Shown piece after piece: positions 1 through 47,775 of a stretch of 47,775 bases of DNA. Source of the DNA: Actinomycetota bacterium (GTDB lineage: Bacteria > Actinomycetota > Aquicultoria > UBA3085 > Oleimmundimicrobiaceae); NCBI GenBank assembly GCA_037441605.1, contig JBBIRY010000003.1, forward strand, positions 1-47,775. The letters run 5' to 3'. Each line of letters opens with the position of its first letter. The stretch's first letter is position 1. The position numbers were made by a program, and so were the translations under genes. The notes under the pieces were generated by a model. The model did no database searches. It was not told the DNA's origin and saw only the letters and a program-made list of their open reading frames with translations.

Positions 1-474
1 CCGCCCGAGGGGTCGGAAGTGGTGCTTGTCGAGACCGCGGCTGAGATGGAGACTCAAGTCAAGGCGAACTTTCTTAAATCTGATGCCTTAATCATGGCCG
101 CGGCAGTCTCCGATTACAGGCCTAAAACTTTTAGCGAGGAAAAGATAAAGAAGGATAAAGAAGAGATCGATCTTACCCTCGTCAAAACAACCGATATCTT
201 AAGTTCTATCAAGAATGAAAAAGGCAAACGGGTCATCATTGCCTTTTCTGCCGAGACCGAGAAGCTCATCAAAAACTCTCTTAAAAAACTCAAGGCCAAG
301 GGGGCCGACCTCATCGTCTGCAACGATGTCTCAAGAACAGATATCGGATTTGAGTCTGACCTAAATGAGGTGACCTTGATCGATGACCTTGGCGATTCAA
401 CGCTTCTCCCTTTGAGTCATAAAAGGGTCATCGCAAGGGGGATAGTCGACCGTCTGGTCGAAATGATCTCTTAA
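1..474 (+). CDS. coaBC: Phosphopantothenate-cysteine ligase domain of CoaBC, 5'-partial
   Basis: Frame open from base 1; motifs AAAVSDYRP, FSAET, KLKAKGADLIVCNDV, GFESDLNEV. Confidence 0.92.
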   Translation, partial: PPEGSEVVLVETAAEMETQVKANFLKSDALIMAAAVSDYRPKTFSEEKIKKDKEEIDLTLVKTTDILSSIKNEKGKRVIIAFSAETEKLIKNSLKKLKAKGADLIVCNDVSRTDIGFESDLNEVTLIDDLGDSTLLPLSHKRVIARGIVDRLVEMIS

Positions 475-527
475 ATGTTCCTTCTGGCCATAAGCTCTTT
501 TCGTCCAACTCAAGTCGAGAGCGAGAG

Positions 528-1454
528 ATGATAATCGCAATAGTCGGACCGACCGCCGTCGGAAAGAGCGAACTCTCCATGATTCTTGCCTCCAAGCTTG
601 ATGGGGAGATAGTATCGATTGATTCGATGCAGATCTATCGCGGCTTGGACATCGGCACCGCAAAGCCCGGCCCTCAAGAGCGAGGAGAAACCCCTCACCA
701 CATGATAGATATCATTGATCCGTCTGAATCCTATAGCGTTGCCAAGTTTCAGGTAGCTGCCAGAGAAAGCATTGGAGACATAATCGAGAGAGGAAAAACC
801 CCAATCCTGGCGGGAGGGTCCGGTCTTCACTTAAGAGCGGTCGTCGATGATTTAAGATTTCCACCGGGCGAGCTAAGCTCTTGTGAGAGAGAAAAGCTTT
901 CTTCAACCGAAGAGACAACCCTCCTTTTCAACCGTTTGCATGAGCTTGATCCCGATGCCGCAAGCAAAATCCACCCCAATAACCGGACGCGGATAATCAG
1001 GGCCTTGGAAGCGGCTCTTATTTCGGGAAAGTTTAGCCAAGAGGAGACCGATTGGGCTGCATACAGCTCAATCTACGAAGATATATTCTTTTTTGGTCTC
1101 ACAATGGAAAGAGAAGAGCTCTATGAAAAGATTGAAGTCAGAGTCGATGAGATGTTTCAAAAAGGTCTTATCGATGAGGTGAGGCTGCTTTTGGAAAGCG
1201 GCAGGCTATCGTCGAAGACGGCCTTGCAAGCCATAGCCTATAAGGAGATGGCGGCCCATATACGAGGCGAACTCGATCTCGATCAAGCGAAAGAGTTGAT
1301 CAAGAAGCGGACGAGAAATTTTGCAAAACGTCAATATACTTGGTTTAAACGCGATCCAAGGATAAAATGGTTGCATAGGAAAGATGCAGACCTATCCAAA
1401 ATCGCAGAAACCATAATTGAAGACTTAAGGAACAAGGAGGCCTCCTTTGAATAA
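528..1454 (+). CDS. miaA: tRNA dimethylallyltransferase
   Basis: GPTAVGKS, DSMQIYRGLDIGTAKP, TRNFAKRQYTWF. Confidence 0.97.
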   Translation: MIIAIVGPTAVGKSELSMILASKLDGEIVSIDSMQIYRGLDIGTAKPGPQERGETPHHMIDIIDPSESYSVAKFQVAARESIGDIIERGKTPILAGGSGLHLRAVVDDLRFPPGELSSCEREKLSSTEETTLLFNRLHELDPDAASKIHPNNRTRIIRALEAALISGKFSQEETDWAAYSSIYEDIFFFGLTMEREELYEKIEVRVDEMFQKGLIDEVRLLLESGRLSSKTALQAIAYKEMAAHIRGELDLDQAKELIKKRTRNFAKRQYTWFKRDPRIKWLHRKDADLSKIAETIIEDLRNKEASFE

Positions 1455-2310
1455 GGCGATCCAATTTACAAAATCGGAAGGCGCAGGCAATGATTTCATC
1501 ATCATTGACAACATTGAGGGCGATTTAAATCTCACCCCCGAGGTTGTCGAATATCTTTGCGATCGTCATTTTGGCATCGGGGCCGACGGATTGATTTTGG
1601 CTGAAAATTCTACCGGCGCAGACTCTCAATTCTTCATGAGATACTTCAATTCCGATGGCTCCGCCGCCGAGATGTGCGGTAACGGCGTGCGCTGTTATGC
1701 CAAATATATCTACGACAATTGTCTGATTGGCGAGGAGAGATTCACCATCTCTACCTTAGCGGGTCCCAAGGTGGTAACATTGATCTTCGATGATTTTGAA
1801 GTTACGAAAGTTAAGGTAGACATGGGGCAATACAGTTTCAGCTCTCCCGATCTGCCCGTAGCATCCGATGGGGGCGAATTTATCGATCAAGAGATCGATA
1901 CGGGCGGAGAGAGACTTCGGCTTACGGCGGTCTCAATGGGCAACCCGCATGGGGTCATCTTCGTTCCAAACATTCAAGATGCTCCCGTTCTTTCGGTCGG
2001 TCCGCGTCTTGAGGTCGATCCGATTTTTCCAAACAAGACCAACGTCGAGTTTGCCGAGGTCGTAAGCGATTCACTCATCAAGCTCAGGGTGTTCGAGCGC
2101 GGGGTGGGGGAGACGCTTGCTTGCGGCACCGGGGCCTGCGCGACCGTGGTTGCGGCTAATAGGCTCGGTCTTGTGGGAAAAAAGGTTACCGTAAAACTTC
2201 TAGGCGGCGACCTTGAAATTGAAATCGCAAATGATAATATCTTTATGACCGGCCCGGCTAATCAGATTTTTACCGGACAAATCAATCTTAAATTGGAGGA
2301 TCAATCTTGA
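1447..2310 (+). CDS. dapF: Diaminopimelate epimerase
   Basis: [33 protein letters not shown]. Confidence 0.97.
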
Positions 2311-3464
2311 GACAGGCAGAAAGGATAGCCAACCTACCACCCTACCTCTTCGCCGAGATAGACAAGAAGATAGCCTTAAAGAAAGCTGCCGGAGTTGATG
2401 TCATAAGCCTTGGGATAGGAGATCCGGTAGAGCCGACCCCTGGCCACATAATCGACGCCCTATGCAAGGAAGCCAAAAACCCCGAAAATCACCGGTATCC
2501 TTCTTACTTCGGCATGCCCGCTTTCAGGAGAGCGGCAGCCGATTTCTGCAAAGAACGATTCGGACTGAGCTTTGATCCGGATAAGGAGATTTTGCCCCTG
2601 ATCGGCTCAAAAGAGGGGATAGCCCATATCTTTTTGGCCTTCCTCGATCCGAAGGATATAGCTTTGGTCCCGGATCCAGGTTATCCCGTCTATAATGTCG
2701 GAACCTTACTTGCCGGCGGAACTCCACACTTCATGCCGCTCAAGAAGGAGAATGATTTTCTGCCTGACTTCTCCAAGATAGATTCCAAGACCGCCAAGCA
2801 GGCAAAGCTGATGTTTTTGAATTACCCAAACAACCCGACATCAGCGGTAGCCGACATTTCCTTCTTTCAAGAGGCGCTCGACTTTGCAAGAAGCCATGAC
2901 ATCTTGATCTGTCATGACAATGCCTACTCCGAGATAGCTTTCGACGGTTACGTGCCGCCGAGTTTCTTGGAGCTACCGGGGGCAAAGGAGCAGACAATAG
3001 AGTTTCACTCCCTCTCTAAAACCTACAACATGACCGGCTGGCGCATCGGTTTTGCGGCCGGTAACGAATATGCCGTGAGGGCCTTGGGAAGGGTTAAGAC
3101 CAACGTCGATTCGGGAATCTTCAACGCGATCCAATATGCCGGAATGGCGGCCTTAGGCGGAAGTCAGGCTCCGGTCAAGGAGATGTGCGATATATATCAG
3201 AGGAGAAGGGACCTGGTTGCTAAAGCCCTTACCGAAATGGGGCTCTCCTTCTCTCTGCCCAAAGCCAGCATATATTTCTGGGTCGAGGTGCCAAAGGGTT
3301 ATACCTCGGCCGGATTTGCAACCCACATCCTCGATCAGGCTGGAGTCGTCATCTCTCCTGGAAGCGCCTACGGCAGCCACGGAGAGGGATATATCAGAAT
3401 TACTTTGAGTGTCAAAGACGATCGACTCATAGAGGCCTTGGAAAGGGTCAAAAAGGCGCTCTAA
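2307..3464 (+). CDS. dapL: LL-diaminopimelate aminotransferase (PLP class I/II)
   Basis: [36 protein letters not shown]; 4-nt overlap with dapF. Confidence 0.85.
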
Positions 3465-3479
3465 AGGATTCGTGGCCGG

Positions 3480-4598
3480 TTGATCGAACAAGAGAGCAAA
3501 AAAGAGCGGGCCATCCTGGTCTTTCTCTTAGAAGACCGAAAACCCAAAGAGGCCGAAGACGGTCTGATTGAACTATCAGAGCTCGCAAAGACCGCCGGGG
3601 CCGAAATAGTATCCCATGTAACTCAGAGAGCCTTGCCCGATACCAAGACCTTCATCGGATCGGGGAAGGCTCAAGAGGTCGCCCTGATTGCCGAAGAACT
3701 TGACGCCGACATAATCATCTTCAATGAAGACCTCACCCCATCTCAACAGGCCAATCTCGAAAAGATCATAAAGCGAAGAATTGTGGATCGAACCACTTTG
3801 ATTTTAGATATCTTCGCTCAGAGGGCCAAAACCAAAGAGGGAAAGATCCAGGTAGAGATGGCTCAACTTACCCACGCGCTCTCGAGGCTCAAGGGTAAGG
3901 GCGTTATGCTCTCCAGACTTGGCGGCGGCATCGGAACCAGAGGCCCCGGAGAAACCAAGCTTGAGGTTGAGCGAAGAGGGATAGGAAAAAGGATAGCTCG
4001 CCTAAAGGATGAGCTGGAAAGGATTGAGCGAGTTAGAAAAACCCAGAAGAAGCAGCGCGTAAAGAGGGGCCTTTATCGCATAGCTTTGGTTGGATATACG
4101 AACGCCGGTAAATCGACGCTCTTAAACGTCCTGACCGATTCGAACGTTTTAGTCGAAGATAAGCTCTTTGCTACTTTGGATCCGACCTCGCGCCGCCTTC
4201 GCCTATTGAGCGGTGAGGTGGCAACCATATCCGATACCGTTGGCTTCATTAGGGGCCTTCCGCATCATTTGGTTGCGGCCTTCAAGTCGACTCTTGAGGA
4301 AGTGGTCGAAGCCGACCTTTTGCTCCATGTGATCGATGGGAGCAACCCCGCCTTCGAGCAGCAAATAATCGCTGTCGAGAAGATCTTAAAGGATTTAAAA
4401 GCTTTTGGTTTAAGAATAATCCCGGTATTCAACAAGATCGACCTCTTGGAGAATGAAGCCTTGCTTAAGCTAAGATCAGCCTATGCAGACGCCGCCTTTC
4501 TCTCAGCCAAGAGCGGGGTGGGCTTAAGCGAGCTTTTAGAAATGGTCATTGGCGAAATTGAAGAGGGTCTTAGAGAGAGAGTGTCAGATCCGTCTTAA
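3480..4598 (+). CDS. hflX: GTPase HflX
   Basis: GGGIGTRGPGET, GYTNAGKST, LFATLD, DTVGFI, NKID. Confidence 0.97.
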   Translation: MIEQESKKERAILVFLLEDRKPKEAEDGLIELSELAKTAGAEIVSHVTQRALPDTKTFIGSGKAQEVALIAEELDADIIIFNEDLTPSQQANLEKIIKRRIVDRTTLILDIFAQRAKTKEGKIQVEMAQLTHALSRLKGKGVMLSRLGGGIGTRGPGETKLEVERRGIGKRIARLKDELERIERVRKTQKKQRVKRGLYRIALVGYTNAGKSTLLNVLTDSNVLVEDKLFATLDPTSRRLRLLSGEVATISDTVGFIRGLPHHLVAAFKSTLEEVVEADLLLHVIDGSNPAFEQQIIAVEKILKDLKAFGLRIIPVFNKIDLLENEALLKLRSAYADAAFLSAKSGVGLSELLEMVIGEIEEGLRERVSDPS

Positions 4599-5195
4599 AA
4601 GGGATGTCACTTTGCCGATTATCTTGGCGTCCTTTGTCAGAATCGGCTCCATTAAGGAGTTTTCAGGCCTAAGTTCTATGTGATTAGATCTCTTGAAGAA
4701 TCTTTTTATTGTCGCTTCACCATCTATTATTGCAACTACTATGTCGCCGTCGCTTGCCGAATCCTGCTTTCTAGCAACAAGATAATCGCCATTCAAGATG
4801 GCAGCATCGATCATGCTGTCTCCCTTGACCTCAATTACGAAAGAATCATCCATAGCGAAGTCCCTGGGTAAGACTAAAACCTCTTCAACGTTCTCTTCGG
4901 CGAAGATGGGGGTGCCCGCCGCAGCCCTTCCAACCACAGGCACGACCCTTGCTCGGGTGGAGTTCGAAAGCTCTTGGGAAACCCGCTCTTTCAGCACCTC
5001 GATGGTTCTGGGTTTAGCCGGATCCCTCTTTATATAACCGAGCTTCTCCAGCGCGATTAGATGGCTGTGGACAGTCGATGTCGAAGAGAGGCCGATCGCC
5101 TCACAGATCTCCCTGACAGAGGGGGGAAACCCCTTGGCCGCGATCTCGCTCAATATATAGTTATAGATCTCCTTCTGTCTTTTGCTGGCCTCCAT
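4584..5195 (-). CDS. lexA: SOS repressor LexA
   Basis: PPSVREIC HTH, Ala-Gly cleavage site (AAGTP), GDSM serine, ATIKR lysine; AAGGAGG RBS. Confidence 0.97.
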   Translation of the reverse strand: MEASKRQKEIYNYILSEIAAKGFPPSVREICEAIGLSSTSTVHSHLIALEKLGYIKRDPAKPRTIEVLKERVSQELSNSTRARVVPVVGRAAAGTPIFAEENVEEVLVLPRDFAMDDSFVIEVKGDSMIDAAILNGDYLVARKQDSASDGDIVVAIIDGEATIKRFFKRSNHIELRPENSLMEPILTKDAKIIGKVTSLLRRI

Positions 5196-5215
5196 GAACT
5201 GCCTCCTTTTTTAGG

Positions 5216-5245
5216 ATTATAACAATCAAAGGTGCGCTTTAGCAA
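5216..5245 (-). promoter_or_regulatory. Putative sigma-70-type lexA promoter
   Basis: Minus strand TTGCTA-18 nt-TATAAT with TGn extension. Confidence 0.7.
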
Positions 5246-5256
5246 ACATAGGTTCG
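5243..5256. promoter_or_regulatory. LexA (SOS) box, Gram-positive type
   Basis: CAAAC-ATAG-GTTCG, one mismatch to CGAAC-N4-GTTCG; overlaps the lexA -35. Confidence 0.82.
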
Positions 5257-5318
5257 ATTGATAAAAAATTTAAAGAAATTGCCAAATTGGTCTTGCTAAT
5301 TCTTTTTTTTAGTGATAA

Positions 5319-5334
5319 ACACAATATATAGGGT
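5319..5334. promoter_or_regulatory. NrdR box 1
   Basis: ACACAATATATAGGGT vs consensus acaCwAtATaTwGtgt. Confidence 0.88.
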
Positions 5335-5341
5335 TTAAGGT

Positions 5342-5371
5342 TTTACATATCAACAAGATATTGTGTATAAT
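5342..5371 (+). promoter_or_regulatory. Putative promoter of the nrdR-nrdD operon
   Basis: TTTACA-18 nt-TATAAT, overlapped by NrdR box 2. Confidence 0.65.
5351..5366. promoter_or_regulatory. NrdR box 2
   Basis: CAACAAGATATTGTGT, starting 32 bp after box 1 (canonical tandem spacing). Confidence 0.88.
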
Positions 5372-5395
5372 CTGTGGAAACCGAGTAGAAAAGCT

Positions 5396-5842
5396 GTGAA
5401 ATGTATATTCTGTGATTTTCCGGAAACCAAAGTAGTTGATTCGAGGGTTGCTGAGGGCAAGGACTCGATCAAAAGGCGTCGCGAGTGCATCGAGTGCGGC
5501 CAGAGGTTTACCACTTATGAACGGGTTGAAGAAGTACCCTTAACCGTTATCAAAAAAGACGGGGTGAGAGAGCCGTTCGACCGTGGCAAATTGATAGCCG
5601 GCCTTTTAAGAGCGACTGTAAAAAGAAGGGTTTCGACCCAGGCCTTAGAAAAAATGATTTCAGATATAGAGATTCAACTCAGAAACGAGTTCAAATACGA
5701 GATTAATTCCAAAGATCTTGGCGAGATGGTTTTACAAAAATTAAAGAAACTGGATAAGGTGGCTTACGTCCGATTCGCCTCCGTATACAGAGACTTTCAA
5801 GATATAGATGAGTTCTTTTCCGAGCTCGACAGCTTAAAATAA
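5396..5842 (+). CDS. nrdR: Transcriptional repressor NrdR
   Basis: Start moved to GTG 5396 (MKCIFC); Zn ribbon, RRREC..C..RFTTYE, ATP cone, VAYVRFASVY. Confidence 0.97.
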   Translation: MKCIFCDFPETKVVDSRVAEGKDSIKRRRECIECGQRFTTYERVEEVPLTVIKKDGVREPFDRGKLIAGLLRATVKRRVSTQALEKMISDIEIQLRNEFKYEINSKDLGEMVLQKLKKLDKVAYVRFASVYRDFQDIDEFFSELDSLK

Positions 5843-5863
5843 CTTTAGATAGGGAGGTTTCAA

Positions 5864-7990
5864 ATGCTGGCAAGGAAGATAAACGTCATCAAGACCGTAA
5901 ACGGAAAAAACGACGACGCAACAGATATCGCTCTATTGGTGAGCACGTCATCCCAACAAGAGATAAATGTCTGGGATAAGGAAAAGATAGTCAATTCGCT
6001 CATAAAGGAGACGAATATAACGAGCGACCTCGCTCACGAGATTGCCGATGCCGTCGAGAACAAAGTCATTGAGAGCAATCTAAAAGACATCACTACAAGT
6101 ATAATCCGCGAGCTTGTTGATACCGAGCTGCTTCAGCGGGGCCTCACCATAGCTCATAAACGCCACTCTCACTTGGGCCTGCCGATGTATGACGTCGAGC
6201 GGATAATCTTCAACGCCAACAAAGAAAATAGCAACACCACCCATAATCCCGAGTCGATCAACTTGACCATTGCCGAATCAATACTGAAGGAGTTTGCCAT
6301 AAGACGAGTCTTCAGCGAAGATGTGGCCTTGGCTCATATGGTTGGTGATGTGCACCTTCATGATTTAGGCTTTATAGTGCGCCCTTATTGCGGTGGGCAT
6401 TCACTGGAATATATCAAGAAGTACGGTCTGAGTCTGCCCAACATAACCAGCACCTCAAAACCGGCAAAACACGCCGAGGTCTTGATCGGCCACATGGTTA
6501 AGATGGCTTCTTCCCTCCAATCCCACTATGCAGGGGCTATCGGGTGGGAAGCGGTTAATATGTTTTTTGCCCCTTATCTTGTGGGCCGCTCATATGATGA
6601 GATAAGGCAGCTCGCCCAGATGCTTATCTATGAATTCAATCAGCTTGCTGGTGCAAGGGGATCGCAGGTGGTTTTCACTGACTTCAATCTCTACTGGAAC
6701 ATACCGGCCCACTTCAAAGATACTGAAGCGATTGGGCCGGGCGGTAAGCATACCGGCAAGAAATACTCAGAGTATGAGAAAGAGTCTCAGATGTTCCTGA
6801 AAGCAATGTTCGAAGTCTATCTGGAGGGCGACGCTATGGGCAAGACCTTCGTCTTCCCAAAACCGCTTCTCCACATAAGCAACGACTTCTTCAAGAGCGA
6901 AGGCCACGATGAGTTTTTGAATCAGGCTTGCGAAGTAGCCAGCCGTCAAGGGATTACCTACTTCGTCTTCGACCGAGGTGATGAGGTAACGGTCTCGCAA
7001 TGCTGTCGTTTGAAGCTTAGGCTAAACGAGACCGATCTCGCTGAAACCAAGAGCCCCGAGAAGATGAGATTTTCGGCCTTGCAGAATATAACCATTAACC
7101 TGCCAAGAATTGCCTACAAAGCAGGGCAGAACGACCAGCTTCTTTTCATGGAGATAAACAAGGCTCTTGAACTCGTGGCCAAGGCCCACCTTCAAAAGAA
7201 AGCCTTCATCAAAGAGCTATTAGATCTCGGTCAAGAGGGACCGCTCGCTATGCTTTGCGCAAAGAAGGACGGGGAGCCCTACCTAAGATTGGAGAGATTA
7301 ACCTACCTTGCGGGAATCCTTGGGTTAAATGAAATGGTTGAGACTCATCTAGGCAAACAGCTTCACGAATCCGATGAGGCTTTGCGCTTCGGACTTAAGG
7401 TAATCTCCCATATGAGTTTGAAATGCAAACAACTCTCTGAACAATACGGTGTCAATATCGTTTTGGAGGAGTCTCCGGCTGAATCAAGCGGCTATCGCTT
7501 GGCCAAGTTGGATATGAAGTATTATCCGCGTCAAACAAGAAAAGTCATCAAGGGTAGCTTTGAGAATGGAGAATACTATTATACCAACAGCATCCATCTG
7601 GCAGTTGATGCAGACATTGACTATATCGAGCGAGTCGAAAAACAAAGCCTGTTTCATCCTCTGATCGAGGCTGGAGCCATCGTTCATATCTGGCTTGGTG
7701 AGAACGAGCCCGACCCAAAATCAATCAAGGAATTTGTGGTTAAAACCTTCCGCAATACCAATGCGGCTCAAATTGCTTTCAGTCCTGAATTTACGGTCTG
7801 CAACAATTGCAAGAGAACGTCAAGGGGCCTTACCGCCCATTGCCAGCTCTGTGAGTCAGATGATGTCTATGGCATCACAAGGATAGTCGGTTACTTCTCT
7901 AAGATTTCCACCTGGAATAAGGGTAAGATATCTGAGCTTAAAGAGAGGATTCGCACAAAATTGTATAAGGAGGATGAGAAGATTGGCTAA
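5864..7990 (+). CDS. nrdD: Anaerobic class III ribonucleoside-triphosphate reductase
   Basis: N-terminal ATP-cone-like region, HLHDL, SQCCRL finger loop, PAES, CNNC/CQLC Zn site, glycyl-radical motif RIVGY. Confidence 0.96.
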   Translation: MLARKINVIKTVNGKNDDATDIALLVSTSSQQEINVWDKEKIVNSLIKETNITSDLAHEIADAVENKVIESNLKDITTSIIRELVDTELLQRGLTIAHKRHSHLGLPMYDVERIIFNANKENSNTTHNPESINLTIAESILKEFAIRRVFSEDVALAHMVGDVHLHDLGFIVRPYCGGHSLEYIKKYGLSLPNITSTSKPAKHAEVLIGHMVKMASSLQSHYAGAIGWEAVNMFFAPYLVGRSYDEIRQLAQMLIYEFNQLAGARGSQVVFTDFNLYWNIPAHFKDTEAIGPGGKHTGKKYSEYEKESQMFLKAMFEVYLEGDAMGKTFVFPKPLLHISNDFFKSEGHDEFLNQACEVASRQGITYFVFDRGDEVTVSQCCRLKLRLNETDLAETKSPEKMRFSALQNITINLPRIAYKAGQNDQLLFMEINKALELVAKAHLQKKAFIKELLDLGQEGPLAMLCAKKDGEPYLRLERLTYLAGILGLNEMVETHLGKQLHESDEALRFGLKVISHMSLKCKQLSEQYGVNIVLEESPAESSGYRLAKLDMKYYPRQTRKVIKGSFENGEYYYTNSIHLAVDADIDYIERVEKQSLFHPLIEAGAIVHIWLGENEPDPKSIKEFVVKTFRNTNAAQIAFSPEFTVCNNCKRTSRGLTAHCQLCESDDVYGITRIVGYFSKISTWNKGKISELKERIRTKLYKEDEKIG

Positions 7991-8225
7991 GATAAAGGTT
8001 TTTATCAAATCAACTTGCCCAAAGTGTCCAGAGGCAAAAGAACTCGCATCGAAATTGGACGGCCCAGAGATTTTTGACGTCGGCAGCGTCGAGGGCTTGG
8101 CTGAGGCAGCTTTCTATCGGGTTCTTACCACACCGTCTTTTGTGGTGACCGATGAGACCGGCAAAGAGATCAGAGCCTGGTTTGGAGAAGTCCCCAACTT
8201 TGCTGAACTTGAACACGTATGCTAG
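7974..8225 (+). CDS. Small thioredoxin/glutaredoxin-like (NrdH-like) protein
   Basis: 83 aa, CPKC motif, TP cis-Pro motif; overlaps nrdD and nrdG. Confidence 0.85.
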   Translation: MRRLAKIKVFIKSTCPKCPEAKELASKLDGPEIFDVGSVEGLAEAAFYRVLTTPSFVVTDETGKEIRAWFGEVPNFAELEHVC

Positions 8226-8956
8226 AGGCGGTCAAGAGCGATGACGGAAAGGCGATAGATATCAGGGGGATACTCCCTGTGTCTATGCTGGATTGGCCGG
8301 GTAAGATTGCTTGTGTAATCTTTTTGGGTGGGTGCAATCTAAGCTGTCCATTCTGTCAGAACCATATTCTGCTTAAAGAAAAGGCGGATAATAACGGTAT
8401 AGATTTTTTAGATATCGAGAGGTATCTGCTGTCCAAGAAAAATTGGTTGGATGGCGTGGTGATTACCGGGGGAGAGCCCTCAATAAACCCTGGACTTGGA
8501 AAGCTTATTTCTAGGCTCAAAGCGATTGGGTATAGGGTTAAACTAGATACCAACGGAACCCGGCCCCAAGTTCTTTCACAGCTAATAAAAGAGGGTTTAA
8601 TAGACTACTTCGCCTTGGATATTAAGACCTCTTTTGACAAGTATGACCTCCTCGGTTCCTCCAAGGCGGAAGGAGAAAGCGCACTTGAAACTATCGATCT
8701 TATCATCGCCTCTGGGCTTGACCACGAGTTCCGAACGACGGTCGTGCCCGGGGTAGTCTCCAAGGAAGATATTATCGCCATCGCATCGATGCTTGGCAAA
8801 AAGGGTGCAAAACGCTACTTCCTTCAACAATACAACCCCAATGATATATTGAGCGGAGAATTCAAAACCCAAAAGCCGTTCAAGGCGGACTTTTTAAAGG
8901 AACTGACCAAGGAAGCAAACAAATTAGTACCCACAGAACTTAGAGGTTGTTCTTAA
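8219..8956 (+). CDS. nrdG: Anaerobic RNR activating radical SAM protein
   Basis: GCNLSCPFCQN (CxxxCxxC), TGGEP, KLDTNG, EFRTT. Confidence 0.92.
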   Translation: MLEAVKSDDGKAIDIRGILPVSMLDWPGKIACVIFLGGCNLSCPFCQNHILLKEKADNNGIDFLDIERYLLSKKNWLDGVVITGGEPSINPGLGKLISRLKAIGYRVKLDTNGTRPQVLSQLIKEGLIDYFALDIKTSFDKYDLLGSSKAEGESALETIDLIIASGLDHEFRTTVVPGVVSKEDIIAIASMLGKKGAKRYFLQQYNPNDILSGEFKTQKPFKADFLKELTKEANKLVPTELRGCS

Positions 8957-8973
8957 ACTAACATGGAGGTTTC

Positions 8974-9405
8974 ATGAAGATACAATTAAAGCTTCTTGAA
9001 AGTGATCTTCCCGTGCCCAAGCCGGCACATATCGGCGATGCCGGTTGCGACCTGTATAGTCGAATAGATTTTGATTTAGGGCCAGGAGAGAGGGGTCTGA
9101 TTCCAACCGGGATAATTCTTGCCATTCCCGACGGCTATGCCGGCTTTATCCAGCCAAGGTCCGGCCTTGCCATAAAGCACGGGATAACGTTGGTGAATAC
9201 GCCCGGCCTCATAGACTCTAAGTATCGAGGCGAAATCTGCGCTATATTATTAAATACGGATAAAGAAGAGACTTTTAGAATTAAAAAGGGTGACAGAATC
9301 TGCCAGCTTGTCATCCAAAAGGTTGAATCGGTCGATTACCTGGCAGTAGAAGAACTCGACGAAACGGTGCGAGGCGAAGGCGGCTTTGGAAGTACGGGGA
9401 AGTAG
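8974..9405 (+). CDS. dut: dUTP diphosphatase
   Basis: AGCDL, PRSGLA, GLIDSKYRGE, RGEGGFGSTG. Confidence 0.97.
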   Translation: MKIQLKLLESDLPVPKPAHIGDAGCDLYSRIDFDLGPGERGLIPTGIILAIPDGYAGFIQPRSGLAIKHGITLVNTPGLIDSKYRGEICAILLNTDKEETFRIKKGDRICQLVIQKVESVDYLAVEELDETVRGEGGFGSTGK

Positions 9406-9442
9406 ACATCGGGGCGGGACTTCCGTCCTAACCAAGCTCAAG

Positions 9443-10411
9443 ATGGCACTTTTTATGATCGCAGCGATTCTGGTCGCCGGAACGATGGGTTTTATCGTGA
9501 TAGAAGGCTGGTCGATTCTTGATTCGCTCTATATGACGCTGATTACAATTACCACAGTCGGCTTCGGTGAGGTAAGACCCTTATCTTTAAATGGAAAAAT
9601 ATTTACAATATTTCTTATAATAGCTGGTGTCGGCACGGTCCTTTATGCTTTCAGCTTAATGGTCGAGTTTTTGATCGAAGGACATCTTGGCGGATTAATG
9701 GGGGAGAGGCGGATGAAAAAACGCATAGACGCGCTAAGTTCTCATTATATATTGTGCGGTCTTGGCAGGGTTGGTCAGCAGGTGGCAAGGGAGTTTCTCA
9801 ACATGAAGATACCTTTTGTCGTCATAGACCGAAGCTTGGAATCATTGGATCTATTTCGCGGTCAAGATCTGATCTTTCTTGAGGGAGATGCAACCGATGA
9901 CCGTGTATTAGAAGAGGCCGGAATAAATAGGGCGACCGGCTTGATAGCGGCTTTAAGCGATGATGCTGATAACGTATACGTCGTTTTGACCTCAAAATCC
10001 TTCAACCCCGAGTTGTTGATAGTGGCCAGGGCGAGTTCTGAGGGCTCCGAGATCAAACTCAAGAAGGCCGGTGCAACCAAAGTTATCTCACCGGCCGTAA
10101 TCGGCGGAAGAAGGATGGCCTCTTATATCACTAAGCCTGTGGCCTGCGATTATCTTGACGTCTTAACCCAGGGGCAGAATATTGAGTTCCATTTGGCCGA
10201 ATTCAAGATCGACAATAAATCTGAGATAGTCAACAAGGCGATAAATGAATCTAAGATCAGGGATAGGACTATGGGCGCGATGGTTCTCGCCATAAACCAG
10301 GGCGGTGAATTTAATACTAATCCCGATCCATCGACAAAACTTCGGGCCGGTGACATAGTGATCACGATAGGGACGAGTCAACAATTGGAGCTTTTCAAGA
10401 AGTTAATCTAA
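9443..10411 (+). CDS. Potassium channel with RCK (TrkA-N/TrkA-C) domains, MthK-like; start uncertain (9386 or 9443)
   Basis: Two TM helices around a TTVGFGE filter; GLGRVG Rossmann motif; GDAT. Confidence 0.9.
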   Translation: MALFMIAAILVAGTMGFIVIEGWSILDSLYMTLITITTVGFGEVRPLSLNGKIFTIFLIIAGVGTVLYAFSLMVEFLIEGHLGGLMGERRMKKRIDALSSHYILCGLGRVGQQVAREFLNMKIPFVVIDRSLESLDLFRGQDLIFLEGDATDDRVLEEAGINRATGLIAALSDDADNVYVVLTSKSFNPELLIVARASSEGSEIKLKKAGATKVISPAVIGGRRMASYITKPVACDYLDVLTQGQNIEFHLAEFKIDNKSEIVNKAINESKIRDRTMGAMVLAINQGGEFNTNPDPSTKLRAGDIVITIGTSQQLELFKKLI

Positions 10412-10428
10412 ATATGAGTCTAAACTTA

Positions 10429-10456
10429 ACGCCCGATAATATATCTTATGTAAACT
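10429..10456. other. dif site (XerCD chromosome dimer resolution)
   Basis: ACGCCCGATAA-TATATC-TTATGTAAACT in 11-6-11 layout; right arm matches the B. subtilis dif arm as I recall it; coding strand bias flips here. Confidence 0.92.
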
Positions 10457-10461
10457 AATAA

Positions 10462-10569
10462 TTAATCTTTTAATTCGAACTCAAGCGCATTATTTTCCTG
10501 GATACCAAATTTGGAAGCGGGCCCGGTCAAAGAGATGACCATCCCAATCTTAAAGGGCTCTTTGGTCAT
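10462..10569 (-). pseudogene. N-terminal relic of a LivJ/LivK-type ABC substrate-binding protein
   Basis: My translation: MTKEPFKIGMVISLTGPASKFGIQENNALEFELKD*, resembling the family start (PIKIG....LTGP.A..G); ends beside dif. Confidence 0.72.
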
Positions 10570-10649
10570 ATCCAAAGGGTTCGGCTTTCTTGGCGCAAGA
10601 TATGCTTTCAAGCGGCAGGCTTTGGACGATTAAATATAACTTAAGCCTT

Positions 10650-11243
10650 TTAGCCACCTCTCATCATAATTTGCTTCCTTCCTAGCTCAAATGCTTTCAT
10701 ATTAATCTCTATGAATCTTTCGGGGATGCTCTCTTCGATCGCATCCTCCCAAGCCGATTGTGTGATGGGAAGCCTTTCCTTCAATGTGCCAAGCGTTATC
10801 ATGTTAGCAAATTTAAGGCCGCCAAGTTCAAAAGCTAACTCTTCAGCGTTAAGGGTTAAGAGCTTTTCTGTTTTGTCCTTTAGCTGAGAAATCAAATCGC
10901 TTGGATAATCCATCTTTCCGAGCAATACCGGCATTGGGCTTATGGTTTGCTCGCCCAAGATAAGTTCGCCGCCGGGTTTAAGGTATATCAACCAGCGCGC
11001 CGCTTCTAAGAGCTCAAAGGCCATGAGAATGTCGGCCTCACCCTGAGAGATTATCGGAGAGTAGACCTCTTTGCCAAAGCGAACCATCCCGTAAACGCTC
11101 CCACCCCTTTGGGCCATGCCGTGAATCTCGGAGACCTTCACATCAAACCCCGACTTTAAAAGAGCAAGTGAGACTATCTTGGTAGCCAGGGTTATTCCTT
11201 GACCCCCCACTCCGACCAGAAGTATTGCGCCCTTATCAATCAT
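10650..11243 (-). CDS. iorB: Indolepyruvate:ferredoxin oxidoreductase beta subunit
   Basis: Start moved to ATG 11243 (ATGA overlap with iorA); GVGGQG, SEIHGMAQRGGSV. Confidence 0.95.
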   Translation of the reverse strand: MIDKGAILLVGVGGQGITLATKIVSLALLKSGFDVKVSEIHGMAQRGGSVYGMVRFGKEVYSPIISQGEADILMAFELLEAARWLIYLKPGGELILGEQTISPMPVLLGKMDYPSDLISQLKDKTEKLLTLNAEELAFELGGLKFANMITLGTLKERLPITQSAWEDAIEESIPERFIEINMKAFELGRKQIMMRGG

Positions 11244-12970
11244 GAGTCCACCTCTAAGATGGCTGAAAATTTGCAGACTTTGGCACAGACCCCGCAGCCT
11301 ATGCAAACATTTGCATCTATGCTCAAACCCTTTGCTTTGTCGAAAGAGATGGCCGGACAACCCACTTTAAGACAGCTCAAACATCTGGTGCAGCTCTTTT
11401 TATCTATCGAAAAAGGAGTCTCTTTTTCGCTCAAGATGAGGGCGCACGGACGGGTAGTGATAATAACTGATGGCTCGTCTTTCTCGGTCTCTTCTTTGAT
11501 TGTGGTGAGCGTTTGCTTAAGATCGTATGGATCGATCGTTCTGATGGACCCAACCCCTATCGCTTCGGCCAGTTTCATGAAATCCAGGGCGCGGGTCTCT
11601 TCACCCATGAGGGTTCTGCCGGTGCCGGGGTGGTCTTGCCGTCCGGTCATGGCCGTTATCCGATTATCGAGAATGATTACGGTCGAAGCCCCCTTATTGT
11701 AAACGATATCTATTAGCGGAGTGATGCCCGAATGAACGAAGGTGGAATCGCCGATTACGGCGACTGCTTTGCCAAGATTTGCGCTAGTAGCCTTCTCGAA
11801 ACCAAGCGCCATGCCAACTCCGGCTCCCATGGCAAGGCAGGTATCCATCGCTTCGAATGGGGCAAGTGCGCCCAGCGTATAGCACCCTATGTCCCCCATC
11901 ACGGTTAGCTTGAGCTTATTTAGAGAATGAAAGACTCCGCGGTGGGGACAGCCCGGACACATTAAAGGAGGCCTTGGAGGCAAAGGGGTTTCAATCGCTG
12001 ATGTGGAGTCTCCTTTGGGCAGAGAAAAGGAGTCCCTCAAAATATCGGGGCTTAACTCACCGACCCTTGGGACCAGCTCTTTGCCGAGCACTTTTATGCC
12101 GTGGGCTTTTATGGCGTCTTCGAGGAACGGTTCCAGCTCCTCCACCACATAAACGCTCTTTTTGCCCTTGACGAATGATTCTATGAGACCGAAAGGTAAG
12201 GGGTAGACCATGCCCAGTTTTAAAAAAGATGCGGCTTTGAAGACCTCTTTGGCATGCTGATAAGTTATGCCGCTAGTGATGATTCCTATCTCGCCACCCG
12301 CCTCTTCTACCTGATTTAAGTGGTAAGTGTTTACAAAATCCTCAAGGCGCCTCATCCTTTCAAGCAAGTTTAACCTTTTTTGGCGGGCGTTCTGGGGAAG
12401 CATCACATATTTGGCTATATCTTTTTCGTAAGTTCTGATTGGAATCTTTGTCCTATCGCTGAGTTCGACCTTGGTTTTAGAGTGAGAGATCCGGGTCGTC
12501 ATACGCAACAGTACCGGGGTGTCGAAGTCCTCACTTAACTTGAGGGCTTCTTTGAGATACTCTTTGGCCTCTTGGCTGTCGCTCGGCTCAAGCATAGGAA
12601 TTAAGGAAGATCTGGCATAGTATCTGCTGTCCTGCTCATTCTGTGAACTGTGCATAGAGGGATCATCGGCAACTAGAATTACCAAACCGGCATTGACCCC
12701 GGTATAGGCAGCCGTAAACAAGGGGTCTGCCGCCACGTTCAAGCCGACATGCTTCATCGTTACAAGAGTTCTTGCCCCGCCAAGTGAGGCTCCCATTCCG
12801 ACCTCAAGGGCAACCTTCTCATTGGGTGACCACTGGGAGTTCACTTCCTTATAGTCAGAAAGGTTTTCTAATATTTCAGTGCTCGGTGTTCCGGGGTAGC
12901 CGGCCGCAAAACTGACTCCACCCTCATAGGCGCCCCTAGCTATTGCTTCATTGCCGGAATAAAGTTCCAT
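11240..12970 (-). CDS. iorA: Indolepyruvate:ferredoxin oxidoreductase alpha subunit
   Basis: GNEAIARG, YPGTPSTE, CPGCPH, GDIGCY, GDSTF TPP motif, C-terminal 2x[4Fe-4S]. Confidence 0.96.
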   Translation of the reverse strand: MELYSGNEAIARGAYEGGVSFAAGYPGTPSTEILENLSDYKEVNSQWSPNEKVALEVGMGASLGGARTLVTMKHVGLNVAADPLFTAAYTGVNAGLVILVADDPSMHSSQNEQDSRYYARSSLIPMLEPSDSQEAKEYLKEALKLSEDFDTPVLLRMTTRISHSKTKVELSDRTKIPIRTYEKDIAKYVMLPQNARQKRLNLLERMRRLEDFVNTYHLNQVEEAGGEIGIITSGITYQHAKEVFKAASFLKLGMVYPLPFGLIESFVKGKKSVYVVEELEPFLEDAIKAHGIKVLGKELVPRVGELSPDILRDSFSLPKGDSTSAIETPLPPRPPLMCPGCPHRGVFHSLNKLKLTVMGDIGCYTLGALAPFEAMDTCLAMGAGVGMALGFEKATSANLGKAVAVIGDSTFVHSGITPLIDIVYNKGASTVIILDNRITAMTGRQDHPGTGRTLMGEETRALDFMKLAEAIGVGSIRTIDPYDLKQTLTTIKEETEKDEPSVIITTRPCALILSEKETPFSIDKKSCTRCLSCLKVGCPAISFDKAKGLSIDANVCIGCGVCAKVCKFSAILEVDS

Positions 12971-13075
12971 TCTTCTCCATTTTGAGAAAAATCATTGTCC
13001 CAGTCTAATCTTTGAAATTCTATCAAAGCTCTGATCTTAAATCGATAGGTCTTAGTGGGACCACGCTCTTTACAT

Positions 13076-13103
13076 TTGACTTTTTGAGTTAAGGTTGTAT
13101 AAT
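13076..13103 (+). promoter_or_regulatory. Putative sigma-70-type promoter of the FmdB-family gene
   Basis: TTGACT-16 nt-TATAAT; GAGGTG RBS at 13121. Confidence 0.55.
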
Positions 13104-13130
13104 TCTTTTACAAAAATTGTGAGGTGCAAG

Positions 13131-13355
13131 ATGCCGATATATGAGTATATGTGCGGGGATTGCAAAGAGATTACCGAGGCCATTCACGGGGCCGATGAGA
13201 ACCCGACGATAAATTGTTCCACCTGCGGGAAGAGAGCCAAAAAGATATTCAGTCCTGCGGGGCTTGTCTTTAAAGGAAGCGGGTTCTATAAGACGGATTC
13301 AAGAAGCGCGTCTTGCTCCGGTGGTTCTTGTGGTACGGAATGCCCTAAGAAATAA
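13131..13355 (+). CDS. FmdB-family zinc-ribbon protein
   Basis: MPIYEYMCGDC...CSTCG...FKGSGFY.TD; start set by RBS. Confidence 0.88.
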   Translation: MPIYEYMCGDCKEITEAIHGADENPTINCSTCGKRAKKIFSPAGLVFKGSGFYKTDSRSASCSGGSCGTECPKK

Positions 13356-14188
13356 AAAGCTTTTCTTCTGCTAAGCCGGAGACTTCCTTTAACTTGAGTC
13401 GTCTCAGGTAATTCCTCAGACTTTTTCGTTTCATTTTCGAATGTCTGAGGAGAGCGTTGTAAATCCCGGCCGCCTCCCTTTGAAGGATTGGCATCTTCAT
13501 CCTTTTCCTCGTGCTCCCTCTTTGAATCCTTGGAAGATGAGTCAAGGGGGAGTTTATTTAAGATCTTCTCTTTCTTCTCTTTTTTTTCTCTAAATCTCTC
13601 CTTAAGTTCATCGCCGCTCAAGCGGCCAAAGCTCAAATCTTTTTCTACAGCTTCTTCCCTTTTGTTTAGCGAAGAGATTAAGCCATCTAGCTCGCTTAAG
13701 TTATCTTCCTCCACAACCACTTCAAGCTCATCGAGCCTTTTTTGGTAATGGTTTAGATTGAGTTCTGTCTTTGCTTCTTTTCCGATTGTCATCGTTTCAA
13801 TGATCTTTTCGGAAGCAAGCTTTACGGGATAGAGAATATCCCCGGGCATCGAGACCGAGGCAGCATATGCGGTTGAACCTGCAAATACTGATAGAGCAAC
13901 GATAATTGAAGCGACCTTAAGCCTAATGCTTGCCAAAAGAGTGAAAATGTTATTTCCGGCCTGAAGGGTTGCCTTGTCGCCCCTGACCATCTTGTTGGCT
14001 TTATTTGCAAGCTTCTCTTTAAGCTCAAACTTAAAACCGTCACGCACCTTTGGCGGCGCGGCTGATTGGATCTTTTCCAATATGTTCATTGTCCCTGTAA
14101 ATTCGGAGCTCAACTCGAGGCTTTCCGTCTCAGCGTTTTTTAGAAAGGACTCTATTCTTTTATCTAAGAGCTCTTTTTTTCTACTCAT
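13286..14188 (-). CDS. Putative membrane anti-sigma factor (DUF5667-like extracytoplasmic domain)
   Basis: Overlaps the ECF sigma stop; single TM helix then SMPGDILYPVKLASE; charged low-complexity tail. Confidence 0.72.
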   Translation of the reverse strand: MSRKKELLDKRIESFLKNAETESLELSSEFTGTMNILEKIQSAAPPKVRDGFKFELKEKLANKANKMVRGDKATLQAGNNIFTLLASIRLKVASIIVALSVFAGSTAYAASVSMPGDILYPVKLASEKIIETMTIGKEAKTELNLNHYQKRLDELEVVVEEDNLSELDGLISSLNKREEAVEKDLSFGRLSGDELKERFREKKEKKEKILNKLPLDSSSKDSKREHEEKDEDANPSKGGGRDLQRSPQTFENETKKSEELPETTQVKGSLRLSRRKAFYFLGHSVPQEPPEQDALLESVL

Positions 14189-14735
14189 TTTCGGAGCTTC
14201 CTAAGATTTTTCTTAAATTTCTCATGGCCCTGTGCTGAAGCGACTTTACCGCCCCCTCGCTCTTTCCGATGATCTTCGCTACCTCGAGGTTGGTTAGGCC
14301 ATCGATGAATTTAAGTATTACGACATCCTGTTGGTCCGGCGGCAATTTTATTATTGCCGCTTGGATCATCTTGGCGTCATCCTTCAGATCAAATTCGGCC
14401 TCAATGTTCACCCCGGAGTCCAATGCCGCCTCAGAATCATCAATGCTCGAAAAGGAGCGCCTACTTGTAGCCCTGAAGTGATCAACAACTTGGTTGTGGG
14501 CGATCCTAAAGAGCCAAGACGAGAATGGGTAGCCCTTCCACTTAAATCCAGAGATCGACTCCAAGGCCCTTAAGAAGACCAGCTCCGTGATGTCTTCGGC
14601 ATCCGTCGGATTGCTGACCTTATAGCGAACGTAGTTGTATATTTTTTCAAAGAATGCTTCATAGATCTCAGCGAATGCCCTTGGGTCTTCCTTGGCCCTA
14701 TCGACAAGAAACGAGATCTCATCATCCTGATGCAA
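14181..14735 (-). CDS. ECF sigma-70 factor
   Basis: DAEDIT..VF, FSSWLFRIAHN (region 2); EVAKIIGKSEGAVKSLQHRA (region 4). Confidence 0.95.
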   Translation of the reverse strand: MHQDDEISFLVDRAKEDPRAFAEIYEAFFEKIYNYVRYKVSNPTDAEDITELVFLRALESISGFKWKGYPFSSWLFRIAHNQVVDHFRATSRRSFSSIDDSEAALDSGVNIEAEFDLKDDAKMIQAAIIKLPPDQQDVVILKFIDGLTNLEVAKIIGKSEGAVKSLQHRAMRNLRKILGSSENE

Positions 14736-14756
14736 CTTTATACCTTCCTATTCAGA

Positions 14757-14782
14757 TAACGGAGAAACCTCTGTTGAGTTAC
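14757..14782 (-). promoter_or_regulatory. ECF-type promoter, probably autoregulatory
   Basis: Minus strand GTAAC-16 nt-CGTTA just upstream of the ECF gene. Confidence 0.68.
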
Positions 14783-14806
14783 GATTTGGCTAGGTCTAAA
14801 GAGATC

Positions 14807-15154
14807 TCATGACTTTTCTTCCAGTTCTCTGCCATAATCATCTGCCAGCCTGTGAGTGTCATCCTCATTTGTGTAACCGAAAGCTATCTCTAGAACACGT
14901 GCGCCGTCGAGATTTGAAATAATGCGATGGCTCTCTTCGGCTGGGATTACGAACTCATCTCCGGGCATGGTCTCAAAGGTCTTCTCGCCTATTTGCACGG
15001 TTATTCCTAGGTCCAAAATGACCCACATATCATCGCGCAGATTGTGAAAGTGTAGACTCGTTTCTTGACCGGCCTTTAAGGTGATGATCTTGACCGAACA
15101 GGTTTGGTTTAGGGCGAGCTGTTTATAATTCCCCCAAGGCTTCTTCTCTATCAT
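14807..15154 (-). CDS. Stand-alone cupin, mannose-6-phosphate isomerase type II C-terminal-like
   Basis: KPWG, SLHFH, HRI, LEIAFG...EDD..RL.DDYGR; start ATG 15154 after GGGGAG. Confidence 0.82.
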   Translation of the reverse strand: MIEKKPWGNYKQLALNQTCSVKIITLKAGQETSLHFHNLRDDMWVILDLGITVQIGEKTFETMPGDEFVIPAEESHRIISNLDGARVLEIAFGYTNEDDTHRLADDYGRELEEKS

Positions 15155-15171
15155 CGTCACTCTCCCCGCAA

Positions 15172-15636
15172 TCACTTCATGGATTTCATAAGGTTGGCCA
15201 TCTCGATGGCCGCAAGAGCCGCCTGCCAACCCTTGTTGCCGGATTTTGTGCCGGCCCGGTCGATGGCCTGATCGGTATCATCTGACGTTATGACCCCGAA
15301 TATAGTTGGAACCCCCGAGTTTAATCCGGCTAAAGCAACTCCCTTAGCGGTTTCGGATGCCACAAAATCAAAATGAGGGGTATCCCCTCTGATGATTACG
15401 CCAAGGCAGATAACCGCGTCGTATCTTTTGCTTTCGGCCAACTTCTTGGCGATAATCGGAATCTCAAAAGAGCCCGGTGTCCAGGCTACCTCTATATCGG
15501 TCTCATTCGCATCATGTCTCTTTAAGGCATCGAGCGCCCCGTCTAATAGTCTTGTGCTCAAAAAATCATTGAAGCGGCTGACGACGATTGCAAACTTAAG
15601 ACCCTTGGCAATAAGCTTTCCTTGATACTCTTTCAT
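15172..15636 (-). CDS. ribH: 6,7-dimethyl-8-ribityllumazine synthase
   Basis: [24 protein letters not shown]. Confidence 0.97.
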
Positions 15637-15654
15637 TGAAGCTCCTTTCCGTAT

Positions 15655-16860
15655 TTAAGTATTATCCAACATGTGATTCAACTTGTCGCGCTTTGTCTGA
15701 AGATAGCACAGGTTCTCTTTGGTCGGAGGGACCAGCAAGGGAACACGTTCTGTTATTTTCAAACCATAACCCTCAAGCCCGACTATCTTGGTTGGGTTAT
15801 TCGTAATCAGCTTGATTGTTTTTAAACCAAGATCGGCAAGAACTTGGGCTCCTATCCCATAGTCTCTAAGGTCGGGAGGAAAGCCGAGCTTTATGTTGGC
15901 TTCGACGGTATCCGCGCCTGCCTCTTGAAGCTCATAGGCCTTTAGTTTATTGATCAATCCGATTCCTCTGCCCTCTTGGCCGACGATATACAGGAGGACG
16001 CCAAGGCCTTCTTCTTCGACCATCCTTAAAGCTGTTTCAAGCTGAGAGCCGCAGTCGCAGCGGAGAGATTTGAATATATCCCCGGTCAAGCACTCAGAAT
16101 GGACTCTGACCAAGACATCATCCTTTCCGGCGACGTCGCCCTTGACCAAAGCTATGTGACACTCGTTATCGGTCAGGCTCTCATAAGCGATCGCTTTGAA
16201 GTCGCCGAATTTGGTCGGCAGATTTATCTGGGCGACCTTTCTAACGAGCTTTTCGGTCTGTCTGCGATAGCGGATCAGATCGGCGATTGTGATCATCTTG
16301 AGACCGAAGCCATCGGCAACCCGCTCGAGTTCGGGAACCCTGGCCATCGTACCGTCTTCGTTCATTATCTCGCAAATAACCCCAGCCGGAAAAAGACCGG
16401 CCAGCTTGGCCAGATCGACGGCGGCTTCAGTGTGACCCGCCCGCGTTAATACGCCGCCTTCGCTTGCCCTAAGCGGAAAGACGTGGCCCGGCATCGAAAT
16501 GTCGCTTGGCTTGGTCTTTTGATCGACTACCGCCAAAACCGTCTCAGCCCTATCTTTGGCCGATATTCCCGTCGTTATCCTGCCCTTAGCTCCAATCGAG
16601 ACGGCAAAGGGCGTTTCGTTTCGACTGGTGTTTTCTTTGACCATCGAAGGGATCGCGAGCTCATCTAAGCGTTTTGCGTTTACCGGAAGACAAATAAGGC
16701 CGCGGCCGTTTTTAGCCATAAAATTTATCGCCTCAGCCGTTACTTTTTCGGCAGCCATGATGAAATCGCCTTCGTTCTCACGGTTTTCGTCATCGCAGAC
16801 GATGACCATCTTGCCCGCTTTTATATCTTCGATAGCCTCTTGAATCGTTGAGAAACCCAT
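15655..16860 (-). CDS. ribBA: DHBP synthase / GTP cyclohydrolase II
   Basis: [39 protein letters not shown]. Confidence 0.97.
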
Positions 16861-17469
16861 TCAATTACCTCCTTTAAGGGTTTTATTTTTATGTTCGATC
16901 CGAGCAAACTTCCCCATCATATCGACCTCAATATTTACCAAACTCCCCTTCTTCTTGGCGGCTAGAGTTGTTATGGCAAGGGTGTGGGGTATTATTGATA
17001 CGATAAAACCCTTCTTCTTGATCGCCTGGATCGTAAGACTTATCCCGTCTATTGCGATGGAACCCTTGACGACTAGCTTAGCTAAGATCTCCTTTTCAAG
17101 GGCGATCTCATAAGCTGAAGATCCCCCCTCCCTTCTTATCGCTTCAATACGGCCCATGGAATCGACATGCCCGCTCACCAGGTGACCGCCAAGGCGATCG
17201 CTGAAGCGAAGTGCTCGCTCCAGGTTCACCTCGTTTCCGACGCGGAGCTTTCCGAGCGTGGTGACTTTAAGCGTCTCGGCCATGACGTCTGCCTCAAAGA
17301 GATGGCCCTTAATCAATACGGCGGTAAGACAGACTCCATCGACCGCGATCGACTGGCCGACTTGCGTCCCCTCCAAGACTCTATTGGCCTCGATGGAGAG
17401 CCTAAGGCCAAGCCTCGTCTTAAGTATCCGCTTAACTTTGCCTTTCTCTTCGATTATGCCGGTAAACAT
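16861..17469 (-). CDS. ribE: Riboflavin synthase
   Basis: MFTGIIEE, GVCLT, GGHLVSGHVD. Confidence 0.97.
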   Translation of the reverse strand: MFTGIIEEKGKVKRILKTRLGLRLSIEANRVLEGTQVGQSIAVDGVCLTAVLIKGHLFEADVMAETLKVTTLGKLRVGNEVNLERALRFSDRLGGHLVSGHVDSMGRIEAIRREGGSSAYEIALEKEILAKLVVKGSIAIDGISLTIQAIKKKGFIVSIIPHTLAITTLAAKKKGSLVNIEVDMMGKFARIEHKNKTLKGGN

Positions 17470-18563
17470 ATCTTCCCTTCGTCTTGCGGATAGGCTTCGA
17501 CCATTAGATCCTCTCCAAGCAGCAGAACGCGGCCAAAATCGAATTTAGCCCTAACCGTCGGATCGGATAGAAAGGAAAGCGAGCCGGCGCCGCCGATTAT
17601 GGTTGGCGAAACGAAGAAGACAGCCTTATCTACCAGGCCGGCTTTTAAGAAATGACTGATTGTTTTAGAGCCTCCCTCAACGATCAGACTTCCAATTCCG
17701 GTCTCTGCGAGCTTTGAGAGGAGCAGCTCTAAATCGAATGCGCCTTGATTTTTTGAAAGACTTAAGATTTCGACCCCTTTCTCTTTAAGCTCATCGCCCT
17801 TGGGTAAGACTTCTGCATCGGAGACGACTAGGATGGTTCTAATTTCACAGGCCGTATTGACAAGGTTTGAGTCTACAGGAATGCGGCCGCGGCTGTCCAA
17901 GATGACTCTTGCGGGATTTCGCCCCGGTATGTTTGCGAGTCTCGCCGTAAGAAAGGGGTCGTCCGCTATGACCGTGTCGATCCCGACTAATATCGCATCG
18001 TATCTCTTCCTCAAATTATGCGACTCTACCTGGGCTTGATCTCCCGTGATCCTCTCTTTAGTTCCCGCTCTTGAGGTTATCTTTCCATCTAGGCTCATCG
18101 CAACCTTCATCAGCACGAAAGGCTGACCTTTGGTTATATATTTAAAGAAGATCTCATTCTGACGCTGAGCCTCTTCTTTCAGCACCCCAACCTGGACCTT
18201 AACCCCTGCGCCTTGAAGCTCAGCTACGCCTTTTCCGGAAACCAGAGGGTTTGGGTCTAAAGTTGCTATCACGACTTTGGATAGACTGGATTTGATTATG
18301 GCTTTCGTGCAAGGCGGCGTCTTTCCGTGATGAGAGCACGGCTCCAAGGTTACGTACATCGTTGCGCCAAAGAGATCTTGTCCGGTTGATTTTAAGGCCA
18401 TGGCCTCAGCATGGTCTTGGCCAAAGGCGGCATGGTAGCCGCTCGCAATGACCTCACCGCCTTTTACTATGACGGCACCGACCATTGGGTTTGGGTTTAC
18501 CTGTCCCCCACCCTTTTCGGCCAGATCCAAAGCGAGTTTCATATATTTTTCGTCTTCATTCAC
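17454..18563 (-). CDS. ribD: Riboflavin biosynthesis deaminase/reductase
   Basis: PNPMVG, HAE, TLEPCSHHGKTPPC, SLDGK, VEGG. Confidence 0.97.
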   Translation of the reverse strand: MNEDEKYMKLALDLAEKGGGQVNPNPMVGAVIVKGGEVIASGYHAAFGQDHAEAMALKSTGQDLFGATMYVTLEPCSHHGKTPPCTKAIIKSSLSKVVIATLDPNPLVSGKGVAELQGAGVKVQVGVLKEEAQRQNEIFFKYITKGQPFVLMKVAMSLDGKITSRAGTKERITGDQAQVESHNLRKRYDAILVGIDTVIADDPFLTARLANIPGRNPARVILDSRGRIPVDSNLVNTACEIRTILVVSDAEVLPKGDELKEKGVEILSLSKNQGAFDLELLLSKLAETGIGSLIVEGGSKTISHFLKAGLVDKAVFFVSPTIIGGAGSLSFLSDPTVRAKFDFGRVLLLGEDLMVEAYPQDEGKICLPA

Positions 18564-18572
18564 GGCGTCTCC

Positions 18573-18605
18573 AAAAATAAAAAGCCAAGGAAGAAGCCTT
18601 GGCTT
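18573..18605 (-). terminator. Intrinsic terminator of the FMN riboswitch expression platform
   Basis: AAGCCAAGG-CTTCTT-CCTTGGCTT followed by a U-rich tract, between the aptamer and ribD. Confidence 0.88.
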
Positions 18606-18612
18606 GATAGCT

Positions 18613-18738
18613 AACTTCTCCCATCCAGACTATACTGTCGGCTCCGGAATCCAACCGGATCTGCTCATTAAAGCTCGCGGGCTATACCGCCGGTAGGGAA
18701 TTCTTGGGAGTTACCCCAAGTCACCCTGCCCTGAAGTT
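18613..18738 (-). ncRNA. FMN riboswitch (RFN element)
   Basis: AGGGCAGGGTGA..AATTCCCTACCGGCGGT..AGCCCGCGAG..GATCCGG..ATTCCGGAGCCGACAGT.TAGTCTGGATGGGAGAAG; P1 AACTTC/GAAGTT; upstream of ribD. Confidence 0.97.
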
Positions 18739-18754
18739 TCAATATTTTTTTAAT

Positions 18755-18783
18755 ATTATAGCAAAGCTTGCAAAACGGCTCAA
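18755..18783 (-). promoter_or_regulatory. Promoter of the rib operon
   Basis: TTGAGC-17 nt-TATAAT with TGn extension. Confidence 0.75.
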
Positions 18784-18784
18784 A

Positions 18785-19450
18785 CTATTTATCGAGCGCG
18801 GTCTCAAGTTCCTTTAGGGATCCGATCGGGTCTCTTTTTGAAAAGACCGCTGAGCCTGCGACCATTATGTCGCATCCGGCCTCAAAGACGCTTTTTATGT
18901 TTGCAACATTTATGCCGCCGTCGACTTCTATCTTCGTTTTAAGTCCTCGATTTTCGATCATCGCCTTAAGGGCGGCTATCTTTTGTAGCATTGAAGGGAT
19001 GAACTCTTGGCCGCCAAACCCGGGGTTGACCGTCATCAGCAAGACGAAATCGAGGTCCCCAAGGACATGCTCTAAAGTTGATAAGGGAGTGGCCGGGTTG
19101 ACAGCCGCCCCGGCTTGAACGCCCGGAAAGGAGCGAATCTTTCCGATCGATCTGTGGAGATGGACGGCCCCTTCAACATGTACTGATATCATATCGGCCC
19201 CGGCCAAAACAAAACTCTCAATCAACTGATCGGGATTTTCGATCATCAGGTGCACATCCAAAGGGAGGGTGGTTACGCGATTCACAGCTTCAACGACGAG
19301 CGGGCCGATGGTTATGTTTGGAACGAAGTGGCCGTCCATGACATCAATATGAATAAGCTTGGCCCCACCCTCTTCGGCCAGAGCGATCTCCTTTGCCAGA
19401 TTGGAGAAATCGGCCGAAAGGATTGAGGGAGCAATCGAGTAACTTCTCAT
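18785..19450 (-). CDS. rpe: Ribulose-phosphate 3-epimerase
   Basis: IAPSILSADF, HIDVMDGHFVPN, MTVNPGFGGQ, VDGG. Confidence 0.97.
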   Translation of the reverse strand: MRSYSIAPSILSADFSNLAKEIALAEEGGAKLIHIDVMDGHFVPNITIGPLVVEAVNRVTTLPLDVHLMIENPDQLIESFVLAGADMISVHVEGAVHLHRSIGKIRSFPGVQAGAAVNPATPLSTLEHVLGDLDFVLLMTVNPGFGGQEFIPSMLQKIAALKAMIENRGLKTKIEVDGGINVANIKSVFEAGCDIMVAGSAVFSKRDPIGSLKELETALDK

Positions 19451-19509
19451 TTGACCTCGCTCTTAAGTTTATGGGTCGATTTTAACATAGGCTATTGCCC
19501 CTTCAAACC

Positions 19510-20853
19510 TTAATTCGCTAATGAGATGAGGCTTGCGATGAACATCCCGTCCATCCCTTTCTCATCGGGGCATATTTGGATCGTGGAATCATGGGCAAAA
19601 CCGTTGAGATCGTCTCTCTTAGAAAGATCTTCGAGGCGAAAGTTTGGGTGATCCTTCAGGAAGGCGGCAACAACGTCCAAGGTCTCTTTCTTAGAGATGG
19701 TGCAGACAGAATATACCATCCGTCCGCCGGGTTTTAGAACCTTAGAAAGCGAGGCGAGGAGATCGCGCTGAACTTTTGCCAGCATTTCAATATCATCTTT
19801 CTTTCTCTTCCACTTTACATCCGGCCGCCGGGCAAGAACTCCAAGCGATGAACAAGGAGCATCGACCAGAATCTTATCAAATTTTCCCAAGCTGGCCGGC
19901 AGACCCGCCGCATCAAGATTGTCTATTTTGACATTCTTTATTCCAAGACGCTTAAGTCTCGCTTTTAGTTCGCTCAATCTGGTCCGGCTTGTGTCTATGG
20001 CAACTATTTCGGCTTGATCTCTTGAAAGCTCGGCGATGTGAGTCGTTTTTCCGCCTTGGCCGGCACATGCATCCAGGATGGCCTCGCGCGGCTTTGGTGA
20101 AAGAACATGGGATACGAGCATAGAGCTTTCGTCTTGAATCGAAAAGAGGCCGCTGTCGTAGTCCTTTAGAGAGGTTGGGTTAATCCCCTTCTCTATGGCT
20201 ATCCCCTCATCGAAAGAAACGCTCGGCAAAGCCTCGATACCGAGCGCGCTTAGCCTTCTGAGGAGTTCATCTCGATTTATCTTTAAAGGGTTTACCCTGA
20301 GCTTTATCTTCGGGCGCAGATTGTCATAATGCAAGATTGATTCTGTGATTTGAGGTCCAAGCTCTTTGAGCCACATCTTGACTAGCCATTTCGGGTGAGA
20401 AGTTTTAATCGCAAGATGAGAGATCGGATCCAACTCAATCGGAGGAGGCGCAAGCGAACCTTTACCCCTATCGAGTGCGCGTAAAATAGCATTTACCAAA
20501 GATGAGATCCCTTTATGAAAGTGCTCCTTGGTCAGCTCGACGCTCTGATCTATGGCGGCGAAGGTTGGAACTTTGTCAAGAAAGATGAGCTGGTAGGCTC
20601 CAAGACGTAAGATGTCGATCACTTTATCGTCTAAGGAAGATGGGTCCCGATTGGAGAATCTGCTTAATGCATAATCGAGATAGCCCCGCCAGCGCAAAAC
20701 GCCATAGACGAGTTCGCTTACGAGGTTTTTATCGATTTGTGAAAGACCGTCATATGGAAGCTCTTCATTCAAGACTTGATTTGGAAAAGCCTTCTTTCTT
20801 TGAATTCTATCCAAGGCCTCTAGGGCGAGGCGTCTTGTCAAGGTTGCCTTCAA
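19510..20853 (-). CDS. rsmB: 16S rRNA m5C967 methyltransferase
   Basis: NusB-like N-terminus, QDESS, DACAGQGGKT, DAPCS, YSVCT. Confidence 0.95.
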   Translation of the reverse strand: MKATLTRRLALEALDRIQRKKAFPNQVLNEELPYDGLSQIDKNLVSELVYGVLRWRGYLDYALSRFSNRDPSSLDDKVIDILRLGAYQLIFLDKVPTFAAIDQSVELTKEHFHKGISSLVNAILRALDRGKGSLAPPPIELDPISHLAIKTSHPKWLVKMWLKELGPQITESILHYDNLRPKIKLRVNPLKINRDELLRRLSALGIEALPSVSFDEGIAIEKGINPTSLKDYDSGLFSIQDESSMLVSHVLSPKPREAILDACAGQGGKTTHIAELSRDQAEIVAIDTSRTRLSELKARLKRLGIKNVKIDNLDAAGLPASLGKFDKILVDAPCSSLGVLARRPDVKWKRKKDDIEMLAKVQRDLLASLSKVLKPGGRMVYSVCTISKKETLDVVAAFLKDHPNFRLEDLSKRDDLNGFAHDSTIQICPDEKGMDGMFIASLISLAN

Positions 20854-21788
20854 GAGAACATCTCGCCATCGATAAGGTTGTGACCGTTCATGAAGTCGAA
20901 AAAGTTCACTTTCAACTTTCCTTCCAATTGAACCTCCAGCGGCACTACCGACCCCTTTCCGCAGGTTATCATCGAGGCCTTCGTCGTAGGATCAAAGAAG
21001 AACCTTCCGGGCGGTCCGCAAATAGCTTGCGACCCATCTTTTGCGCGCCAAATCTTAAGGCGCTTATCCCTAAAGATCGCGAAGGCTCCCGGTGAAGGAT
21101 TCAGTCCGTGAATTAAATTTACGATCGCCTTTGAGTTTAAGGACCAATCGATTTTGGATTCCTCCTTGCCAATCTTCGGAGCATAGGTAGCTTTAGAATC
21201 ATTTTGGATGGTTGGAGTGATGCCGCCGTTTGCAAGCCCTTCAATCGCCTCGATCAAAAGATCGGCTCCCAGCTTCGAAAGGCGCACGCTTAACTCGCCG
21301 GCCGTTTCGCCTAAAACTATATCAATCTCTTTTTTAAGGAGGACCATGCCGGTGTCGAGGCCCTCATCCATAAGCATCATCGTAACGCCGGTCTTCCTTT
21401 CGCCCTCGATTATGGCCCTTTGAATCGGGGCCGCTCCCCGATATTTCGGCAGCAATGAGGCGTGCAGATTTATGCAGCCGTAAGGGGCCGCGTCAAGAAG
21501 CCATCTTGGGATGATCTTTCCAAAAGCTACCACCACGATCAGGTCTGCACCTTTTGAAAGAAAACTATCCTTAAACCCCGGATCGCTCAAAGAGTAGGGT
21601 TGAAGGAGATCAATATCTGATGCTAATGCAAACTCCTTGACGGGCGAAGGCAGTGGTTTTGAGCTTCTGCCCTTTGGAGCGTCGGGGTTGGTAACTATTA
21701 GGACCAGCTCATGTTTTGAAGAGGACAGAGCCTCAAGCGGAGCGATGGCAAACTTAGGCGTACCCATAAAGGCTATCTTCATTTTCAC
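20850..21788 (-). CDS. fmt: Methionyl-tRNA formyltransferase
   Basis: FMGTP, NLHASLLPKYRGAAPIQ, GLDTG. Confidence 0.97.
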   Translation of the reverse strand: MKMKIAFMGTPKFAIAPLEALSSSKHELVLIVTNPDAPKGRSSKPLPSPVKEFALASDIDLLQPYSLSDPGFKDSFLSKGADLIVVVAFGKIIPRWLLDAAPYGCINLHASLLPKYRGAAPIQRAIIEGERKTGVTMMLMDEGLDTGMVLLKKEIDIVLGETAGELSVRLSKLGADLLIEAIEGLANGGITPTIQNDSKATYAPKIGKEESKIDWSLNSKAIVNLIHGLNPSPGAFAIFRDKRLKIWRAKDGSQAICGPPGRFFFDPTTKASMITCGKGSVVPLEVQLEGKLKVNFFDFMNGHNLIDGEMFS

Positions 21789-21790
21789 GC

Positions 21791-22282
21791 CTACCCCTTG
21801 GAAGGGTTGCCATTTAGCTCTTGCAGGGCCCTCTTTCGATTTTCTCGATCCGTTTTGGTGAGAATGACCGTGCCATCAAGATGATCCATTTCATGCTGAA
21901 AGACCCTAGCCAAAAGATCTTTAGCTACAATCTTTACCGGTTTACCTTCCCGGTCCAGTGCCTTTATGGTGACCTGCTTTGCCCGCTTGATAGGAACCGT
22001 AATTCCAGGCACGCTTAAACAGCCCTCTTCATCCTCTTCTTCGCCCTTTAGCTTGGAAATGACAGGATTGATAAATACGTTTGGTCCCTCCCCGATATCA
22101 CAAACGAAGATTCTGGCCAGAGAGCCGATCTGATTTGCGGCAAGCCCGATGCCGGGAGCCCCATACATCGTCTCGAGCATATCTTCGATGAGTTTTTGTA
22201 CTTTCTCATCTATCTCTTCTATTTCACAGGCCCTCTCGGTTAAGATTGGGTCGCCATATTCCCTTACCTTTTTTACGGACAT
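21791..22282 (-). CDS. def: Peptide deformylase
   Basis: GIGLAANQIG, EGCLS, QHEMDHL; start moved to ATG 22282. Confidence 0.97.
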   Translation of the reverse strand: MSVKKVREYGDPILTERACEIEEIDEKVQKLIEDMLETMYGAPGIGLAANQIGSLARIFVCDIGEGPNVFINPVISKLKGEEEDEEGCLSVPGITVPIKRAKQVTIKALDREGKPVKIVAKDLLARVFQHEMDHLDGTVILTKTDRENRKRALQELNGNPSKG

Positions 22283-22298
22283 ATCTTTAAGCCTTTCC

Positions 22299-24722
22299 TT
22301 AAAGCATCCAAAGCGGATCAACGTCTATCGTCATTTTAACATCAGCAGACAAGCCTTTGGGTTCGAAGTCGAGTTTTGCTTCTCTTAGCATCGAAAGGGT
22401 CGATTCCAGCTTTGCGGTCTTTATGATCAAGTGCCAGCGATGCTGGCCGCTAAGTCTACTTATCGGTGACGGTGTTGGGCCTAAGACCTCAAAGTCTGTG
22501 CCTTCTTGACGTTTTCCGCCAAGCCAATCATAAACCATTTTTGCGGCCAAGGTTGCTGATTCCTCTCTCTTGCTTGTGAAAACTATGTTTATAAGCTCGC
22601 TAAAGGGTGGGAACTTAAGTTCCTTTCTGGCGATAATCTCACTCTCATAAAAGCTATCGTAGTCATTTCTTTGCGCCGCAAGGATTGCCGATGAGGCTGG
22701 GGAGTGGGTCTGTATGATGACCCGGCTCAAAAAATCTCCCCTTCCGGCTCGGCCGCTTATCTGCATCAAAAGCTGAAAGGTTCTCTCCTCTGAGCGAAAA
22801 TCCGGAAGATGGAGGGAGGTATCAGAATTGATTACTCCAACCAGGCCAACGTCGGGAAAATCCAGCCCTTTTGCTATCATTTGAGTTCCAATTAAGATGG
22901 CCGATTTTGACTCTTTGAAGGCAATCAAACTCTCTCTGTGAGCACCCTTGGCCTTGGTCGTATCCTTATCCATTCGAATTATCGCTGAATTTGGAAACAA
23001 CTTTCTGAGTTCAACCTCAACTCGCTCGGTTCCCATAGAATAAAAACCGATCCGGCTCCCCTGGCAGCTCGGGCAGCCTCCTTTGGGACGGCTTGAAAAC
23101 CCGCAATGGTGGCATTCCAGCCGTTTGGTCTTCAAGTGATAGACCATTGAGACGTCGCAATGGGCGCATTTATAGACATACCCGCAGTCTTTGCAGATGA
23201 TATAACCAAAATAGCCTCGGCGATTGAGGAAAAGGATGACCTTTCTCTCGTCTCTTAAGGCTGCCTTGATGGCCTCTTTAAGAGATCCGCTTAACGGCGC
23301 ATCCTCCCCTTTCATATCAACGATTTCGATTACGGGGTTAGGTGAGTCCATGACCCTCTTTGGAAGCTTAAGAAGCTCATAGCGGCCGCTTTCTGCGGCG
23401 AATCTGGTCTCTAAAGACGGCGTTGCGCTGCCCAAGATAAGGATAGCGCCCTCTATTTCGGCCCGCCTTTTAGCCGCAAAAAGCGCGTGATAGCGCGGGC
23501 TGACATTCTGCTTATAAGCCGACTCATGTTCTTCATCTAAAATTATTAAGCCAAGGTCGTTAAGCGGGGCAAAAATCGCCGATCTCGCCCCAAGAACAAC
23601 TTTTAGTCTGCCTGTTTTAATCATCTCCCACTGGTTAAAGCGTTCGGCCGGACTGAGTGCGCTATGGAGTATGGCAAGGTTGCCTTCAAAACGCTGGTTA
23701 AACCGGTGGGCGATCTGAGGGGTCAAACTTATTTCGGGAACCAGGATTAGTACGCTTTTACCGAGCCTTAGCGCACGCTCGGCTGCCCGTAAGTAGATCT
23801 CCGTCTTGCCGCTGGCCGTAACCCCATATAGCAGTTTAGTCTTGTGCTCCCCCTCATCCAGCGCTTGTTCAATCGATTTTAGTGCTGCATCTTGGTCCAA
23901 GTTCAGATCGAAATCGCCCCTAAACTCTTCCGGAAAAAAATGATCGAGGATGAGAGGGACTTCTTCCCGCTCCAACCTTATGAGGCCCTTCTTGCATAGC
24001 GAATTCAGTGAGGCCCTCGAGGCGCCGGTCTTTTTGATGAGATCCACGGCGGGAAGCCTCTTTTCGTTTAGGATGACCTTAAGGATTTCAGACTGCTTTT
24101 TGGCCGATTTGAGCGAGCGCTTCAAATCCTCTCTTATCCGATCCGCGCTTACGTTTTGGTAAGCGAATTCGACCGTTTTAACCGGGCCATTGCGTTTTTC
24201 GATTCTTCGAATCTCTTTTAAAAACCCCTTTTTTTTGAGGGTCGAGATCATCTTGGAATCGATCTCTTTTAATAGTTTTTGGGTGATCATGCCATCACGG
24301 GTTGGCCCCGCTTTTAAAAGTTCTGCCGCTTTTAATTCTCGCTCCGTAAGTTCTTCTAAATTAAAGTCGAGATTTACCTTAAGTTTGGCTCTGACCGCCA
24401 CCCTCTGGCCGGGAGGCAAGGCCAAGCGAATCGTGTCGGTTAAAGGGGCCAGATACCTTTTGGAAATCGACTGGCAAAGTTCAAGCATCTTTTCATCGAA
24501 GGCTCTATCTTGGCTTATAATTTCCTTGATCTCTAAAAGCTCAATCCCCTCTCTTTTCTTTGACCCAAGACCCACCACAACACCTATCTCATCTTTTCGG
24601 TTGAAGGGAACCAGAACGATCGATCCGATTTGTATCTCTTGGTCCAATGGGAACTTAACCTTGTAGTCAAAGGGCCTGTCAAGGGATAATGTTGAAATAT
24701 CGATGATTACCTGGGCTATCAA
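22299..24722 (-). CDS. priA: Primosomal protein N'
   Basis: GVTASGKT, DEEH, SATPS, four CxxC, GTQMIAKGLDFP. Confidence 0.97.
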   Translation of the reverse strand: MIAQVIIDISTLSLDRPFDYKVKFPLDQEIQIGSIVLVPFNRKDEIGVVVGLGSKKREGIELLEIKEIISQDRAFDEKMLELCQSISKRYLAPLTDTIRLALPPGQRVAVRAKLKVNLDFNLEELTERELKAAELLKAGPTRDGMITQKLLKEIDSKMISTLKKKGFLKEIRRIEKRNGPVKTVEFAYQNVSADRIREDLKRSLKSAKKQSEILKVILNEKRLPAVDLIKKTGASRASLNSLCKKGLIRLEREEVPLILDHFFPEEFRGDFDLNLDQDAALKSIEQALDEGEHKTKLLYGVTASGKTEIYLRAAERALRLGKSVLILVPEISLTPQIAHRFNQRFEGNLAILHSALSPAERFNQWEMIKTGRLKVVLGARSAIFAPLNDLGLIILDEEHESAYKQNVSPRYHALFAAKRRAEIEGAILILGSATPSLETRFAAESGRYELLKLPKRVMDSPNPVIEIVDMKGEDAPLSGSLKEAIKAALRDERKVILFLNRRGYFGYIICKDCGYVYKCAHCDVSMVYHLKTKRLECHHCGFSSRPKGGCPSCQGSRIGFYSMGTERVEVELRKLFPNSAIIRMDKDTTKAKGAHRESLIAFKESKSAILIGTQMIAKGLDFPDVGLVGVINSDTSLHLPDFRSEERTFQLLMQISGRAGRGDFLSRVIIQTHSPASSAILAAQRNDYDSFYESEIIARKELKFPPFSELINIVFTSKREESATLAAKMVYDWLGGKRQEGTDFEVLGPTPSPISRLSGQHRWHLIIKTAKLESTLSMLREAKLDFEPKGLSADVKMTIDVDPLWML

Positions 24723-24847
24723 TCATGACCTCTTTGAGATGAGGGGTGTGCTCTCTTTACGCCTTACCCCCAAATGATACCACCTATGCTATAATCTTTG
24801 CCAAGTGCTCAAATAGTTTTGCCCATGATAATATGAATTCCATTTTT

Positions 24848-25720
24848 ATGATTTCAACTAAAACAAAAAACCTAAAACACCTTTCGCTCGCTTTGATCTC
24901 CGTGCTGCTCTTATCTGCTTTTCAGAGCATTGTTTTGGCAGCGCCCCAGGTAGATCAAGACTCCCTCAATAGATCCAGGGTTGATCTGGCCGAAGCTCTT
25001 CATAGCTTAAAGCACGCTAACGAAGATCTGAATTATTATCAGTCTAAGGTGAATGCCAGCAAGGCACGCTTAAAAAAAGCCGACAAGAGGCTTGGTAAAG
25101 CCACCAGAGATCTTGATGCAAGGGTTGTTGAGCTCTATAAGCAAGATATCTTTTTGCCCATCTTCTTCCTCTTTAACAGCGAAGACATCCACGACTTCAC
25201 CTATTACCTCTACACCTTAGAGAAAGGGTCGAAGAATGATGCCAAGATAATTTCAAACCTTCAGTCTATCCAGACCGAGATGGAAAAAGAAGTGGCGGCC
25301 CTCGAAGATGCTTTAAGAAACCAAACGATGATAGTCTCAAGGGCCAATGAGACTAAGCGCTCGATTGAGCGGGTAATCACGGAAAAAGAGAGAGCGCTTT
25401 TGCCAGTCGTCAAAAACCCAAATGCTAACTCCACAATACCGGTTACAGGAAGCGTATTTGAGAAGGGTTGGGCAAGTTGGTATGACCTGATAAGCGGAGA
25501 TACCGCCGCCCACAAGACCTTGCCTAAGGGGACTTATGTCCTTGTAACCAACCTTGTCAACGGCAAGCAAGTTATCGTCAAAATAATCGACCGAGGTCCA
25601 TACGTTAAGGGCCGAGTAATAGATCTCTCCAAAACCTCCTTTGCCAAGATTTTTCCGCCTAGCCGCGGCCTCTGTTATGTCAGCTTAGAAAATCTGGGCA
25701 AAGATGGAACTAAGAGATGA
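24848..25720 (+). CDS. Secreted coiled-coil protein with C-terminal RlpA-like DPBB domain; start uncertain (24833 or 24848)
   Basis: Signal peptide, PcsB-like coiled coil, ASWY..TAAHKTLPKGT..DRGPY..RVIDLS; TGcTATAAT at 24787-24795. Confidence 0.82.
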   Translation: MISTKTKNLKHLSLALISVLLLSAFQSIVLAAPQVDQDSLNRSRVDLAEALHSLKHANEDLNYYQSKVNASKARLKKADKRLGKATRDLDARVVELYKQDIFLPIFFLFNSEDIHDFTYYLYTLEKGSKNDAKIISNLQSIQTEMEKEVAALEDALRNQTMIVSRANETKRSIERVITEKERALLPVVKNPNANSTIPVTGSVFEKGWASWYDLISGDTAAHKTLPKGTYVLVTNLVNGKQVIVKIIDRGPYVKGRVIDLSKTSFAKIFPPSRGLCYVSLENLGKDGTKR

Positions 25721-27030
25721 GAGAGGTAGATGCCCTCCTTCTAGCCGGTAATATCGCAACGATGGATCCCTTCTTTACGACACTAAAGAATTGGGCCATC
25801 GCCATAAATGATGGCAGAATCCTTGACCTCGGCGAAGAAGATCTCCTTCTCTCCTCCTTTAAGCCAAAACGTTTGATTAAGGCCAAAAACGCGATAGCCA
25901 TGCCCGGCCTCATAAATACCCACACTCACGCCGCAATGGTCCTTTTGAGGGGACTTGCCGACGACCTTCCCTTAAAGGAGTGGCTCGAAGGTCATATCTG
26001 GCCCGCTGAATCCAAGTTTGTCGGCCCCGATTTCGTAAAAGTGGGCATGAATCTTGCCCTATATGAGATGGTCAAAAGCGGCACCACCCTCTTTTGTGAT
26101 ATGTATTTTATGCCAGAGGAAACTTTGCCCAATATAGAGGAGTTTAAGCTTCGAGCAGTAGTCGGGGTTCCCATACTTGACGTTCCGACTCCGGTCAGCA
26201 AGTCTCCAAAGGTAAGCTTTGAGCGGACCTTGGCACTAATCGATCTTTTGAAAGACTCCGATCTGATCGACGTTGCCGTCTCCCCTCATTCCCCATATAC
26301 CTGTTCTCAAGGAGTCTTAATCGAGGCGGCCGAGCTTGCCAAGGCTCAGAAGAAACCGCTGCAGATCCATCTTTCTGAAGAAAAGTGGGAGAGCGAAAAG
26401 ATCTTCTCGGAGCGGAAAATGAGTCCGGTCGCTTACTTAGATGGCCTTGGTCTCTTTCAAAACCGGACCATAGCCGCCCATGTCAATTGGCTCTTCGATG
26501 GCGATATTGAGATCTTAAAGGAGAGAGGGGTCGGTGTCGCCCATAACCCTCAAAGCAATATGAAGCTTGCCACCGGGATATCCCCTGTTCCCGATCTCCT
26601 TAAAGCCGGGATCAAGGTCGGTCTTGGAACCGACGGCGCGGCCAGCAACAACGATCTGGATATCTTTGGCGAGATGGATGCGGCAGCACGGCTCCATAAG
26701 ATATCACGCAAGGATCCAACCGCCGTTTCGGCAAAGGAGGCGGCAAGGATGGCGACTCTCGGCGGGGCCGAGGTTTTGGGCCTACAAGATGAGGTCGGCT
26801 CTTTGGAGGCGGGCAAGAGCGCAGACATCATACTCGTAGACACCGATAGCCCTCATATGCAGCCTCTATACGATATACACTCTCAACTCGTCTATGCTGC
26901 CAAAGGCTCCGACGTCATGACGGTTATGGTCAAAGGCGAGGTAATTTACGACAAAGGCGAACTCTTGACGGTCGATGGGGAGCGGATAATCGCTAGGGCC
27001 AAAGAGTTTGCCAAACGGATCAAGCCTTAG
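25717..27030 (+). CDS. mtaD: 5'-methylthioadenosine/S-adenosylhomocysteine deaminase (amidohydrolase)
   Basis: PGLINTHTH, PHSPY, HLSE, SNMKLA, GTDGAASNN; next to a nucleoside phosphorylase and metK. Confidence 0.85.
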   Translation: MREVDALLLAGNIATMDPFFTTLKNWAIAINDGRILDLGEEDLLLSSFKPKRLIKAKNAIAMPGLINTHTHAAMVLLRGLADDLPLKEWLEGHIWPAESKFVGPDFVKVGMNLALYEMVKSGTTLFCDMYFMPEETLPNIEEFKLRAVVGVPILDVPTPVSKSPKVSFERTLALIDLLKDSDLIDVAVSPHSPYTCSQGVLIEAAELAKAQKKPLQIHLSEEKWESEKIFSERKMSPVAYLDGLGLFQNRTIAAHVNWLFDGDIEILKERGVGVAHNPQSNMKLATGISPVPDLLKAGIKVGLGTDGAASNNDLDIFGEMDAAARLHKISRKDPTAVSAKEAARMATLGGAEVLGLQDEVGSLEAGKSADIILVDTDSPHMQPLYDIHSQLVYAAKGSDVMTVMVKGEVIYDKGELLTVDGERIIARAKEFAKRIKP

Positions 27031-27808
27031 TCATCTCCGTGCCTCTCATAGCCTCTCGGCACCCGCAAGGCCCTCTCTCATCCAAGCTTGAGATAGCTTC
27101 TAGAAAGTAATCCACAAGGCGGTCCATTGCGCCCGCCATGACACCCAATATCTCTTTGGACGAGATGGTTTGGTCAGAGATGCCCGCCGCCATATTGGTC
27201 ACAACGGCAACGGTCGCGTAACATATCTCGGCTTCCCTGGCCAGGGCGACTTCGGGATAGCCCGTCATGCCGACCAAATCTGCGCCAAGAATCTTAAAGG
27301 AGTTGATTTCAGCCATCGTCTCAAGGCGGGGTCCCTCTGTGCAGACATAGGTTCCTTTTGGGGAAAGGTCTATGCCGCCGCTTTTGGCCGTTTTAATCAT
27401 GTGCGACCTAAGCGAGGGACAATAAGGATGAGTCATATCAACATGGGCCACATTGCCTTCGGCAAAGAAGGTGGAGGGACGAGACTTGGTGAAATCCATG
27501 AACTGATCTAAGAGAACGAGATCGCCCACTTCAAGCTTTTCGCTTAAACCGCCGCTTGCGGCACTGGCAAGTATTGAATCGACTCCAAGCAACTTCAAGG
27601 CCATAATGTTTGCGCGATAGTTGATAAGATGCGGCGGCGAGCTATGATTCTTCCCATGACGAGCGATGAAGACCACTTCTCGTTTGCCATGAAGCCCTTG
27701 GGTATAATCGACTCGTCCATAAGGGGTATCTATCGAGCCTTCTTGAAGCGAACTTAAACCCTTCACCCCATAAAAACCGCTTCCCCCGATGACGGCGCAT
27801 TTAATCAT
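27020..27808 (-). CDS. MTAP-family phosphorylase, probably S-methyl-5'-thioinosine phosphorylase
   Basis: IGGSG, TPYG, RHG, NYRAN, EGPRLET.AE, VGMT, TNMAAG. Confidence 0.88.
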   Translation of the reverse strand: MIKCAVIGGSGFYGVKGLSSLQEGSIDTPYGRVDYTQGLHGKREVVFIARHGKNHSSPPHLINYRANIMALKLLGVDSILASAASGGLSEKLEVGDLVLLDQFMDFTKSRPSTFFAEGNVAHVDMTHPYCPSLRSHMIKTAKSGGIDLSPKGTYVCTEGPRLETMAEINSFKILGADLVGMTGYPEVALAREAEICYATVAVVTNMAAGISDQTISSKEILGVMAGAMDRLVDYFLEAISSLDERGPCGCREAMRGTEMTKA

Positions 27809-27839
27809 TTGCCCCTCCGCAAATTAAAGAGTTCAAAAC

Positions 27840-29042
27840 CTAAAATCCGGCTTCCCTTTTGATCGATTCCACCATATCTACCTTCTCCCAGGTAAAATCG
27901 GCCTCTTCCCTGCCGAAATGACCGTATGAGGCGGTCTTTTGGTAGATTGGCCTGCGAAGATCAAGTTTTTCGATGATTGCCGAGGGCCTAAGATCAAAAC
28001 AGGTTTCGGCTATAGCCTCGATCTTATTTGGGTCTATCTTTTCTGTGCCGAAGCAATCAACCATTATCGAGACGGGAGAAGCAACCCCGATGGCATAGGC
28101 AATCTGTATCTCACAGCGATCGGCAAGACCGGCGGCAACGATGTTTTTAGCAACGTATCTCGCGGCATAATGGCCGGAGCGGTCGACTTTGGTCGGGTCT
28201 TTTCCGGAAAAACAGCCTCCACCGGTTCTGGCTGCGCCGCCGTAGGTGTCGACGATGATCTTTCTGCCCGTAAGGCCGGTATCGGCAAGCGGGCCGCCTC
28301 TTACGAACTTGCCGGTTGGATTCACGAGGATCTTAACAGTCTTGTAATCGATTAACTCGTGGGGGATTACCCCTTTGATGACGTGCTCGATGAGATCGGG
28401 CTTCATCGTCTTTTCGATATCTATCTCTTCTTTATGTTGGGCCGAGATGACTATGGTATCCACCCTGACCGGTTTGTCATCTTCGTACTCGAGCGTGACT
28501 TGGGTCTTACCATCTGGGCGAAGGTAGCCCAGCGTCTTATCCTTGCGAACGGCTGCAAGCCTTCTTGCCAAACCGTGGGCCAACATTATCGGCATCGGCA
28601 TGAGCTCTTTGGTCTCGGTGCAGGCATAGCCGACCATCATGCCTTGATCCCCCGCCCCCATCAGAGCATGCACATCATCTTGTTCGCCTATGGATAGACC
28701 TCGATAAGCGCGGTCGACCCCTTGGGCGATATCGGGCGATTGTGGGTCGATCGAGGTCAACACGCCGCAAGTATCGCCATCAAAACCATATTTAGCTCGA
28801 GTATAGCCTATCTGCTTGATCGTCTTTCTGACTATATCGGGAATCTCAACGTAGGTGTGGGTTGTAATCTCGCCGCCGATGATGGCAAGCCCGGTGACAA
28901 GGAATACCTCACAAGCTACCCTGGCCATCGGATCGGTCGCAATCATTGCGTCCAGTATCGCATCGGAAATCTGGTCGGCAACCTTATCTGGGTGACCCTC
29001 GGTAACTGATTCGGACGTAAAAAGTCTCCTCATTTTAGCCAA
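27840..29042 (-). CDS. metK: S-adenosylmethionine synthetase
   Basis: [44 protein letters not shown]. Confidence 0.98.
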
Positions 29043-29153
29043 TTCTTTTCCTTTCAGTGTATATAGTTTTTTAAAGCAATTCCTTAAGCATTAACCGGCA
29101 TTAGTCGGGTTCAAACTTACCCCAACCGGCTGAATTGAGCTTAAAGGAGAGAT

Positions 29154-29293
29154 CTAAAAAAATGCTGGAGCCAAGGAGAGTGAATCCTTAGCGTGCGCGC
29201 GCAGGCTCAAGACGGCTTTGGTATGACAGATTTAGTCTTCTCTCTGCTATAGTCTTGCCAAAGATTTTCAACCAGTAGATTTTTATCGTCCAA
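29154..29293 (-). pseudogene. FliA/WhiG (sigma-28 family) relic with large internal deletion and frameshift
   Basis: TTG 29293 after AGGGG gives MDDKNLLVENLWQDYSREKTKS; another frame from 29225 gives HTKAVLSLRAHAKDSLSLAPAFF* (TAG 29154), resembling the family N- and C-termini. Confidence 0.78.
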
Positions 29294-29307
29294 ATGAGCC
29301 CCTAAGA

Positions 29308-30192
29308 TTAAGCCCTGGGATGGGCCTTGGAATAAATCTCTTTCAGTCTCGCCTTGCTTATTTGAGTATAGATTTGAGTCGAAGATAAATCAACGTGACC
29401 GAGGAGTTCTTGAATCGATCTAAGGTCAGCTCCGGATTCGAGTAAGTGTGTGGCGAATGCGTGACGAAGAACGTGGGGTGTCACATCGATCTCGAGTCCT
29501 ATCTTATCGATGTACTTCTTTAGAAGACGCCTGATGGAACCATCAGTAAGGCGTCCCCCGCTCTTATTTAGAAAGAGTGCTTTAGTTTCTGAGGTTAAGA
29601 GATCTCTTCTGCCCTTATCGATATAAATCTTAAGTTTAGTGAGAGCTTCATCATTTATGGGAACTATCCGCTCCTTGGCTCCCTTCCCAAAGACCTTAAT
29701 TTCACGTTCATTTGCATCGATATCATCGAGGTTTAGTCCGACTGCCTCTGATACCCTAATCCCGCTGCCATAGATGACTTCCAATATCGCTCTGTCCCTT
29801 AACCCCTGTAAAGTCGAAAGATCGGGAGCTGAAAGCAGTCTTTCAATAAGATCGAAAGAAAGGCTTCTTGGCAGGCGTTTTTCGCCCTTAGGAAAAGTGA
29901 GCAGGCTTGCGGGGTTTACCTTTATGAGCGCGGAGTTTTCAAGGTATCCAAAAAATGAGCGAACTGCGGTCAGCTTTCTTGCGATGCTTCTCTTTTTGAA
30001 ACCTAAGGTGTTCAAGTAAGAGAGGTAAGTCCTTAGAAGCTTGTGGTCGATGAGATTGACCTCTCCCCTTTCGGCTCTGAGCGCAAAGGAAGCGAATTGA
30101 TTAAGATCGGAGCGGTATGCCATTAGGGTGTGTTTAGACATATTTCTTTCAACTGAAAGATATTTTAGGAAACGCTCGATCTCTTGGCGCAT
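29308..30192 (-). CDS. xerC: Tyrosine recombinase XerC/XerD family
   Basis: RDRAILE..GIRVSE, GKG, TPHVLRHAFATHLL, LLGH, TQIY; follows dprA. Confidence 0.9.
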   Translation of the reverse strand: MRQEIERFLKYLSVERNMSKHTLMAYRSDLNQFASFALRAERGEVNLIDHKLLRTYLSYLNTLGFKKRSIARKLTAVRSFFGYLENSALIKVNPASLLTFPKGEKRLPRSLSFDLIERLLSAPDLSTLQGLRDRAILEVIYGSGIRVSEAVGLNLDDIDANEREIKVFGKGAKERIVPINDEALTKLKIYIDKGRRDLLTSETKALFLNKSGGRLTDGSIRRLLKKYIDKIGLEIDVTPHVLRHAFATHLLESGADLRSIQELLGHVDLSSTQIYTQISKARLKEIYSKAHPRA

Positions 30193-30199
30193 CTTTTTC

Positions 30200-31279
30200 C
30201 TATATTATTCTGATGTAGTTCTTGCCCAAGTCCTGTTTTATGTGGCCTATGATCTCGAGTTTTGTCAAGATTGAGACCGTCTCTTGAAGGCTTAAGTCTG
30301 CCTTTAGGATTATCTCGTCGATATGTTTTGGCTCGTAGCCCATAATATCGAGTATCATAAGCTCTCCTAAAGTTAATTTGAGCTCAAATGACTCCTTCTT
30401 TAACACCTCTAAGCCAAGTACCTCGATTATATCGGCTGCGCTTTCGACCAGGCAAGCCCCGCTTTTCAAAAGATGATGCGGTCCGCGGCTAAGTGGGCTC
30501 TTCACGCTTCCGGGAACGGCGAATACTTCACGGTTCTGTTCGAGCGCAAAATCTACCGTCAGCATTGCCCCGCTCTTTTCGGTCGCCTCAACGACCACCA
30601 CCCCTCTGGCTAAGGCACTGATCAGGCGGTTTCTGGCAGGAAAGTTCCATTTCAAGGGAGGAGTGTTATAGAAGTATTCACTGACTATGCTCCCTTCCTC
30701 GGCAATCCTTTTGTAAAGATTTTTATTTTCGGGAGGATAGATTACCTCATGGCCGCAGCCTAAAACCGCAATCGTTCCCCCTCTTCCCTCTAGGGCTCCA
30801 AGGTGAGCTGAAGAATCGATTCCCCGGGCAAGTCCGCTGATAATGGTAACTCCGGCCACGGAGAGTTCCTTTGCGATTTCGAAGGCGATGGCCTTCCCGT
30901 ATGCGCTCGCCCGTCTTGCTCCAACAATCGCCACGGCCTCTTTGAAGTTTTCAATCAGCTCCCCTTTAAAGAAGATAAGGCTTGGAGAAAGGGTTATCTC
31001 TTTTAAGTTTGCGGGAAAGAGGCCGCTCTTTTGAGAGAGCCAAGAGATCTTTCGCTTATCAAGTTCGCCCACAAGTTCAAGAAGGAGATCTTCACCGGAT
31101 GCTGAAACCAAATCAGCGCTTCGCCCAAGGAGGATGGACAGCTCTTGCCGGTAGCTTTCTCCCCCGGCCAACCAGGCCGCTTTAGGTGACCCATATTCGG
31201 CTATAAGTTTTTCAACTTTGGATGAGACCTGAGGGATTGCTGTAAGTCCGATCAGATAGATATCCTCGGTTATCCTCAT
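30200..31279 (-). CDS. dprA: DNA-processing protein DprA
   Basis: AIVGAR, SGLARGID, FPARNRLIS, VVEA..KSG, C-terminal winged helix. Confidence 0.95.
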   Translation of the reverse strand: MRITEDIYLIGLTAIPQVSSKVEKLIAEYGSPKAAWLAGGESYRQELSILLGRSADLVSASGEDLLLELVGELDKRKISWLSQKSGLFPANLKEITLSPSLIFFKGELIENFKEAVAIVGARRASAYGKAIAFEIAKELSVAGVTIISGLARGIDSSAHLGALEGRGGTIAVLGCGHEVIYPPENKNLYKRIAEEGSIVSEYFYNTPPLKWNFPARNRLISALARGVVVVEATEKSGAMLTVDFALEQNREVFAVPGSVKSPLSRGPHHLLKSGACLVESAADIIEVLGLEVLKKESFELKLTLGELMILDIMGYEPKHIDEIILKADLSLQETVSILTKLEIIGHIKQDLGKNYIRII

Positions 31280-31286
31280 CGGACTC

Positions 31287-32819
31287 CTAAATCTTTTGAG
31301 AGGGGTCGAAGCAGCGGTACTGGCAGGCCTCGGCCAAATGGATCACGTCGATCTTTTCGGAGGCGGCAAGATCTGCGATGCTGCGAGAGACTTTTAAGAC
31401 CTTATCGTAGCCCCTGCCGCTTAAACCCAATTTGTCGATGGCTGAATCCAGAAAGTCCTTAGCCTCCGCCGTGAGGCTGCAATGCTTCTTGATCTGGCGG
31501 GAGTTCATATTGGCGTTGGCGAGAATTGCCCCGCCATCAAAGCGCTCCCGCTGAATCTTCCTCGCTTTTTCCACCCGATCTCTTATCTCTTTTGAGGGCT
31601 CCCCTACCCTCTCTGCAATGAGGTCATCTTTGGTTAGCCTTGGAACCTCGATTTGAATATCGATCCGATCTAAAATCGGGCCCGATATCCTCGATCGATA
31701 CTGGTGAATCGAACTCAAGCTGCAGCTGCATTCTCTCTTTCGGTCGCCGAGATAACCGCAGCGGCACGGATTCATCGCAGCTACAAGCATAAAATTAGAA
31801 GGAAAGGTCAAGGTGGAGGAGGCCCTTGATATGGTGACGAGCCCCTCTTCTAAAGGTTGGCGCAAGACCTCCATGACGCTCTTTGGGAACTCGGGAAACT
31901 CGTCCAAAAAGAGAACGCCGTTATGACTCAAGCTGATCTCGCCTGGACGGGGAGATTGCCCCCCTCCGACAAGCCCGGCCATCGATATTGTGTGGTGAGG
32001 TGAGCGGATGGGCCTAAGTTCAATGAGGGCGTTTTTGCTGGGCAGCATATTGGCGACGCTATAGATCTTTGTCGTCTCGATCGACTCTTCAAAACTCATG
32101 GTAGGAAGGATTGTCGGTATCCTCTTTGCGAGCATCGTCTTGCCCGAACCCGGCGGACCGACCATCAAAATGTTATGACCGCCCGCTACAGCCACCTCTA
32201 CCGCCCTCTTGGCGTGATCCTGACCTTTAATATCATAATAATCGAGATGATCGGGGTCCTCCTCCTCTTTGGCCAGAGGAAAGCTATAACTGTGATTTGA
32301 GATGCTAACTCGTCCTTGAAAGTGATCGACTACCTCGGAGAGGGATGAAGCGGCTATCACCTTCAAATCTCCCATGAGCGCCGCCTCGTCGGCATTTTCA
32401 GTCGGAACTATCAATCCTTCTTTACCCGCCTTCTTGGCCAGCATAGCCATGGACAACACTCCGCTTATGGGTCTTAGGTCGCCGTTTAAGGAGAGCTCTC
32501 CGACGACCAGGAAACGGTCAATCCCTTTCTGAGCGAGTTGTTTGCTTGAAATTAGGATGGCTAGAGCTATCGGAAGATCGAAGGCCGGCCCCTCTTTTTT
32601 GAGGTCGGCCGGGGCCAAGTTGACTGTTATCCTCTTTAGAGGAAACTCGTACTCGGAATTGATGATCGAGAGCTTAACCCTCTCTTTAGCCTCTTGGATT
32701 GCGGCATCGGGCAAACCGACGATGGTGAAGGCGGGAAGTCCGGTTATCAGATCAGCTTCAACCTCAACCAGATTTGCGTCCATTCCATATAGCGCGCAGC
32801 TATCAACCCTTGCTACCAA
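31287..32819 (-). CDS. comM: YifB/ComM family Mg-chelatase-like AAA+ ATPase
   Basis: VNLAPADLKKEG, GPPGSGKT, RSPHH, PGEISL.HNGVLFLDE. Confidence 0.92.
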   Translation of the reverse strand: MVARVDSCALYGMDANLVEVEADLITGLPAFTIVGLPDAAIQEAKERVKLSIINSEYEFPLKRITVNLAPADLKKEGPAFDLPIALAILISSKQLAQKGIDRFLVVGELSLNGDLRPISGVLSMAMLAKKAGKEGLIVPTENADEAALMGDLKVIAASSLSEVVDHFQGRVSISNHSYSFPLAKEEEDPDHLDYYDIKGQDHAKRAVEVAVAGGHNILMVGPPGSGKTMLAKRIPTILPTMSFEESIETTKIYSVANMLPSKNALIELRPIRSPHHTISMAGLVGGGQSPRPGEISLSHNGVLFLDEFPEFPKSVMEVLRQPLEEGLVTISRASSTLTFPSNFMLVAAMNPCRCGYLGDRKRECSCSLSSIHQYRSRISGPILDRIDIQIEVPRLTKDDLIAERVGEPSKEIRDRVEKARKIQRERFDGGAILANANMNSRQIKKHCSLTAEAKDFLDSAIDKLGLSGRGYDKVLKVSRSIADLAASEKIDVIHLAEACQYRCFDPSQKI

Positions 32820-32827
32820 GGCTTCTC

Positions 32828-33190
32828 CTAAAAGGCGTTTTTAATGTGTTCTATATCAGTCCGCTCCGGTCCGAGGAGGATTGAGACAACATCGAAACGA
32901 ATCGCTCTCCCATCAAACGGATTTTTTGCAAGATAGGCTTCTGCCATACGGTAGATCTTCTTCTGCTTCAAAAGACTTACCGCCTCAAAGGGCTCACCGA
33001 ACTCCTTTGACGCCCTCGTTTTGACTTCGATAAAGACCAGATCTAGGCCATCTTTGGCAACGATATCAATTTCGCCCATCCTAAGTGAAAAATTTCTTTC
33101 GATTATTTCAAAGCCCTTAGAGGATAAGAGTTTTACCGCCATATCCTCGCCGGCCGCTCCTAGCCCTTTCAAACTAAGGGTTCCTTGCAT
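32828..33190 (-). CDS. yraN: YraN family (UPF0102) nuclease-like protein
   Basis: G..GE, GEIDIVA, VFIEVKTR, RFDVV; start moved to ATG 33190. Confidence 0.92.
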   Translation of the reverse strand: MQGTLSLKGLGAAGEDMAVKLLSSKGFEIIERNFSLRMGEIDIVAKDGLDLVFIEVKTRASKEFGEPFEAVSLLKQKKIYRMAEAYLAKNPFDGRAIRFDVVSILLGPERTDIEHIKNAF

Positions 33191-33812
33191 ATCTATTCTG
33201 AGCGGCCTCAACGGGAGCGAACGAAAAGCGGTGTACCTCTGGCAGAGGCCCATACCGTTCGATCAACTCAATGTGCTCTTGGGTGCAGTAGCCTTTATGG
33301 CAATCGAAGCGATATTTAGGATAACGATCGTGAAGCAATAGCATCAGGCGGTCACGTTCGACTTTGGCTAGGATTGAAGCGGCGGCGATAGTTAAAGATC
33401 TTCTGTCGCCGCCCTTAAGGGCGATAGAAGGTCCAGCCAGACCTTTAAGATCGAAGCCATCGATAAGAGAGTATCCGGGGGAAGGTACAAGGCTTAAAAC
33501 GGCACGCCCTAACGCCTTGAGGTTGGCCCTGTGGACACCGATCTCATCAATCTCGTCTTTTTCGACGGTCTCAATTGAAAACGAGACGGCCTTCTCTTTG
33601 ATCTCTTCGGCGAGCTTAAAGCGTTTTTTTGAGCTTAAGAGCTTGCTGTCGTTGAGGCCTTCAATCATTGAGTTATTGGATAGAATGACGGCAGCGGCCA
33701 CAAGCGGGCCGGCCATGGCACCGCGCCCTGCCTCGTCAGCCCCGGCGATATCCATAAAGCCGGATGCAATAAGTCTTGTTTCAAACTCGTAGGATGGGGT
33801 TTTGCTTTCCAA
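33174..33812 (-). CDS. rnhB: Ribonuclease HII
   Basis: GADEAGRG, DSK, IAAASILAKV.RD, HKGY. Confidence 0.96.
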   Translation of the reverse strand: MESKTPSYEFETRLIASGFMDIAGADEAGRGAMAGPLVAAAVILSNNSMIEGLNDSKLLSSKKRFKLAEEIKEKAVSFSIETVEKDEIDEIGVHRANLKALGRAVLSLVPSPGYSLIDGFDLKGLAGPSIALKGGDRRSLTIAAASILAKVERDRLMLLLHDRYPKYRFDCHKGYCTQEHIELIERYGPLPEVHRFSFAPVEAAQNRYARNP

Positions 33813-33857
33813 ACGTCTCTCCCGGCTCTTTTGAAACGATTTGGTTGCTGGATATAT

Positions 33858-33889
33858 ACAAAGATTCCATCATAAGATGGAATCTTTGT
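33858..33889. terminator. Perfect 14-bp inverted repeat, probable terminator after rplS
   Basis: ACAAAGATTCCATC-ATAA-GATGGAATCTTTGT. Confidence 0.7.
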
Positions 33890-33946
33890 GTTTTAGTTTA
33901 TCAATTTTTTCTACATTGACAATAGATTTTGATCAATAAAAGAAGT

Positions 33947-34294
33947 CTATCTTTTTTTCTCCCTCAGTTTCGCTCTCTTGCCGACCCTATCCCGCAGGAA
34001 ATAGAGTTTGGAGCGGCGTGCATGGCCACTGGAGACGATCTCCACCTTGACTATTTTGGGCGAATTAAACGGGAAGGTCTTTTCTACGCCGACCCCAAAT
34101 GAGAGCTTCCTTACCGTAAAGGTCTCAGTTGCACCTGAGCCCTGTCTGCGAATCACGATTCCCTTGAAGACCTGTACTCTCTCTTTGCTCCCCTCAATGA
34201 TCTTAAGGTGAACATTTACAGTATCGCCGATCTTTATTTGGGGAAGGTCGTCTCTGATGCCTTCGCGCTCAATGGTTTCGATTATGTTTTTCAT
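33947..34294 (-). CDS. rplS: 50S ribosomal protein L19
   Basis: [29 protein letters not shown]. Confidence 0.98.
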
Positions 34295-34327
34295 AGCTCT
34301 ATTACCCCCTTAAGATAACAAGAAGAA

Positions 34328-34336
34328 ATTATAACA
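34328..34336 (-). promoter_or_regulatory. Extended -10 element upstream of rplS
   Basis: TGTTATAAT on the minus strand. Confidence 0.55.
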
Positions 34337-34362
34337 CAGAGTTCCGATTTTGAGCAGGAATT

Positions 34363-35103
34363 TTAAGCTTCTTTATCGCTTTTTTTTAAAAGCTCTTTGT
34401 CCTCTTCTGAAAGGAAAAGCTCTTTGAAGAGGTCGGGCCTTTTCTCTTTTGTAATTTGGAGCATCTTTCCCCTTCGCCAGCGTCTTATCCGCTCGTGATC
34501 TCCGCTAAGGAGAACTTCGGGCACGGGATAGCCCATGTATTCGTTAGGCCTTGTATAATGGGGATATTCTAAGAGACCCGAGGTGAAGGACTCCTCAAGA
34601 AGGGAGTCTTCATCGCCCAAAACCCCTGGAATAAGCCTTACCACAGCATCGGAAAAAAGCATGGCCGGATATTCGGCTCCAGAGAGAACATAGTCGCCCA
34701 TTGATATTAGATCGTCGGCAAGATGATCGATGACCCGCTCATCTACTCCTTCATACCTTGGACAAAGAAGTATCAAGTGCTTCTCGCCGGCCATCCTTGC
34801 GGCTAAATTATGATCAAACCTAGCTCCCCTGGGCGAAAAGAGGACCACCTTGGGCTTTATCTCTGCCTCTCCACTTAAGGCCTTTACGGCTTCAAAGAAG
34901 GGCTGGGCCTTCATTACCATCCCCGGCCCGCCTCCGTAAGGCACATCGTCGACTTGGCCGTGTTTGTCGGACGTAAAATCTCTTAAGTCATGAACTCTGA
35001 TATCAAGAAGAGCTTTCTTTTTGGCTATTGCCAATATGCCGCTTTTAATGGGCGACTTAAAGATTTCAGGGAAGATGGTGACTATATCCAATTTCAAATC
35101 CAA
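34363..35103 (-). CDS. trmD: tRNA (guanine37-N1)-methyltransferase
   Basis: VDDVPYGGGPGMV, RYEGVDER, GDYVLSG, LEYPHYTRP. Confidence 0.97.
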   Translation of the reverse strand: MDLKLDIVTIFPEIFKSPIKSGILAIAKKKALLDIRVHDLRDFTSDKHGQVDDVPYGGGPGMVMKAQPFFEAVKALSGEAEIKPKVVLFSPRGARFDHNLAARMAGEKHLILLCPRYEGVDERVIDHLADDLISMGDYVLSGAEYPAMLFSDAVVRLIPGVLGDEDSLLEESFTSGLLEYPHYTRPNEYMGYPVPEVLLSGDHERIRRWRRGKMLQITKEKRPDLFKELFLSEEDKELLKKSDKEA

Positions 35104-35104
35104 A

Positions 35105-35620
35105 TCACTCCAGAAGTCCGTCCGGCGGATCGATGATTACGCGGCCTTTACCCGGATCTATCGAGTTTATGATCTCTTTGACAGCCGGGATCAAAAATCT
35201 TTTAGAATCGGAAGCGACGACGTAGATATCGTTTGCTTGAGATTGTAGGACCTCGACTACCTGGCCGACCTTTTCGTTTGAGAGAGTGAAGACATCAAGG
35301 CCGATTATCTGATCGAGCCAAAAACTACCCTCCTCAAGCTCATGACGGTCGCTCTCAAAGACGGCAAGAAAGGAGCCGGCGATAGCTTCGGCTTGGTTTC
35401 TATCATCCACGCCCTTGAACTTTACCCGTACCGCTTTCGGTCCGATGCTGCTCGATTCGATTAGAAGCTTGGCCAGAGTTCTGCTCTGATCGGTCTTTAA
35501 GAGGAGGGTTTGGCCTTTTTCGAATCTGTCCATAAAATCCGTGAGGGGGAAGACGTTAACCTCCCCCTTCAACCCGTGCGGTTTTATAATTTTGGCTACA
35601 TAAACGATAGACTCATCCAT
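35105..35620 (-). CDS. rimM: Ribosome maturation factor RimM
   Basis: PHGLKGEV, PRC barrel, ANDIY, LIPAV; start moved to ATG 35620. Confidence 0.94.
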   Translation of the reverse strand: MDESIVYVAKIIKPHGLKGEVNVFPLTDFMDRFEKGQTLLLKTDQSRTLAKLLIESSSIGPKAVRVKFKGVDDRNQAEAIAGSFLAVFESDRHELEEGSFWLDQIIGLDVFTLSNEKVGQVVEVLQSQANDIYVVASDSKRFLIPAVKEIINSIDPGKGRVIIDPPDGLLE

Positions 35621-35642
35621 GTCGGACCAGCCTCTACTCAAA

Positions 35643-35873
35643 TCAGTCGAGTATCTCGACTATGGCTTTCTTCCCTTCCTTGGTGGCAGACGCTTTGATG
35701 ATCGTCCTGATCGCTTTGGCAATTCGTCCTTCCTTGCCAATGACCTTACCTATGTCATCGGGGGCTACCTGAAGTTGAAGGATAACGGATTTGTCACCGT
35801 CAATCTGATTCACCTTAACCGCTTCAGAATTATCAACCAGAGCCTGAGCTAGAGTCTCCAAAAGTTCCTTCAT
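35643..35873 (-). CDS. khpA: KH-domain RNA-binding protein KhpA
   Basis: DIGKVIGKEGRIAKAIR; between rpsP and rimM. Confidence 0.93.
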   Translation of the reverse strand: MKELLETLAQALVDNSEAVKVNQIDGDKSVILQLQVAPDDIGKVIGKEGRIAKAIRTIIKASATKEGKKAIVEILD

Positions 35874-35889
35874 CTTACCTCCCGTGGGC

Positions 35890-36153
35890 TTACTTTACCG
35901 CTTCGAATTCTTTGCGAACGCCGGTTACCTCAAGCAACCTCTCAACGGTGTTGGTAGTCTGAGCTCCGTCTTTAAGCCACTTGAAGACCTTCTCCTTATC
36001 GAATTCGATGAAGGATGGTTCGGTCTTCGGGTCATACCTTCCGACGATCTCAAGAAATCTGCCGTCTCTGGGCATCCTGGAATCCGCAGCTACAATGCGG
36101 TAGAACGGCCTCTTCTTGCTGCCCGCCCTACTCAAGCGTATCTTTACAGCCAA
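35890..36153 (-). CDS. rpsP: 30S ribosomal protein S16
   Basis: [25 protein letters not shown]. Confidence 0.98.
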
Positions 36154-36166
36154 ACGTTATCACCTC

Positions 36167-37510
36167 CTATAGATCGATTCTTGGTAAAAATTTCTTACCC
36201 ATTTTAGCATGAGTGTTTAATTTTCCAAATTGTTTCATCATCTTTTTGGTCTCATTGAACTGCTTCAAGAGCTGATTAACATCACTTGGAGCATGCCCTG
36301 AGCCCTTTGCGATCCTAGAACGCCTGCTACCGTTGATGATTTTCGGATCGCCCCTTTCCTCTTTGGTCATGGATGATATGATCGCCTCGATCCTTTTGAG
36401 ATGGCCGTCATCTATGGTCGGCAGTTTTTTCGCCTTTAAGCCCGGGATGTTTGGCATCATCGAAAGGATCTGATCGAAAGAGCCCATCTTCCTGATTTGC
36501 CGCATCTGTTCCAAAAAATCGTTCAGGTCAAGCTCGTCTCTCTTTATCTTTTCGGCCAATTTAGCCGTCTCTTCGGCATCAAAGGCCGCCTCGGCCTTTT
36601 CGATCAAGGTTAAGACATCGCCAAGACCAAGCATTCGCTGGGCGAAGCGATCGGGATGGAACTCTTCGAATCCATCGAGCTTCTCACTTGAGCTGATGAA
36701 TTTTATCGGCGAGCCGGTAACCGCTTTGATCGAAAGCGCGGCTCCGCCCTTGCTGTCTCCATCGAGTTTGGTGAGAACGAGCCCGGTAAAAGAGATTCGC
36801 TCCTTGAAGGAGAGGGCCATGTTTACGCCGTCTTGACCCATCATCGAATCGACGACCAGAAGAACTTCGCTGGGCCTAAAGGCCTTTTCAAGCTCAGAGA
36901 GTTCATCCATCATCTCTTGATCGACGTGAAGGCGGCCGGCCGTGTCGACGATGACGATATCGGCCCCTTCTTTGGTGGCCGCCTTTATTCCCCGCTCGAT
37001 TATATCCCTTGGATCTTTGGAATCTCTTTCCGAATAGAATGAGACCTCGATCTTTTGGGAGAGGCTCTCTAATTGATCTATAGCGGCAGGGCGATAGATA
37101 TCCGCTCCGATTAGAAGGGCGCGTTTGCCCCTGCTTTTAAGGAGTTTTGCAAGCTTTGCCGAGGAAGTCGTCTTGCCGGAGCCTTGGAGACCGATCATGA
37201 AGATTATCGTCGGCTTTTTTGGAGAGGTGTTGAGTTTGGTAAAATCTCGACCGAGAAGCTCGATGAGTTCATCTTTGACAATCTTTATTACTTGTTGAGC
37301 CGGGGTTAGGCTATTGAAGACCTCGCTTCCGACCGCCCGCTCCTTTATCTTGGCGATAAGCTCTTTTACCGCCTTGTAATTGGTATCCGCCTCCAAGAGG
37401 GCTATTCTGATCTCACGCAAGACCTCATCGACTACGGCTTCATTCAATCGGCCATGTCTTTTTAGCTTTGCAAATGTTTTTTGAAGTTTTTCGGTCAGGC
37501 TATCGAACAT
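36167..37510 (-). CDS. ffh: Signal recognition particle protein
   Basis: GLQGSGKTT, DTAGR, TKLDGD, M domain. Confidence 0.97.
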   Translation of the reverse strand: MFDSLTEKLQKTFAKLKRHGRLNEAVVDEVLREIRIALLEADTNYKAVKELIAKIKERAVGSEVFNSLTPAQQVIKIVKDELIELLGRDFTKLNTSPKKPTIIFMIGLQGSGKTTSSAKLAKLLKSRGKRALLIGADIYRPAAIDQLESLSQKIEVSFYSERDSKDPRDIIERGIKAATKEGADIVIVDTAGRLHVDQEMMDELSELEKAFRPSEVLLVVDSMMGQDGVNMALSFKERISFTGLVLTKLDGDSKGGAALSIKAVTGSPIKFISSSEKLDGFEEFHPDRFAQRMLGLGDVLTLIEKAEAAFDAEETAKLAEKIKRDELDLNDFLEQMRQIRKMGSFDQILSMMPNIPGLKAKKLPTIDDGHLKRIEAIISSMTKEERGDPKIINGSRRSRIAKGSGHAPSDVNQLLKQFNETKKMMKQFGKLNTHAKMGKKFLPRIDL

Positions 37511-37574
37511 TATTTTTCCTTAAGGTTTTTAATTGCTGAGTTGAAAGATACCACATAATCAATAAGGGCCGCCT

Positions 37575-38489
37575 TCAAACATCGGCACCCTCTCCAAAAA
37601 GAGCTGATGAATATTCCTTTGGATCGAATGGGCTCATATCAAGCAGGCCTTCCCCTTGACCGACATAGAGAATCGGTATGCCGAGTTCTCCCGCTATCGC
37701 AACGACCACCCCGCCCTTGGCGCTTCCATCGAGTTTGGTGAGTATGATTCCATCAAGAGATAGAGCTTCGTTGAATTCTTTGGCCTGAACGATGCCGTTC
37801 TGGCCGGTGGTTGCGTCTATAACCATTAGGGTGATGACCGCATCGTCGCCAAGCTCCCTCACTGAAACCCTCTTTATCTTTTTTATCTCCTCCATAAGAT
37901 TGCGGTCATTGTGGAGACGGCCGGCCGTATCGATCAGGATTATCTCTTTTTTTCGAGATTTTGCCGCAGCGATGGCATCATGGACAACAGCGGCCGGGTC
38001 TCCACCGATTTGATGGGAGACTATGTCAACCTTTAGGCGTTCAGCCCAGATCGATAGCTGCTTATCTGCAGCCGCCCTAAAAGTATCCCCGGCTCCAACC
38101 ACCAGGCCCAAACCTCTATCCAGAGCGATCTTAGCAAGTTTGGCAAGGGAGGTGGTCTTACCGGTTCCGTTCACGCCAACAAGAATGATCGCCTTGGGAT
38201 GGGGTTCTGCAAACGGGTCGATGGTCGAAATAGATATTTTCTCCTCAATTATCTTGACCAAGCTCGCCCTGAGTTCATCTGTTGGAAGATTTTTCGTCTC
38301 GCCTGCCTTAAGTCTTAAGTCCAAAAGGACGGACTCGGTTTGGCTAAGGCCCATATCGGTCATTATGAGGGCCTCTTCTAATTCTTCAAAGAAGCTCTCA
38401 TCAATCGCTCTTTTGGAAAAAGGCAGTTTTAAGTGGCTTAAAAGGTTTTCTCGGCTTTTTTTTAGACCGTTTTGGAATCTGTTCAGCAA
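37575..38489 (-). CDS. ftsY: SRP receptor FtsY
   Basis: GVNGTGKTT, DTFRAAA, DTAGRL, TKLDGSAKGG. Confidence 0.97.
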   Translation of the reverse strand: MLNRFQNGLKKSRENLLSHLKLPFSKRAIDESFFEELEEALIMTDMGLSQTESVLLDLRLKAGETKNLPTDELRASLVKIIEEKISISTIDPFAEPHPKAIILVGVNGTGKTTSLAKLAKIALDRGLGLVVGAGDTFRAAADKQLSIWAERLKVDIVSHQIGGDPAAVVHDAIAAAKSRKKEIILIDTAGRLHNDRNLMEEIKKIKRVSVRELGDDAVITLMVIDATTGQNGIVQAKEFNEALSLDGIILTKLDGSAKGGVVVAIAGELGIPILYVGQGEGLLDMSPFDPKEYSSALFGEGADV

Positions 38490-38502
38490 CTGATCTCACC
38501 CA

Positions 38503-41500
38503 TCAACTGGCCTTATCGTTCAATCTATCTAATCTCTGGGATATCACGCTTGATATGCCGTCGGATTGCATGGAGACGCCGTAGAGTGAATCGGCAATCT
38601 CCATAGTTCTCCTCTGGTGAGTTATTATCAAAAATTGAGTATTTCTCCTCTCGGCCTCAAGGAGAGTTAAAAAGCGGATGAGATTATTGTCATCTAGGGC
38701 AGGCTCAACCTCATCCAAGAGATAGAAAGGGCTCGGCTTGGTATGATATATGGCAAAAAGAAGGGCCAGGGCGACAAGGGATCTCTCTCCGCCGGAGAGA
38801 AGGGTTATCTTGGAAAGACGCTTGCCGACCGGATTTGCCTCAATCTCTATTCCGCAAGAGAGAAGGTCTTCATCGCCGATTAAGATAAGACTCGCCTCCC
38901 CGCCGGGAAAGAGGCGGGAGAATATCTCTTTGAAGTTCGAGTTGACCTCTTCAAAGGTGCTGTTGAAGCGATCTATCAGCTTCTCTTCGATAACCTTCGT
39001 CACTTTAAGAAGTGAACTCCGGCTTCTTTTTAGGTCGGCCATTTGATCGTTCAAAAAATTGTATCGCTCCTCAAGATTCAGGCATTCTACCGCCGCAACC
39101 TCGTTTACGGGGCCGATCTTGGCATGACTCTCTTTGAGCTTCTTCAACTTTTCTTGGAATTCCAAAAGGTTAATTCGTTTTGGGGCTGAGGCAAGAGCAT
39201 CTTTCAGTTCGATATTAAACTCATCGACTAGTCGCTTGGTGAGATCGGAAATCTTGACTTTAAGCTGACCCTTTTCTACCTCGATCAAAGAGGTCTCCTT
39301 TTCAAGCTCGACCTTTTTTACGTCTATAAGTGTCGTCTCGGCACTCAATGACTTGTATCTTTCCCTGGATTTTTTGGTGTCTACCTTCTCATTTGTGGCC
39401 AAAGAAGCTAAATTCTCATCTATCTCTTTTGCCCTTTCAAAAAGTGTGGCAAAGAGCTCATGGAGGGGTTGAATTCTAAGGCGCAGACTCTCTCTGGCTA
39501 GCACGGTCTTGTTGCCGGTTTCAAGTTCTTTTTTTAGACCGTTCAGCTCCTTATTTTGGACGACCAATTGGGCTCTCAACATTTCAAGGTTATCTTTTCG
39601 AAGAGAGGTTTGCCCCTCAGACTCCCTCGACTTGGATTTTAGTTCCGTTAGGCGCTCGATTGAGACTATCAGCTCTGACTCTCTCTCCTCTTTGATCTTG
39701 TTAAGATCGAAGGCCTCCCTCTTAAGTTCGAGCAATAGGGAGGCGAGGCTTTTTAAACGATCGTCGGAACTTTTTGACGCATCTTCGATCTCAGTTAAGC
39801 GATCGGATTCGGCTTTGAGCTCTTCTTTCCTCTTTATTGAGTGTTCCCTAATCGAGCTAAGTTTAAGCGTTGTCTCGGCAAATCTTTTTTCTATTTCTTT
39901 GAGTGCCTCTTTGGCAGTCTTTAGTTTCGCCTCTAATTCCTCTCTTTCCCTATCAAGCGCTTCAATCTTTGAGTCTTGGGCCTTAAGGCTTTCTTCGATG
40001 GAGTCTTTCCTCTTTTTGAGCCTAGCCAAATCGGTCTTGTGAACGATCGACCCAAAAGATTCGGCCTTTGCAACCCTTATAACCCCCTCTTTCTTGACGA
40101 TATCACCGCTTACGGTAACAAGATCGAACCGGTTTTTGGGGCTTAAGATGATTTTAAAGGCCTCCTCAAGATCGTTTACTATTAAAAAGCTGCCAAGGAT
40201 GCGTTTTAAGAGGGGCTTTAAGGAATCATCTATTTGCACCTTTTCCAAGGCCGAAGGATACGACTCTGGAGCTTTTGGGATTTCGATACCTTCGCCAAGG
40301 CCTAAAAGCGGGATGATGCTCGCAAAACCGGAGTTTTCGGCCTTTAGACCCAAGGCGGCTCTTTTGGCGCCGTCTAAATCTTTCGTCAAAAGGGAGTATG
40401 CCCCCTCCCCCAAAGCGGCTTCAATGGCGATCTCATAGCCCTCTTCAACCTCTAAAAGGTCGCTCAAGACGCCAAGATTCGTATCGCTTCCCTTTGAGAT
40501 GAGCCGTTTGATAGAATCCGGGTAATGGGCACCACTCTCAAGGTTGGCTGCAAGAAGACTTATCTTGCTCTGGGCGGAAAGAAGCTCTTCGTCTTGTTTT
40601 CGTTTTAAGGTGCGAGAGATCGAAATATCTTCCTCTATCTTGGAGAGTCGACTTGCAATCTCATCAACCTTGCTTTGGCCGGAGTCAAGGTTAAGAGTGA
40701 CCGATTTGAGCTCAAGTTCTAGAGCTTCAGCTTCATCGGCCAGCTTTCGGTCTACGCCTTCGGCCGAGAGGAGTCTCTCTCTTAGCATTCGCTCCTCAAC
40801 CCTCTGCGTTTCCATTTCAAGCTGCACCTCTTTGAGCTGTCTCTCTTTTTCAAGGATGATCGACTGGTTTTGAGCCAGCTCAAGTTTTATGTCGCTTAAT
40901 TCTTTTTCGAGCTTCAAAAGAGAGGCCGCAGCTTCGTCGATTAAGGAATCTTGCGCCAACCTTTCTTTCTGAACCGACTCCATCTCGCCCTTGAGCATCT
41001 CCATTTTTTGATCGATTTTTGAGGCTTCCTCTTCCTTCGACCTTATCCCGCTCTCAAGACGATATATCTGCATTCTAAGTTCGCTCATCTTCTCAATAAG
41101 ATACTTACCCTTCTCTTCGAGCAAGAGCAAACCGGAGTTTAAGCGCTCCATTATCCCTTTCAGCTCGCGGCGATGCTCACCGATATCTCCGACAAAATCG
41201 CCCTTCTCTTCGAGTTCTGCCTGTATTCTTTCCATCTCAGAGCGCTTGCTCTTGACCTCATTGCTGATCTTGATCAGATCCTCTTCGATCAGGTTTGATT
41301 TGGACGCCTTATTCTTCCATTCAGATTGGAGGTTGTAGAGTTCGAAGATTATCATCGAGCTTTCCAAGCTGCGGATCTGTTCAGAGAGTTTGGCGGCCCT
41401 TTCGGCAAGTTTGGCTTGCTCTCGCAGGGGATTTAATTGCCTCTCGACTTCTTTGGCGATATCTTTGATTCGAAGAAGGTTCTGCTCCATGCCTTGGAGT

Positions 41501-42039
41501 TTTTTGACGGCTCTCTCTTTCCTTTTGCGATGCTTGAGAACGCCCGCCACCTCTTCGATCAGGAGCCTTTTTTCGTCAGAGCGTGAGCTCAAAACCTCAT
41601 CTATCCGGCCCTGTCCGATTATGCAATGGACTTCCCGACCGAGTCCGATATCGGAGAGAAGATCTTGAATATCTATCAGCCTGACAGTTGAGCCGTTTAT
41701 GAAATAATCGCTCTGGCCCGAGCGTAACATGCGACGGGTTATTGTGACTTCAGCAAAATCGATTGCCAGATATCCGTCGCTATTGTCCAGGGTGAGGGAG
41801 ACTTCGGCCAGCCCGGAAGCGGGCTTGCTGGAGCTGCCAGAAAAAATGACATCCTCCATCATCGAGCCGCGCAGAGACCTTGGGCTTTGTTCGCCCAGAA
41901 CCCAGAGGATGGCGTCGGTAAGATTGCTCTTTCCGCTGCCGTTTGGACCAACGATTACCGTAACCCCCGTTTCAAAATCAAGGGTGGTCTTTTTTGCAAA
42001 CGATTTGAAACCCTTTATGTTTAAAGATTTTAGATACAT
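38503..42039 (-). CDS. smc: Chromosome segregation protein SMC
   Basis: GFKSF, GPNGSGKSN, coiled coils with hinge, LSGGE, LLDEVE. Confidence 0.97.
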   Translation of the reverse strand: MYLKSLNIKGFKSFAKKTTLDFETGVTVIVGPNGSGKSNLTDAILWVLGEQSPRSLRGSMMEDVIFSGSSSKPASGLAEVSLTLDNSDGYLAIDFAEVTITRRMLRSGQSDYFINGSTVRLIDIQDLLSDIGLGREVHCIIGQGRIDEVLSSRSDEKRLLIEEVAGVLKHRKRKERAVKKLQGMEQNLLRIKDIAKEVERQLNPLREQAKLAERAAKLSEQIRSLESSMIIFELYNLQSEWKNKASKSNLIEEDLIKISNEVKSKRSEMERIQAELEEKGDFVGDIGEHRRELKGIMERLNSGLLLLEEKGKYLIEKMSELRMQIYRLESGIRSKEEEASKIDQKMEMLKGEMESVQKERLAQDSLIDEAAASLLKLEKELSDIKLELAQNQSIILEKERQLKEVQLEMETQRVEERMLRERLLSAEGVDRKLADEAEALELELKSVTLNLDSGQSKVDEIASRLSKIEEDISISRTLKRKQDEELLSAQSKISLLAANLESGAHYPDSIKRLISKGSDTNLGVLSDLLEVEEGYEIAIEAALGEGAYSLLTKDLDGAKRAALGLKAENSGFASIIPLLGLGEGIEIPKAPESYPSALEKVQIDDSLKPLLKRILGSFLIVNDLEEAFKIILSPKNRFDLVTVSGDIVKKEGVIRVAKAESFGSIVHKTDLARLKKRKDSIEESLKAQDSKIEALDREREELEAKLKTAKEALKEIEKRFAETTLKLSSIREHSIKRKEELKAESDRLTEIEDASKSSDDRLKSLASLLLELKREAFDLNKIKEERESELIVSIERLTELKSKSRESEGQTSLRKDNLEMLRAQLVVQNKELNGLKKELETGNKTVLARESLRLRIQPLHELFATLFERAKEIDENLASLATNEKVDTKKSRERYKSLSAETTLIDVKKVELEKETSLIEVEKGQLKVKISDLTKRLVDEFNIELKDALASAPKRINLLEFQEKLKKLKESHAKIGPVNEVAAVECLNLEERYNFLNDQMADLKRSRSSLLKVTKVIEEKLIDRFNSTFEEVNSNFKEIFSRLFPGGEASLILIGDEDLLSCGIEIEANPVGKRLSKITLLSGGERSLVALALLFAIYHTKPSPFYLLDEVEPALDDNNLIRFLTLLEAERRNTQFLIITHQRRTMEIADSLYGVSMQSDGISSVISQRLDRLNDKAS

Positions 42040-42081
42040 AAACTTCCTTAGGGGTTAATAAGAACGGGCCTTCGCTCTCAT

Positions 42082-42783
42082 TTAAATACCTTTGGTTTTG
42101 AGCTTGTCCAAAGCGCTCTTTGCAGCTTCCTGTTCGGCGCCCTTCTTGCTCTTGCCCTTTCCGTGGGCGGTCACTTCTTTGGCCAAGCTTACCTCAACTA
42201 TAAAGTCTAGATCATGAAAAGGACCGCTCTCCTCTACCAGACGATAGTTTGGAAGCTCTTTGAAGTGCTTCATCGCGAATTCTTGAAGCTCGGTTTTAAA
42301 ATCAAGGCTCTGTAAGGCTTCGTAATTGGCATTGAGAGAGCTTTTAAATAATTCCAAAACGAAATCTTTGGTTTTGGCGAGCCCTAGGTCGAGATACAAG
42401 GCTGCGATAAGAGCTTCGAAAGCATTCTCCAAAATCGAATCGGAATCTTTAAGCCCCGAGTTCTCGGCCCCTTTGCCTAGCAACAGGTGTTCGCCAAGGT
42501 CGATCGATCTTGCCGCTTTGGCCAAGCTGGTTGAGCTGACTATGGTTGAGCGAAACTTTGCCATCTCACCCTCGTTCATTGCCGGATTTTCCGCATAGAT
42601 GGCTTCGGTTATGATGAACTCTAGAACCGAATCTCCCAAAAATTCCATTCTCTCATTGGATCGAAAAGGCGGATTCTCCGCTGCATAAGAGCTATGAGTC
42701 AACGCTTCCAAAAGAAGGGCTTTGTCATTGAACCGTAAGGAGAGGCTCTCTTCGAATCGGCTTGGGTCTCGAACGCTACGCAT
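42082..42783 (-). CDS. rnc: Ribonuclease III
   Basis: ALTHSSY, NERMEFLGDSVL, dsRBD. Confidence 0.97.
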   Translation of the reverse strand: MRSVRDPSRFEESLSLRFNDKALLLEALTHSSYAAENPPFRSNERMEFLGDSVLEFIITEAIYAENPAMNEGEMAKFRSTIVSSTSLAKAARSIDLGEHLLLGKGAENSGLKDSDSILENAFEALIAALYLDLGLAKTKDFVLELFKSSLNANYEALQSLDFKTELQEFAMKHFKELPNYRLVEESGPFHDLDFIVEVSLAKEVTAHGKGKSKKGAEQEAAKSALDKLKTKGI

Positions 42784-42793
42784 ACGAATGCGC

Positions 42794-44041
42794 CTAAGCT
42801 AAGTCTTGGGGCCTGCCAACAATTAAGCTGGCATTGTGGCCGCCAAATCCAAGCGAATTGGAGAGAGCATACGAGACCTTTTTCTTTACAGCCTTATTGG
42901 GAACATAATTTAAATCGCACTTTGGGTCGGGATTCTCGTAGTTTATGGTGGGCGGAACGATGCCTGAATCGATGGCAAGGGCGCAAGCCACAAGCTCTAT
43001 TCCGCCGGCCGCTCCAAGAGCGTGACCCGTCATCGACTTGGTTGAGCTGACCAAAAGATTGTCAGCGTGATCGGCAAATACTTCTCTTATGGCCATAGTT
43101 TCGAACTCATCGTTTAAGGCCGTAGAGGTCCCGTGTGCGTTTATGTAGTCTATGCTTTCTGGCTTAAGGCCCGCCTCTTCAAGGGCTAATCTCATCGATT
43201 TTGCCGCCCCTTCGCCGCGTGGGGCCGGGGCCGTTATGTGATATGCGTCCGCGGTCGCTCCATAACCGATAAGTTCAGAGTAGATCTTAGCTCCCCGCCT
43301 GAGCGCACCTTCAAGGGTTTCGAGTATGACTATGCCGGCTCCCTCTGCGATGACAAACCCGTCTCTTGCGGCGTCAAAGGGGCGGCTTGCCCTCTTGGGC
43401 TCGTCGTTCCTTATGGAAAGAGCCCTGGCGGAGGCAAATCCGGCAACGGCAAGTGGGGTTACGGGGGCTTCGGTTCCACCGGCTATGGCAATGTCGGCAG
43501 CTCCCCTTCGAATAGTCTCGAAGGCCTCTCCGATGGCATGACTAGCCGAAGCGCAGGCCGTAACGGGAGCAAAATTTACTCCCTTGGCGTTGAAGAAGAT
43601 GGAGATATTTCCTGCGGCGATATCCGGTATCATCATCGGCACCAAGAAGGGACTCACTTTGGAGGGTCCTTTTTCGATGAGGATGCGATTCTGGTCCTCT
43701 AAGGTTCTAAGTCCGCCGATTCCAGATCCGACTATAACGGCGGTCCGGTCTGAGATTGAATCATCGATAGTAAGATTAGCATCATCCAAAGCCAGCTTAG
43801 CAGCCGCAACCCCAAGATGTGAGAAGCGGTCCATCCTTTTAGCCTCTTTGAAGTCCATGAAATCAGCTGGATTGAAGCTTTTGACCTCACCGGCTATCTT
43901 GGAAGTATACTCGCTTGGATCGAAGAGAGTTATCGTATCTACCCCAGACTCCCCGCTCGTCAAAGCCCGCCAGAAATCGTCTTTACCGATACCGGTGGCG
44001 GCTATAGGACCAAGTCCGGTTATGACAACTCTGCGCTGCAA
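42794..44041 (-). CDS. fabF: Beta-ketoacyl-ACP synthase II
   Basis: RVVITG, TACAS, NAHGTST, KSMTGH, NSLGFGG.N. Confidence 0.97.
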   Translation of the reverse strand: MQRRVVITGLGPIAATGIGKDDFWRALTSGESGVDTITLFDPSEYTSKIAGEVKSFNPADFMDFKEAKRMDRFSHLGVAAAKLALDDANLTIDDSISDRTAVIVGSGIGGLRTLEDQNRILIEKGPSKVSPFLVPMMIPDIAAGNISIFFNAKGVNFAPVTACASASHAIGEAFETIRRGAADIAIAGGTEAPVTPLAVAGFASARALSIRNDEPKRASRPFDAARDGFVIAEGAGIVILETLEGALRRGAKIYSELIGYGATADAYHITAPAPRGEGAAKSMRLALEEAGLKPESIDYINAHGTSTALNDEFETMAIREVFADHADNLLVSSTKSMTGHALGAAGGIELVACALAIDSGIVPPTINYENPDPKCDLNYVPNKAVKKKVSYALSNSLGFGGHNASLIVGRPQDLA

Positions 44042-45009
44042 CCTTTGCCTCCCTTAAACGTCTCTTTGAATTCCTTCATCAAGCTTGCGATTATCGTTTT
44101 GACCGGAAGGATGTTAGTTATCTCGCCGACCCGCTCTCCCGAGAAGGCCAATCCTTTTTCCATATCGCCCACTTGGGCTCTCTCTAGGGCTTCGATGATG
44201 CAGTATTTTCGATTGCAGTGTTTGAGACAAACCATGCACTTTTTAATATTTTTGAAGGATGGAATCTTGCCGTCTAAGAGATCCTTAACAAACTGGGTCT
44301 TTATGGCCCGGCCGATCAGACCGACCGGACTTTCGATCAAAATCACATCCTCAGGCCCCGCATCGAGGTAAGCCTGTTTAAGCGAGTCGGCGGCCCCGCT
44401 CTCCTCGCTTGCCGCAAATCTCGTTCCTATCTGAACGCCGTCGGCCCCCATACAGATTGCCTTGGTCATATCCCGGCCGTGTAGAATGCCGCCGGCCGCA
44501 ATAACCGGAATCTTTATCGCATTTACGATGTCGGGCAGTATCGAAAAGAGGGGTTGATCCGTTCCCAGGTGTCCACCGGCCTCTTTGCCCTCAACTATCA
44601 CGGCCGAAGCCCCGAATTTCTCGGCCAACTTAGCGGCCTTGACCGAAGATGCGATGGGAACGATAGGCACATTATACTCTTGGCCGATGGCGAAGACCTC
44701 GCGCGAAAACCCCGCCCCGGCCACAATCAAGTCTATGCCTTCCTTTGCGGCTGCAAGGACCAGATCCAAAAACTCGCGCACGGCAACCATTACGTTTATG
44801 CCGATTATCCCATCACTTAAAGATCTGGCCGTTCTGATGTTCTCTATTAGTTCATCCGGGTGGATGCCGGATGCCGCTATTAGCCCTATTCCGCCTTCGT
44901 TGGCCACGGCGGCCGCAAGGCGTGCCATCGAAATCCTAACCGCCATCCCACCCTGGATTATCGGAACGCTCGGCCTGAGATTGCCGATCTTAAGCTGTGG
45001 AAACTCCAT
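44020..45009 (-). CDS. Nitronate-monooxygenase-family FMN enzyme (FabK/FabX-like) with C-terminal 4-Cys cluster
   Basis: IIQGGM, EAGGHLG, IAAGGI, GVQIGTRF, CMVCLKHCNRKYC; between acpP and fabF. Confidence 0.85.
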   Translation of the reverse strand: MEFPQLKIGNLRPSVPIIQGGMAVRISMARLAAAVANEGGIGLIAASGIHPDELIENIRTARSLSDGIIGINVMVAVREFLDLVLAAAKEGIDLIVAGAGFSREVFAIGQEYNVPIVPIASSVKAAKLAEKFGASAVIVEGKEAGGHLGTDQPLFSILPDIVNAIKIPVIAAGGILHGRDMTKAICMGADGVQIGTRFAASEESGAADSLKQAYLDAGPEDVILIESPVGLIGRAIKTQFVKDLLDGKIPSFKNIKKCMVCLKHCNRKYCIIEALERAQVGDMEKGLAFSGERVGEITNILPVKTIIASLMKEFKETFKGGKGCSAELS

Positions 45010-45040
45010 ATGAATTACTCTCCAAAAATTTATTCGACCT

Positions 45041-45262
45041 TTAAGCTTTGCTTGAGATGTAGGTTACAGCATCGCCGACGGTTAAAATCTTCTCAGCGTC
45101 TTCGTCTGAGATCTCCAAACCAAACTCTTCAAGTTCAACGATATCGAGCGAATCGGCTCCAAGATCATTTAAAAACGATACCTCCGGCTTGATGGCTGAA
45201 CCGTCGACCCCCAATTGATCGATGATGATGCTCTTGACCTTCTCAAAGACTTCTGCTGACAT
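45041..45262 (-). CDS. acpP: Acyl carrier protein (shortened helix II)
   Basis: DLGADSLD phosphopantetheine motif, [12 protein letters not shown]; GGAGG RBS. Confidence 0.92.
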
Positions 45263-45300
45263 TAAACTCCTCCTTGAATTTTTGATTTATGGATTATACC

Positions 45301-46044
45301 TTAGATTACCATTCCGCCGTCAACATTTATGACTTGGCCCGTTATGTAGGCCGATTCATCAGAAGCCAGAAAGGCGATCAGATTGGCCACATCTTCGGGA
45401 CGTCCAAATGCCCCAAGCGGTATCGATGCAATGAGCTTATCTTTCATCTCATCGGCAAGAATATCCGTCATTCTGGTCTCGATGAACCCCGGCGCAACCG
45501 CATTAACCCGAACGCCGCGAAGTGCAAACTCTCTGGCCGCCGCTTTGGTCAGACCAATTATACCAGCTTTTGACGCAGCATAATTGGCTTGGCCGATATT
45601 ACCGGTCACCCCAACGACCGAAGAGAGATTGATTATCGACCCGGACTTGGCTTTGAGCATGGCCTTGGAGGCGGCCTGGATGCAGTTGAAGGTTCCCTTG
45701 AGATTGACGGCTATTACTTGGTCGAACTCCTCCTCTTTCATCCTGATGAGTAGGCTATCTCGGGTTATGCCGGCATTGTTGACCAAGATGTCAATCTTTT
45801 CAAATTCGTTCAAAACCCGCTCGACCATCGCCTTTGTCTCCTTAAAATCGGCAACATCGGCCGCGATATGCAAAGCTCTGACACCTTTCGATGCGATCTC
45901 GTTGACCAAGTCTTCGGTATCCTTCGATGCGGAGGTGCTGTTTACGACTACGTCCGATCCAAGCTCGGCCAAGAGAATCGATGTGGCCCGGCCGATGCCT
46001 TTAGCCCCGCCGGTAACGAGAGCCACCTTTCCTTTTAGATCCAT
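45301..46044 (-). CDS. fabG: 3-oxoacyl-ACP reductase
   Basis: TGGAKGIG, NNAGITRD, YAASK, VDGGM. Confidence 0.96.
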   Translation of the reverse strand: MDLKGKVALVTGGAKGIGRATSILLAELGSDVVVNSTSASKDTEDLVNEIASKGVRALHIAADVADFKETKAMVERVLNEFEKIDILVNNAGITRDSLLIRMKEEEFDQVIAVNLKGTFNCIQAASKAMLKAKSGSIINLSSVVGVTGNIGQANYAASKAGIIGLTKAAAREFALRGVRVNAVAPGFIETRMTDILADEMKDKLIASIPLGAFGRPEDVANLIAFLASDESAYITGQVINVDGGMVI

Positions 46045-46985
46045 TAGACCTCCTTAATCGATGAGAGAGTCGCATTTAAACTCATTGGATCTTCCACATT
46101 TAGGCATTTTGCATCCGGCAGAATCTTTGATATAAGGCCGGATAGAACCCTTTTTGGACCAAGCTCGATAAAGACTGAGGCGCCTGAGCGATCCATCTCT
46201 AATACGCTCTTCACCCATTGGACCGACGACTCCATCTGTCCGCTCAAGGCTTCTTTTAAGGTTTTTGGATCGGTCGAAGCCCTTCCGGTAAGATTCGATA
46301 TGACAGGGATGGAGGCCTCTTTGAATTCGGTTCCTTCCAAAATTTGGGAGAACTTAAGGCTTGCCTTGCTCATCAAAGGTGAGTGGAAGGCGCCGCTAAC
46401 CGCAAGCTCAATGACCCGCTTGGCCCCCGCCGCTTTAAGTTCGTTTATAGCTAGCTCAAGGATGGCAGCCTCTCCTGAAATTATGGTCTGACCGGGAGAA
46501 TTATAGTTAGCTATGGCTATGACGCCCTCTTTGGAAAGGTTTGAGAGGATGGCCTCGATCCGATCGCCCGCGATTCCGATGACGGCCGCCATCTTTCCCG
46601 GATTTTCTGTTGCCGCCTTATCCATGAGGCTTGAGCGCTCCTTAAGCAGTAGCAAGGCCGACTCGAAAGTTAAAACCCCCGCCGAAAGGAGGGCATTATA
46701 CTCTCCCAAGCTGTGCCCCGCCACAAGATCCGCAGCCACGCCTTGAGCCCTTAGGGCAAGCTCACATATGCGATTGGTTAAAAAGATTGCCACTTGTGAA
46801 TTTATCGTTCTTTGAAGTTCATCTTCGGGGCCATTGATTGTGAGGTCCTTTATCTTCCTTTCTAAAATCGCTTCGGCCGTGTCAAAGAGGGCTAAGGATT
46901 CTTGGTCAGACGATATGAAGTCTTTAGCCATCCCCAAATATTGAGAGCCCTGTCCCGGAAAGACGAAGGCTACTTTCTTCTTCAA
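46044..46985 (-). CDS. fabD: Malonyl-CoA:ACP transacylase
   Basis: FPGQGSQ, GHSLGEY, VSGAFHS. Confidence 0.97.
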   Translation of the reverse strand: MKKKVAFVFPGQGSQYLGMAKDFISSDQESLALFDTAEAILERKIKDLTINGPEDELQRTINSQVAIFLTNRICELALRAQGVAADLVAGHSLGEYNALLSAGVLTFESALLLLKERSSLMDKAATENPGKMAAVIGIAGDRIEAILSNLSKEGVIAIANYNSPGQTIISGEAAILELAINELKAAGAKRVIELAVSGAFHSPLMSKASLKFSQILEGTEFKEASIPVISNLTGRASTDPKTLKEALSGQMESSVQWVKSVLEMDRSGASVFIELGPKRVLSGLISKILPDAKCLNVEDPMSLNATLSSIKEV

Positions 46986-47775
46986 GATGGGCCGCCTTTC
47001 GACTTCTTGATTTCGCCAATAAGCGCGGTTAAGACCTCAGCCGTATCACCGACTATGCCATAGGTTGCCGCTTCAAAGATGGGCGCATCGGGGTCTTTGT
47101 CGATGGCGATTATGCAATCTGTGGCCTGGATGCCGGCCACATGGTGAATGGCGCCCGAGATCCCGCAGGCGATATATAACTTTGGAGCGACGGTCTTTCC
47201 GGTCTGGCCGATCTGTTGCTGATAGGGCAGGAGCCCATCATCCACCAGCGGGCGAGTTGCTCCAATCGCGCCGTCCAAAAGTTCGGCAAGTTCTTTTGCT
47301 AGAGCAAACGTAGTTTGAGAAGATGCGCCGCGGCCGCAGCCGACGATGATATCGGCGTCCTCCAGGTTTAAGCTCTCACCTTCATCTTTTATGAATTCTA
47401 GAACCTTCACCCCAGATTTTAATCCTTTGTCCACCGTTTCGTGCATAATTCTAACTTGGTTTTTCGTTGATTTTTTCGGCAGCTTAAAGACGTTTGGACG
47501 GATCGTCGCCATCTGGGGACGTCTTTCAGAGCAGACTATCTCGGCCATGATGTTTCCGCCAAAACCGGGGCAACTGCCTAGAAGCTCTCCGCTCGCTGAG
47601 TCTAAGGCTAGCTCCAAGCAGTCCGCGGTAAGCCCTGTATTTAAGATGGCGGCAAGATAGGGCATCATTGCCCTGCCAAAGGTGGTGGCTCCGGCCAATA
47701 TCACTTCCGGTGAATACTTGGAAAAAAGACCTGCAAACAGCTTTGCAAAGATGACCTCATCAGGCTCGCCAAGAG
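46982..47775 (-). CDS. etfA: Electron transfer flavoprotein alpha subunit (EtfA/FixB), 5'-partial
   Basis: Frame open to the window end; GLTADC, RPQMAT.RP, GRG, QIGQTGKTV.P, GISGAIHH..G. Confidence 0.94.
   Translation of the reverse strand, partial: LGEPDEVIFAKLFAGLFSKYSPEVILAGATTFGRAMMPYLAAILNTGLTADCLELALDSASGELLGSCPGFGGNIMAEIVCSERRPQMATIRPNVFKLPKKSTKNQVRIMHETVDKGLKSGVKVLEFIKDEGESLNLEDADIIVGCGRGASSQTTFALAKELAELLDGAIGATRPLVDDGLLPYQQQIGQTGKTVAPKLYIACGISGAIHHVAGIQATDCIIAIDKDPDAPIFEAATYGIVGDTAEVLTALIGEIKKSKGGPS

Follow-up and report, generated by a model that had tools for sequence, protein, structure and literature searches.

An acyl-CoA dehydrogenase/Etf gene set in a fatty acid synthesis operon: a candidate enoyl-ACP reductase in place of FabK

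The caffeyl-CoA reductase CarCDE of Acetobacterium woodii (6FAH) is the described system closest to the genes reported here, with the same order of acyl-CoA dehydrogenase-family (ACAD), EtfB and EtfA components and the best PDB match for both Etf subunits; its EtfA carries an N-terminal 2x[4Fe-4S] domain, according to PMC5861303. PMC10734219, which gives motif definitions for group 2 Etf proteins, describes the Arg of the RPxFGG motif in the alpha subunit as needed for bifurcation. A precedent for a non-bifurcating ACAD-Etf reductase is AcrABC of Clostridium propionicum, which acts on acryloyl-CoA. In the locus analysed here a gene set of this kind lies inside a fatty acid synthesis (fab) operon.

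The operon and its continuation on a second contig

The window, by which we mean the whole stretch of 47,775 nucleotides analysed, stops at a contig end, and contig C44 of the same genome (G000, 75% complete) extends the operon upstream. The relevant features are as follows.

42082..42783, minus strand: rnc (RNase III), the usual downstream neighbour (TIGR02191)
42794..44041, minus strand: fabF, ketoacyl-ACP synthase II (TIGR03150, 627 bits, over cut-off)
44020..45009, minus strand: NMO/FabK-family flavoprotein, short FabX-like FMN type (TIGR03151, 194 bits against a cut-off of 453)
45041..45262, minus strand: acpP (TIGR00517)
45301..46044, minus strand: fabG, 3-oxoacyl-ACP reductase (TIGR01830, over cut-off)
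46044..46985, minus strand: fabD, malonyl-CoA:ACP transacylase (TIGR00128, 294 bits, over cut-off)
46982..46985, minus strand: overlap of the etfA stop (TGA) and fabD start (TTG), TTGA
46982..47775, minus strand: etfA, 3' 263 codons, Etf alpha of the CarE/Bcd-Etf type (PF00766/PF01012), 5'-truncated, with its N-terminus on C44
47570..47572, minus strand: Cys codon at the bifurcation-essential Arg of the RPxFGG motif (CarE Arg203, T. maritima Arg140), counted by hand in the 6fah_A alignment
47752..47775, minus strand: contig end overlapping the last 24 nt of C44, with 3 synonymous mismatches and the same peptide

A preliminary description of this DNA had the etfA stop overlapping the fabD start, followed by fabG, acpP, a FabK/FabX-like gene and fabF, and both the overlap and, by profile matches, the gene order hold. 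Further along the operon, fabD and fabG overlap by 1 nt, acpP has 38 nt before it and 31 nt after it, the flavoprotein gene and fabF overlap by 22 nt, and 10 nt separate fabF from rnc. The description also placed etfA where plsX and fabH would be expected, which proved mistaken: these genes lie further upstream on C44, which reads yceD-plsX-fabH-ACAD (3379-4542)-etfB (4545-5330)-ferredoxin-like ORF-etfA start, and the search it proposed beyond 47775 for etfB, an ACAD, plsX and fabH thus finds all four there. The joined operon is plsX-fabH-ACAD-etfB-(ferredoxin)-etfA-fabD-fabG-acpP-fabX-like-fabF; the join is colinear with locus L031 of G001, the other genome of this genus, and a Logan contig of 6370 nt extends beyond window position 47775. 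The window acpP lacks 15 nt (5 codons) near 45130, most likely through an assembly error, since they are present in the Logan contigs of both X1 and X2, two runs of one study. Hits in scans for promoters and terminators were at chance level (8 against 5.2 expected, and 7 against 7.2). Elsewhere in the window, the class III RNR (TIGR02487) and IorA (TIGR03336) genes reported earlier both score over cut-off.

The Etf does belong to the fab operon, in a link that is conserved rather than accidental: etfA lies immediately upstream of fabD in all five further members of the family, as well as in G012, G014, G016, G040 and G049 (our 61-genome tallies include the unpublished G048, on which none of our claims depends). 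Nor does etfA end a separate bcd operon next to fabD in this genome alone, an outcome allowed for earlier: the fab operon itself contains the bcd-like gene, and the same layout is found in several phyla.

ACAD and FabK in the fabH-fabD interval

In all 20 of the fabD loci fetched first, the fabH-fabD interval holds either ACAD-etfB-etfA (10) or fabK (10), and G000, when C44 and the window are combined, carries ACAD-etfB-etfA there. Among 48 genomes of the class, 11 have the ACAD only, 34 FabK only, none both and three neither, counts in which the genomes are related and hence not independent; FabK was called here at TIGR03151 scores of at least 357 bits, and FabX-like genes reach at most 234 bits. 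The swap recurs, with 6-7 changes on a FastTree tree of fab-region (operon) genes from 32 genomes, at least five of them forced by the starred branches. The ACAD keeps this slot in six families of the class and in several phyla; by record titles, close ACAD loci come from Actinomycetota, Nitrospirota, Desulfobacterota, Dehalococcoidia and Elusimicrobiota. FabK exceeds the cut-off in none of 48 fab-linked ACAD genomes beyond the class, some of which may be incomplete, and 41 of them have no FabK of at least 330 bits, no FabI of at least 41% and no FabV. The exceptions are four FabI-like matches at 41-44%, one FabV and two FabK-like matches at 338-345 bits; outside the class the exclusion is not absolute.

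No other known enoyl-ACP reductase turned up. No FabI-level match was found in the 48 class genomes, and FabV was found neither in G000, G001, G012, G014 and G049, in a search without a positive control, nor in G002-G005, G016 and G040, with a model that did match in G082. No MDR was found in G000, G001 and G003, where fabG is the only SDR (PF13561) match; G014 and G012 hold MDR-family genes, and G014 also a second SDR, which we count against the proposal below. FabZ, which makes enoyl-ACP, is present in four of the five genomes tested and missing in the 75%-complete G000. A true thiolase, crotonase or 3-hydroxyacyl-CoA dehydrogenase was found in none of the five ACAD genomes tested (four near-complete), the thiolase matches being weak cross-matches at fabH/fabF except for one in G049.

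The ACAD, which lies directly upstream of etfB-etfA on C44 and is single-copy in all 11 ACAD-carrying class genomes, is butyryl-CoA-dehydrogenase-like. Its best PDB matches are the reductive Bcd structures 5ol2 and 4l1f (E 3e-119; profile 2e-150), in agreement with a fold model of pLDDT 92 and helix-sheet-helix layout, and its catalytic Glu363 (YEG) is invariant in 38/38 sequences. The top NCBIfam models for the ACAD and EtfA are of the acryloyl-CoA reductase type, all below cut-off. Asp239 and Thr365 map to what we take to be CoA-adenine contact positions, and are kept in 59/59 and 56/59 fab-linked ACAD rows, with a full beta5-beta6 loop (here, as in the Etf-motif and FabK/FabI/FabV counts, L081 and L082 were dropped as duplicates of class genomes). 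The fab-linked ACADs hence do not show the marks of an ACP-acting enzyme of the TcsD type, namely Asp/Thr loss and a short beta5-beta6 loop; TcsD itself has lost such CoA-adenine contacts and has the loop shortened (10.1101/736256). Basic residues at 173/175/178/196-199/226/236 are enriched relative to 20 catabolic controls, which are composition-biased. Since most of these residues also occur in C. difficile Bcd, the conserved basic patch near the entrance does not by itself demonstrate ACP adaptation.

Since the flavoprotein trio occupies the slot of its relatives' usual last-step reductase, it likely performs that step, and from these sequence comparisons we think it likely that ACAD/EtfAB is an undescribed enoyl-ACP reductase standing in for FabK. 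A full-text search of open-access articles found no paper describing an enoyl-ACP reductase of the ACAD/Etf type. An archaeal ACAD/ETF was unable to run reductively (10.1101/2024.07.05.601840), which counts against the reductase reading.

The FabX-like flavoprotein

The window flavoprotein is, by its sequence, not a canonical FabK. It has a catalytic-type His147 (44569-44571, minus strand), the counterpart of FabX His182, and four Cys at 258/261/265/270 (44200-44238, minus strand), as for the FabX [4Fe-4S] cluster. Its C-terminal half is closest to H. pylori FabX and its whole-length score is higher to FabK, while the segment that holds Arg164/Thr130 for ACP recognition in FabX is about 6 residues shorter, FabK-length, in an alignment bridged by L191 (FabX features from PMC8626469). 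It is most likely an enzyme in its own right, for unsaturated fatty acids.

It is improbable that this Fe-S flavoprotein is instead the true enoyl-ACP reductase and that the ACAD/Etf has a side task with CoA esters, for example supplying the adjacent FabH with saturated acyl-CoA primers, short or branched. G021, which is 100% complete, has a FabX-like gene and no FabK, ACAD or FabI match; the ACP-docking segment is of FabK length, unlike that of FabX; in Fusobacterium nucleatum, inhibition of FabK is offset in part when FabX is overexpressed (PMC11091888); and the ACAD keeps CoA-type entrance residues and adjoins fabH. However, canonical FabK is also present in 22 of the 33 class genomes that have the FabX-like gene, so the FabX-like protein does not replace FabK, and G014 (99%) and G059 (98% complete) have the ACAD with no FabK/FabX-family match at all. 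Such a division of labour would also leave the non-co-occurrence of ACAD and FabK in 45 class genomes unexplained, and the enzymes that would supply enoyl-CoA (crotonase, thiolase, hydroxyacyl-CoA dehydrogenase) were not found.

The preliminary description considered the FabX-like protein the partner of the Etf, the two exchanging electrons for O2-free acyl-ACP desaturation or reduction. The operon is shared in nine class genomes, the window protein has the His and all four Cys, and FabX homologs of anaerobes need an unknown acceptor (PMC11300592). The two vary independently, however: there is no ETF-alpha match in 21 of the 33 class genomes with a FabX-like gene, the operons of G014 and G049 have the Etf and no FabX-like gene, and only two of the 80 closest ACAD loci carry one. 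With a cognate ACAD directly upstream of etfB-etfA, an Etf-FabX exchange is very unlikely, although a secondary link that is not obligatory may exist. Because of the 21 genomes without etfA, the Etf partner is likely to be the upstream ACAD; what survives of the earlier proposal is the likely delivery of electrons to an enoyl-ACP reductase step.

Etf subunits, bifurcation and comparison with known systems

The window etfA is the sole ETF-alpha match in G000, and its product best matches CarE (6fah_A, E 8.6e-64) and C. difficile 5ol2_A in the PDB; EtfB is closest to the bifurcating CarD, T. maritima and LctB subunits and has the GxxSPTxV loop. Three features are new in this genus. G000 and G001 have Cys in place of the RPxFGG Arg, which the remaining four genomes of the family retain; their EtfB RxGV motif is broken, with the Arg kept and Gly-Val lost (RDDA in G000, RDDS in G001); and their ferredoxin is detached from EtfA. 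In G001 the ferredoxin is a separate 68-aa ORF; in G000 it is likewise an ORF of its own, whose frame breaks at the first motif, either genuinely or through an assembly error. These three changes make the enzyme of this genus probably non-bifurcating. Second Etf sets on the tiny contigs G001:C57 and G005:C55 were set aside as possible contamination, and a metagenome scan, with a motif pattern that missed 22 of 55 scored rows, turned up nothing close to the EtfA of this genus (59% at best).

The 2x[4Fe-4S] domain is fused in 37 of 44 fab-linked EtfA proteins. The Arg is kept in all 37 of these and in two of the seven unfused proteins, the others having Cys (three) or Lys (two), with the partial or frame-broken EtfA of L084, L124 and L135 left out; the five losses represent at most four lineages, and one base change suffices to turn Arg into Cys. 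Between the form with Arg and a fused ferredoxin (G005) and the form with Cys and a split ferredoxin (G000, G001), the ACADs are about 71-73% identical, so the two offer a natural comparison for finding out why some Etf proteins bifurcate.

In the proposed reaction, Etf would take up electrons, from NADH in the ancestral form, and its mobile FAD domain would hand them singly to the ACAD FAD; the reduced ACAD would add hydride to trans-2-enoyl-ACP, with Glu363 protonating C2, and the resulting acyl-ACP would go to FabF. Given the fused 2x[4Fe-4S] domain and kept Arg, as in CarCDE, the step would in most relatives also reduce ferredoxin, which could be reoxidised by Rnf, present in all five genomes tested. 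In G000 and G001 the enzyme may be fed by NADH at a low rate or by reduced ferredoxin.

An oxidative role, in which ACAD/Etf is an acyl-ACP dehydrogenase that backtracks to unsaturated fatty acids and the reductase is some unrecognised gene, has only a slim chance of being correct. ACAD-fold acyl-carrier-protein dehydrogenases do exist (TcsD; MbtN and RedW models), and loss of the bifurcating Arg would fit a canonical acceptor Etf, but most members keep bifurcating-type Etf motifs, this reading gives no account of why ACAD and FabK replace each other one for one in that slot, and no electron sink was identified (Etf-quinone oxidoreductase being outside the search). That an unrelated catabolic bcd-etfBA cassette entered the operon by chance is scarcely credible: while 30 of the 80 closest ACAD loci show no core fab gene (many contigs are short) and the G059 ACAD sits away from fab genes, in 50 of the 80, beyond the class, a core fab gene lies no more than 7 kb away, the slot is conserved over six class families and several phyla, the ACAD and FabK exclude each other in the class, and the five genomes tested showed no beta-oxidation genes.

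More tentatively, and with somewhat less than even confidence, we suggest that ACAD plus Etf is a further, unrelated class of enoyl-ACP reductase in many anaerobic phyla, that its ancestral form was bifurcating and yielded reduced ferredoxin in each elongation round, and that several lineages, this genus included, independently lost bifurcation with the Arg and the fused ferredoxin. If so, a new enzyme family would stand beside FabI/K/L/V, flavin-based bifurcation would enter a core biosynthetic pathway, the missing last step of fatty acid synthesis would be filled for many uncultured anaerobes, and natural on/off pairs for bifurcation would exist inside one family.

Among known systems, CarCDE shares its N-terminal 2x[4Fe-4S] domain with the EtfA of most fab-linked relatives, but is catabolic and uses a CoA substrate, whereas the G000 genes lie inside a fab operon, have Cys for Arg203 and have the ferredoxin detached. 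The Bcd-EtfAB complexes (C. difficile 5OL2; A. fermentans 4L1F/4KPU) match in the position of the catalytic Glu, and enoyl-thioester reduction is proposed for both; Bcd-EtfAB, however, has crotonyl-CoA as its substrate and acts together with thiolase, crotonase and Hbd, whose genes were not found in the five ACAD genomes tested. In AcrABC the loss of bifurcation is ascribed to an EtfA insertion, as against loss of the Arg in the genus of G000. The window flavoprotein and H. pylori FabX (7E1Q) both belong to the FMN TIM-barrel family, with a catalytic His and four C-terminal Cys, but the former is about 35 aa shorter, has a Cys spacing of x2-x3-x4 rather than x3-x3-x11 and is missing the Arg164 segment. 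With FabK, FabI, FabV and FabL, finally, ACAD/Etf shares the proposed pathway step and the operon slot, while fold and cofactors are unrelated: an FMN TIM barrel or SDR in those enzymes, and an FAD ACAD with Etf here.

The fatty-acid operon across the contig end

On its minus strand the window carries etfA, fabD, fabG, acpP, an NMO-family flavoprotein gene (the FabX-like gene), fabF, rnc and smc, and the operon genes overlap or nearly abut. The window is contig C3 of an 838 kb genome (G000) that is 75 % complete, and the contig end truncates etfA. The last 24 nt of a second contig of this genome, C44, overlap the window end with three mismatches, all synonymous; C44 contains yceD-plsX-fabH, an acyl-CoA-dehydrogenase-family gene (ACAD), etfB, a ferredoxin-like ORF and etfA up to codon 79. 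Taken together, the two contigs have the gene order of the intact G001 locus, G001 being a genome of the same genus, and from the overlap and this colinearity we infer the operon to be plsX-fabH-ACAD-etfB-etfA-fabD-fabG-acpP-fabX-like-fabF. The four genes that the preliminary description proposed to seek past the window end (etfB, an acyl-CoA dehydrogenase, plsX and fabH) are thus all found on C44. Further features of the window are as follows.

5864-8953: class III ribonucleotide reductase and NrdG, plus a small ORF resembling thioredoxin
10653-12970: indolepyruvate:ferredoxin oxidoreductase alpha subunit
45125-45135, minus strand: acpP recognition helix, lacking 15 nt
47465-47476, minus strand: four nearby bases in etfA that differ from a Logan contig of sequencing run X1

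The first two support the anaerobic lifestyle proposed earlier for this organism. The 15 nt are present in Logan contigs of both X1 and a second run, X2, so the acpP gap is most likely an assembly error; the etfA differences hint at strain variation or at assembly error near the contig end.

The ACAD block as an alternative to FabK

The structures closest to the ACAD are butyryl-CoA dehydrogenases (5ol2, 4l1f), its catalytic Glu is retained, and it is the sole ACAD match in every genome of the class that carries one. In 20 fabD loci, picked among the 30 top FabD matches without knowledge of the Etf search results, the fabH-fabD interval is occupied by ACAD-etfB-etfA in ten and by fabK in ten. 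A second set comprises one locus with fabH-ACAD followed by the contig end (G008), five with fabH-fabK-fabD, two cut loci with fabK-fabD, and two in which the slot is empty (G021 and G033). Among 48 genomes of the class, 11 have the ACAD without FabK, 34 FabK without the ACAD and none both; the three with neither are G034 (76 % complete), G042 (75 %) and G021 (100 %). Six families include genomes in the ACAD state, and a FastTree phylogeny built on the fab-region genes of 32 genomes requires 6-7 changes of state. The two, ACAD block and FabK, behave as alternatives.

The earlier suggestion to look for FabI, FabK and FabV has a divided outcome: FabK is common in the class but missing from all 11 ACAD genomes, FabV was not found in 11 ACAD genomes searched, and no class genome has a FabI-level match. 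FabG is the only SDR in G000, G001 and G003, where no MDR genes were found. FabZ is present in four of five genomes searched, and thiolase, crotonase and 3-hydroxyacyl-CoA dehydrogenase in none of the five. These genomes would therefore make enoyl-ACP, a known reductase for it was not found, and a flavoprotein of enoyl-thioester-reductase type, for which no CoA pathway was found, occupies the reductase slot.

A plsX, fabH, fabD, acpP or fabF gene lies no further than 7 kb away, in the same orientation, in 50 of the 80 closest ACAD loci from GTDB genomes, 39 of these 50 also having etfB; in several loci (L110, L114, L116, L128, L138, L142) the ACAD adjoins fabD without Etf genes. None of 48 genomes with fab-linked ACAD, taken irrespective of completeness, has FabK over the cut-off. 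FabK-like genes score 338-345 bits in two of them and 260-308 bits in four more, FabI-like genes at 41-44 % occur in four and FabV in one; the pattern of exclusion is strong, not absolute. The ACAD-Etf block in the fab operon is a real, conserved system, and it probably applies known chemistry to a new role in the pathway, that of enoyl-ACP reductase; full-text literature searches turned up no account of such a system.

Several loci depart from the common arrangement. ACAD-etfB in genome G059 (L162:1713-7843) is unlinked to fab genes and divergent from an apparent biotin carboxylase and BioY, identified by eye; FabK, FabX and FabI matches were not found in this genome. In Nitrospirota loci L084, L085, L086, L089, L094 and L104 the same three ORFs of about 173, 123 and 446-471 aa, which may be genes for acetyl-CoA carboxylase, recur ahead of the ACAD. 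ACAD-etfB-etfA follows fabF-rnc in L131 and L157 rather than lying between fabH and fabD, and in L143 (Spirochaetales) a FabK-family gene directly follows the ACAD.

The FabX-like flavoprotein

The preliminary description paired the Etf with the FabX-like protein, a pairing that proves not to be obligatory. The FabX-like gene occurs in 33 of the 48 class genomes (22 with FabK, nine with the ACAD, two with neither), 21 of these 33 lack an ETF-alpha match, and in G014 the ACAD-Etf block occurs without any member of the FabX-like family. With regard to the Etf, the FabX-like gene is most likely a bystander. Its product shares the His and four Cys with FabX and lacks the FabX Arg164 ACP-docking segment; the electron acceptor of FabX homologs in anaerobes is an open question in the literature (PMC11300592). 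G026 has an intact copy of the gene, but in G006, a genome of that same genus, it is broken into three pieces (L037:4075-4789), so the gene may not be needed. In G011 (L190:3522-5499) a FabX-like gene lies away from the fab operon, together with a divergent gene of the FabK family.

A reductase activity of the FabX-like protein is a live rival, since FabX can partly substitute for FabK in Fusobacterium (PMC11091888) and G021 has a FabX-like gene with neither ACAD nor FabK, a combination that also counts against the ACAD as enoyl-ACP reductase. In G021 (L186, L170) fabH adjoins fabD, FabI and FabV matches are likewise missing, only a stand-alone FabX-like gene is present, and a divergent etfBA lies on a 1.6-kb contig. 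Also counting against the ACAD reading, its CoA-type entrance residues, which we take to match those lost in TcsD, are retained. TcsD, an ACAD that acts on ACP, differs in having lost them (10.1101/736256). A further point against it is an archaeal ACAD/ETF that did not run reductively (10.1101/2024.07.05.601840).

Bifurcation motifs and comparison with known Etf systems

Bifurcating Etfs need the Arg of the RPxFGG motif, and bifurcation is lost in T. maritima R140Q/M, CarE R203 and LctC R205A variants (PMC10734219). The window etfA has Cys at this position (47570-47572, minus strand; aligned to CarE Arg203), as does G001, and the RxGV motif of EtfB is broken in both genomes. In the other four genomes of the family, EtfA carries a fused 2x[4Fe-4S] domain; in G001 this domain is a separate, intact 8-Cys ORF of 68 aa (L031:11790-11996) whose stop overlaps the etfA start, and in G000 it is separate and frame-broken (C44, L164:5330-5540), a break that may have arisen in assembly, as the acpP gap probably did. 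Among fab-linked EtfA proteins the Arg is present in 37/37 with the fused domain and in 2/7 without it; its place is taken by Cys in G000, G001 and one of two Dehalococcoidia, and by Lys in G014 and the other. From these sequences we infer that bifurcation has been lost repeatedly. Other Etf genes of the class (L177, L178 and L179, from G018, G028 and a second copy in G049) sit away from fab genes, retain the Arg and are followed by an oxidoreductase of 260-510 aa, FixC-like by eye.

NADH-to-dye activity is nearly all lost in the T. maritima variants and kept in LctC R205A (PMC10734219); the Cys-form Etf may or may not still use NADH. Acryloyl-CoA reductase provides a precedent for a non-bifurcating ACAD-Etf reductase (PMC5861303, PMC5736913).
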